DNA of 64,000 nt from Entomortierella parvispora E1425 (GCA_020891255.1 BQFW01000009.1:124001-188000), one strand, 5' to 3'; positions 1 to 64,000 are shown, numbered from the stretch's first letter. The notes: generated by a model from the letters alone, not told the origin. Translations and numbers: made by a program.

Positions 1-64
1 TCTGCATCCAGCGGCAGAGCAACGATCGCGTGGGTACGCCTCTGTTCCTACAGCGTTGCCTGAC

Positions 65-2345
65 ATGGCCATGACGCCAACAGCCTCCTTCATCGCGACT
101 GTGGAAGTGGGGCCAATGGTATCTGCTTCTTTTGCAACGGCAGCCTCATCCCTTCAGCACCATCAACAACAACAACAGCACCATCAACAACAACAACAGC
201 ACCATCAACAACAACAACAGCACCATCAACAACAACAACAGCAGCAACAACAGCAGCAACAACAGCAGCAACAACGTCAGCAACAACAGCCACAACAACA
301 GCAGCAGCAGAGCATTTCACTACCACCCTTCGATCGTCTTCGATTTGTCCTGCCTCCTGTCCAGCTTGGAGAGTCCTTCGAGTCTCTTGCGTCTTTGAGT
401 AACTTGCAGCTGCGCAACTCTGATGATCCCTCTACTTTTGTGGTGCCTTTGGATTCCGGAAGATATCGAAACCATGGGTTTGCCGTCTCAATGCCTCTAC
501 CTATCCGGACATCTATGATTGAGAGCCACAGGACTACCCCCAATGCATTTGCCCTGGGGAGGCGATTTTCTACCCGGACCACAACAAGAGAAGGATCTAT
601 CAAAGAGCCCATGTGGGTGGAAACAACCCGCCGCCGTGTCCGCGAATTTCTTTCTTCAGAGTACATGGATATGATGACTGTTGGAATATGTCTGCACCAA
701 GCCTGCTACCACAAGAAGGAGGTCCTGCTTACAGTTTTATTGGAGCATCGATTGTTGGTTGCCCAAGATGCTCTTACAGGTGCTGTGCAAGTCGCCGCCT
801 CTGTGGGCTGGCGGCGAGGACTGGAGCTTTTGTTGTTGAAGCAGGGAGACCTCGAGGCCGAAATTGAACCAGTGGTCACGACCACCAGTGAGACGGTGCA
901 TCTTGGCACCTCCATGAAGTGGGACTATGCCACGGCGCCTCGTCTATTTGCGGGCAAGCGTGATCTCAAGAGCGCGACCTTTTCTCTGCTTTTGGACAAT
1001 AGACGTGCATCGCAGATGACGCCCTCCAGAAGCCTCGAGGGTCTTGTTCATCGAACTTTGCGTCGTCATCGAAGTGATGGTGGTCGATTGGACCGTACGC
1101 GAAGAAATAGAGCCGGTACCACTGGACGCACCGAAAGCGGCTCTGTAGAAGATGACGGCTCATCAACGAGATCGCTCACCCATGGTCGTCGCGCTAGTCT
1201 TGATGATTCACTGGCACCAATGTCCACCATCTCTTCGGATACGCCATTGCAGCCATTGCCCCGTCCAACATCATTGACTTTTGATCCAGTTGTCACCACA
1301 ATGCGATCGTCCTCGTTGAGTTCGAGAATATCAACATTTTTGGCCTCGAGTCCCTCCAATGGCTCTGATCGACTGCAGGCTCGAGCACGAGCAAGATCTG
1401 CACCCTTGCAGAGTGCGCTCGCTGGATCAGCTGCCTCAGCACCACCGCGTCCACCAGTAGTGGCCATGCTCTCGACGGGATCTCTGTGGTCGTTGCCTGG
1501 AGTGATGATGTTGCGAAAAAGTCGGAATGCAGTCGTGGCATTGATGGCTGCATGCTCTGGCAACGACCCAGGGTTGGTCTATTGGCTGATCGAAACTTTT
1601 GCCGATATCAAGATGAGCCATATCTTGCAAGCCCTAAAGCTCTCGTGCGACCGTGGGCTCGTTCGAGTGGTCCGCGTCCTCTTGGGTGGCGCCCCTCCTG
1701 CCCCCAAAACGACTGGGGAAGGCCAAAGTGAGGAGGGTAGGGAAGAGGTCCCCTCTAGACTTTTGTTGCGACGATGGATGCGGGACCAATTCAACACGAT
1801 CGCGGCGTTCTGTGGCGAACATTCTATGCGAGGACAGTCCGACCCCTATCCGTTTCTGTTTCTCATGGAGAGTTCTCCACTCTTTCGACACTATTATCAA
1901 ATCCTGAACACAGTTTCTACTTGTCAGTTCATGTTGGCGGCGCCTCACATGTCATCACTACCTACACCGCCAGCACCTCTTTCCCCCCAGCCTTTGGCGG
2001 AGGCGCTCCTATCCAATGAAGAAAGTGGTACGTTCGCAGCTCCAACCGGGGTCCCACAAACCGCAGAGCCCTCACAGTTGCATTCTGGATCTCAGAAAAA
2101 GACAAAGAGACCTCGGGTAATGACTCCACAAGAGAGAAAGGTGTTGTTGGTGGAGCTGCTTTTGGACCCCATCTTGCAAACATTTGGCCCTATTTCTGTA
2201 CGATTGGCTCTGGATCGGATGCCCAAGGATTGTTGGTGGCCCTTGGATCAAGATGTGCGCGCCAGGATTGATCAAGAGGCCAGAAAGGAGATGGTGCTTC
2301 TCGCCAAGGAAAGAAAGAAGCAGCAGCAGTTGCAACAGCAGCTGC

Positions 2346-2403
<58 letters not shown>

Positions 2404-2707
2404 TCAGCAGCAACAAACTTCTCGAAAGAAGCGAGTAGCCTCAGTCTCGGCCCCTGTTCTCCATCGTAAGCACTCTATTCAGGTCACCTCGACCGAGGCC
2501 TCTGGGGAACAAGAGGTTAAAGAGGTGAAGATACCAGAGGAGGAAAAGGGTGCGAAGCGGAGGCTCAGTAGACTCGGAAGTTCTTGGAAAAAAGTCCAGA
2601 ACTGGGTCATCCGTGATCACGGCAAAGTGGATTCTGAAAAGAATGCAAAAGATGCTCAATCCTCAGCACCCAAGACCCTCTTTCGTAGATGGAGCCAAGT
2701 CAAGTGA
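65..2707 (+). CDS. Hypothetical polyQ-rich protein with possible ankyrin-like helical repeats
   Basis: Uninterrupted ~880-aa ORF; first ATG at 65. Two polyQ tracts. Segments 'LHQACYHKKEVLLTVLL..AVQVAASVGWRRGLELLL' and 'LMAACSGNDPGLVYWLI..LKLSCDRGLVRVVRVLL' resemble ankyrin repeats. Confidence 0.7.
158..306 (+). repeat. Coding CAA/CAG microsatellite with a 21-bp unit (CAGCACCATCAACAACAACAA x4)
   Basis: Directly visible; encodes (QHHQQQQ)n followed by polyQ. Confidence 0.9.
2345..2401 (+). repeat. (CAA)19 pure microsatellite encoding polyQ
   Basis: Directly visible uninterrupted CAA run. Confidence 0.9.
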
Positions 2708-2825
2708 GTCAACCAGCTGTGGACAGTCCTCGGCATTGTACAGATAATAATAATAACAATAATAAAAAGGGCATTTCCTTTATGTAGAGAGACAGTGAAT
2801 AGGAGAGGTCACATCTACGTTATAC

Positions 2826-5283
2826 CTAACAGTTGCAGCCCTTCTTTGCTCCAGGCCGAGGGGCATTGAGCAAAGGTGCGGCGTACTTGTGCCAGTATGC
2901 TGGAGGCTCAAAAGACTTTTGGGCCGCATTGACGGTTCCAAAGTAAGCTGGGTAAATGTTGCCATCGTACTTTCCAATGGGGGCCTTGAGCACAAAGTCA
3001 GGGATGGCCCAAGCGTCGACTAAGGGGACAGCATCCTTTCGGAGGTCCTTGCATTGGTCCAAGAATAATTGACGAATGACCTTGGCATGCGTTCCATCAA
3101 AGTAGTTCTCCTCCAGGAAGAGATCCAAATGCTTGCGGAGCACAAACGTGCTCATCAACTGGCCCATCTTGACCAACATGGGGTACACCACAGACTTCTT
3201 CTCGCGCTGGATACCACGTTGGTACAGGATCAAGAAATAGCGCCAGGCATGCACATCTGCCAAACGCACCAACTCTGTCTGGTTCTCGTTCCAAGCCTGA
3301 TCAAACTCGGCCTTACCAGCCTCGGCTAATTTGGCGCCCAGGTCCACCGCCTTCTTGGCACAGGCCCAGGTGAGGACATCCACCACAAACTTGTGCTGCA
3401 AAAGATCCCGAGGATCCTGGTACGTGGTCTTGTTGTTGGCAATCGTTGCCTTGTAGTCGTTAAAGTAGCTGACGGATCCAGTCACTTCCTGCCCTTCATC
3501 GGCCCACTTCAAGGCTGACATAAGGTAGCGTGCTGATTGTTGCATTAGAACCACATTGTCACCGCCACCTGTGGTCATGACACCGAAATCACCCGTAAGT
3601 CCTGCAATGGCGTTGTAAGAAGAGTAGGCGTGTCCACCGCAGGCACGACGGCAGTTCTCCAAGACGTCAGTCACATACCAAGCCAGGGCGCCCTTGAATC
3701 CGGCCGAGACACCATGTTGATCAGGGATCTCTTTCAAGAAGGCACCAGCATCCGTTTGAGCGTAACCAGCGACCTCTTCCCACTTCTCACACAAGACACG
3801 GTCTACCACGTTCAAGAGGTAGATGAAAGCAAGACCTGGCATCAAACTGGTCTGATGAGTCTGGTAGTCCAGAATCTGCTCGTCATGGTTACCCTGACGA
3901 CGGACCGCACCATAACGGACAGCGATGGTCAATGCCTGCGAGAGAATGGCCTGCGAGCCGCCCAGGATCGAAAAACGCTCAGGGATCAGGGTCGCATAAG
4001 AGAGAACAGGGCTGGGCGAAGGGGTGAAGACGCCCTCGGAGCTCATCGAGGCCCACCTCATGAGCATGTTCTGGCGAGGGATACGGACTGAAGTAAATTG
4101 AATCCAGCCATTGTCCAAACCCTGACGGCCGGCCTTGTGTCCAATGTCTCCGCAAGTGACACCGGGCAAGAGTCTGCCAGTCTTGGGATCGCGGAGAGGA
4201 ACAATGAACCAATTGATACCATGGTTCTCGCCGTCAATGATGGTTTGACAAATCGCAACTATGCATCGGATCGCCAGCGGTGCGTAGGCATCCCGATTAG
4301 TTCTTGCTTATGTGAAGGAAAATTCAAGGGAGAACAACAAATTTTTTGAACCTTGGTCCATACCTGTATGAGTTGCAGTCTCTCCAGACATGCCGATCCA
4401 CCATTTCGTGGCTGTCAACGAAGGGGAGTGGATCACAAACTCGCTGGTGGCACGATCATAAGTAGATGTGGTCTCCAGACCTCTGAGGTTTGACGAATGT
4501 CCAAGTTCTGTCTATCATTGACACGTGGAAGTAAAAAAAAGAAAGAGAGACACAAACAGCAAAATGGTCAGTCATGGTCCCTCTTGCTGTGAAAAAAAAA
4601 AAAAAAACAAAGTCAAAAAAATTTACCATGGCAAAACATCCAATGACCCTCCAGTTGTTAATATCGTCCATCCACTGGTCCTGCTGCTCAGCTGTCCCAA
4701 ACAAGGTCAGGGCTTGACGGAAGAGCATCTCATGGACATAGATGCGCATCGAGAACGACTCGGTATAAAACGACATGGCCTTGAACAAAGCCTGGGCCTG
4801 ACGACGGTCCTTCATGTGCTTGTTGAGTTCAACCGCACGGGCGATCTGGCGCATGGTCATCTCACGATCCTCGGCTCTCGTCAGGTCGTAATGATGGCCC
4901 TTGTCCATTCTCAGTGCCGGGTCTCTTTGGATCGTCTGGAACGCCAATTGCTAAACAGGTAAAGTAGAGGGCAAAGGGTTTCTTTTCTTGGTTAGTCAAG
5001 GGGGGCATGCGCGAGCCGGTGGGGATCAACAACAAGCGGACCTTGGAATTCACAGCTATTTTACCAGAGCCTTGACGTTCTCCTCGCCTCTAAAGAGGAC
5101 CTTGGTCATTTCATCGACCGGGAACGATGCGTTGGCGCGCTCGCGTGCCAGGTCGGCTGGCCCGGTCGGCTGGTCGTTGTGGATGGCATGGCGGTTGAAG
5201 CAAGGTTGGACAGTCAACTGGCTCTGGACTGCAGCCAGACGGGCCGCTGCAACAGTCGACGCAGGCTCTGAAGGTGAAGACAT
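2826..5283 (-). CDS. Peroxisomal acyl-CoA oxidase (multi-exon)
   Basis: Motifs 'GCFAM|[36 protein letters not shown]', '[19 protein letters not shown]', '[11 protein letters not shown]', '[19 protein letters not shown]'. GT-AG introns join the ORF pieces. N-terminal RLAAVQSQL matches PTS2. Confidence 0.93.
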
Positions 5284-5863
5284 TATTCTTCTTTCCCTTT
5301 TTTTTTGTCGGTCTTTTTGGACTTGAATGTGGAGATTTGATTTGATGTGGAGATGTGGAGATGGCAAATGAAGTATAAAAAAGGGGAAGACAAGATGCTG
5401 AACAAGAGAAAAGAAGGAATGATGCGATGTGATGTGCACCGTGAAAAGGAGGACCCGGTTTGCACCCTCTTGGTGTCCCACCCGTCCCTTGTGCGACCGA
5501 ACGGCTCGCTTGCATCGTTGTGTTCGCTTTGGATTGCCCTCTTCTCGCTGATCATGTTTCTCCTGGCACACGTCCACAGGTAGCGCAATATGCACTCCAT
5601 CCGCGCCTGCCGATGGACGACACTCCTACCACACCCCAGGACTTTAACGTACGCGTCTGACTGCATGATCTGTATAGAGTGTTTATTTTTATGGGTCCAT
5701 CTTCAACTCACAAAGAGAACAAAAGGGAGAAAGAGTAGAGAGTTTTGTATATGTTTGTTAACGTTTTAATAAACTTGCGAATAAAAAAAGTGTAGAGAAG
5801 GGAGAGAGTGTGTGTGGGGAAAAAAAGAAATGATTCAGAACAATGAAGGGACCTTCAAAGCAT

Positions 5864-7947
<2,084 letters not shown>

Positions 7948-8229
7948 GGTGCACCGGGGGGGAAGAAGGATGGGATGATGGGTCGAAGATGCAAAGATGC
8001 GATGGAATAAAGGGACGGGACGGACGGGCAGGCGGGGGACGGGGGCGGCTGGGTGGCTTGGCTGTTTGTGTGATGTGCACCTGTGTGTGGAAATAACTGG
8101 ACTTTTGGTGCTGGGAAATAGCGGAATTCCGGTTGATTACGACACCGGATTTAATTTTCGCGTAAATTTAATGGACAAGGGTTGTATGAAGTTTATCTAC
8201 ACATAGCACACATAACGTCGCCTACCTGC

Positions 8230-8790
8230 CCTTTTGAAGGGTCATGACCCATTAGTGCTCTTGAACGCCTTCATCCAGGGGTTTACTCAACTGACGAAAT
8301 ACGAGCATGGATGACAGAGACTCCTCGCTTTGCTGCAAGGTAAAATACTACTAATCTTCTCCTGGTTTTGAAGATCAGAAGAGGAAGAGGAGGAGCCTTT
8401 GCAAACAAACGCCAAGGGTAAGATATCAACGTTCACATCTAGCTTCGTTGCATGACCCCCCTTGCCATTTGCAGTGCATCCAATAGATCTGGCTGCGGAC
8501 CCAATTGGCATCCAAATCTGTAATCCTTGAGTTATTACGCTCTGTCCCTGGAGGCAATTTACCCACGGTGGCGGAGCCAGAACTGTGATGCTCTATCTCT
8601 TTCCAGCTTCCAAGAAGAGCTCTCTCCTAATGCCACCATCCAAATTTGAGGTTGATCCAGATTTGAGGTTCGTATTAAGTCGAGGGTACCTCAAATGATC
8701 GCGTTGTCTGTCCGAAATGTCGAATGTTTTCAAAGTACACGTCTGGAGACCTATCCAATCCAGCCATACTATAGGGAGTTTTACGAGCAA
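8230..8790 (-). pseudogene. Possible decayed F-box/LRR (RNI-like) gene fragment
   Basis: Broken frames read 'WIGLQTCTLKTFDISDRQRDH...RELFLEAGKR*...VNCLQGQSVITQGLQIW', reminiscent of the C-terminal LRRs of Mortierella F-box proteins. The resemblance is weak. Confidence 0.25.
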
Positions 8791-10310
8791 TCAAAAATGT
8801 TATAACGTGCTAGAGACAACCTGGAAGCAAAAATGGTAGAGTGGTGCATCAACAGGCACACGGTCCAACGAGACTTCTCAACTTTGATAATTCCTAGGGC
8901 AGCGCGTAGGGATCAAGAGAAAGAAATTGCTCAAAGGAAAAACTGCTCAAAGGAAAGTCGCGGCTTAGCATGGCCTCCACAGCAATACGCGACGGATCGA
9001 CATGTTACAGGTGAGAGCATGCATGAAAGATGGAACACCGGGCGCATTTTACAATTGCGTCCGGAATGAAGAAATTACCTTTCAAAATGATCAATCGACC
9101 AATCGACCTTTGCAGTCAAAGTGAGCCCAGTGGATGAAAATATGGATGTTTGTCCTCAAGAAAATAACTGGGCAGGGAGTGAGACCCCGAACAAAGGGGA
9201 GGGGACAGCTCTTGAAGAAGGTGAAGCGAGCGAGTGCTTGCCATTTTGCGACTTCTCTGCGTAGACACGTGCCCAATTTGTTCACTCTTGCGCGGTATGC
9301 ACATCTTTAGACAGGTGTTAGTCTCCGGGTCTGGACCAACAAAGGCAGGGCAGACTCTGCGTTTGAAAGCGATAAATGATGAATATGGAAAGATGCAGGC
9401 CAGTTCTTGCCAAAACACCCTGAATCCTCTTCGAGTCTCCTTTTCTTTCGTTCAAATCCCCTTGATGCAATCGCCCTGTCCTGCCGCGACGATGCAGCAC
9501 ACCAAGAATCGGAACTAGTTGACCCACTGCATTTTTGCATTTGTGATGAAATCGGTGGTGATCGTCAAGTTGGAGCGTGTCGGACCAGAAAATGAAAAAA
9601 GAACGACAGAAAAGAAAGAAAACTTTTTATTGCCGAAATAAATGATCCACCTTGGACCCAGCAGAATGAGCGGCCGCGAAACATGCAGCAAAATTGCTCC
9701 GCGCGCAGAATGGATCAGCAGGTGCTGCCAGTTGTCAATCGGCGCTGCCCCCTTTGCTACGATGAGCACTCAAAAAAGAAATAAGAGTTGGGTAAATGAG
9801 CAATGCTCTCTGATTTTCTTTCTGATCTTGACTAGTCGGCATGCCTCAGGGCGAAAAGAGAGTGTTTACCAGGGGTGCACAGGTGTTCTTTGGTCGCCAC
9901 CCCGGTAAAAAAAAAAGTATAAAAAGAACATCCCCTATCTTCTCTTTCTTGTCCTCCCCCTCCCTTTCTCTTTCTCTTTCTCCTCCTCCCCTCCCAGCCC
10001 TTTTACCACTCACCCGCAACGATTGACGTTGTCCCTTCCGCTGCGCCCTAGCCTGCACGCCCAAACAGACCCACTGAATTATTTTTAACGACCACAAGCA
10101 CCACATTGCGCCATCATCCGCCTTGAAGATCGCACCGCCTCTCTCCTTTTACCAGGAAACGTCTTTATCTCTTTCTCGGTATTCATTTAAATACGCCGGC
10201 CGCTTCGATCTGTCCCCCTTTTTCTTTCTTTCTCAGTCCTGCATTTCCTCCTTTGCAGACTTCGTATACCGTTTTTTCTCCAATTCTTTCATAGTTGACC
10301 ACATTCTACC

Positions 10311-11570
10311 ATGTCTGTCGAAAAATCCGGAAAGCAGCCTATGCAAACCAAGAACAAGATCTTGATTGCAGCAGTCTCCGCAGTTGTCATTGTGGGTGTC
10401 GCTCTCGGCATTTACTTTGGTGTCCACAGCAGCAACAAGGACAGCAACAACAAAGACGAGTCCAAGACCAACAACTCTAATCTCCCTACCACAACCTCCA
10501 GTGCTCTTCCTTCCCCTTCCCCTTCGGCAAACCCTATTCCTCCAGGACAGAATGGAACTATGATCAACGGGACTCTTTTCCCTTACTACACCTTGACTGG
10601 CCCTGCTCCTGCCCCCGTCGGTGTTCCTGGAATGGTTTACACTATGTGCAAGACTCCAGGCACTTTCTCCATTTCTTTCGATGACGGTCCATCTGCCGTA
10701 CGTGTTTACCACCAGATTTATTGCTCTCAATTTGGGCGCCATTTGCCTCTCTAACAGTCAATTTCTATCCATCCTAATAGTACACCCACGACCTGTTGGA
10801 TCTTTTGGACAAGGAGAACCTGAAGGTGACCTTCTTTGTTAACGGAAACAACGAGGGCTGCATCTACGACCCTACTGTCCAGTCGGTCCTCAAGCGTGCC
10901 TTCAACTCTGGTCATCAGATCGCCTCCCACACCTGGTCCCACCCCAAGCTGACTTCCCTCACTGTGGATGGCATTACCACCGAGATGACTCGCCTTGAGC
11001 AGGCCTTTATGGACGTGCTGGGTGTTGTTCCCCGTTATATGCGCCCCCCTTACGGCGATGGAACCTTTGGTAACGGTAACGCTAACGATCAAAAAGTTCA
11101 AGGCACCCTCAAGAACCTTGGATATGTGATCACCACCTGGGACATTGCCACGACCGATGCCGATATTGATGACAACAACAACCCTCACAAGTTGACCGAT
11201 GAGGCTTTGATGAAGGCTGAGCAGTTCCAGTACACCTCCGTTATCAATGCTGCTGCCAAGGGTACAACGCACATGGCCCTTCACGTAAGCCCCCACACTC
11301 ATTCTAGTCTTATCTTCATTGTTTTCCCTTCTGCCGCCTCGTTCGCGACAAAACTAACTGACACTTCGTTTCCTGGTTCTTTGAAACGATTAGCATGATA
11401 CCTATGAGCGCACCGTTAAATTGATGGCTCCTTGGTCCATCAACTATGTCAAGGGTCTCGGTTACAAGATTGTCCCTGTTGCCACCTGCTTGGGTGATGA
11501 GGATCCTCGCACCTGGTACCAAAAGATTGGCAAGCCCGCTGCCACCACACCCACGACCTGCACCAAGTAA
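10311..11570 (+). CDS. Polysaccharide/chitin deacetylase (CE4, NodB domain) with N-terminal membrane anchor; 3 exons
   Basis: Motifs SFDDGP, HTWSHP, RPPYG, LHHD. Introns 10698-10780 and 11285-11393 splice in frame. Hydrophobic segment ILIAAVSAVVIVGVALGIYFGV followed by a Ser/Thr/Pro linker. Confidence 0.92.
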
Positions 11571-12369
11571 ACTGGTCCTTCGAACGAGAGTCCTTTCTGG
11601 AGTTATCGACCATAACCAATATCTACATTAAATACCATACCATAGCATAGAAGCCAACACTTTTTTTGTAGTTTAATACAGTTCATACACGCAGCGGATG
11701 GGAAAGCTAGGCTCATGAGCTGGTACCCTTTGCAAAAAGACCCAAAGATACATTTGTTTCATCTTGTCAAGGCCAATTGAGGGAGATGATCCATAACGGC
11801 CTGAATGTGGATCCACGAGGGGCCAATGCAGACAGCACAGTGTGTGTCCTGGTATTGGTAACAGCAGCGAAGAAAGGGACCAAGTAGTACTGGCCTCAGG
11901 AGCAACGCAGCAGCAAACGCGACGCGTCTACTTTTACAATTGCCTTTTTTTGACAAGGGTCGTCATGCATTGATCATGGAGGCTAAAGAGCACGCGACAG
12001 GACGCGCGGATCGGGCAGAGAGGAATGAAGCCATGTCCAAGCGCGGGCAAGTCTCTCCCTGTGGACTCGAATGCGTCCATCCTTGCTGCGAGAAGGAAAA
12101 AAGAAGGCTGACGGCGGTCTTTGTCACGATGCAAAATCAGAGGTGAGACTTTTTTCTTTTTTTTCCTTTCCCACCTCCATTTCACACCGCTATTCCACAC
12201 CTCTTTTTACGCTTTTCTCAGTGGTGCAAGTCTTCACCTTCTGCGCCTTCCATATTTCCATATTGCTGCCATCTTCCTCTCCCCTCCCCTTCTTTTTCTT
12301 CCATCCATTCTATCTTCATTCCTTCTGTCCACTCCATCCGCCGACCTCCCCCGCCTCCTTGAAGACAAC

Positions 12370-14366
12370 ATGGTCTTCAACCCACACCAGGGCATGGTCA
12401 TCTCGACCCCGCCCATCAACTCGACCACAGACTGCAACACAATCACAATGAACAACACCCTCCTCAATGCCGCCATTACAGCACCATTTACCCTCCCCAA
12501 CGGACAAAAGTCCCTCGCTTCGTCGTCCACCACCTCCAGTTTAACCTCGACCTCAAACTCTACAAACAAAACGGGTCCTTTGGATCCTGTCCCCAATTCT
12601 GCTCAGCCCTCTTCTCCCTCTGCCTCAGCCTCTCGTCAAAGAAGGGCCTCGACCAGCACTGACGGATACGTGGTTCGTGTGGGCTTTGATACCTTGGGCA
12701 GCGGTAACACAGCCGACTACTCTTTTACTCTTCAGTCAAAGACCGACAACTGGAAGCGAACGAGAAAGAGCAGGACTTATCTGATTGGAATAGACTTGAA
12801 CGATTACTCGGCTCATGCATTGCACTGGGTCATGGAGAATATGGTCGAAGATGGTGACGAGGTAAATCAATTTAAGGCTAATGAAGAAAAAAAAAAAAAA
12901 AAAAAAAGGCGAGGGAGAATAACTTGGATTGACTGACAATAATAGCAGAGACATGACATAGAACGTTGAAGAAGAGAGACTATCGACTCTAGTTCTCCCC
13001 CCTAGAGCGTTCACTGAACTAACGTCATTCCTTTGTCGTAGGTGGTTGCACTGCGTGTCATGCCTGTGGAACTGCGCGATTCTTGTAAGTGCACGCAACA
13101 GACGGAGAAGGACTCGTTAAAAAGACTCAGAGATGGAGAAGACGGAGATTATCGAGAGCGACCATGGGGTGTATGGCGCTCAATTGGAAGAGAGCAAAAG
13201 CGTCTTTTTTTTTGTTTGTGCGCGTGGACTCCGCTTACGTGTTGAAGAGGGGCCTGCAAACAAACCCGCCCTCTTTGATATTAATGGCTCACTCATGGAA
13301 TGGTTTATTTTCGTCAACGTCCTTTAGTATCCAAGACCGGGATCCCTTCATTCCAGGGCCAGGAGTCGGCTGCAAGATCAGAGGCGACAAAGATCATGAA
13401 CTCGATTCGGGAAAAGAATACAAACAGGGAGATCAGCATCGTGGTCGAATACATGGTCGGCAATGTGCGAGACACTATTCAACATATGGTAAACCAAATA
13501 TGAACCCCCCCCCCCCCACGGACACGCACTGCTCGCACAGCAACCAGATGATCAGGCACGAAGGAGCTTCTAGAACGTGCCACTGACCTTTCCCCCCCTC
13601 CCTCTTTTCTTTTGTCTTTGTTGATCTGCAGATCAAGCTGTACGAACCCGATATGCTGGTGGTCGGTACTCGTGGTCGTTCTTCAGTCAAAGGATTTTTG
13701 CTTGGATCTGTCTCACGTTACTGTCTTCATCACTCGTCCGTACCTGTGATTGTGGTCCGTCCTCAGCGCAAGCTCAACAAATCCAAAAACAAGGCTAAAG
13801 GCATCTTCCGTCGGCGGTCCTCCGTGATGAGCGAGGACGACCAAGGGTACCAACCTCACCCCACGCAGCCGATTCATATGTCAACTTCAGATTTTGATAT
13901 CCAGAGCAACAGTAGCTCGAGTTCCCTCAGCAACAATACCCTCTCAACCCCAAGCATTGCTCTCTTCCCCTCCGCCACCATTTCTGGAGGGGAGAAATTT
14001 CCCAGCAATGCCCACCGGATGAGACCCAACAGTTCCTTTTTTTATGGATCATCGCCTTCAGCGTCACCCGCGTCGTCTATCAGTTCAATCACGCTACCAC
14101 CCATCATTCCTTCTCGGTCGCCAGCTCCCCCACCTCCAGAGGGCGTGATTAAGATGAAAAAGAGTTTGACGACCGATGGAACGGGCAAGGGAAGCAAAAG
14201 TTTTGGAAGGTCCGCAGGTGGATTCCTGTCAGGGTCTTTGCTCCTAGGACCGTTGATTGGCGGCAACCGTGATAAGGACAAGGACAAGGATAAAGATGGA
14301 AGCAGTGGTGGAAGTTCCATAGGTGGATTCCTCAAGGGCAAGAAGAGACATTCCCATGGAGGATAG
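12370..14366 (+). CDS. Universal stress protein (Usp) domain protein (multi-exon)
   Basis: 'RTYLIGIDLNDYSAHALHWVMENMVEDGDE|VVALRV', 'ISIVVEYMVGNVRDTIQHM|IKLYEPDMLVVGTRGRSSVKGFLLGSVSRYCLHHSSVPVIVVRP'. Confidence 0.9.
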
Positions 14367-14454
14367 AAAAAACTGAACTTTGTAAACTCTGTCCCAACAT
14401 TATCAACCTGTACACTACACTTACTCAACCAATAATGTATCCTCTTTTTTTGTA

Positions 14455-14720
14455 ACTGGTTTTTTTTTTACCAAGTTAACTGGGTTAACTCTACTTTAAC
14501 CAGTTAATTTTGACCAAACTTGACTTGTCAATTGACCACCGTTAACTGGATTTTCTGACCAGGTTTCGTTGTTTTGACCTGTTTAGGGCAGTTAATTGGC
14601 CAGTGAATTTCCTTTCTTGGCCTGCTGTAATGAGAGAATTAACCGAGTTAACTGGGTTAACTGAACTGGTTTACCGCTGGATTGACTCGGTTAACTTCTG
14701 TTTGACTTGACTGGTCAAAT
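14455..14720. repeat. Degenerate cluster of GTTAAC(TGG)/TTGAC motifs
   Basis: Six exact GTTAAC palindromes, GTTAACTGGGTTAACT twice, and many TTGAC variants in ~260 bp. Confidence 0.65.
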
Positions 14721-15051
14721 GCATCAGCATGGTGCGAACTGTTGTTATTTCGTATTTATTAATACTTTGCAAGGAAATAAAGGGACCCTTTTTTTTTTTT
14801 TTTTTTGTGGGTTCAACATCATCTTCCTCGTTCCTTCTACATCCTTGAATCTCGCTTAATGGACTACCGCGATAGATATCGATAGATCACCCCGCCTTAA
14901 GATATGGCCATTGAGGTCACGGTTTGTTGACCATGCACTTCCTTCTCCTTGATAAGCACCAGATACCACGCCACTCCAGCAGAGAGCCACTGTGCAGTCT
15001 CACAACCAGACACCACAGGGACACCGAGCAACCCGCTACTCTGGGACAGAC

Positions 15052-16941
15052 TTAGGTAGGAGTCCCTTGGCTGCAGCCATGGCCAAATTCACTAGGTTGA
15101 TCCTTAGGTGTGACTGTCCCTTTGTCCATAGCCAACTTCAGGAACCAAACTTGTGGACAACTTGAGGCAATCTTCTTAAGTACAAATATCGACAGGAATT
15201 TTGGCATGTTCTTCGTCAATAATCGGATGATCTGTGATGACAAACTCTAAGCAAGCGGAAACAGATAATAATGCATGTTCAAAGACCTGATCTCTATCTG
15301 ATCCCTAACTGCTTTTCCTGAAACAAAGTGAAGAGGGCATGCTTACAGTTCCAGGGACTTTGGAGAGTATCCGCCCAAAATAGTAGGCCGCCATCGCTTG
15401 AGAGTGGCGTTCCTTCCTATACTCCTCAAAGATTTTCTCGGTGTCCTGATTATCCAGATGTGGCAGAGCAGCAATCCATTTGGATAATACGACCGCATCT
15501 TGTATCGCATTCAGTAGTCCAATGCCACTTGCAATATGAATCTATTCAAGGCAGTCAAGAGTGTAATAATAATTTGCCACATTAGGCGTAGAGCAAATAT
15601 TTCACAATATCATTTTAAAGAAACCAATAAGTCAGCCCCGTGGTGTTTACCTTGTGGCACGCTTTGGTCCAACGAAGATAAATAACACGTAAAAACTCGA
15701 TTAGTTTACGCGTACCCACAAGGAGCGACTATCAACATGAGGATTGTGAGCAGATACCATCACCAAGAAGTACAGTTCGACCACTATACCAAGTGTCAAA
15801 CACCTTCTCTTCCAACATGACTTTGGAGATCAAATGCTTAGGTGTCTTGTCCAGCAAGTGTCCCATCGTCATTTTCGAACCCTCTGGTCTGAGCGTGATT
15901 GGAAAATCATAGACAAGCTTGCACATCGACTCTGCGGCCTCCTGACCCCATTCTGAGCTTCGATAACTCGCGTTCTCTTTACTTGATTTTCGCTCAAGGT
16001 ACTCGATCACGACCCAACAGATCCGGTTATCGGCCGTGGCTCCTGTCATCCAAGAGTAAGGTTTGTTATCGCCTTTAATATTGCATAACCTAGATAGGGA
16101 TTGGAGCAACTCTGGAAACTCAGTTGGATCCAAGGGTTCTGTTTGCCCAACGATGCAAGTGGTTGTAAACGGCAATGGCATTTCATCTGATGCTGGCAAC
16201 TTGTTCTCTTCTTTGAGTCCGCTATACAATGCTTGTCGCACTGCACTATAGGCACCATCGGCCCCCACCAGGATATCACCGTCATAGGTCGACTTGTCTG
16301 CACACTCGATTCGAACACCCTGTCTATCTTGTGACATGGAAAGTACTTTTTTGTTCATGAAGATTTTGTCCTTCAGGATACCTTGCATGAGCAATCCATG
16401 AAACACAGGACGCGAAATGATGTAGCAGCGATCTCCACCCCTGTTTAAATACAAGTTGTAACCAAAGGATAAGGGAGCCGTAGTTACCAATGTCAGCAAT
16501 CTCCAGCAAGATCAGTATTATATTATTACAGTAGCGCAGTTGCTTACATCTCAAACACTGGAGAAACATCCAACCGGAACTCAAATTGTTGTTCATTGTA
16601 CATATCCATCGCTGTACACTCTTTCGCAACTTTTTAAAAATTCGTCATAGATGCCAATTTGCCTAAGGAACGGCATCATATTCGGGGCCACACCAATAAC
16701 GGATCCTTATTTTGAAGCGGACAATATATTTAACATGGTCGTTTGCCAGGAGTGGTGTGTAATCGGCCTGCGCAGGATTTTTGGTCACATAATATCTCTT
16801 ACCAAGAAATTTCATTTCCGAGGCTCGCTCAAAGACCTGGTATGGGATACCGGCCTTTTCTAGCTGGATCGCTAACGAGATGCCACCCATGCCTGCGCCG
16901 ACAATCAGCACTTTTGGTTGGTAGGTTTGTGCAGAGGACAT
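15052..16941 (-). CDS. FAD-dependent monooxygenase (FAD_binding_3 family), 6 exons, with an apparent +1 frameshift at 16631-16635
   Basis: 'VLIVGAGMGG..VFER', 'GDILVGADGAYSAVR', 'RTVLLGDA|CHK|IHIASGIGLLNAIQDAVVL'. 11-nt microexon at 15651-15661. One extra A in exon 2 breaks the frame. Confidence 0.87.
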
Positions 16942-17098
16942 ATACACAATGTATGTATAAGTATAATAGTGAGAGCACAAAGAGGTTCGAAGTAGTTAAA
17001 AAAAGAGAGAGGGTTGAGAATGAGCTTGAGGAAGGAAGAGAATCTGAATAAAACAGCAGAGAGAGTGAAAGAAAGAAGATTGTTATTGAAAAAAAGTA

Positions 17099-17549
17099 GG
17101 GTCTGGGACCGGGTGGGAAAGATGAATCGGTGCACCGCGTCTCTCAAAAAAAACCCCCCGGTGCACCGAGCCGGGTTTTTTTTAAATACAAAGCGTGGAG
17201 TAAAGTAATCTTCCCATTCTCCTAAACAGCAAACAAAATAAGCGCATGCCTTCAGCTATTGTTCATGGCGATGGTAATTGTACTGTGCACTAAAAATCAG
17301 TGCCTCTAAACGGACACGGCTTTCGGGCCTTCATGGACTGGGTCTGGCTTCTCAGGGGGCATTGAAAGGAGATTTGTGGAGAGGTGAGATCTGTATTTCA
17401 AGCTGCGCGCAAACAAAAGACAAAGGGGAAAAAAAAGGGGGGGGGGGGGTATCACCAGAACCGCGGTTCCAAAAAATATACGATTTTGGCGCACCGACTT
17501 CGAAAAAAAAAACGAGAACCGCGGTGCACCAAAGACTGGTCCCAATCTC
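17099..17549. mobile_element. Putative MITE / non-autonomous DNA transposon remnant (~450 bp)
   Basis: Imperfect inverted ends: TAGGGTCTGGGACC..GGTGCACCGCGTCTCTC versus reverse complement TAGAGATTGGGACC..GGTGCACCGCGGTTCTC. TA on both flanks; no coding capacity. Confidence 0.45.
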
Positions 17550-18299
17550 TACATGAATCTAGATCGGACTTGTACGCGTCTCTTGTACCTTCGATCTAGA
17601 TCACGTATCTGAGCTTGACACTGGGCTCATACAACTACCCTCCTGGACTTCAGTATAGCTCTTTGGCTGTAGTCCTCCTTGGTATGTCTCTCAGCCTCGC
17701 CAATCTGGTCCTCCGTCTCTGCCTACCTCATTGTCGTCGCCACCTAGGATTCTACCCATAGGAACGGCTTATGATTAGTACCTGTTCGGATAACGAACTT
17801 CTTCGACTCATCTCGATACCGGCCTGGACCTGATCTGGGCTAGATCGAGGCCTACCTCACTCTCTACTCTAATCCCCTTTGATCTCATCCCCCAGTCTGC
17901 AATTCACAATAAACCATACCTTTCATTCACCTTCTTGTTCCTGCCTTGTCTGTTCGTGACAAAATGGGGTTGATTCGCACCGAGAATAATTGGGGCTTTA
18001 TTGCGGCTTTTATTGTGGCTTTTATTGTCTCAGGCACAGTCTTCACTTAGCATATCATGAATGCCTCTCTGACGCGAAACCACTCTAACCGACTGCTCGT
18101 CCAGCAAGTTGTCAAAGGGGTGTATAAAAGAATGACAAATCAACTGGTTGGTGCTTTTGCCTCCAGCGTTGCAAACAATGGACAATGCCACAGTGCTCCA
18201 CTCAGCGTCCTTACAGTATCACTTCCATAAGAATGGATAGCAGTTTGTGGCAGCCAATCGTTCATAGGGATATTGATTTTTGATCCTTTCATGAAGCTT

Positions 18300-19060
18300 C
18301 ACGTTTTGTTTTGTCCAGTGATTGTAGGGACCTTGCTGCCAAAGACGTAGTATGACGGGCGAGTGAGTGGGGTATATTTCCCTGCTCCGAGGTGAGAACG
18401 TCTCTTGATTGATTTGACCATTCTCGACGTGAGATTCTACGCACAATAAGATTGAAGATTAAATAAGGAACAGCAAATTTAGTGCAGCACAGACATAAAT
18501 GGGAGCGAGTGGATGATTGAAAAGAACCTACTTTCACAGCGGTCAATGGGCCTAGAGCCAACAGTAGCGTCGTAAGGTCGAGTCGGTCTTGCGGTAACTT
18601 GAATCGTCCAAGACTCTTCGGAATGTAGATGGCTTCATGTTCCAAACTCATGGTGTGCAATATCCCGATCGACATCCTATCCGCAATCAATCCCAATCAA
18701 CGAGCCGCAGCTACACTCCCTCACGAGCATGGGAGGGATTGGGCTAGCCTCAGCTATTGTTTGATTGCAAGACGGAATGTCGGCTAAATGGATTGTAATG
18801 TACGAAGCCATCTGCAAACAATCATAATCAACGGACCGCAGCCTCACTCCCTCACGAGCATGGGAGGGATTAGGCTAACCTCAGCTATTGTTTGATTGCA
18901 AAAATGGCACATCTCAGCATGCACCCCAATCACCAAACTCCTCAGAAGTCGAGAAGGGATAGTGGACGGTGGAGGATGTTGTTGCGTGTAAAGATTGAAC
19001 TGTGATATAGAGATAGACTTGCCTTGTTCAGACCTGTTCTTCGTCAGAGATGTACAATAC
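18300..19060 (-). pseudogene. Decayed fragment of an unrecognised spliced gene
   Basis: Protein-like frame 'GLIADRMSIGILHTMSLEHEAIYIPKSLGRFKLPQDRLDLTTLLLALGPLTAVK' followed by a GTAGGT...TAG intron-like segment. The upstream part is disrupted by a duplication. Confidence 0.4.
18714..18901 (+). repeat. 57-bp direct repeat (18714-18770 and 18845-18901, 2 mismatches) containing a TCCCTC/GAGGGA hairpin
   Basis: CACTCCCTCACGAGCATGGGAGGGATT(G/A)GGCTA(G/A)CCTCAGCTATTGTTTGATTGCAA occurs twice, 131 bp apart. Confidence 0.9.
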
Positions 19061-19209
19061 AATACGGACAGTGAGGGAACTGAGGCAATAATGGTGTAGA
19101 TGAAGGCGGGTGGTGAATTGACGCGTGTGCACGTGCTAGATCCAAATTTGCATGACGTCAGCTAACCAGAGCAAAGTCGACGTCATAATTTGGTTAAGAA
19201 AACGCGTTT

Positions 19210-19830
19210 CGTTTTACATGGCTCTAGCATGGGGGGGCCACAAAAAAAAAAATCTGGGTTTACATGGCTCTAGCACGGGGGACCACTTGGGACCAACTTT
19301 GATCTCATGATGCTCGAGATTCTGATTAAGATCCCGTGTGCCTGATGGCATCATCAGATCATCAGATAGCTGCAGCCGAGGACTACTGCAAACCAAGGTG
19401 CCAGGGCGCCAGGGTCTGACCTTGCCACCGAAAAAGGGCCCCAAACGACCCTAAAAACATCGAAAAGTCGACCCCGCGCCACCAACCTTATAGGGGTTTA
19501 GCACGGGGGGCCCTTTCATGTCATGATGCTCGAGATCTAGCCAAGATACGGGGTGATACGGGGTTCCTGATGGCATCATCAGAAAGATACACTTGGGGAC
19601 TACCTACAACCAAGGTACCAAGGCCCCAGGTCCTGAACTTGCCACTGAAGATCAAGATTTACAGGGCACTAGCACGGGAGGCCAACTTTTTTTTTGGGGG
19701 GGGGGGGGGTTACAAGGCTCTAGTACGTGGGACCCAGGCTCTAGCACGAGGAACCAACTTCGATGTCATAGTTCTCTGGATTTCGATGATGGTCCCTGGT
19801 CCCAAAGTCCTTCAAATGATCACTGCGCCA
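19210..19830. repeat. Degenerate tandem repeat (~220-bp period) with six (C/T)TAGCACGGG-like sub-repeats
   Basis: Shared blocks TCATGATGCTCGAGAT (19305, 19521) and CCTGATGGCATCATCAGA (19341, 19566), plus a paired AACCAAGGT.CCA.GGC.CCAGG block. The CTAGCACG motif occurs near 19224, 19270, 19498, 19669, 19720 and 19741. Confidence 0.8.
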
Positions 19831-20555
19831 CCTATTTGGACCTGATTGGACGTAATTGACGGTGGCAAGTTGGTGGCAAGACGCGAAAGGTTGGTAGCAA
19901 GGCGCGCAAAAATTGGTGCGCTCTGTGTACTTGCTCTGCAGTGCTGAATCGTAAAAGTGTCCACTGTGAGCCTTGTACTCGTTGTGAAGACGCAGACGCT
20001 TTCTTTTTGTCAAAGGTCCCTCGCTGGCGCAGGGTTTATTGTGTTTATTGTCTGATACTTGTTAGTAACTCACTCTAGCGCGCATGCTCCACCCAAGGGA
20101 AACTGACTGAATAAAATGCTTCTGCATTGTACAGCCCGTCCAAGACGGCCCATTCACCAAGGTTTCGCGACCCGCGACCTCTTGGCTGGGACCTTTTTTT
20201 TTCTTTTTTTGTTCCGCAGGGGTGCCTCTTTGGCTTGACCTATGCTATCACAGTCCCAGACCGGGGCTTGAACAGCCTTCTCAAGATCGATTTCAACTAT
20301 AAGGCTGTATACTGTGTGTATCACACACAAATACTATACACGGGCTGGGAGCCTGTGGTTGTCCCAGGGAGCGATCATTGCTGGAATTCAACTGTAAAAA
20401 TACAAAAGGCTTTACACTGTTGTCCAAGGTAGAGCGATCATATATATGTCTTTTCAAACTTGGCTAACGAAATGTCTATTTTTCTTTAGTTTTTATTTGT
20501 TGCGAAACGTTCATGTCTATTTGTCTATTGTCATTCATTTTTTTTTCTTTATTCG

Positions 20556-22925
20556 TCACTGAAAGTTGAAATGGGAGAAACGTGCACCAGCCCCATCGGC
20601 AGATTGAGGATCTTTGGCCTTCTTGCGCCGCGGACTCGAATCGGGTGTGGTTCCTTGTCCCGATGAGGAGTTGGGCGCCAAGTCCCAGTTCACGGGATGG
20701 TTGCGTGGCAATGGTTGCTTCTGAGCTCCCCTAGTCTCCTCTCGATCATCGTTATGGTACCCGTCCGACCCAGAGGCGATCCAAGGAGGACTAGGCATCG
20801 TGGGTGCGGCCAAACCAGGGGTCTTTGGAGATGTGACCTTGGCAGATGTGGGCGAGGCTTGACTCATCGCTGTCGGGGACGAGTTCGCGTCCAAGGGTTG
20901 ATGTGGGAGCGGGGTGATGGGACGGGATTGGATCGTTAGAGGAGCTGATGTCGTAGTCTGAGCCGAACTGCTACGGGAACTGTTGCTCTGTGTGTGGCTG
21001 TTGTTGGAGACTGAAGTCATGGTGGCGGTCGAAATTGAAGAGTTGGAAGAGCAGAGAGAATCGTTTCGCGAACCGCGGGGTGGGGGGAGGGCGGGGGGCG
21101 TTTTTGGCTGTGTGGGCGATGAACTGGAGGTGGTTGAAGGGGAGGTGGCAGGCTGTGCTGTAAGGGTCGTTGGAGAAGGAGTCTTGATTTCAGACATGGA
21201 TGAAAGCGGAGAAAACTGTAGAGGTGGGAGTGAGTGCGGCATGTCGGGCAGCTTTAGTTGACTTGGCAAGGCGGGGAGAGGTTCCGCCACTCGTGGAAGT
21301 GGGAAAGCCTCAATCCAGGTTGTGCTGGGTTCTGGAGGAGAGTACATCGCAGGGAGGTTTGTTGGGATTGGCGAAGGAACTCGAACAGGTTCTTCCTGCC
21401 CATGAGGGCGCTGAGTAGGGCCATTTGGATTCGGTGGGGTGATGGAGTTGGCACGTCGAGGAAGCACCGCTGGAGAGACGGCAGGGCTTTTGGTAACCGA
21501 CTTGCTAGGCTCCGGCCTTGGTTGCACCTGAGGCAACGATTGTGGGGGCGGCGAAGGAACGGGTGGAGCAGGTTGGGCCTTGAGATATGGCTCGAGGACC
21601 AAATGAGCTGTGGTAACCAGCTCCTCGCTGTACAAATCATCTGCATTTCCTTCAGTCGGTGCAAGAGACGGAACCTCAATCACCGTCTCTGGGTGCAGCT
21701 GAGGGTTAACACGACTTTGACCTTGCCGGTGGTCCTTCGAGATGCCCTCGTGTTCTCCTGTCTGAATTGTCTGGTGGTTCAATGGCTCTCGATGGTCGTG
21801 AAGAAGAGTCGGCAAAGGAATCGAATGGGGCTCTTGTTTGAATCCTTCGGGGAGAATTGCCTGGGGAGGACGTCGCACCTCTTCTTTGTCCGAATGGAGC
21901 CTCTCCTCTTTGCCCAAAAATGGGTTTTCGGACGATTTTCTTTCATTTGCGACGTCTGCTTCCTCTTTTGCTCCCAAATTGCTGTTGGGCGTATTGGGCC
22001 CTGCTTCTGAGACGACCTGAACACGTTGTTGTTGTTGCTGCTGCTGTTGCTTGGCGTTGGCCGAGATGCGACGTGCATTCTTTAATGGCGTGGGGGGCGA
22101 CGAAGATGTGGAGGCTGGGGAGGCGGAGGAAGAGGAAGAGGAGGGAACTGCTGCAGGGTTTCTGAGTGTATTGACGGCCGACGCGAAAGGGTCCATATTG
22201 GGACTCCTGGGCACTATCACCACTGGGGGCTCTGCATCCATCAGTCGAGGACGAGTCATGTTCAGCACCATTGTAGACTGGATCGTGTTGTGTTCAGTGA
22301 TATAGGGTCGGTTGGCTCCTCGCAAGGGTCGCGGCAACGGGGATACACCCGAAGGGACAGGCTTCTGATTACGAAGTGGGTGCTTGTGAGGGTTCGAAGG
22401 GCTTGTAGAGAGGTACACTGGTGGTAAAGCCGCCAGCTCGACCGCCGAATAAGAGACTGACCTGCGGACCCCAGTCGCGGAATGAAGGGAGGAGGAGGAA
22501 GGATTCTTGACCGTCGCCATAGGCTCCTGATCCCCATCATGGACATCCAAAAGGTGGACGCTGAGATTGCTGAGCGATGTGGGATTGGGTAGGGCATAGG
22601 GGCTGGGAGATCGCGGATGATCCCTGGTGGTGGCGGGTTGGGGCCGATACGGGTGATCGTTTTGGGCACCGTTGCGTTTGGAGGACGAGGGCAGTGAGAG
22701 CAGGGGGTTCGATGAAAAATGAGGGAAGCGAATATGATTCCGGGAAGGATCCGCTGCCGGTGCCTCTGCCGAGGTCGCCAGGGCTTCTTGCTGGGCACCC
22801 TCACGCTCCCTCCGACGCTGAGCTGGAGACTTGCGCGGATGCTTGCGAATGTAGCAGTAGACCAAGGCACACGAGGCAAGGACGATCACAATGAAGACTA
22901 AGGCGATGATTGGTACTTCCGCCAT
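20556..22925 (-). CDS. Hypothetical Pro/Ser-rich protein with a single N-terminal transmembrane segment
   Basis: 789-aa single ORF starting MAEVPIIALVFIVIVLASCALVYCYIRKHPRK; the remainder is low-complexity. Confidence 0.8.
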   Translation of the reverse strand: MAEVPIIALVFIVIVLASCALVYCYIRKHPRKSPAQRRREREGAQQEALATSAEAPAADPSRNHIRFPHFSSNPLLSLPSSSKRNGAQNDHPYRPQPATTRDHPRSPSPYALPNPTSLSNLSVHLLDVHDGDQEPMATVKNPSSSSLHSATGVRRSVSYSAVELAALPPVYLSTSPSNPHKHPLRNQKPVPSGVSPLPRPLRGANRPYITEHNTIQSTMVLNMTRPRLMDAEPPVVIVPRSPNMDPFASAVNTLRNPAAVPSSSSSSASPASTSSSPPTPLKNARRISANAKQQQQQQQQRVQVVSEAGPNTPNSNLGAKEEADVANERKSSENPFLGKEERLHSDKEEVRRPPQAILPEGFKQEPHSIPLPTLLHDHREPLNHQTIQTGEHEGISKDHRQGQSRVNPQLHPETVIEVPSLAPTEGNADDLYSEELVTTAHLVLEPYLKAQPAPPVPSPPPQSLPQVQPRPEPSKSVTKSPAVSPAVLPRRANSITPPNPNGPTQRPHGQEEPVRVPSPIPTNLPAMYSPPEPSTTWIEAFPLPRVAEPLPALPSQLKLPDMPHSLPPLQFSPLSSMSEIKTPSPTTLTAQPATSPSTTSSSSPTQPKTPPALPPPRGSRNDSLCSSNSSISTATMTSVSNNSHTQSNSSRSSSAQTTTSAPLTIQSRPITPLPHQPLDANSSPTAMSQASPTSAKVTSPKTPGLAAPTMPSPPWIASGSDGYHNDDREETRGAQKQPLPRNHPVNWDLAPNSSSGQGTTPDSSPRRKKAKDPQSADGAGARFSHFNFQ

Positions 22926-24655
22926 CGTAAAAAAGATTTTTTGCTGTGGTGTTTTTGTTCACTAATTGAAGGTTGATGGACGTGTTTTGGCTATTGCGCT
23001 AAAGGGCGATCAAGGAAACTATGGGAGCAGTGAGGGGCATATAGATGGAGAGGAATGTAAAGGAGGGGTAGAAAGAAAAGAGAAGAAAACAAGGACAACA
23101 GGAAGGACGTAAAAGCGGTGAAGGAGGAAGAGGAGTGAGGGTCTTCTTTGGGCTGAAATCGTGTTCAAGTGTGGCATGTAAGGGAAGATGGAGAGCTGGG
23201 CTACGAAAAAACCTAATTGAGGCAGAGAAGAAAATGAAAAAGAGGGCGGCAAGGAGGAAGAAGGGACGGTATATAAAACGAAAAGGCTGATGTGAATGAG
23301 AGATGGTGTGTATGCATGCAAACATGGCATGAATCAATTGCCTGGGTACATTTCTCAACTTGATTTCTCAATCCCTGTTATTCATTGTCTGTTCTTTTTT
23401 TCGCCCCCGGCTCTCCTTGTGAAAATGACTTTCCGCAAAAAAAAAAAAAAAAAAAAAGTGTTTATTTGTTTTTTCTGCTGTCTGCGGCATCTTCATCGAC
23501 ACCATCTTGCCCTTTCCAGCTGCAATGCCAAATCCTCCTCGCTCGTCCTCCGTGCCTCCTCTCCTCCTCATCAAAACAAAAGCCGAGATTGGTCAATGGT
23601 GGTGAGAGCAGCTGGGCCATTCATTGTCCATTCAGTCCCATATTTTTGAACTTCAAAAAAAAAAAAACAGTGAATCTGTCGTGAGTACAAACTAATAAAA
23701 AAAGAGAAAAAGAGAAAAAGAAGGGCGGGCACGGTTACACATCGTTCCTGAGCCCTCTTGAGGCGAAAAAGAAAAAAAATGAAAAAACACTCGTTGCTCT
23801 TCATTCATTTTTTTGCTTTGCTTTCTCTCGAGGACCACATCAATGGCCACATCAACGGCTATTTTTTTCGGAGGGGATGGTCTGTCTATTAAAAATGGAA
23901 TTTTCACGAGAAAAAAACATTCGATCAGACACACGTAGGAAAGACCTCGATCGTAGCAAGAACGCGCTCATTCAATGTTGATTTAGGGTCGCGTTCTGAC
24001 GCGAGACGATCCCGGGGCAACACCATCCACCCACGAAAAAAGAAACTCAAGCTATTGGTTGACTGAGCAAACCTGTTCTTTTGTCCTTTGTGTTTTATGC
24101 TTATTTATCCGTCTGTGTTTTGTGCTTGGCAGTGCCACAGAGGAGCACAGCAAGCAAAATGCTCCTTTTTTTCTTTTCCCTTTTGCTCTCTTTCTAAAAA
24201 AAACCACTGATTCCTGTGATGTGATGTTTTCACTAAGAGCTGACCCAGGGTCGCACGCACCCCTCTCCAGGCCCAGAAGGTGTCATCACATCCCACGTTG
24301 TTGTCGTTGCTGTCGTTGCTGTTTATTTGTTTGTGTCCTTTCGCCGTTTTGCACCTCCCAATTGCCCTGGCATTTCATTTCCGAAGAAAGTGAGGGTGGG
24401 AGGGTGAGAGCTAAAAAAGCAATGCAGGGAACGACGACCCTAGTCATCCTTCGCATTACAGGAAGAACGATTGTTTATACAAACTTGTTTTTTTAGCATC
24501 CCCCTGATTTGCAAGATTAAAACATCGTGGATATGGAAGAAAAACGGCCATCCGCTAGCAAAGAATTGTTTATTTCTAAACCCTGGTCACTGGAAAGATG
24601 AAACAGGGGGGAGAACTTTTGCTCCTTCGTGCGTACCGCAGGGAGTTTTTTTTTT

Positions 24656-27089
24656 TTACAAAGTCTTGCGAAGAATCTTGCATGCCTCGCGTTGACCAGT
24701 CATTAGAGCACCGTGGACACTAGCAAAGGATGTTGGTGTGGTGTGCTCGCCCGCAAAGTGTATCCGCCCTTCTGCCGGATCGTCGACTGCAACCATTCGC
24801 ATCACATTCTCAGGCTCGGTCATTTGAACGGGTCCCGCCCCTATCTTCTTGTCCTCACCACCGCTCAAATGACTGTTGAGCAATTGGTAGAGTCGACGCA
24901 ATACATCCTCCTGCGATCCCGTCAAGTCGTCATAGGCTAAAGAGGCCGTAATGGTAGTTGCATTGGAGTCGCCCAACATCGGGGCCGAGGCCAAAGTTGT
25001 GAACCCATCGTCATGAGTGGCTAGTGCCTGCACCTGAGCATGCGCTCTTTCACCAATCCAGATGTCCTCGTGCGAATGAAGGGACAACGGGTACTGAATT
25101 CCCTTTCCCTCAAAAACGTGGAATGAGTTTTCCCTCGAGCGAATAGGGCCATGGGAGCGACCACCCCCAATATGGTCCACCTGGATTTCCCCAGGAATAT
25201 GGTGACTCGACTCGACTTGTCGTCTCAACGGAGGCGACAAAGGCCCGGGTTTCCGGTACTGTTTCCGGTAGAGCGTTGCAGCCTTTGAGCCGGTCGTCAT
25301 CCTGTCATTTTTCATCTTGGGCGGGACAATGGCTGAACGAGCGCCTACGGGTATTTCAAACTCTGCAAGGTCAGACTGGTGAGCACCAATAGGGATGCTG
25401 GTATAAGAGCCTCGAGCGTATGGATCCGAATTCCATCGAGTCATGAAGACGCTGGTAGGTCGATTAACCTCCGGGTTGGTGACCAGCACATCAAAATAAT
25501 GGGAGAGCTGGCACAAGAGGACCTGCATCGCTTCCTGGTCAGTCAACTTGCCAAAAGCCTCTGCGGACTCGTTGGTGGCGTAGGCGATCAGGACTGGCGA
25601 TCCATGGATAGGCATCAGTGAAGTGTAATTGGCGAGGTCGTTCATATAAGTTGTCAGCGCCTCCATCTGTTTCTTGTTCAGGTGGCGCGACAACTTGGGA
25701 TTGGGTATACTCGAGGGTATGGGTAAGAAATTGATGAAGTGCTTCGTCTCGGGCCAGAAGCATTGAGGGAAGGAGAGCACAACCTTGACCATAGTACCGA
25801 AACCTAGGCGTTCGATGGCCTGTCTCTTTCGCTGGGGAAGAGGGGGGGAGAAGGTGACAGCATTGGACTTGAGAACACCCAAAGGAAGCGTGACGATGAC
25901 ATGGTCGGCGACAAAAACTCCCTTGTTGGTTGAAATCCTAACAGTGGACTCTGTGAATGTCATCAGACCACAAGAGTCAATGGCAATTCAAGGAGCGGCA
26001 AAAGAGAGAAAAGAGAAGGGTCTAGAAACGGTTAAAAGCAATGCTTCTAACAGTCAGTTCTGGAAGATTGGTGATGTGGATGCACCTCTCGTGCTATCCA
26101 CACGCAAACAACCCTTGTTCACACACTCACCATCATATTCGATCCTGTCGACGACATGTTCTAGGCGAATATCCACATCCTTGCCCATGTCCTTGCAAAG
26201 TGTATCCAGAATCCTGTCGTATCCATTAGCCATGATGCAATGGTCGCCAGGAGGCAGAATCTCGGCGTCCATGTACTTGAGCGACACCTTGTTCAAAGGG
26301 ATCGCATTCTCATCCGCCCAAAACTGAGCCAACAAGGGAACAATCTTGAGTTCCCTTGCTGACATAAAGTTGGGTTTCCGAGGATCCCTAGATTGGCGCG
26401 TCTTCAAATAGTGGTTCAGCCAGTCCCTGAAAGAAGTCTGAGCCGAGATTTCGCTCTTGTTTGCACGCGAATGATCCTGCGCCTGTCCAAAGATCTCCCA
26501 GAGGACGGCCCAATAATGATTGGACTCGTCCTCACTCAAGGGCTGCTGACCTGGGCGATAAAAGATGACATCCGTGTTGGTCGGAACAAGCGCAGCCTCG
26601 CTAGCCTGGGCCAGAGGCATGACCGGGTTGGTCGGGTCGATACCGTGAATCCAGGAGGCTCCGAAATCGAGGGGGATCTCCTGACCTTGTGGTCCACTCA
26701 GGAGGTGGTGGCGGGTATCCAGTCTTCCGCCCAGACGATTCCTAGCCTCGAGAACGGTGACCTGCACCGAGGAGGAATGTTTTGATAGCTCGTGGGCTAG
26801 CATAAGAAAGACAGAAGAAAACAACACACAAGCAACCAAGCATACCAACACAAGCACAGGCAGTTTGCAATGCCACCATTGTGTTTTTTTTTTTTTTTTT
26901 TTTTGGTCCAAAATGGTGCAGAAGCAAAAAGGGCAAGATGAGGTGTACAGGGCGTACATGTACGGGAAGGGTGAATGGGAGGAAAGGAAGAGTGGTCGAC
27001 AATACGACCAAATGTAACTATTACATACCTGCGGCGAGTCCAGAGATACCGGCACCGATGACAACGACGTGCGACTTTGACTGGCTCAT
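24656..27089 (-). CDS. Flavin-containing amine oxidase (polyamine oxidase/Fms1/LSD1-like family), 3 exons
   Basis: 'VVVIGAGISGLAA', 'VLEARNRLGGR', 'LDFGASWIHG', 'VIVTLPLGVLK', 'TRWNSDPYARGSY', 'IHFAGEHT..SVHGALMTGQREA'. Introns 27028-26797 and 26130-25951. Confidence 0.9.
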
Positions 27090-28383
27090 AGTGTGAAGGG
27101 CGAAGGGCTGTTGGGAGTGAGGGGAGACTTTGGCTTTGGCTTGTGTGACCTTGCGAGGGTGGAAAATGAAGTACGAGAAAAGAGGCTGTGGGGGACAGAG
27201 GAGTCGCAGTTGAATGTCAAAGTTGAATGGGAATGGGAATGGCAATGGCAATGAGGAGAGTGAATGAGTGGGTGTTGTTGTTGCTGCTGTTCTTGAGGCA
27301 GAGAAGAGAAGGTGGGTGGCAGAGGGAAAGAGAGAGAAAGCGAGGAAGAAGAAAAGCGGAGGGTATTAATAGGCAAAAAGAAGCATAGGCGTCTGGTTGC
27401 ATGGGAGTTGGGCGCACTTTTGGGTCTTCGGTTCTCATGCCAAGCAGCAAAAGAAACCTGTCGACTTGCTCTCGCTTCCGGACTCCCTCTGGACTCGATC
27501 ATTTGCCATCCGCCAAAAGATCACTTTCTCTCCTGCGCGTGCACCGGGACCTCCTCTCCTGGTGCGGCAGCTCCTCCTGCCTGCGCTGTCTCTGTCATCC
27601 GATCTGGTCACGGATCGGGAACAGACAGTCTGATGCTCCGTTTCCATGATTCTGCGCCTTGAGCAGTGACGATGATGACGGCAGAGACGACGAGGTTGAT
27701 AGTAAAAGGTGATTCAGGAACAAGACTCCTCTTCCTCAACCGCAATGAGGCATTTGGCGAGAGACGAGCGTCGTACATGCCTGAAAAAAGACGCATTTCC
27801 AGCATGGAGGCCAAGTTCTTGAAGATAATCCCTCAAGGATGAGACAGTCAACCCTCACCCCTCAACCCCATCGAAAAAACAGGAACGAAGCGCGCATTCT
27901 TGGCCTCTTTGGTGGTAGCCTGTGTCTGCTCTTCTCTGCTCTTCTCTGCTCTTGGTTGGCTGCACCTGTCAATCACCCGGTCTCCCCCTCTCGGGATTGG
28001 AGCGAATTCACCCTCACGCGCCTTTTTCCATTTTCTGATTTTCGCTTTCTTTTTGTTCTTTTGTGGCCCTGCTGCGGCGAATGGAAGGAACAGGTCTCCA
28101 GGGGGTTGGGGGGTGCCCATGTGCTCCGCGCTCGACGGCAAGTGGACCGCCCCTGCAAATTCGATGACCCCACTCCCGTCCACCCCCCGCTCTGCGCTTG
28201 TGTGGTTGCACCCCTCCTGCTACCCAACTGTGGATGGCAGTTCAGACCCCTTGCATGCAATGCAGCACCTGCAAACGCGGATGGAGAGCCTTTTTTTCAG
28301 GACACGATATCACTTCCAGGACATCCCCCATAGTGGGACACCATTTTGCTGTCTGCCGAGTTTTATGAATAGTCTCTCTTTAT

Positions 28384-30655
28384 CTATAACTTGAGCATTT
28401 CTTTCGTCCGCTCACGCATCACGTTCTTCTGGATCTTGCCCGATGGCGTCGTTGGGAACTCGGAGGACTGGACGACCACAAGGTACTTGGGCACCTTGTA
28501 ATGAGCCAACTTGCCTTTGCAAAACTTTTGGACGTCCTCCAGCGTCACTGTCTGATCCTTCTTGGTCGAGACCCAGGCACAGACTTGCTCACCAAAGCGC
28601 TCATCGGGAACTCCAATCACAGACACGTTTTGAATCGCGTCCAGCTCAAAGAGACAGTTCTCTACCTCGACAGGATGAATCTTTTCACCTCCTCGGATCA
28701 CTATTATTAGTAGAGAAAGGGAAAGGAGTCAGACTATGGGATGGTCGCAGCATGTAGAAGATATCTTTTCAGAAGCAGCAAGTCGTGTGCTTACCGATAT
28801 CCTTGATGCGCCCATCAATTCTGCAGAATCCACGATCGTCAAACACTGCAGTGTCGCCAGTATGCATCCAATTCTCGGAATCCACAACTTCGTCCGTTTG
28901 CTTCTTCGACTTCCAATAGCCGCCCTCCATGACCGCATAGCCACGTGTGCACAACTCTCCCGAAGTTCCGATGGGCAAGATGTCTCCTGTAACAGGATCA
29001 ACAACCTTGGCCTCCATATGCGGCAAGACTCTTCCCACCGAAGCACAGCGATCCTCCAAAGAGTCGGTTGTAAGGGTCATGAATGAAACGGGCGAAGTCT
29101 CTGTCATACCATAGCAGATAGTCAGCTCATTGAGATGCATCTTGGACTGGACATTCTTCATCACCTCCACAGGAACAGGCGATCCAGCGGCGATGCCCGT
29201 TCGCAAAGTTGAGAGGTCGTACTGTTTAAAGTTGGGATGGTTCATCTCTTCCAAAAGCATCGTTGGAACTCCATGCAAAGCTGTCGCGCCCTCTTCTGAA
29301 ACAGCCTTCAAGGTTGCCTCGGCGTCAAATCCCTGAGAAGGATAGATGATGGCTGTGCCGTGGGTCATTGATGCCAAACTTGCCAGAACCAGTCCGAAGC
29401 AGTGGAAAAGTGGCACCGGGCAGCATAGCTTGTCCTTCTCGGTCAGCTTCATAAAATCGCCAATAAAGATGCCATTGTTCAAAATGTTGCGATGTGATAG
29501 CGACACGGCTCTAAGTGAGAACAGGGGACAGAGAGCGGTGAAAGAATTGATCAGTCATTTTGCACTCCACATTTTGGTCTCCCGTTGAACATGCCATGAG
29601 TAAATATATCCTTTCGGGCCATTACTTTGGAAGTCCGGTAGTGCCGCTTGTAAACTGCAAGTTGATGATGTCGCGATTGTTGATGGTGGAGCGCTCCTTG
29701 GACAGAGGTTCGTCGATGCTCGCACTCGGGGACTTGACCAACAAGTCTTGATAGGTCGTCAGTCCCTTCATCATCGAGGTTTCTGGGACATTGGCGCCAT
29801 TGTCGAAGACAATGACCTGACGAAGGGAAGGCAAGGCCTCTGTCGACAAGTTATTGGGTGACTGAGAGGCGAGCTCAGGTAAAAGCTCCAGAAGCATTTG
29901 ACTGTAGTTGGAAGTCTTGAGACCTGGTACCATTACCAAAGACTTGCAATCGACAAGGGAAAGGGTTTGCAGTAACTCATGTTTGCGGTATCTTCAGGTC
30001 AGTACAGATCCAGAAAAAAAAGGAAAAAAAAAAAGGATCAACAATTGAGAGCAGTTACGGTGCATTGTCCGGTTTGTTTTCAGGGGCGCATGCGAGAGTG
30101 CTTACGCTGGATTGAGAGTGACAAGGACAATGCCAGACTTTGCGGTCGCGTATTGAAGGGTTGCCCACGCACTGTTATTGGGCATCCACACGCTATTTCC
30201 ACGGTAAATATGTACATGGAAAAGGTGGTGAGTCTTTGATGGCACGATAGCGGGATCCTCGCACATGTAACTAATGCCAGGACTTACGCGAGGCGATCTC
30301 CCTTTCTCAGGCCAGACTCATAGAGTCCTCGGCACAAGTAGTCGACCTGGTCACCAAACTCACGAAAAGTCCAGTGCAGATCTTGTTCGTGCTTTACGAC
30401 AAGGCCCAGCCGATCACCATAGCGATCTACCTGTCTATCCCAGAATGTGCCGATGGAATCCTCGCTAAGGGGTCGGACATCCTCCGTAGCACCCTTCACG
30501 TAGGAGAGTGGAAGAGCCTGCTCCTGAGCCACAGAGAGGGCGCGTCGCTGGTATTGGAGACCGGCACTGGCCCGGCAGAGGGATGAGGCAGGGGAAAAGG
30601 TAGAGGAAGGGACAGCGAATGGCCTATGGCCAAGAACCCTTGATGCGCGCAACAT
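28384..30655 (-). CDS. Acyl-CoA synthetase, ACSF2/FadD-like (AMP-binding), probable mitochondrial presequence (multi-exon)
   Basis: 'LQFTSGTTGLPK', 'YGMTETSP', 'WMHTGD', 'RIDGRIKD|MIIRGGEKIHPVEVE', 'FPTTPSGKIQK'. Confidence 0.93.
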
Positions 30656-31029
30656 TCGACAAAAATGGAGTGAGTATGAAAAAGAGTGGAGAGAGATGGG
30701 GATGAGGATGAGAATGAGAATGAGACAGAGAGAAAGAGAGAAAGAGAGAAAGAACGTCTGCACCTCGGCTCAACGTTTGTCAATTGCCCGTGCAGCGATC
30801 TTGCCCAATCCCCCACAGGCAAGGGTCAGGTGGAGTGTGGGAAATAACGTGTTTTCGTTTTTCTGTTCTTTTTTTTCGGTCCTTTGCTTCCCGTCTGCCT
30901 CCTCTCTGCTTTCACAAGTTCAGAGGAATTCCGCGGCAGACTGGATGTTGTTCGTTATCTTTCTGGCAAAAATACAGATTTATGAACTTGACTATGTGTA
31001 CACAGATGCGGCCTTGTCATGATATTGTT

Positions 31030-32590
31030 CTACTTTCTTGGGCGTCCACGTCCAGCCGCCTTGGTGGCTGGCTTCTTTCCTTTGGCACCTGCAGCTGCCT
31101 CGTCTGCCTTGCGCTTTGCACCTGCGCTTGGTGTTGTGGAAGGCTTTACGGTAAAGAAACTATCCAGACGCCCCTGAGTTGCAGTCTTCAGGTTCTTCTC
31201 CAATCTTTCGCATCCTTTCCGGACACGCTCCTCGCTGAATCCCTTGTCCCGAACCAAGAACTCTACCAGACCTTCCACATCAGGAGCCTCCCACTTGATC
31301 TACAGAGGAAAACCAAAGTTAAAATCGGCGATCGTCAGGAAGTTATTCGTCCATACGATTCCAGGGGGGAGGGGGTTACCTCAATTGTGGTAGGGTCCGT
31401 AACAAGAGGGTTCAAAAACAGCTCACGAGCCTCTTTGTAGGGCCAGTGTTCTGGAATAGGGTATCGTTTAGTATCCAGATTCTCCAGGATGGTTTCAATA
31501 TTTTTGTGCTCTCTGATCATTGCAATAGCGCGGGTTGGCCCAATGTTCTTGATAGAGTCACAGTAGTCGCATCCAAGAAGAATACAGAGGTCGATAAACT
31601 ACTCGTGCAATAAGATCGGTGTAGTGGTTGGTATCAAACATCATATCACTACCACTCCTTGACTATCAGTTGTGAACACTTACCTCTGCCATTGAGAATC
31701 CAAGGCCGGTCAAACTCTTTTGGAGAGAAATTTCGCTGATGGGCATCTTTTTGGCTTCACTGAAGGTCAAATGACGGAGCAGGATAGGCGATCCAAATGT
31801 GAGAGTATCCATGTCCTCTGATCCAGCAGCATAGACCTTTCCAGCCTTGGCAAGAGCAGCACACTGGGCCTCAGCCTCGCAAGGCGCCTAAGAAAAAAAG
31901 GTAAAAGCAGGGTCAGCCAAGGGAAATAAATGAAGGCTGGACGAACATAATTTCCAAAAAGAACCCGGTATACCTCGACATATGGAATACCGAGAAGCTT
32001 CAACAGTTTCTTGCACTCTGCATTGTGCTCAGGAGTAACCTTGACCAAGCGTCTGTTGAATTTGTCAATGGCTTCCTGGTCGCCAATTTCCTCTGCCTCT
32101 TCTTTGCTCGCGTTAGCTTCCTTGCGCTTCTGCGTTCGCTTGGCAAGCTAGGGTTGGATTTGATATATGTGTTAGGCATGAAAGTCCGTTCGGTATAGTT
32201 GCTACATATTTACTTTCTTACCTCTCCAGATTTCAGCGTAGGTGGTTTTCCATCAAACACGTAGACGGGCTTAATGCCATTATCGACCATGCGCAGTGTA
32301 CGGTAAAACATTCCCATCAAATGACTAATATTCCGAAAAACGCAAAGTTAAGAATATGATACTGATCAAGCCGCAGCAGTTTTTGTTCCTTCTCGCTTGT
32401 ACCTTGTGGTCTCTCCATTCTCATTCTGCAACAGTTGTCCATCCTGCTGTCTGACTGCAATCATGAACTGGTAGATGGACATGGAGGCATCGATGGCGAC
32501 CTTGCGGCCAAAGTAGTTTTTGATGTCGTCTTCCTTGATGGCTTCCTTGGCGTTATCGCCAATGACCTTGGACAGTCCGTGAATTCCCAT
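31030..32590 (-). CDS. FEN1: Flap endonuclease 1 (multi-exon)
   Basis: '[29 protein letters not shown]', '[10 protein letters not shown]', 'VFDGKPP', '[10 protein letters not shown]', PIP box 'QGRLDSFF'. Confidence 0.97.
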
Positions 32591-32987
32591 GGTAACAGAT
32601 TCTTGAGGTTGGAGGTTGGGGCGAAGAGATTTCCTTTGTTTGACGAGAGCAAGCTGTTCCTTTGAAAGAGAACTGGCGCAAACAACAAACTCGCGTTTTG
32701 GTGGCAACGCTGTCCCTCGATGAAGGAGCCAGTCACGAAGCACGTGCGGTGGCTTGTGTTCGGAGCAAACGACAGACACACAGAGGCCCCTTAATCGTGT
32801 GTGTGCCTGTGTCCCTCCCTTCCGGCGGTCGTGTCCGAACTGTGCGGAGACCGACAGGCCGCCAGAACAGAGATTGATCACGGCCGGAATTTGATTGATT
32901 ATTATTGCCCATCGCATCATCACCGCATTCGATTCTCCTCTTCTTCTCTTCTCCCCACTCTCTCCCCCCTCCATCACCCACATCACA
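32591..32987. promoter_or_regulatory. Short divergent intergenic region between FEN1 and QCR7 (likely bidirectional promoter)
   Basis: Head-to-head start codons only ~400 bp apart, with a pyrimidine-rich leader before the QCR7 ATG. Confidence 0.5.
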
Positions 32988-33833
32988 ATGTCCGGCATCA
33001 CTCTTGTCAACCAAGTCAAGGCCTCGAAGTTCCTCTCCGGCTTCCTCCAGCCCGTTGCTAACGCCTTCGTCAACGCCTCTGGCTACCGCAAGCTCGGTGC
33101 GTGTCTTTCCCATGCCTCTTTCTCCTCTCGGATCAAACTTCAACTTTTCAGGAATAGGAGGCGAGCAAATGGACCCTCTCCGTTGTCATGGGTTCATTGT
33201 TCATGACCTTCAACTCTCCAACTCTTCAACTCTACTTGTCGACTATCCCCCAGATTCTTTTCTTTTTTTCTCTGTCACTCAATCCATCTCAGATCGATCT
33301 TGGCTGCCAGTTAATTTTAACACGTTGCTGCAGACCGCAACAGATCATTGAAAGACATCGGGAACAACCGCGCCAACTGCTGTTGCAATCAAATCAAGGA
33401 TTAGCATTCTTGCGACATCATTGAAGGCTGCAATCTCATTCGCCGAGCTGTTTATATTCGACAATCAATCTTTCCGACCAACAAAACGCGACATCTTTGC
33501 CCAATCCTTCTCTCCGTCCTCCAGTTCAAACGTCCTAACCCTTCTCTATCCTTCCTTTTTACCGACTTAGGTTTGCGTTACGATGATGTTCTCCGTGAGG
33601 AGACCGACATCATCCGTGAGGCTGTCAACCGTCTTCCCGAGAACGAGGGATATGAGCGCATGTTCCGCATGAAGACCGCTTTCCAGTACTCTCTGTCCCA
33701 CACCATTGCCGACAAGGAGAAGACTCTCAAGCCTGAGGATGATATCAGATACCTGACTCCCATCATTGATGAGGTCGCTGCCGAGTTTGCCGAGAAGGAG
33801 GACTTCAACAACATCAAGTCCTACACCAAGTAA
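32988..33833 (+). CDS. QCR7: Cytochrome b-c1 complex subunit 7 (2 exons; intron 33097-33570)
   Basis: '[16 protein letters not shown]|[37 protein letters not shown]' matches the UCR 14-kDa family. Confidence 0.95.
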
Positions 33834-34239
33834 ACTATTTACGACAACAGGATTTCAGTACTCGACTTTCTTTCAGTGTCCCACACAGGCAATGGAAGGA
33901 TTTCAAAAACAATGGAGGTGAATCTCGAAGCGATGTCGCGATACAATTAGAAAGGGGGATGACCCCAACCATGAAAAAACAGCTACGGGTCGACCGTTAC
34001 AGTAATAAACCCATTTGATCCACAACAATACTCAGGTAGCAGAGCAGATGAAGGATATTGGAGCATGCCCTGGTAAGAAAAGGCGCAGCAATTGCAAAAG
34101 GACGTGACTAGATGACGGCACCTGTCCAGGGTTGCAAGGCTGCGAGTCGTTTTCCGAGATCTGGATTTTTATTTTTTTGGCCTCATCAAGCACTTCCGAT
34201 TCTTTCACTTTTTCCGAAAGGCCATTACATCGACTAGAA

Positions 34240-35177
34240 ATGGATTCGTTCCGCATTACCTCCAAGAAAGTTTTGACGCTTGTCTGTGTCGTGGACAAGC
34301 AGAATCAAAAGGTAGTCAGCATTTACATTGCCTGGACATTTGAAAAAGATGATCAATTGATCCATCAGCAAACTGACTTCCCCTGAAAATACTGTAAACA
34401 GATCCTTCTAGGTTACAAGAAGCGAGGATTTGGAGCTCACTTGTGGAATGGGTAAGATAAAATGACCTACGGAATGTTTCTTGTGGGTATACATACCGAG
34501 GCAGAGGCATTGACCCAGTCTGACTTTTTGACAGATTCGGTGGTAAAGTCGAACCTGGCGAGACCCCAAAGCAAGGTGCTCACCGAGAACTGGAGGAGGA
34601 GGCTGGTATCACTGTCCCGGAAGAGAAGCTGAGGAAGGCCGGTCTATTGCTCTTTGTATTCGAGGACGATCCCGTTGGGCTTGAGACCCATGTCTACACT
34701 GCGAATGAGTACGAGGGCGAGATCACAGAGTAAGCTGTCCGCTTGTCTTAGTTGCTTCATGCTCCGTTCCCCAGATATGAATCTAATGCGATCGTTCTCT
34801 TGCAACCCCCAAGGTGCGATGAGATGCGCCCTCAGTGGTTCGACTTTGCTGACATCCCCTTTGATCAGATGTGGGAGGACGATCAATTCTGGCTCCCGAT
34901 GCTCTTGAAGGGCCAGGAGCCATTCTTTGGCAAGGTCTTCCTTAAGCGCAAGCCCGCCGCTGATGATGAAGCTGAGAAGGTTTCGGACCCCGTCACTGTC
35001 GCTGCCGTGGAGGCCGCTGTGTCCACAAACCACTCAACGACCATGACCCAGACTGTCTTCACGAACACACAGCCCAAGAGTGGACCGTTTGCCATATTCA
35101 AGCACGACTTTGAGTACAGTCTCAAGGCGGTGCCACGGGAGGTTGGACTTGACGGCGAAATTGCGTCCTTTGACTGA
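34240..35177 (+). CDS. Nudix hydrolase, NUDT1/MTH1-like oxidised purine nucleotide triphosphatase (multi-exon)
   Basis: 'ILLGYKKRGFGAHLWNG|FGGKVEPGETPKQGAHRELEEEAGI' Nudix box; 'EMRPQWF..IPFDQMWEDD..W'. Confidence 0.9.
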
Positions 35178-35531
35178 GCACGGGGCACCTGTTACCGACT
35201 CTGGCTGCCAAAATAAAAAAGGTCCCATTCCCATTCTTACTCTATTTTCTTCTCTTTCCACCGCCTTGTCATTGTCATCGGTATCCCCATTTCGCCATTT
35301 CTGCATCTGCTTCCGTGCATTCCATTCTCTAGACCTTGCATCCTACCCTGCAGTCTCGCCTCTGTGTCACCATTCACCTACACTTCCTTGCCCACAGGCC
35401 TGTTGTATAGTCGCTGCATAGCAAGGAACGTGCTTCCCCCCCCTTTTTTCTGAACAGCTTCGCCCGACCCACTTCCGATCATATCGTCCGTCATCAAGCG
35501 AGCCTCTGGTTCATTCGCAGGATTGAGAGGC

Positions 35532-37729
35532 ATGAATAGCTCGTACTCAAACATCCGCGAGGAAAGTCTCCCGCAGGACGATCGCACCGATCTTGCCCCA
35601 GATGGGCAGGTCCCAACCTTTTACGAACGTCTTGAAAATGGAACAGAAGATACAGATGGCAACTATTATCCTATCCGCGGTTCCAACATGATCTCATTTA
35701 GTCCAGATCCTAGTGGGTCTGTTGCTCCTGACCAAATTCGCGGAAAGCCCTTCCCCACACCAGCCTCCCCAACTATTTCCGAGATGGGACGGGCCAAAGC
35801 CATGCCAGATAGCTTGGGTCGATTCAGGAAAGCCGCCAAAAAGACAATGACAGCACGGCGGTTTTCCGGTGAGTTTAACTCATGTTGGCCTTTTCTGGGT
35901 CTGTTTTGTGCTTGCAGCCTCTAACTCGAACCCTCTTGTTCCCTGACACGAACAGCGTACGCTCTGCGAGGCCAAGGAGTGGATGCCACAGACATGGACA
36001 GCGTCTTAAGCTGCATCGAGGTAGGCACTTGGTACATGAGCTCGCTGTCATGATGACATGTGAAAAATAATCTTAATAGACATTCTATAGACTACCGTGG
36101 ATGTTACAGTCGTGGACATGAACCAGAGTCGGTGTAGTAAACGACAGGGCATGGACAATGGTGAATTCCTGACCTGGCTTCAGACACCGGTATGATAATG
36201 CTCCGAGAACGCGTTTTAGAAAGAATGCTGTTGGAAATGAGCTAACAACATCAGCGTCCTTTTCGGAAATAGCGTCCTGAATGGTCGAAAGTACGATGGA
36301 TCAACATCAATGGCATGAGCTGGGATGTGATCAAGGCCATTGCGATTAAATACGGTATGCACAAGTCTCCTATAAACGAATACTGGAGGCTTCACCATTT
36401 CTGACGCTATCTGTGATGCTCCCGCATAGACCTTCATAACTTAGCAGTCGAGGACCTGCTACATATTCCTCAGCGCACCAAAGTCGATATATATCCGAAC
36501 CAATGTTATGTGGCGTGCAACCTTCTCACACTTGCGGAAACACTGGAGAACGGGGAGATGCGGCAGGTCGATCCACTAAAAAACCCCCATGGAATTGAGC
36601 CGGCGATTATCAACCAACGCCTGTCACTCGAGAAACTGGACCATTACAAGTACCAGTACCCTTTGAGCGAGTCTATGGACAGGCTAAAAGTGTTGATGGA
36701 ACAGGTCACCATGTTTCTCTTACCGGACGGCACTCTCATTACTCTGTTCCAGGTCTCAGGGAAGTCAGTAGTAGAACCTATCCTGGAGAGACTCTCAAAG
36801 GACTACTCTCTTTCCAGGAAACACAACGACGCCAGCTTTTTACTCCAGTCAGTCATAGATGGGATTGTGGACCATGCAATCCCGATTACAGATGCGTACC
36901 GACAAACTTTGAACGAGCTTGAGGTACACGTTGTTGCTCTGCCCAAGATGAAGTTTACAAGGCAGCTGCATACGATGACAGCGCAATTGTCTCTGCTCAA
37001 GAGAACGTTAACACCGACTCAGGCCTTAGTCCATGCACTGAGAGGGAATGACGAACGCAGCCCGCTCTCAAGTCTCTCACGGACGTATATGGGCGATGTT
37101 ATGGACCATTGCAACACTATGGTGGAGGATATTGATTCGATGCTTGCGCTTTGCGAGAAGCTGATCAACATGGTACGCTAAGACTCAGAACTCATGACAT
37201 GCACATCATCCTGTCATTTTATGGAGGCTAACATCCCAATGTTCTTGACCGAGTAGATCTTCAATCTCATTGCCTACGATACTAACGAGTCCATGAGACG
37301 ACTTGCGCTGGTTTCCATTATCTTTCTCCCAATCACTTTTATTGCAGGAGGTAAGAAAAGTCATTGGAAATATAATGTGACCCTTTCTCACACAAATTGT
37401 TGACCAAGAGGTTGCATTCGAAAATAGTTTACGGAACGAACTTTACAAATTTCCCAGAGCTCAGTCACAGCATTGCTTACTTTTGGCTGATTTGCGCGAT
37501 CGTCACTGTCATAGTGGTGAGTATCAAAGGTTTTTGATATTGATATTGTGTCCTCTGCTGACTAAGGTTCTTTTTCAAAAATTAGCTTCTCATGTTCGGG
37601 GCGGAATACCTCAACACGCAACACAAGGCGCACAAGAAGGAAATGGAACTCAAGCATCGGGATGGCGACTCGGCCTTTGATAATCGTCGGCTAAGCGACC
37701 GCGGTTGGAACCGCTACAAGTGTTGGTAG
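35532..37729 (+). CDS. CorA-family divalent cation (Mg2+) transporter (multi-exon)
   Basis: 'DGTLITLFQ', 'DASFLLQSVIDGIVD', 'YMGDVMDH', 'NESMRRLALVSIIFLPITFIAG|VYGTNF' followed by a second TM helix. Confidence 0.9.
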
Positions 37730-38253
37730 TTAGAGCGACGTTCAAACCAATTCTATAAATACCGTGTCATCAGACTTCTTCCATGTGGTTTTTTCTCTTC
37801 GGTACTTGTGCACAATCAACAATGAAAACCGGGCGAAGAACAACAATCTGGGCTGGGTTGGGCTTTCCTGGAAAAGCACGCTGTATCACCTAATCCTCGT
37901 TTCTTCTCTGATGCCAAAGCGCTCTTGGGGCTCTGTCAATTTAGCTTGTGGCACATTACATTCACCATATGCAATTTTGACTTCTTCGCCCCAATAGCTT
38001 TGCCTTTTGGCATTTTCGACTACTTTGCCCTCTTCTTTCATACTTAAGCTTGGCCAAGGTTTTCATTTCCCCAATTTCACTCCGTATCCCTCTCATCTCC
38101 CCACACTAGTCCCACTTCGGTCGGCATTACACCTTTCCTCTATTTCATCTTACCCCGTCATCTCTTGATAATCTACGGTCCAGCGTCGGTAGACACCTTT
38201 TCAGATTGCCCGTGTAGCTTACACAAACACTACCTCAGACAATCCTTCCCACG

Positions 38254-41102
38254 ATGGTGTTTATCGAGGAGATAAGCGAAAATAGTAGCGAGGAGTACAT
38301 CTTGGATATGTCGGATAGTCTCCCAGCTGACAACGAAGACAAAGGTACTTTTTGGCCAATGAACCGCTATCACAGAGATCCATTTCCATACAATACTAAA
38401 TGCAGCCATACAAACTCTAGGCAAAGCACATGTTGACCCTAATCAACAGCAAAAGAAAGCAAACGACACAACCGTTCCAGAAGGCCACGGAAAAGTTAAT
38501 GGTCGATCTTCTTTTTCTGGAAATCGCAAGTATGTGGCAGAACTGATGGAGACAGATACACATCTGTCTATCGGACTCTGGTTGAGGCCAGATTTAGACG
38601 CAGGTGGACTGGAAGCGGTCTTTAAGTGCAGTGAATTCATAGAAAAGCCGGTCCTGGCTCCGAACATCATCGCAATGAACGCGTATGACATATCTTTGTC
38701 CTACGACGCCTCATGGTTGATATTGGTTGATGGTACTACCGACTATCTTCAACGACCCGAGTCCGGTGAGCATCCAAAAGGATTGTTCAGGGTCTATGAG
38801 ATCGTCAAGAGCCATCCCCTGCCTCCCGTGTCGCAAGACCAATGCTCCTTCTCCTTTAGACGCTCAGCCGAAGTCGAGAAACTTCCTGGTCTCCACAATT
38901 ACTACGGTCTCGGGGAATTCCACATCGCGGATGACAGTGACGACGACAATTTCAAGAAGGAGATGTTTGTTACGTGTAATGGCGCTTCTGTCCAAGTATA
39001 TAGCCTCTATGGAGGATGGAAATATCTGCACACAATTTCTCTCGACCATCCCGAACATGCAGTCACCAGGTTTATCCTCGCTGCCAAAATGATAACCAGT
39101 CTTCAAGGTCGACTTTTTGCCTGGGTAGTTCACGGGACGGATATGATCGCGGTGTACAACATGGAGCAAGGGTCTATGGTATCTTTCATCACTCGCACGT
39201 GCCTTGACCGCAGCCAGGCAGCACTCAAAACTGCATTGAATATCTCAGACAATGGTGTCCTCCTGGCTGTCAATCGTGAAGGCACACTTACAACACATTT
39301 CACCAAAGATGGAACACTGCATGAAGTTCTTCATCTTCCACCTGAGTTTTCCAGCTTAGGCCGTATTACTTTCATTCGAGGCAATACACAGCTCATAGTC
39401 AGAGTTGTGCAAGTAGGGACACCCAACCTGGAAAAGACGGGTCTTGTCATCAATGTGGAAGATCTGTCTATCGCTGGCACTTTCATCACCCCAGAAACAG
39501 GACACCTACAGCCGCTCCGTGCCAATGATCTGGCCATCACTCCGTATCATCCTGTTATAGTGGATTGCAATGATTTATGTCAGTCAGACATGTCACCTCT
39601 TGGTCAACACCCAACGGAGATTACGATCTCTGATCTTCGTTTCCAAGTGGAGCTTCAATCCACCGTTGTTGTCCTCCGTTGGGAGTCGCAGGACCTTCGA
39701 TCCGTCGTAGTGAGAATTACGAGTCTTGACGGGCTGTCCAGTAAGATATTCACTATTCCTCCAACTTGCGACAACGAAGACTGGTGGCTGTATGAGACTG
39801 CAGTCTTCCTTGAAGATCGTGGACAACTGATTGTGGAGGGACAGGGCATGGTCTTGATCTGGAGGCTTCCGACTACGTTTGAGGGCGATTTTGCTCTCGT
39901 TCTATCCTGGATGATCGGGCCAAGGAATGCTGAATGGGCAACATGTTACCATAGCCAACTTCATTACCGCCAAACACACGCTCTTGTGTGCCCCGTCACC
40001 AACAACTGCAACTGTGACCACCACACGACATGGATACCTGTTAAGCTTAAACTGGACGAGTTGACGTCTCAAGACAGAGACGAAGTGGTGTCTTTCCTGA
40101 AAGGGATTGATGTTGTAATCTACACGTCTCTGCAGGCCACTGAGGCATTCAAGAGATCAATTTTTCAATATGTTGGTCAACATTTGAGCATGAAGATTTT
40201 GGAGGAAAACGTTCTTGCCATGGTCATCAGCAGATGGACATCAGACCACTATGCTAGCTTGGAGGAGTTCATGGTTGCTTTCTTGGATAGCCCTTTTGGG
40301 GTGATGCACCCAACAATTGAATCAGTCAGTTACGTACGGTTAGTTCTTTTGAGCGGACGGCAGGAGCCACGGTCTCTTGGTATCGCCAGGATCCTTATAG
40401 ACAGGTGTATCAATCAGGCCCGTGATGCCAAGGATGTCGAATACCTCGTCCAAATCATGAGAGGTCTCACCGAGCTGCTCAATCCAAAACATTTCCACTC
40501 GGTCTTGGCACTGCAAACGTTGCGCCGACTTGCCTACTTCCCAGTCAGTAGTCGTAAGTTCATATTCAACCACCATACTATCGCCCATCCTCCTACATTC
40601 CCACTCTGGCCATGGAGAAGACACACGCGCCCTCTACATCTGTGTAAAGACCCAATCCTTCAACTGTCGGGAAAACGGATTTATGATGCACAGAACGACA
40701 ACTTCACTCGCGAGCTCTTTGTTGTCCCGTTTGATATGCTCTGGAAAGTTCGTCGCGATGCCAAAGACCTGCAGAAAACAAGAATATTGGCGGCTGCAGG
40801 TCCTTTACGCTGGGCGCAGCAGTTTTTACGCGCAGTCGTATACAAACTCACACCAGAGCGCAAAACTCCTGTGAGATGCTACGACTTTACCCTCGACATG
40901 CTTGACAACCCAGCTCTTGCGGCCTTGGTTGAGTACAAGTGGAACACTATAGGCTTCAAGTATTGGCTGGTGCGATTCCTCTGCCAGTGTTGCTTTTATC
41001 TTATGGTGGTCATCACCGTCCTCATGCAAGCCTACGATAATGAGGGTAAATCTTCCGAGGGTATCTATATTGCGATCATATCTTATTCGGCTATTTTTTT
41101 TT
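38254..41102 (+). pseudogene. 5' part of a TRP-like ion-channel gene (long cytosolic N-terminus), interrupted by the MULE
   Basis: Exon 1 38254-38344, then a long exon ending 'NPALAALVEYKWNTIGFKYWLVRFLCQCCFYLMVV..YIAIISYSAIFF', where the frame meets a TGA formed at the element junction. Confidence 0.85.
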
Positions 41103-41319
41103 GAGTGAACGAATTCCCACCTCCCCCCGTCAAACATCACTGTGACGGGACGTCAAAATTTATTCTGAGCCCACTTTTGACGGCCCTCTTCCCCCGTCTG
41201 AGTTGTCAACTGCGCTACTCTGACCCTCTCGCATCCCGTCAGAATGCTTCTCAGCACCTATTCCAACATGCCGTCAACGATTAAATTATCCCTTCATCTT
41301 ACCACCGGTGAAAAAAATC
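41103..41319 (+). repeat. Left terminal inverted repeat of the MULE (217 bp)
   Basis: GAGTGAACGAATTCCCACCTCCCCCCGTCAAAC...CACCGGTGAAAAAAATC. Confidence 0.97.
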
Positions 41320-41326
41320 ATCCTTT

Positions 41327-42802
41327 TTATTCGACATTTTTTTCCAAGATAAAAATTGGTGGCAACTCTTCATCATGTTGCCGTTTTTTGGTCATTTGAT
41401 AGTTTTGCTGTTCTTTCAGTTCTGATCTGAGATGTCTCAACGCCCATCGATGAACATAACAATGATACACGTCATACAGCATGAGACAGAGAGATTCGAC
41501 GGAATGAGCAATAGCCAAGTGTAATACTACTTGAATATGGGCAGGGCAACATTCGAGGGCAGACTGGCCAGAGGCATTGAGGTAACGAAAAAGATCATAG
41601 GGGCGGCCATGGTCGACTAGGCTATAGGCGAACATGGCTTGGCGTGGAGGGATATTTGTTAGGAGTTGAGGCCTTGGTCCAATTGGCTCTAGGGATGGCC
41701 CTAAGCAGAGATACATGGGGAAATCGCTTACCGTATGTCAGCCTGCGTTCGTGACAGCACGCGTCTTGTATATCCTGATCTAGAGCCTGACCCGATATCT
41801 CACTTTATCACTTTACCTCCAGCCTGTAATTCACAACAAGGCATATATTTCCTTCTTTTGTCCAGAGTACATCATACAATGAAAAAGATAAGTCACTAGT
41901 AATATCTTTCAGGCGTCTTATAGTCCAGGATATCTTTTTTTTTTTTTTTTGTAAGGATGACAAAGCCTCATACACAGAACTCATTGCTAATGTAGGAATG
42001 GTTGACGACAGGCGGCGTCTCCATGAAGGAAAAAAAAAAAAAAAAAAAGAAGAGGCGACGCGTATTGACGCGTGATGCGTGAATTACAAATCTAGGCGAC
42101 ATATGAATTAAGACAGATCATTGAAGCTGGTTCTACAATAAGAAGATATAATGCTTGCGGCTACTGCACGAGCTATCAATTAATACCTTCAGCAAATAGA
42201 AGTATATATATCATCATAGGATAAAGATGGAAACAAGATGTAGATTTTTTCTTTTTTTTTAAAAAAAAAGGCAAAACCCAAGACGAGTCCCCCAAGTACT
42301 CTGCGCGCGAGGGGCTGAAAGCCCCAACTGAGCCTCCGGAGGCCCACCAAAATCACCAGGGAGCTGACTGTTACCCTTATTCATTTTGTGGTGTCCTTTG
42401 GGAAGTTTGTGTGTTTGTGTGAGAGTGAAAGAGCGAATATCAGGTGAGAAACAAAAAAAAAAAAAAAAAATCGACCGTCGATTTACCTTGCTGCTCTTCC
42501 TCCACCCTGTTTATCTTTCTTCGCTGCCGATCCACTCTTTCCTCGATTCCGGATCTACTGGCACCACAAACCGGGGCGTATACGACGGGTATAACCCCTT
42601 CACGGGTTAGGACTATCTTTTCTGCCAGTCTTTGGCAACGGTCAACTATATGTCGCTCTTGCAGTCTGATCGAGAATAGGAACATCAATATTGCATACGG
42701 GTGACTTTTGACCGAGTAAGACAAAAAAACAACAACTACCCTTCGTGTCTTCCCTGGCAGAGTGGCAGAGTGGCAGAATGCTGTGCCCGGGGTATATGCC
42801 AC
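41327..42802 (-). CDS. Possible spliced hypothetical gene in the left arm of the MULE, reading toward the left TIR
   Basis: Exon-like open segments flanked by GT/AG: 'RLQERHIVDRCQRLAEKIVLTREGVIPVVYAP..EEEQQ', 'MSSVYEALSSLQKKKKKISWTIRRLKDITSDL..', and the 129-aa ORF at 41327-41716. A complete gene model was not resolved. Confidence 0.3.
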
Positions 42803-43051
42803 GAGTAGACACGCTAGGTGTAGATTTTTTTTCTTTTTTTAAAAAAAAAGGCAAAACCCAAGATCGAACCCGGGTGATAACATACTATAACCCGCAATTA
42901 TACCGCACTAAAAAAACCCAAATAAAACATGTGAGGAAAGTAAAAAATATAATTTAAGTACACTTTACGTATACGTATAGATCACGTTATTCACGTGACA
43001 ATTACCGCACATAGTCCTGTTTGATACGCATTTGCACCTCACCATAGCACC

Positions 43052-44418
43052 ATGTCCAACATCAACGCAAACAAGGACATCACCGAACGTCTCGAGCATT
43101 TCCGACATATTTTCAGGGACCCAGAAGACGTCGAAAAACTTATCAGAACCACAAATTGCCCCAGCGATCACCTGTGTGAAGGTAAATGATAGTGTGTTCA
43201 TTCCATTAAAATCATGACCTGTTTCATTAACCTCACCTCGATTTTACTTTGATGTACACAGCTGCACATGCAGTCAAGCATTCTGTCAATGGCAATCACT
43301 ACTCAGGTCTTATCCAATCGAGCTGCCCCTCAAATCAGCGGCGAATCTTTTTGACGGTCCAGTTTCTGGTGAGACAGCTATCAGGGACTACACAGGGTGA
43401 TCAGAAGGAGACTCTCCAAGGAAGTGGTGAGCTGTATGCTAGGCTTGCATCGGAGCTCGAGGTTGCGGAACCAAGCTTAAGAGGAGTGACGGCCCTAGCT
43501 TTATCGACCACCGTGGAAAGAATCTCCCAGGATGTTCTCGAGCTTGACTCCTTGGCAGCTTTGGCACCATTCGATTCTATGTTTCAAACTTGTCATTTGA
43601 AGTACTGCAGGATACTCCGTGATATTGAGGCCACTATCCTTAGTGTCAGGCGGGATAAACGTGAGCTCACAGACCAGGAAAAGCAACAATCCCATGCTGC
43701 AGAGGTTACAACGATCGTCCACCCTCCACTAAAGAGAAGAAGAGCAGTATGCATTGAGGACGATACGGCGGTGGGAAATGTTAGGCATGGCTTGGAGCCG
43801 GAGGAATACGTGGCTCAACGACCTGATCAAGATAATATCGACAGCCAAGATCATCCGAAAACAGTGGTCTCCTCGGCATCATCATCGGTACGAAACCGAC
43901 AGCCCACGCCAATATCAGTACTTATATCTGCGGCGCGACCACCTTCAATTCCAGCAGTCGCTTCTTCATCGACAGGAGCAAAAATGGGGACGGTGCCAGG
44001 CACTGAACGTGATATTCCCTCCAGTGTTTCATCTGAATCGGGCAATAGCTCGAAACAACAGCATCGGGGTGCCAATGGATCGAGGTCTCGAACAATAACT
44101 CTAGAGAAGAGATTGGACGATCTTCTCACTAAACAGCAAGGACAGCAAATGCTACAGGCGCTGCATGTAGTACAGCACGGGCAGCAAATGTCGCAACATA
44201 GCCAGCAAGAGATTTCACGAAAGGTCGATGCCATCCTTCTAAACTTACAACTCTTATCACAGGCGATAATGCAAAGGCTCAACGATGGCCAAGGCCCACA
44301 CGAGTCTATATGTTGTGCCGAACATGCTACGTCCTCACGGCCACCTATATTTCCCTTACCAACAGTTACTCCGAGGACACCGCAACCTCAAGATCATTCG
44401 TTGAGCAGACCAGAGTAG
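43052..44418 (+). CDS. Hypothetical protein carried by the MULE (~430 aa, 2 exons)
   Basis: ATG at 43052 gives MSNINANKDITERLEHFRHIFRDPEDVEKLIRT. Intron 43182-43261 (GTAAAT..ACACAG) splices in phase to the 389-aa ORF. No recognisable domain. Confidence 0.7.
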
Positions 44419-44949
44419 ACCTCTCTCTCCTTTGTCCAAGAGAAATTTCTTTATGTGTACATGTACTTGAGTTAGTGCGGAGCATTGAAGAGTCCAGAGT
44501 AAATATGTACTGTACATAGTTTTTTTGTCACGCAGCCATATTTGGTCTTGCCGGCGACCCATGTGAGTGATTTTTTTTTTTTTTTTTTTTTTTGACAGAG
44601 CACCAATAAAACTGGGCAGATTGCTCCAACGTCCTTCAAGTTGAAAGTCGGAGTTGTTCTTTCATCCTCGGAATTCTAACCGTGGACATCAAAGCTTGGG
44701 AACATGGCGAAAACACAGGGTCGTGAAAGAAAAATAAGCGCAAACTCTAATGACACACCATGCAACCATGCATGCGTGAAAATTTTTTTCGGACCTTCAT
44801 AACGCGTTCCGACACTGGGCGTGAAGGTGAAGTGGTGGCTGCTAGATGCATCCACTATGGACTTGGAAGACTTCTAAATCCCTTTTATATGTTGGGCTAC
44901 ATCCTCTTTCTCACCGCACCTTCTGCTCTTCCCTTCATTTTCTGCCAAT

Positions 44950-46132
44950 ATGCTGGACATTCCCCGCAATTCCACTTCATCTGCCAACCTTGTCCCTATA
45001 GACATAGAGACCTTCCAACCCGCAGACTGCCCCATCGAATTGGGGCGCGTCTGGGTCCAAGACAAGACTTGCCAGGAGCTACTTGACTGGGCGAGGGTCA
45101 ACGGTATTCCATCAGTCAGTTTGGACGCCTTTTCCGTCGTTTCTCGGCCGCAAGGGGGAGGTCTATAATCAGTACGATCTCAGCTCTCTTCGCACTATCC
45201 CCGGGAACGGTGACCTGACCGATGCAAGAGAGGAGCTGAGAAAGCCCTCCAAAAGCCACTGTCGTCTTGTCATCGACGGCAAAACTCTGACACCTGAAGC
45301 GGTCAGATATTTGCCTCAGGTGATAGATACCGTAAAACGTATTGCCGATATCCGGAGAATGCTTACATGGCTCCAAGATACGGTTTTCCATTTCGATCCC
45401 GAGCTTGCAACATCATTTGCGGATCTCCTACGCAGAAGCACTCTTGATACTCAGTTTGATCATTTGGGGCAACGCTTAAAGGTCAGGGATATTCTCGAAT
45501 TCGCTGAGGAGTCGTGGCTGTCAGAGACTTGCGTGGATGCAATCATCTCATATTTCAAGCATGAGTATGGAGGATGTGACATCCTCTTCATTCCCGCCCG
45601 TTTTCTCTGGCACCTTGAGCAATATGGGAGGTGCGAGATGGCCTTTGCTGACTGGGGTGGTGACATCACCTGGAAAAAGGAGGATCTTGCGCAAAGACTC
45701 TACAGAAGGGCCTACGGGATAGCCGGTATGGACGCGTGCCATTGGGGGGCTGTACGTATTGATCTCCAAGAGCCTGCCATTAAGTTTGGCGATTCCATGA
45801 TGCAAGAGATTCCTACGCCGGCTATTGACGGGATCGTCCAGTGGCTCATTTGCAACATACCAGAGGAGACACAACAGTGGATGGATGCCGAAAGAAATGT
45901 CACGAGACTACCTGTTATTCGCCAAACTGACTTCGGTTCTTGTGGCATCCACGCTGCAGCCGCTATCGAGCAGGATCTGATGCGCGTCCGCAACTGTCCT
46001 GACGCAACCGCCTTTTACGACAATGATCACGGCAGCTGGGAGGGACAGATGGCTCATTACCATCGAGCGCGATACTTGAAGATCATTACGTCGCAATTGA
46101 AGGTAATAACAGTTACTTCTTCAGAGAGATGA
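44950..46132 (+). CDS. Ulp1-like (peptidase C48, SUMO/NEDD8-type) cysteine protease carried by the MULE; apparent +1 frameshift at 45154-45158
   Basis: 'WLSETCVDAIISYF', 'CHWGAVRIDLQEPAIKFGDSM', 'RQTDFGSCGIHA' give His, Asp, Gln and Cys in C48 order. Confidence 0.85.
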
Positions 46133-46607
46133 CCGTTCGACCATGCAAATTCTCCGCAAATGAAAAAAGGGACTTACATTCATATCGACTCTGCTTTTAA
46201 ATACCCATTAGGATGCACTGGATAGCACCCCGATCATGACAGCTTTGTCTCCAGCTCCTCCCGTTAGCATGCCAGCTCGTACGTAAAATAATGATGCCAA
46301 CCTCATTGTATGAAGACCCGCAGTTCATTTACCGTTTCGCTCCAATTCGATTGATAGAGTCCGGCAACACCTCCAACATCATCGATTTTGGACCGTACTC
46401 CGATCTTAGTGATTATGACGAATTGCCGGAAAGGTAATGGATTGTTGGCGATCGATCTTTTGTACCTAGATGCTTGACCTAAAATCGCTCTGAAGAAAGT
46501 AAAATAACCGAGGAAAAAATCTGTGGCCCTGGCCTCTTTCTTCGATCCATAGTGATCCTCTGACTAATGTCTCCGCAGACGAGTACCTCGTTGATATCAC
46601 GACGCAG

Positions 46608-49590
46608 ATGCCAAGCCAAGGCCAGACATACAGCTCTACTGCAAGCTTCGCTGGAAACGCCCTCAATACTGCCTTGGATGGGGTCCATCGCTCGGACGAC
46701 ATCAATGGCGGAGCCGAGCCTGCGCTTGGTGAAAGTGACAGCAGTGACAAGGTCATTGATGACTCTGAGGGAGTAGACCAGCCACTCACATTCCAGCAGT
46801 ATGCATTGGAAATGTTTGGCAGAAAGATCGAGGAGCTCGATGGAGAGCCATGGATGCCGAGTATCGATTTTAAGTTCATGGATCTGTCGGCCGCCAAGGA
46901 GAATATCAAAGAATGGGCTATCCAGTTCGGGTTCAAAACAAGGACAAGAAGATCATCCAAGACCGCTGGTATGTATTCATATCCCATGTTGTAATCAAAC
47001 TGGCCATTTCATTTTTTTTTCTTTTTCTAATTACTCCAAACATCAATTCTGTAGTTAAAATTGTCTGCAGCCACGAGGGGACACACAAAGCGAAGAAAGT
47101 TGATGATCCTGCCAAACACCGTGCTAGGATGGCCTCTCCACGTTGCGGTTGCGGCTTCTTCATCAACCTCACTTCACCCCGTCAGATGGGAGGTAGCTGG
47201 CGGATTAGTTCCTTCAAACTTCGTCATAACAACCATGAAATGGACGCAACAATGACGAAGTACACGGTTCTTGACAAGACTATGAAGGCTACCATCAAGA
47301 AAGGTTTCGATCTGGACATGGGCGAAAGAATGACCATCAAGCTCCTCGAGTATGAATTCCCAGGGAATAAGTTCGACAAAAAGAAAAATCCGGAGCTATC
47401 TCAGGATGTGCGAAGCCAAGTTAGACGCGACGGTCACCTCGAGCCAAAGTGAGCGTCTCCTGACACTCCTGAACCAGCAGTCGTTTTCGGCCACTTCCGA
47501 GGAATGGTATTATCAGGCAGACTACGACGGCTTTACTCTTAGAAGAGTCTTCTGGATGAATCCTACTCAGCGCGCGCTATACAGCCGATATTACGACGTT
47601 GTTGTATTGGACGCCACTCTACAGACGAACAAACTTGGGATGCCACTAGTACTTATCATCGTCATTGACTGTGAATTCCGATCACGGCTTGTTGCCTGCG
47701 CTCTAACCCGCAGCGAAGCTGAGGAAGACTACAGGTGGATCCTTGAGCAATTGCGATGCGCCAGCGGAGGAGTCGATCCTGGCGTTGTGTTTGTTGATAT
47801 GGATCCCTCACTTGATGCTGCCATTTCACAAGTTTGGGAGCACACTCGCGTTATCAACTGCTTATGGCACCTGCGAAACAACGTTCGTGTGCGTCTTCAA
47901 CGTGTTTTTGGTATTCGGAGGTTTGACCAGTTCAGTGTGCTCTTCGAACAAGCACTTGGAGCCCTTACACCAGGGGGAATTTGAGAGAGTATGGCGCGAT
48001 ATACTCTCCAATTTTGGTGGTGATGGAGATGGTATAGTTGTTCCTGGAAAGGCCCCTATTGACGACAACCCCCTTTATGGAGGAACAGCAGGAAGGTACC
48101 TCAAGCGGCTACACAGCAGGCGAGCACACTGGGCAGGACCTTGGATTCGAGCGCCATTTACAGCAGGAGTGCGATCCACGCAGCGTGCCGAAACCACCCA
48201 CAGTGTCATCAAGCGATACGAAGTTACCAGCAGCACAACGCTTCCCGAACTCTTTGAAACTATTATGTCAAAGGTCGACAATGAAGTGTCACGGCCCAGA
48301 CCAGAGGATATTCGTATTCTGACCGAGACCGAAAATGGAGGCATTGAGAGGACATTCCGTGGTGTTCTTTCGATCAACCGTGATCGCCTAAGCACGTATG
48401 CACAAGCCAGGCTTAAGATAGAGATGGCTGACTCCTTGACCCATATACATCGAGATGAGGATATCGATCGATTTCTCAGAGCACAAGTACCACATGCGGG
48501 GAGAAGTACAGTAAGTTAAGCTCCGCAAAGGAAATGAAGGCCAAAGCTGGAGTTCTACGTTCTAATTGCTCATCTATGTAGGTCACGGTTGATCAGAGGA
48601 CTGCTGGTTCTGTTAGCGAGCTCATTGCGCGTGTCGATGTGGACAGCATTGAAAGCGTTTTTTCAGTCTTCGATAACAGTGCAAGAACGGAGATAAGGGA
48701 CTACGTGATTCTTTTTCAAGACGGATCGTATTTTTGCACTTGCGTCCTCCTGCAGGGCGAAGGATTTGTGTGCCGGCACGTTTTCCGCCCTCATGCAAGT
48801 CGATGGTCGTTTCAAGTACAAAGTCGGTCTTATCTCTGCGAGGTGGTGTAGGCCTGATTTCGAAAGGGATGCTGCCACTGCTGTGGAGAGTGAATCTACT
48901 TCCATTTCAGCCGATTCAGTCTTGGCTCGGGCAACGGCTCGACCAAGTGCATCTGTCACGAAGCCAAATGATGAATCTATCCAAGCCTCCCAAAGATTTT
49001 ATTGCCCCGAGCCAGTCGTCTCTGCCAGCAAGGCTACGAAATCAAAAAAAATCCGGTATTCGAAGGTCATGCAAGCAGCCAAGGGTCTTGTGAGCGATAT
49101 TCTAATGCCTGGCGTGTCAGACACAGATTTCAAGCAAGTCATCGAGAACATCAGAGCTGCATCGTCATTTGTTCCACAAGTCACAAATGGGGCTTTACAG
49201 CATCCCCAACAACAACAGCATGGGGATGGGCATACTGAAAAGAAAGAGGGCGATGCTCAAGACATATTCAAAGGTATCGACCCAGGGATGGTTATCGACG
49301 GTGACAAAGTTGCTACAAAAGGTAGACCGAGAAAACGCAGACTCAAGGCCAGCTACGAGTCCCCATCTCGTCGCCTTCGTTTATCGCGATCGAACAAGAC
49401 AGAATTGCCGGGTGTTATCAAGAAAGGGAGAGGAAGGCCCCCTCGGAAAGATGCTGCGGTCCCACCTCGGAAAGGTGCTACAATCCCTCCCCCGAAGGAT
49501 GTTCAAGCCCCCCCCCGGAAAGTTGCTGCAAATCAAAAGGCTCCGGTGATTCCAAGGCGATCTACACGGCTGACAAAAACTATGCCTTAG
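46608..49590 (+). CDS. MULE transposase (FAR1-type N-terminal domain, MULE DDE core, SWIM finger, AT-hooks); 2 introns and 3 apparent +1 frameshifts; true start uncertain
   Basis: 'WAIQFGFKTR..IVCSHEG..RCGCGFFI..WRISSFKLRHNNH'; 'VVVLDATLQTNKLGMPL', 'VFVDMD', 'CLWH', 'STQRAETTHS'; 'FCTCVLLQGEGFVCRH'; 'GRPRK', 'GRGRPPRK'. Introns 46969-47054 and 48511-48580. Confidence 0.93.
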
Positions 49591-50654
49591 TTCACGTTTG
49601 GGTGCTCTCTATAGCCAGAGCACAGAGAGAGAGAGAGAGAAAGAGGGAGAAAGAAGGAGAAAGAAGGAGAGAAATTGCTCGTGTCCAAGGAGGGTTGAGA
49701 TAATAAAACGAATGGTCCTTCGCGCAAGATTCAATTGCATCAAAAAAAAATATCCCGAGGAGTCCAAAAATTTACATCGACCAACGGTGCGATCTGCCTC
49801 TCGCCGTTCACCATAGTCTTATTGACAAGCAGTGTCTCATTTTCACTGGGAGTCATCCTATCATCCCCATGGCAGACGCAAAGAAAGTACCGCTCAAGAA
49901 CAAGGGTAAAAAGAAAATGAAGGAAGGCACTGACGATGCTGGAGGAAAGCCTTTGCAGCTCAGGACTGCCCGTAAAACAGTCTTGGTTGACTACAAGGAG
50001 ATCCCTGGCACATCGAGATCATCGGCCTCTGCCTGGAGTTCTGCTTTGAATCTCTTCATCCAATCAATTTCGTAGTCACGTCGTGCCATCGCTGTTCTTG
50101 GAAATGGTGGAAGGGGGTGCTGGGGGAAAAGAAAGGTGGATAACATGGACGCGCGTTTGTCCAGGTGTGTGCGTATTACAAAAACAGACAATCAGAAAAA
50201 AAATCCCGCTGGCCTTCGCCCGAGCGTTGCAAAGTGGGGCAGACAGGCCGCACCTGCATAGTAATTGTCGCACATGGGGTGGTCAACCATGAAGGGGTGG
50301 ACCAAGAATGCTCTAGTACATGTAGTTTGTTGCCATAAAACGTTTCATTCCTCTAGTGTGCCTAGACTGTTGTTGAGCAGAAAGCCCACTGAGGGTGAAT
50401 TACTTTTTCAAGGTCACGACTGCTTTGAAATAATCATGGTTGAGGATACCGTTCGGTGAGTAGTTTCAGTCTGTCAGGCCCAAGAACAATCTTTAATGGT
50501 CTTTCAGAAACGCAACTTGTCATCTCCATTTGGCCTGTTTGGCATATCGCCAAGCGTTGGTGAGAGAACAGCAATGACAGAGGGAGGTCATCAGACCTCA
50601 CTATTTTTATTCTAGAGTAAGTTTACTTCGATAAAAGTATTCAAGAAAATGATG

Positions 50655-50871
50655 GATTTTTTTCACCGGTGGTAAGATGAAGGGATAATTTAATCGTTGA
50701 CGGCATGTTGGAATAGGTGCTGAGAAGCATTCTGACGGGATGCGAGAGGGTCAGAGTAGCGCAGTTGACAACTCAGACGGGGGAAGAGGGCCGTCAAAAG
50801 TGGGCTCAGAATAAATTTTGACGTCCCGTCACAGTGATGTTTGACGGGGGGAGGTGGGAATTCGTTCACTC
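50655..50871 (-). repeat. Right terminal inverted repeat of the MULE (217 bp)
   Basis: GATTTTTTTCACCGGTG...GGGAATTCGTTCACTC, the reverse complement of 41103-41319. Confidence 0.97.
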
Positions 50872-52597
50872 TTTTTTTTTACCGGGAGTTCATCCAATGC
50901 TTCCGTGGCTGGACCCGTTACATTAAGTATGTTATGTGTTGTTCCCCTTTTTGGTTTTTCGGCTCCTTTCTAGACGATGACTTTGCTAACCACCACATTC
51001 TGTGAATAGGTCCATGTACAACATTGTCGATTTACTGGCATTCGCCTTCCCGCTTGCTGCGGCAATCAATCAGCTCCTCCTTTTGCATGGAATAACCACA
51101 CTGAACGAGACAACAATGCAGCTTAATGCAGGGCTCTTTGGCTTTTCTGTACCTTTGATATCGCTGCACTTTGTAAGTTCTGATTCGACAAGCGAGCCGA
51201 CCGCGCCAATAGAAATTGCTCTTTGGACTCTGCTCCGTTCAGGATTTCTAACGAGTTTTATTCTTTTTCGGATAGCTTTTTGAACTACGAGTCCTCGAAA
51301 CAGTCAGCCAGTTTGTTGTCATTATCACCCGGATCATCAGCCGCATCCGGGTTTTTTTCATCATGTTCTTTGCAGGGTTGATCGCCTTCACAATTGCCAT
51401 CCTTCATGTGCTTTACGCTTGCCCCAGCAAAAACAATGAGAGTTGCGGCGATCGGTCATCGGATCAGCTGCCGAATCATTTCTTTAAAGCCTTCACGGCA
51501 ACCTATTTTCTAATGGTAAGTTGTTGTCCACCCAAATTTGCATCTTTTTTTACACCCATACCTCGTCCTGTGTTTCTGACAAGACTCGATTCCTTCTTAT
51601 CTTCATATAAACAAACAAAATGATAGGGAGGCCGATACGATCCCATTACTGATGACCTTGGCTCTGACAACTGGGCTTTACAGGTGCTCATGATTGCCTA
51701 CTTTTTCTTCACCGTCATTCTCATGCTTAATGTCCTTATTGGTAGGGCATCACTGGAATTTGCCATGTTAATGGGTGTGATAGCGAACGAACTTGGGTAA
51801 CTGATTCTGAGCTCTCCTTTTTTTAATCATCCTGTACTAGCACTGCTTAACGTCGCCTACAACAGTGGTGATATGAGTTGGCGTCAGGTTTGGCTTCGCA
51901 ACAGGATGCGTGTTGTTGAAAGCGCCGAGAACATGTCGTACAATATCCCAGGTACGATCAGCATTTTGTACCAAACATGTTTTTTTTTTAAAAAAAAAAA
52001 CAAAGGCCTATTTGAGTATTAATGACAGCATCGTCGTCTTGCAATGTTATTTCTCCTTTAGGCTTTAGGGATGCTCATAACTGGTTCCCACGAGAGATAT
52101 ACTATTCTGTGACTCATGAGCAGGCCAAAGGCTACAAAGAGCGATGGGGTAAAGGAGAAGGCGCTGATGATTACGTTCTGCCGGACAAGGGAGCACACGT
52201 AGTCTTGAAATCCGGAGAGGCTAGCGTGGGACAAACCTCCAAGGACTCTCCGGTGCCTAGGCCTGCAACTCCACCCTCAGAGACAACTTCGGGACACACC
52301 GTCACTTCTTCTGAAGACAGCAAAACTGCAGGCAAGACGCCGACATCACCAGTGACCACCCCTGGCACAACAACTGACAGCACAGTCGAGGGGTTGGATG
52401 TCGCGCCAAAGGATCCGCTCCGAACTTTGGCAGTAGATCTGGAAAAGCAGATGAAACAACAGCAGGCTATGTTTGAGGGCCAGATCGAGAGGATGGAGAC
52501 CCAGATTCAACAGCTTCAGGAGTCGTCTAATGCGCAAATCCGGCAGTTGATTGAGCAACTTGTAAAACTGCACTCGGGCACAAGCACACAGCCCTAG
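50872..52597 (+). pseudogene. 3' part of the TRP-like ion-channel gene (transmembrane helices, pore, TRP-box-like segment, coiled coil; multi-exon)
   Basis: 'YREFIQCFRGWTRYIK|SMYNIVDLLAFAFPLA', 'LFELRV', 'FFAGLIAFTIAILHVL', 'GGRYDPI..LMIAYFFFTVILMLNVLI|ALLNVAY..WRQVWLRNR', and the C-terminal coiled coil 'LEKQMKQQQAMFEGQIERMETQIQQL'. Confidence 0.88.
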
Positions 52598-52957
52598 ACT
52601 ACCCCCCAACTCCACTCCACTTCATTCCATCCCACTCCACCCCCACACACAATGTCATCTTCGAGATTGTGCTTTCCTCGTAAGATAGCTACACCTTATA
52701 ATATCAACCTCGCGAGCTGCGCGCTTGGTGATGACCACCTGAAGAGATCGCACAAAAAAGGAAATCAATGTCCGTGAGTTTGGTGGCGTGTTGATGCCAG
52801 TCACAAGCATTTGCCCGCTATATTTTTGACAGAACCACCCATGGGGCCATTCTGATCAACCTCCACACACGAGAACGACGGGACTCAGGAGCCATTGCGA
52901 CAACAGCACATTAAGGACCACCGACATCGAAGCTGCCCCATCACCCCTTGCTCGGCA

Positions 52958-55900
52958 ATGTCATCAGTCTGCTTCGCATCGGTTCTTGCTTCTCCATGGA
53001 GACTGCATGCAAGCATGAGAACAGGAACCAATGTGGCCATGGTCCATCGGGTGCTTCGGCATCGCACAGGTGTCTCTCGAAGACTCTTCTCCTCCGAGCC
53101 CGAAGCTGCCTCAGTAGTACCCAGAAAGGAGCCTGGACAAGGCTATAAGGTATACAAGCCAAAGCGTTTGCCTTACCCGGTGCCCAACTTTGAGCTTTTA
53201 TACTCATAATCTGTTCCTTATTAGATGGGAACCAATTCATTAGGGATGGTTGAGCTGGAGTCCTTTGGAGTGGATCAGATCAGGAACTTCAGTATCATTG
53301 CCCATGTTGGTAAGTGCCGATATACATGGGCTGCTTCCATTAGCATGACAAAAGAGTACTGGGTCTAACAATCGCGACAACGACATATTTCCAACTCCTA
53401 GATCATGGAAAGAGTACTTTGGCAGATAGGTACGAGCAAGTCTAATATTGACATTCATAGTCATGGAATCAGCAACCATCATCCACCTTGCTTATCAGCC
53501 TGTTCGTTACTTAGATTGCTGGAGCTCGCACACACTATTACCAAGCGGAAAGACAACAAGCAGGTCTTGGACAAACTGCGAGTAGAGCGGGAGCGAGGAA
53601 TCACAGTCAAGGCACAGGTACGGAATTACTCTGAGCAGCTGCGCTGAAGGTCTCGAAGCCTTTTTCACGGAGAATCTGTTGATGGGTACTCACCTGCCTC
53701 TCTCTTTTGTTCTTGCCGATTCTTCCATGTTTCTAGAGCGCATCCATGTTTTATGACTACAAAGGGAAAAAATATCTGCTGAACCTCATCGATACGCCCG
53801 TAAGTCCGTCTTCCAGCAAGAGTGAAGATTTGAAACAGAACGACACTTTCAAAATTGCTTACCGTTCTATACCATCGACATCAGGGACACATGGATTTCA
53901 ATTTTGAGGTATCTAGATCTCTAGCGGCATGTCAAGGAACTCTGCTGCTCGTGGATGCGGCGCAGGGAATCCAGGCGCAAACTGTCGCCAACTTTTATCT
54001 CGCATTTGGGCAAGACATTACTATCCTCCCTGTTATCAACAAGGTAAGGAAGGGCCAGGCTCCAACATACCTTTTTTTTTTAACCGCACGAAAGCACTTT
54101 CTTACATGCACCATCTTGAAATCCCATAGATTGATCTCCCTTCTGCAGACCCAGAGCGTGTGGCATCACAGATCGAGGTGGCTTTTGAGCTGCCCGCCGA
54201 AGAGTGTTTGCAGATCTCAGCCAAGTCGAATCTGAACGTGGATCAGATCTTGCCCACGATTATCGATAGCGTCCCACCGTACGTTGACGTTCAGATTTGA
54301 GTTTGGTGTTTACTCAAATCATTAGTGCTGACAAATCCACCTCCTTTATTGACTTGCTAGGCCTTCTGGAGATGTCAACAAGCCATTTAAGGCCCTCCTG
54401 TTTGATTCATGGCATGACACCTATGTGGGTGTTGTTTGCTTGATGGCAGTTTTGGATGGCAAGGTCAAAAAAGGTGCGAGATACAAGGATACGGAAGCTA
54501 ATGAGAGTGGCATTTGAGGTGAGCGAGAACTAATGTCTGTTATCCCTCTGTACTCTTATAGGCGACAAAATTGTGTCTGCTCACTCGGAAAGAAGATATG
54601 AGGTTACCGAAACTGGCATCATGTATCCAGAACAAACGCCGACCAGCTCACTGTAAGTGACAATAGCAACTGACAATAGCAACTCAAGGATATAAAGGCT
54701 GGCGTAAGTAAGGTTTTTAACTCTTTTCGTTTATTTCAGTCAAGCCGGTCAAGTAGGATATTTCGTGCTTAACATGAAGACATTGAGCGAATCACATGTC
54801 GGTGATACCTTTTTCGATCACAAAAACATTGGCACCCCTTTACCAGGATTCGTCGCGGCAAAGCCTATGGTTTGGGCTGGAATCTTTCCCATTGACACTG
54901 CAGACTTTGAGAAGCTAGACCAAAGTATCGAAAAGCTCACATTGAGCGACTCGTCCGTGGCGGTCCAAAAAGAGACCAGTAACGCTCTCGGACAAGGATG
55001 GCGTTTGGGTTTCCTTGGAACATTGCATATGGATGTCTTTAGACAGCGATTGGAGCAGGTAATTTTTATGCTAAGGCCAGTTTCATCTTTGCTTTACTTT
55101 TACCTGACCCTAACGCGTCTTCTGTTGTCATATTAGGAATATGACGCCAACATTATTATCACGGCACCGACTGTGCCTTACAAGATTGAGTACAAGAACG
55201 GATCCTCAAAGCTGATCCGGAATCCCACTGAATTTCCCGACATGGACGAAATGAACGCTAAAGTACGGAGTGTACAAGAGCCAATGGTCCGATCCACTAT
55301 TATTTTCCCCAAGGAATATCTAGGAGATATTATGGTTTTGTGTGGCGTAAGTTCTTTTACTGGAAATTCACGAGAATTTTGAATATCACTCTGCAACTTG
55401 CTAACCCAGAAGATAACTTTCTAAAAACTTGGCCTTCATTTAGTCGCGACGTGGAGTGCAATTGGAACATACATACCTGGATGAGAACCGTGTGCTGCTA
55501 AAGTACCGTTTACCATTGGCGGAGGTCGTCACTGATTTCCACGATGAGCTGAAGGGTCGCTCTAGTGGATTTGCATCTTTTGATTATGAGGAGGATGGTT
55601 ATGACGATGCAGACCTGGTCAAGGTAAAAAAAAAAAAAGTCATGCCTGCCGGATATCACTCCATGTGAGGGTAAAATTTCCTCTATGAATTTTGTCCGCT
55701 AACTGCTTCCTTGCGTTTTATCAAAAAAAGATGAACATTGTTTTGAACTCCAAGCCTGTGGATGCCCTGTCGATCATTTTGCATCGATCGCAATCGGAGA
55801 TGGTTGGTCGCGACTGGGTTAAACGATTGAAGGGATTGCTCTCAAGGCAGCTGTTTGAGATTGTGATCCAGGCCTCGGTAGGAAACAAGATTATCGCTAG

Positions 55901-56189
55901 AGAAGGCATCAGCGCTATGCGAAAGAATGTTACCGCAAAGTGCTATGGTGGTGATGTCTCTAGAAAGATGAAGCTCTTGAACAAACAGGTACAGAATAAT
56001 GACTTGAACTCGAGACACGGCCTCCTTGCTGAACATTGCTCTTGAATACTAACACACTACCTTTCAACTTTTTTTGGATTGCCTTCACTTTTATAGAAAG
56101 AGGGAAAGAAACGAATGAAGGCTATCGGTGGAGTGGAAGTCAGTCAAGAGGCCTTTTACGACTTTATGACAGCCAAGAAGAAGAAGTAG
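52958..56189 (+). CDS. GUF1: Mitochondrial translation factor GUF1 (LepA/EF-4) (multi-exon)
   Basis: '[10 protein letters not shown]|DHGKSTLAD', '[11 protein letters not shown]', 'NLIDTP|GHMDF', '[21 protein letters not shown]', '[20 protein letters not shown]'. Confidence 0.96.
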
Positions 56190-56286
56190 ACAGCTATAGA
56201 ACCATTTATTGTTGTACAGTACGTTAAACCATCATAATATTAGAAGACACCCTGTGGCTACATGTACCATGCAAAAGGCGCGCAAC

Positions 56287-58077
56287 TTAATCATCGCCAT
56301 CTTGCCCCCCTTGTAAAGTCCACTTCCGGCGCCGATGTGTTGACAATGGAACTTGAATATCTGGACGTGTTGATTTGAGCCATTGTAGAGTCTCGCTTTG
56401 AGCGACATCATTGCCCATGTCATCAGCGTGAACCAAGCCCTTAATAACCTTTAGCTTTGGCCAGTGACTACAGAGATAGGCAATCTCTTCAACGCCCAGA
56501 ATCTCGTCCGTCTCCAAATACTTGGATTGCCCCTTGGAAACTTGGAATCCTTCCAGATCCAGAATTTGCAGCTCTTTCAGATCCGCCCATTTCTCCAGGG
56601 CCTTCCGCTGACAGCCAGAGTGTAGTCTGATCGGTTACGATCGGAAATAGAGCGGCTGAACGTTGACCAGGCTGAGCTCCTGTAGCCGTGTCAAGGTCCC
56701 GACTTTGGCAAAGAACCAGTCGAATCTGTCGGCCGCGGTTGCATTTGTGCATTGAAAACCACCTGCATGGGACCATGTAACGTATCCGAAAGCGTGTTCC
56801 CGGGTGATCTCTAACGCCTTATACCTTTCTTCTTCCATATCCGTCTCTTCTTGCGATAGTAGTTCCAGGACTGTCAGTGGACCAATGTCATAGTCCCACG
56901 TGGCCGATACTCCGATTCGAAGGACTCGCAAAGAACCAGCACATGCCCAGACGCCAGACAGCGGATCTGGATTCTGTGGCTGTTGTTGTAGCCGTGACCA
57001 GGGTAACTGCTCCACGTCCTCTGGGCAATACTCTTTTGGCATCAGGCCAGAATACGCTTCCAGGCATGCATATGGCACTCCAGTTTCCAGCTCACGACAT
57101 CGGACGTCAAGGAACTGGAGAGTCGGCAAGGACTCCAGAAGCATATGAATATGTTCGCTTTGGATCCCGCCACAACTTTGAATGTCGACATGTTCCAATG
57201 ATGAGTCTTTGGTCGAGAATACCTGTATGATCGCCTTGATGGTGTCGGTACTCATCCCGAGCATGCGCGACATAGATAGAAAGCGCAATCCACATCCACG
57301 TCTATTGCTGCCACTGCTGTAGGTCCTGGGCTTCTGATCAGTGCTCTTGTCGTTCTTGTCACCGTTGGTAATAGTGACATCGATAGTTGAGGTTGATGCT
57401 GGGGCTTCTGCAGGGGAAGAGGCGACTTTGGCAGCAGTTGTGATCAGGGTCGCAACGACATGATCAAGGGCCCATTGCTCCGACCGCTGAGCAGATCTCT
57501 GCATGGCAGCGAACCCACATTCTCCCAACTGAGGTCGGTCTGGGTGAAGTGTATTGAAACCTTTGATCTCGAGGGCCCGCAGATTAGTCCCCGCGTTTTC
57601 AATCAGGGCCACGAAAACCCTTCGCCGCACCTGACCCTTGAGGTTCTCGACGATATTGGGGTCTGTGTAGGGTGAGGCATAGGGTGCGTCACTTTCATCG
57701 ACATGGAATGTCATTGACTGCACGAGGTGCCTGTAACGCAAAAGCTGCTCGTAAGGGGGCGATCGGATCTTGGACAGGTAGGTCTCGGTCACCTCCGCTG
57801 CGGCCACTGCCCGTTCCCTTTTGGCCTCTTCTGTCAGGCGCCGCTCTCTCTGCGTAGAACTACTAGGCGGGGGAGGTGGGATCCCATTCTTGTGGAGATC
57901 GGGAAACAAGTCAGCAAGATAGACCTGGAAATCTGCAAATTCCACATGGCGCCAGAGGTACGGCAACCAGACACTGTGACAGGGCTTGTTGAGGCGTGCA
58001 CATTGAGCAAGGTCATGACTGGAGAGGTAGGGCGACAGAGCATGGCAAAGCTCTGGGGATTCGAGGATGGAGGACAT
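56287..58077 (-). CDS. F-box/LRR (RNI-like) protein containing one in-frame TAA at 56635-56637
   Basis: F-box-like start 'ILESPELCHALSPYLSSHDLAQCARLNKPCHSVWLPYLWRHV'. LRR-like segments continue in the same frame after the stop ('WADLKELQILDLEGF..HWPKLKVIKGL'). Confidence 0.8.
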
Positions 58078-58312
58078 AACTAGGCTTGCAAGGGGGAGGA
58101 TGAGAATGCGGAAAAATCAACGACAAGGAGGATGAAATGAAAAAACAGACAGCACTGCCACACATCAATGGGTGGGAAGCGCAGTTTATTTGATCCTTTT
58201 TCTTTCCCTTTGGACTTTGGATGTTGTTAAAAAAAAATACGTGGTCATTTTGCTATGGACAGAAATACAAGATAGTGAAGATGAACTAGATGAACTAGAT
58301 GAATTGAACTAT

Positions 58313-61300
58313 TTACAGCTGCGAGTTAGGGTCGGCGAACGTGTTGGCCGGAGCGTGCTCGCTTTCAAATCCTAAGGGTCGCTGGTGTGGATCCACATCA
58401 TGGGATACTGCTCTTCCAGACAATGGAATCTGTGAAGGCATGGGAACTGTTGCTACAGTTTCTGCAGTGACAGCCGAAGGTGCTCTAGAGAACTCAATGC
58501 CGGGAGTGTGGGCTTGAGCGTCAGACGGGAGCTGCCTCGATCCAGACTGAACCACCAAGAGACAAGAAGCGACCTCGGAGGCCAAGAACTTTTGAGCTGC
58601 GACTCCAAGGATGGTGGAAACAGTGATGAACGAATGGACCAAGTCCCGGGATGATGGCTGTGACTTTAGAGTATGGCGTTGACGGAGACCACCAGATGGT
58701 GCTGCTGTTGTCGAGGGCCCATCGCCCAATGGGTTGTCGACATGGTGTGTTGGCGTATTCGAGGCCGAAAGCTGGAACGAAAACCCTGTTGGCATCTGCT
58801 GAAGATGGAGCCCTGGTGCTTTGGGTGGATGTGCTCCAGATTGAAATCCTGTTGTCGCAGCATGGGTGGTACCTGATTGCTGCTGGCCAGGATCCAAGAT
58901 AGCGTGGTCGCGTTTGGATTTCGGGGCATGGCCTCGACCCATGACGAGAAGATCGCGTGATCCAAGGACTGCCTTTGAAAGACCGATCGCGTCCTGTAAT
59001 GTTGGCACAGTGTGCACAAAGATCCCCAGTCCTGCCTCCACTGTATTGTTGGCGCTGACCTTTTTGTGGTTGTGCCGCCTGTCGCCCGGAGGGAACGCGC
59101 GGTGAGGGAGGTATGTTTGGACCAGAACCTGGTTGTCTTCAGGCAAGGCAGGCGCATCATCATCAGAAGAGTCGATCGATTGACTGTCAATCTCCACATG
59201 CGTCGCTTCTGCATATTTCTCGTCCAATGACTCCCTGGCCAACTCGATCCGAACAATAAGAATATTGCAGAGTCGGTTGTGGCTCATGGCCGAGGCCAGT
59301 TTCAGGGCCTCCTCATCGTCCTGAGAGCCGTACAGAGGGACCATGATGTTCAAAAAGTGACCAGAGCCTCCAAATTCCCTGTCGACAAAGACGGCCGTCA
59401 CCAATCCCGTGTTGATGGTTACGTTCAAGAGTCGGCTAACCATCTGGGTGTTCGATGTCACAAGTGGTCGCGAAAGTACGGGGGGTTGGCCATCAGCAGC
59501 GTGGTTCGCGGGAGGATCGGGAAGTGTCGTCGAATTCCAAGGGACGATAATGGTACCTGCGCCTGACTCGATGGCTTCGGAGTAGATACTCTGTGCAAAA
59601 TCATCCGGGTCAGTGGAGAGGGTCATGAGCGGTCGGAGTGGAATACTGTTCAACTTGGCAAAGGCTTGGAATACGGTCATCAAGGTATCACGCCGCAAGA
59701 CCTCGGCACGCTCGGTAGCAGCGAGCAAAACCGAAGAGCTACGCTCAGTGAGGTGCAAGAGTCGGAGGGCCAAGATCTTGGGTCCAAAACGACTATCACC
59801 CGTTCCAGATCGAACCAAAGGCTCCTGCGAGCCAGGGACTGCGAGTGAAGCGTGCATTCCGCCCTGCGTGCTGGCACTGTTGAGTGGTGGACCTGCGTAA
59901 TGAAGCATCTCGAGGAATGTCATGAGTGCAGGCAGATGATGAATCTTTTCGAGGCACAGCATATACCCTTTGCCCTTGGTGCTGTCGAGATCATCGAGTG
60001 GAGCTGGCCGTTCAATATCACCATTCTTCTTTCTCTCTTTTTCCAGAGTGCGGAGAGAGACCGCGCGCTGGTAGTGAACTGGGTAAATCCAAGAGACAGC
60101 AGGGGTCGTCATGCAGGTCGTAATCAAACACATGACGACCATGATCACAAAAACTTTGTCGTTAATCACGCCAGCGTCGTATCCAATGTTGAGCACAATC
60201 AACTCAATGAGACCCTTGCAGTTCATCAAGAAGCCAATGGCAAAGGACTCTCGCCATTCCATGCCTTGGACTCGAGCTGCCACAGAGCAGCCAGCAATCT
60301 TGCCAAAGCAGGCGACGACTGTCGTGAGGATCACCAATCCCCAGATTCGGCCATTGTCGAGGAGTCCGACTTGGGTCTTGAGACCTGAGAGTGCAAAGTA
60401 GATGGGCAGGAAGATGACGGCTACAAGATCTTCGACCCTCTTGGTTACACCGTCCGCAAACCCCGTATCGTTGGGGATGATAAGACCGACCATGAATGCA
60501 CCAAAAATCTCGTGTACTCCGATGATGTCTGTGACAAATCCACTAATCATCACCACGGCCAAAGTGAAGGCCATCATGGTCTGACTGGGCTCGTCCTGCG
60601 ACTTTGTGACTCGGATCATGAACGTGAACATTGGTCGAAACACAAACACGAGCACCAGGGCCCAAGCGATAGAGAGCAGGACGACATACAGGGGCGTAAT
60701 TCTGCTAGCGCTGTTGATGATGGAAACCACAAGGGCGAGCAGGATCCAAGCGACAATGTCTCCGACTGCTCCTGCGCAGATGGTCAGAAACCCCACTTTT
60801 GTTGTCAGCAATTTCTGCTCGGCCAGGATTCGAGCCAGGACTGGGAAAGCAGTAATGGACATTGCCACTCCACAAAAAAGCAAAAATTCACCAAAGCCCA
60901 CGGTTGTGTTCGGTCCGAGCTCCTCATACAAAACATAACTCACAGCGGCTCCGACACCAAAGGGGAGGGCCATTCCAGCAAACGAGATCCCAAGAGCAAA
61001 CTTGGCCCGCTTGATGACGATTGCAGGATCGAGTTCCAAGCCGACCAGAAACAGAAAGAGGACCAGGCCGAGGTCGGACACCAAGTTCAAATAAGGCAAA
61101 CCAGCCGGATTGAAGATTGTCGTCGCAAAGCCAGGAATCCGACCCATGACAGAAGGACCAAGAATGATACCCGCGATGACCTCAGAGATGACTCGAGGCT
61201 GCTTAAGCTTCCGCAGGCCAAAATGGAGAATGTAACATAGTCCAACAATGATGACCGCCTATCCAAGAAGTCATTTTCAGTATGACTGCGGAGAGGCAAA

Positions 61301-61509
61301 CGAGGTAACCAGCGTCGTATAAACAACAAAAGGAAAGCGTACCTGAATGACAAAGAGCGGGAAAGGATCCGACGGATCGACTTCTGTCGGGTTCAACCCG
61401 GTAACAACGCTCCCTAAAGCAACGAATGAAAACCGCTGGTCAGTTATGGACCGCTTTTTTTTGGCTGCAGTCGACACGAAGGAGATTATTTGCCTGGAGC
61501 AGAACTCAT
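58313..61509 (-). CDS. Cation/H+ antiporter, CPA2 (KHA1/CHX-like) (multi-exon; first exon tentative)
   Basis: 'DPSDPFPLFVIQ', 'VISEVIAGIILGPSVMGRIPGF', 'LGLVLFLFLVGLELD', 'SITAFPVLARIL', 'LPIYFALSGLKT', 'GFLMNCKGLIELIVLNIG'. Confidence 0.93.
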
Positions 61510-62371
61510 GGACGTGGATAAAGGTGAGATGAGAGCTTTGTGCTGATCCTGGATGGTTTTTTTTCACGGTTATAAGATGCTGAATGAACAAAGGAAAGGT
61601 TCTTCAAAGAAAAACGAAAAGGTCAAGAGGCGCAAAGGGACGTGGCAGTAGGAAGAAAGAGAGAACAATGTTTGATCAGTAGCACCTTTTTAATAAAAAC
61701 TGTCGTCTGGTGGTGGTCGGGGTTGGTACTGCAAGAGGGAGCTCAGCACAGGAGGAACATCTTTTGTGTACATGTACTTGCGAGAGGGATACAATGCACA
61801 CGTGCATTTCACTTTGGAAATAGGGGGGGATGGCCAGGTTAGCTTGCCATTTTCGGTAGTACAAGGGCGGCTCCCTCCCTTTTCTTGCCATCTCTTGAAG
61901 TCCAGGGGCGAGTGTGGATGCTTGCAGGCTCGTGTGGATTGATGGACAGAGCCACTGTAGCATCCTTTCCCCCAGACGTAGTGACGTCGCTTCGTGCGCA
62001 TGTGGTCGGGATTCTGCCATCGATTGGATAGCTTGAGTGGTAGGGGTAGGGGTAGCGGTAGGGGCAGCGGTAGGGGCATCACGCACCATCGTCATTTTTG
62101 ACTAAAGGTTTTTCTTTCTCTTTCTCTCTTTATCCTGCAGAAAGAACCTTCATTGGGATTCATGCTCTGTACGGTATACAAATTGGGGTAAATAAGTGCT
62201 TTTTTTCTTCAAGAATTCTTGCTCTTACTGCCATAAACTTTGGGCCGGCAGACAGAGTATCTATTTTTCCTAAATTATAGCTTCTTAGTCCTGAAGGCCA
62301 TCATCATAGTTTCTCCGGTAAAAAAAATTTATGATATATTTACAGCAGAAATCTAGGGCCATGGCCTAGGC

Positions 62372-64000
62372 TCAGTCTGAAAACTGTTCGATTTGATCTT
62401 CTAGACGGGAGAGTCGAATAGTGGCCTCTGTGCCCGCGCCTGGGGTGGACGTGAATGTGAGATCTCCTCCAAAGAGTTTCGCATACAATTTTGAGGTGGC
62501 CAACCCAAATCCAAAGCCGCACAGGGGGAGATTCTCGCCCAAGGCCGATTTCTGAGGCTTGGATTCCACTGCAGAGATGATTGAAGGGAAGTCGATGCAA
62601 ACCGTGTTCGAGGCGGTGGTAAACAAGTAGTCGAACGGTTTGGAGATTTGTTCAGGGGACATCCCACCTCCGTGGTCCTTCACCTTGATGTTGAGATCCC
62701 CAGAGGGGGTGGAAGATAATTGAATCAGAATATCTACAAAAAAAAAAAAAAAAAAAAAAAACGGGCCGAGACAATGAAGATTAGTATCCCAGGTCCACAA
62801 AAAAGGGGTTATCAGACATGGAAAAAGACATTACCTGGGTACGAAGATTTGTCCAGGCCATGGAATTCCGCCGTGGCGCGCATGGAGTTCTTGAGCAACT
62901 CGAACAAAATGTGATGCACGAGCGCTGGTACCACTGGAAAACGAATCTTTCGGCCACCTGCCTCCTTGGCATGCTCCACAACCACATTTGGAGGGAATAC
63001 GGTGTTGTAATGTTGAAAGAATACAAACTGAGCCGACTGGGTGGCATTGTTGATTAAAGCCTCGATATCGCAGTCTGGCTCGATAATGCCCACTCGCATC
63101 GAGTGAGCGCTGGTAGGTGTGGACAGATAAGATGAAGGCGAGAGAGATTCTTGAGTAGGGCTCTTGGAACCACTGTCATTTTTGGCTGATGATTGAGCGC
63201 GGTAAAGCTGATCCTGAAGCGCCAAGTGGTGGCCCACCATGATTCGGATACCCAGTCGCCCACAATTGAATGAGTTCAAAAAACTTTGGATCTTTTCAGA
63301 GGGTTTGCTTCTGTGATGCTGGTACCGTTTGAAAAGACTGATGCCATGAGCCATGTAGATCACATCTAGAAAAATTAGATTCAAGGGAAACAGATGTCAG
63401 ACCCTACTGCGAAATCGAGAGGCACGATAGCTCGCACACGCGCTTTGTCTGTACCTTGCTTGTGGCGGTTCGTAATAGCCTGTAGCAGCTCTGCAAACTC
63501 CTTTAGGGCCTCCTGTTCTAGGGATTCGTTGTCATCCAGATCCAGGTCCTCCCGATTGTGCATATTTGTTGACAGGAATCTGATCAAGTTTCGCACGCAT
63601 GTTAGTTGACCCATGCCTCAAAAAAACACCTCAAAATGAAACCGTCTGCCCCATCCAAGAAAAGGTTCTGGCCCCCTTTGGTTCCTTACCTGAGTCGGCT
63701 GTTGTCAGAGTAAGTCTGCAGTTCTTGGAACGAAAGCGAATAGTTCTTGACCAAATTCATGATTGGCTCCGTGGCCCGCAGCTCCCTCGGCAGATGATTC
63801 AACTCCACAATCCGTTTCGAGAACCGTACCGGCAGTTCTCTGTTGAGAAAATTCATATTCCTTCGAAGCGACATTGTACTGAGGGAGCGGCCTAGCTTTA
63901 AGCACTGGGAAATTGACAGCGGGGTCGGCGCTCGACTGGCGGCGAGATTTATCCGCTGCAGGTCGTCGGACGTTGAAGACGTTGCAGCGTCGCCCTCTAG
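62372..64000 (-). CDS. Pyruvate dehydrogenase / branched-chain alpha-ketoacid dehydrogenase kinase family protein (5' end outside the window)
   Basis: 'FLNRELPVRFSKRIVELNHLP', 'GRLGIRIMVGHHLAL', 'HHILFELLKNSMRAT', 'IKVKDHGGG', 'LFTTA', 'LCGFGFGLATSKLYAKLFGGDL'. Confidence 0.93.

Follow-up and report, generated by a model that had tools for sequence, protein, structure and literature searches.

The Mutator/MULE superfamily is characterized by target duplications (TSDs) of 9 bp (range, 8-11 bp), and MuDR-like TIRs are ~100-500 bp long. MuDR of maize is an autonomous two-gene Mutator (mudrA and mudrB) with TIRs of ~200 bp and 9-bp TSDs, in which the two genes are convergently transcribed from the TIRs; to our knowledge, it has no protease domain. 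Multi-gene MULEs with required second genes exist, mudrB being one such gene. Pack-MULEs are non-autonomous elements whose cargo usually consists of gene fragments captured from host DNA. MuTAnT, a MULE of Medicago truncatula, has a strict preference for a simple A/T-only target, TA microsatellites (PMC4486113). Mutator elements with an Ulp1/C48 protease were described in hydra, lancelet, Arabidopsis, maize, rice and melon, and the Arabidopsis KI-MULEs, the melon CUMULE and the rice, maize, hydra and lancelet families all combine C48/Ulp1 with a MURA-type transposase within a TIR-bounded element (PMC2836005). A survey of cut-and-paste transposons in fungi also used the C48 protease as one of its accessory domains (PMC5751038).

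A 9.8-kb Mutator-type element with this combination was found at positions 41103-50871 of the window, that is, the whole 64-kb stretch of DNA that was analyzed (BQFW01000009.1:124001-188000 of Entomortierella parvispora E1425, GCA_020891255.1). Its likeness to KI-MULEs and CUMULE is one of architecture and does not imply that its C48 module descends from the plant or animal ones. In contrast to those families, this element comes from a fungus (Mortierellaceae), and the ~380-aa module is N-terminal in the predicted transposase protein, a position that is kept in relatives with 27-38% identity. An earlier note on this DNA had proposed an undescribed system; because Ulp1-bearing Mutator elements were previously reported (PMC2836005, PMC5751038), the element is instead a new family of an already described type. 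The best overall explanation, in which we have good confidence, is a young cut-and-paste MULE, very probably autonomous, that is present in four genomic copies in E. parvispora E1425.

The left TIR (41103-41319, + strand) and the right TIR (50655-50871, - strand) showed 100% identity along exactly 217 nt. They first differed at position 218, and similarity between the arms extended to 246 nt at 96%. A 50-nt probe from the tip hit two sites in the window, both in these TIRs, where 0 were expected. Each arm contains five CCGTCA/TGACGG motifs (41127-41276 in the left TIR), compared with 34 in the remainder of the 64-kb window (~0.1 per 217 nt), making these motifs candidate transposase-binding sites. 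An exact TIR search of public metagenomes returned nothing. The element is flanked by T9 (TTTTTTTTT) at 41094-41102 and 50872-50880. A homopolymer T9 is weak evidence for a TSD by itself, and the other three copies each have their own 9-bp duplication. We accepted T9 as the TSD because joining the flanks through one T9 gives one long host ORF: the upstream part of the interrupted gene (38534-41102, + strand) resumes its frame at 50881 when the element and one T9 are removed. A cDNA contig (40147-41292) leaves the host exon and extends over the first 190 nt of the TIR. The insertion thus disrupts an exon of an expressed host gene. The annotated gene model downstream had a weak Ion_trans match; a 'TRP-like channel' label for the host gene was not confirmed by Pfam on the upstream 856-aa ORF and was dropped. 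With 217-nt TIRs at 100% identity, exact 9-bp TSDs at all four copies and a MULE domain, assignment to the Mutator-like elements in this early-diverging fungus is supported. The identical 217-bp TIRs, the T9 duplication and the Mutator assignment in the earlier note were therefore all borne out.

Three further full copies were recovered, giving a total of four, each with different flanks. Contig depths, both genomic and cDNA, were read over 39200-45100, and the genomic depth was 79 in the flank, ~318 within the element and 629 over the TIR. The ratio of the depth inside the element to that in the flank also indicates four copies. The copies differ at 18 homopolymer indel sites and, outside one poly-A tract, by zero substitutions. 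The element is thus very young, in agreement with the earlier proposal of recent activity. Cargo order, which the same note had suggested comparing, was identical in all four copies.

The TSDs of the four copies are T9, A9, AAAAAATTA and AATTTATTT, all purely A/T. All-A/T 9-mers make up 0.46% of the host 9-mers (P = 4.5e-10 for four out of four); this target rule rests on n = 4 insertions. The strict preference for a simple A/T-only target resembles that of MuTAnT, but the targets in these four insertions were A/T homopolymer-rich 9-mers rather than (TA)n, and the present element has its own transposase gene. The copies form two pairs, one on contig 9 with starts separated by 39 kb and one on contig 3 with starts separated by 62 kb; both members of each pair are on one strand. 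In our explanation, new copies insert near old ones, which produces these two linked pairs.

The element has two genes, both on the + strand and both starting well inside the element, unlike those of MuDR. Gene 2 (44950-49590, + strand) is predicted to encode a 1,390-aa Ulp1-FAR1-MULE-SWIM-AT-hook protein from exons 44950-46102, 46212-46278, 46358-46433, 46553-46968, 47055-48510 and 48582-49590. The model draws on homologues, on signals in the sequence and on AUGUSTUS predictions by the annotators; its five predicted introns all have GTA/GTR donors and YAG acceptors, and copy L005 is annotated from the same ATG (P0161). The annotators' intron 47350-47449 was rejected because it would delete residues that are conserved in relatives.

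Domain assignments in gene 2 agree with the DDE transposase with FAR1-type, SWIM and AT-hook parts that the earlier note had described, FAR1 and MULE being identified by Pfam and the SWIM-type and AT-hook parts by pattern. The FAR1/WRKY-GCM1-type zinc-finger domain (46914-47242, + strand) is split by intron 46969-47054. Pfam FAR1 (PF03101) matched 46874-47449 with E = 2.2e-6 and 28.7 bits against a cut-off of 28.1, and P0161 with 30.5 bits. Across 33 relatives, 23 of which carry FAR1, residues C603, H628 and H631 hardly vary. The MULE DDE catalytic core (47598-48204, + strand) was assigned by Pfam MULE (PF10551; 47334-47981, E = 2.3e-18, 66.9 bits against a cut-off of 27.6) and by landmark motifs, namely D in VLDAT (47598-47630), D in VDMD (47787-47810), CxxH (47859-47873) and E in QRAET (48175-48204). 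The corresponding D718, D785, C806, H809 and E916 are nearly invariant in the same 33 relatives. A search with the MULE piece found 3,622 relatives, the nearest outside its own family being at most 54% identical. The SWIM-type zinc finger (48735-48846, + strand) was recognized by the pattern CxCx11CxH (48735-48779), which is followed after 21 residues by RW, and P0026, P0034 and P0056 align to 48618-48788. Pfam SWIM gave no score with the pieces from the window; an extra C at 48788 splits them at this point. The basic C-terminal tail (49318-49533, + strand), also defined by pattern, contains two AT-hook-like cores (49318-49341 and 49426-49449), with KGRPRK at 49318 and RGRPPRK at 49429, and four PPRK repeats that come from a 24-nt tandem repeat at 49438-49533. 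Downstream, the right subterminal region (49591-50654) contains an open frame at 49707-50072 (+ strand) without a family match; codon-usage scoring did not separate coding from non-coding among the ORFs of this region.

Gene 2 is interrupted by apparent frameshifts in every assembled copy. In the window, these are at 45154 (G5 here, G4 in copy L005), 47384 (an extra A in AAAAAGAAAAA, missing from copy L002), 47973 (G5 here, G4 in copies L001 and L005) and 48788 (the extra C in the SWIM-type region, missing from copy L002), all on the + strand. The site at 45154 was located by overlapping reading frames and the other three by homologue alignments, before comparison with the copies that lack them. 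Each of the four is missing from at least one other copy, and removal of the four bases gives a single 1,390-aa ORF. Introns bridging three of the frame changes were rejected since the changes are 1-nt homopolymer differences; the earlier note had taken the frame breaks for introns or had missed them. The assembly was made from GridION reads with SMARTdenovo, followed by Nanopolish and Pilon with default settings (PMC8759367). Because the assembly is Nanopore-based and each break is missing from another copy, we read the four frameshifts as homopolymer miscalls rather than decay, and short-read polishing probably left multi-copy repeats uncorrected. The deposited models of three of the four copies (GJJ70201.1, GJJ70186.1 and EMPS_06727) place predicted introns around the presumed miscalls.

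If the frameshifts were real, one or more defective copies would have been amplified by the transposase of another MULE family acting in trans, or would now be dead. As assembled, gene 2 has its first stop after 72 codons and 57 in-frame stops, and the frameshifted length at 45154, 47384 and 48788 is present in three of the four copies, so that errors, if such, must be systematic rather than random. However, 18 homopolymer indel sites with zero substitutions outside one poly-A tract would be an implausible natural spectrum, and the indel patterns fail the four-gamete test (e.g. 47973 versus 49907), being mutually incompatible on any tree. The in-frame version of every frameshift exists in another copy of this Nanopore-based, default-polished assembly. 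Moreover, 0.98 of the 31-mers sampled from 44700-50500 were present in the strain's contigs, which would fit ~3-4 wrong sites in the window, and cross-mobilization needs matching TIRs, whereas the nearest outside transposases are at most 54% identical. An Illumina-derived contig with four-copy depth (42553-44559) also agrees with the window where copy L001 differs. We therefore consider real frameshifts very improbable. On the preferred reading of assembly miscalls, the transposase is probably intact and the element very probably autonomous.

The Ulp1/SENP-like C48 protease core (45443-46000, + strand) was supported by Pfam, profile and fold searches. Pfam Peptidase_C48 matched 45008-46129 (E = 5.6e-5, 23.5 bits against a cut-off of 20.7), and the triad motifs are His in HW (45740), Asp in FGDSM (45785-45799) and Cys in QTDFGSCG (45923-45946). 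The corresponding H264, D281 and C331 do not vary across four lineages that share 19-31% identity, and in yeast Ulp1 the aligned motifs are HW, DS and CG. A four-lineage profile matched yeast Ulp1 (1euv, E = 1.5e-10) and SENP1 (2.7e-10), whereas a PDB search with the single Ulp1 sequence found nothing. In Foldseek, the best matches were Ulp1, SENP5 and NEDP1, with a target TM-score of up to 0.76. Word-indexed protein searches gave no matches for a 374-aa Ulp1 piece and only gene models of the same family for residues 365-700 of P0151; the divergence of the module and the length of its relatives exceed what this method can handle.

The C48 domain lies inside the TIR-bounded element in all four copies. 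In the related elements L007 (E = 1e-33) and L008 (E = 1e-37), a homologous 380-aa module immediately precedes the transposase, and P0052 contains C48, FAR1 and MULE in one uninterrupted 1,257-aa ORF. The presence of the module next to the transposase in these three distant relatives indicates that it has long belonged to the lineage; no ends or TSD of the related element in L007 could be fixed with confidence. The earlier note had listed the protease alongside the transposase. The C48 domain is indeed present, and the protease most likely belongs to the transposase protein instead of having a gene to itself, as judged from the predicted splicing and P0052. Were protease and transposase instead two adjacent genes on the same strand, the three short introns of the linker would be a prediction artefact. 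The Ulp1 frame does close at the stop codon at 46130, the transposase frame is opened by an in-frame ATG at 46608, the ORF calls of L007 and L008 list the C48 module and the transposase apart, and C48 shares a protein with the transposase in only 2 of the 33 long relatives. These ORF calls are intron-blind, however, and the split in L007 and L008 says little. The three consecutive introns of 79-119 nt have donors GTAATA, GTACGT and GTAATG with YAG acceptors and keep the frame, the small exons between them score as coding in frame (albeit by a score that does not discriminate), and P0052 has the three domains in a single ORF on its contig. We thus regard two separate genes as unlikely and treat gene 2 as encoding one fused protein.

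Gene 1, which we named orfM (428 aa; 43052-44418, + strand), consists of exon 1 (43052-43181), an 80-nt GT..AG intron (43182-43261) and exon 2 (43262-44418). It starts 1.95 kb inside the element, and in another copy it is annotated as EMPS_06738; P0158 is 100% identical to orfM. A spliced cDNA contig of 1462 nt covers 43053-43179 and 43260-44559 at a depth of 198, ~20-fold that of the host gene (~9), although this depth is summed across four copies. The cDNA contigs come from run X2, which is labelled 'DNA?' yet behaves as cDNA; there are no listed RNA runs. Therefore, orfM is a separate, spliced transcription unit that is strongly represented in the cDNA contigs. The three deposited models mentioned above fuse orfM with gene 2, contrary to this contig; the two genes are separated by an intergenic region with a T23 run (44571-44593) whose length varies between copies. 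Thus, of the 'one or two further spliced ORFs' in the earlier note, one spliced gene was found and a second was not, and, with two transcription units instead of three or four, the description of the element as unusually gene-rich was not supported.

The left subterminal non-coding region (41320-43051), where the orfM promoter is presumed to lie, includes A/T runs as well as direct repeats of 48 nt (42236-42283 and 42816-42863). The depth of the cDNA contigs is zero across 41367-42942. Within this region, a nested or shared repeat is suggested by the contig depth, which reaches 461 at 42549-42745, and by a 71% similarity to L004:7797-8168.

No Pfam family matched orfM, and its AF2 model (pLDDT 45) was too poor for a fold search. 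At low confidence, the model shows helices in the N-terminal part, then a stretch lacking secondary structure, and finally one long helix at the C terminus. Relatives keep the N-terminal domain, orfM contains a KRRR motif, and Atlas searches with orfM gave only weak Myb/SANT-like leads (scores 0.81-0.86). Its relatives are P0159 (54% identity) and P0160 (EMPS_03913; 42% identity), and the intron of orfM has the same position and phase as that of P0160. The non-coding stretches upstream of orfM and of EMPS_03913 are 71% similar. No counterpart of orfM was found in L007 or L008, nor any relative in public metagenome contigs. On these sequence comparisons, orfM is a lineage-specific acquisition that shares ancestry with a gene elsewhere in the genome, and since it is absent from L007, L008 and the metagenome contigs, the element may function without it. 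The earlier note had named absence of the cargo from relatives as the sign of a one-off capture; the Ulp1 module was kept beside the transposase in L007, L008 and P0052, and orfM was not found there.

There is about an even chance that orfM is a passenger, i.e. a host gene paralogous to EMPS_03913 that was acquired by a Pack-MULE-like capture and has no role in transposition. The P0160 locus has no transposase within 10 kb and no TIRs, DNA-level capture would be expected to preserve the intron position and phase that both genes have, L007 and L008 lack a counterpart, and orfM has no transposon-associated domain. Ancestry and intron position shared with a gene elsewhere are likewise features of Pack-MULEs; unlike those elements, a complete expressed gene here travels with a full transposase gene. 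Against the passenger reading, orfM has its own start, intron and stop and the high cDNA depth (four copies combined), and the similarity upstream could mean that the EMPS_03913 locus is itself a relic of a related element. The language-model leads, though weak, point to Myb/SANT-like DNA-binding proteins, and MULEs that need a second gene are known, as in MuDR. In comparison with mudrB, orfM lacks a Pfam family; it is set apart from MURB by layout and not by direct sequence comparison.

We propose the following mechanism. The FAR1-type zinc finger probably recognizes the repeated CCGTCA motifs in the 217-nt TIRs, and the MULE DDE core would cut and rejoin DNA to yield the 9-bp TSDs; the chemistry is taken from the superfamily, while the duplications were observed. 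The basic AT-hook-like/PPRK tail probably anchors the complex to A/T tracts through their narrow minor groove, and such binding would explain why all four TSDs are A/T-only. The Ulp1/SENP-like cysteine protease, with its triad kept and conserved in distant relatives, would be a working part of the transposase; its most likely role is to strip SUMO, or a related modifier, either off the transposase itself or off chromatin or repair proteins where the element leaves the donor or enters the target. A de-modification role was already proposed for other Ulp1-bearing transposons.

A more far-reaching combination of ideas, which we consider doubtful as a whole, is that the tail steers insertion into poly(dA:dT), making this a naturally target-selective Mutator element, and that orfM is a new MULE accessory partner. 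In the latter role, orfM would be a DNA-binding or regulatory protein like MURB or the Myb-like partner of Harbinger, needed for efficient transposition. More speculatively, the same combination has the clan-CE protease process its own protein, cleaving the long product at a Gly-Gly site in the linker. The acidic linker of the gene 2 protein contains DDINGG|A (46695-46721), and the corresponding linker of the relative P0003 has four DxGG|L repeats.

These results have a practical consequence for users of GCA_020891255.1, in which multi-copy elements probably carry unpolished homopolymer errors. Whether the protease is functional or captured has been a question since plant Ulp1-bearing MULEs were described. 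Here, the module and its triad are kept beside the transposase in relatives that are only 27-38% identical, which argues for a working part and against captured baggage. The apparent restriction to A/T-only 9-mers and the landing near the donor are simple, testable properties of the element. We know of few genetic tools for the Mortierellaceae, an important family of fungi that live in soil and in association with plants. A very young Mutator with defined ends and a probably intact transposase would be a candidate for insertional mutagenesis in Mortierella.

The terminal inverted repeat (TIR) arms of the 9.8-kb Mutator-like (MULE) element, at window positions 41103-41319 and 50655-50871, share 100% identity for exactly 217 nt, up to the first mismatch at position 218, and remain weakly similar as far as 246 nt. 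The perfect 217-bp TIRs claimed in the earlier note are therefore present. A 50-nt TIR tip probe matched two sites in the window, both at element ends, where none was expected. Each arm carries five CCGTCA motifs, compared with 34 in the whole rest of the window (~0.1 per 217 nt); these motifs may be where the FAR1-type finger binds. The claimed T9 target-site duplication (TSD) lies at both ends (41094-41102 and 50872-50880). Taken alone, a homopolymer TSD could have arisen by chance; its identification is supported by in silico excision of the element with one T9, which fused the flanks into a single long open frame of the host gene, and by 9-bp duplications of their own at the three other copies.

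The window copy interrupts a host exon at a T9 run that codes for Phe-Phe-Phe. A sequencing run labelled 'DNA?' (X2) behaves as cDNA, with adaptor tails, zero coverage of non-coding DNA and a spliced contig. One X2 contig (40147-41292, depth 9) links the host exon, across the insertion junction, to the first 190 nt of the left TIR, indicating that the host gene is expressed and truncated, and transcribed into the element. The upstream host ORF had no Pfam match, and the downstream host gene model matched Ion_trans weakly.

With the MULE piece as query, an exhaustive profile search recovered the E. parvispora gene model GJJ70201.1 (99% identical), which together with related models led to three further loci in GCA_020891255.1. 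On contig 9 (BQFW01000009.1), the window copy (165,103-174,871) and the L005 copy (204,287-214,060) share one strand and start 39 kb apart; on contig 3 (BQFW01000003.1), the L002 (1,559,318-1,569,094) and L001 (1,621,309-1,631,090) copies also share a strand and start 62 kb apart. Contig depths in the strain's own DNA run were 79 for the flank, ~318 for the element interior and 629 for the TIR, indicating four copies and eight TIR arms, and loose contig ends at the element tip matched flanking sequence of the three other copies. Because two such linked pairs would be improbable by chance in a 38.7-Mb genome (~3e-5, a rough estimate rather than a computed value), new copies tend to land near the donor, and the same-strand pairs suggest local reinsertion with the donor copy retained. 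A short dispersed repeat unrelated to the MULE, partly tandem in the window, occurs both at window 19306-19869 and in DNA flanking the L005 copy (L005:18174-18513; 76-79% identical).

The TSDs of the four copies (TTTTTTTTT, AAAAAAAAA, AAAAAATTA and AATTTATTT) consist of A and T only. In 98 kb of host flanking DNA, 0.46% of 9-mers contain no base other than A or T, giving P = 4.5e-10 for four such targets in four. The tail of gene 2, with two AT-hook-like cores (49318 and 49429) and four PPRK repeats, would offer a possible explanation. Simple A/T-only targets are shared with the MULE family MuTAnT, whose targets are TA microsatellites (PMC4486113).

The earlier note had counted one or two further spliced ORFs beside the transposase and protease; the element instead holds two transcription units in all, orfM and gene 2, both on the + strand. 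The predicted exons of gene 2 are 44950-46102, 46212-46278, 46358-46433, 46553-46968, 47055-48510 and 48582-49590, and every predicted intron has canonical signals. Intron 46969-47054 interrupts the FAR1 domain, which is uninterrupted there in relatives, and intron 48511-48581 has GTAAGT, a CTAAT branch-site motif and TAG. The domains named earlier were all recovered: Pfam matches for Peptidase_C48 (45008-46129; the Ulp1 part), FAR1 (46874-47449) and MULE (47334-47981; the DDE part), and, by pattern, the AT-hooks and a SWIM-type CxCx11CxH finger at 48735 that lacks a formal Pfam SWIM score. The protease and transposase frames are connected through three short introns that are only predicted; a protease-transposase fusion is favoured by the relative P0052, a single uninterrupted 1,257-aa ORF on its contig with C48, FAR1 and MULE domains. 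The acidic linker from protease to FAR1 domain contains DDINGG/A (46695-46721), and the corresponding linker of the relative P0003 (residues 85-200) has four DxGG/L repeats; P0052 and P0006 lack such motifs. These Gly-Gly motifs could be sites at which the fused clan-CE protease processes the protein, or may be coincidental. The right subterminal region holds a 122-codon open frame (49707-50072), a possible gene, in which an internal Met is followed by a lysine-rich stretch; the frame matched no family, and homopolymer differences among the copies fall within it.

Relatives align to the window copy's protein without gaps, whereas its DNA frame shifts near ~47380 and ~47972, and near ~48788 in the SWIM finger; at 45154, a G5 run marks where the frame from ATG 44950 meets that of Ulp1. 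In a four-way alignment, the copies differed at 18 homopolymer-length sites and by one 3-nt change within a poly-A tract, and were otherwise identical. The frameshift base at 45154 is absent in L005, those at 47384 and 48788 in L002, and that at 47973 in L001 and L005; no tree can reconcile the site patterns with one another. Default Pilon polishing gives little weight to multi-mapping reads, and such down-weighting would leave homopolymer errors in repeat copies. SMARTdenovo was used to assemble the GridION reads, and polishing was by Nanopolish and by Pilon at default settings (PMC8759367). An Illumina-derived contig at four-copy depth (42553-44559) sides with the window copy at a site where L001 differs. 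Setting the four bases as in other copies gave one 1,390-aa frame with five introns, opening at ATG 44950 and ending in the stop at 49588-49590. Given the copy differences, their contradictory patterns, the Nanopore assembly and the restored frame, we read the frameshifts as assembly noise and consider it quite unlikely that they are real. Multi-copy repeats appear unpolished in this assembly.

A profile of the protease module from four lineages matched yeast Ulp1 (1euv, E 1.5e-10) and SENP1 over the entire catalytic domain, and a fold search with its AF2 model (pTM 0.55) gave Ulp1, SENP5 and NEDP1 as top matches. The triad His264, Asp281 and Cys331 is invariant across the four lineages at 19-31% identity. 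Profile, fold and triad thus place the module in C48. Two related elements, L007 from a soil metagenome and L008 from a Logan contig, each have a homologue of the complete 380-aa N-terminal module immediately upstream of a transposase 34-38% identical to that of the element; the modules align at 27-30% identity (E 1e-33 for L007, 1e-37 for L008), and both score as C48. For the protease, this arrangement rules out one-off capture of cargo, and indicates an old, selected part of the MULE lineage. L007 also has a second C48-like stretch (7007-7405) upstream of its main module, 28% identical to residues 265-416 of P0161, the L005 gene 2 model.

A 1,462-nt X2 contig (depth 198) spans 43053-43179 and 43260-44559, joined across a GT..AG intron. 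The orfM frame opens at ATG 43052 and encodes 428 aa identical to EMPS_06738, annotated in the L005 copy. AUGUSTUS models GJJ70201.1, GJJ70186.1 and EMPS_06727 fuse orfM with gene 2 in three of the four copies, placing predicted introns around 1-nt homopolymer miscalls. Because the orfM transcript continues past its stop codon, these models are chimeras; only the L005 copy has a separate orfM annotation, and its gene 2 model also skirts miscalls. No Pfam family matched orfM, and language-model leads to Myb/SANT-like proteins were weak. A poor structural model points to helices, an interval without secondary structure and, at the C-terminus, a long helix. orfM has only two relatives: EMPS_03913, encoded elsewhere in this genome, which is 42% identical across the N-terminal domain and whose intron lies at the same codon and in the same phase, and a Gryganskiella cystojenkinii fragment (54%). 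No transposase was found within 10 kb of EMPS_03913, and no orfM counterpart in L007, L008 or metagenome contigs. orfM is an expressed lineage-specific gene. Upstream of it, 48-nt direct repeats 580 nt apart (42236-42863) enclose a segment with genomic depth 461 versus 318 and loose contig ends at 42582 and 42656. Part of this segment is 71% similar, inversely oriented, to DNA upstream of EMPS_03913 (L004:7797-8168). The segment may represent either a small nested repeat or the remains of a related element.

Every defining Mutator-like feature tested was found, save the formal SWIM score. Ulp1 domains are documented in Mutator elements of hydra, lancelet, Arabidopsis, maize, rice and melon (PMC2836005), and a survey of fungal cut-and-paste transposons used C48 protease among accessory domains and recorded MuLEs in Mortierella (PMC5751038). 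Our search of published papers found no description of this family or of Ulp1-bearing MULEs in Mortierellaceae. Since its features are those of Mutator elements and C48 proteases, and Ulp1-bearing Mutator elements are documented, the element belongs to a known kind, and the suggestion of an undescribed system is not supported: the element is real and clean, yet not a new kind of system. What is noteworthy is the expressed, lineage-specific orfM, together with the conservation of the N-terminal protease module, the restriction of targets to A/T and the apparent local reinsertion.
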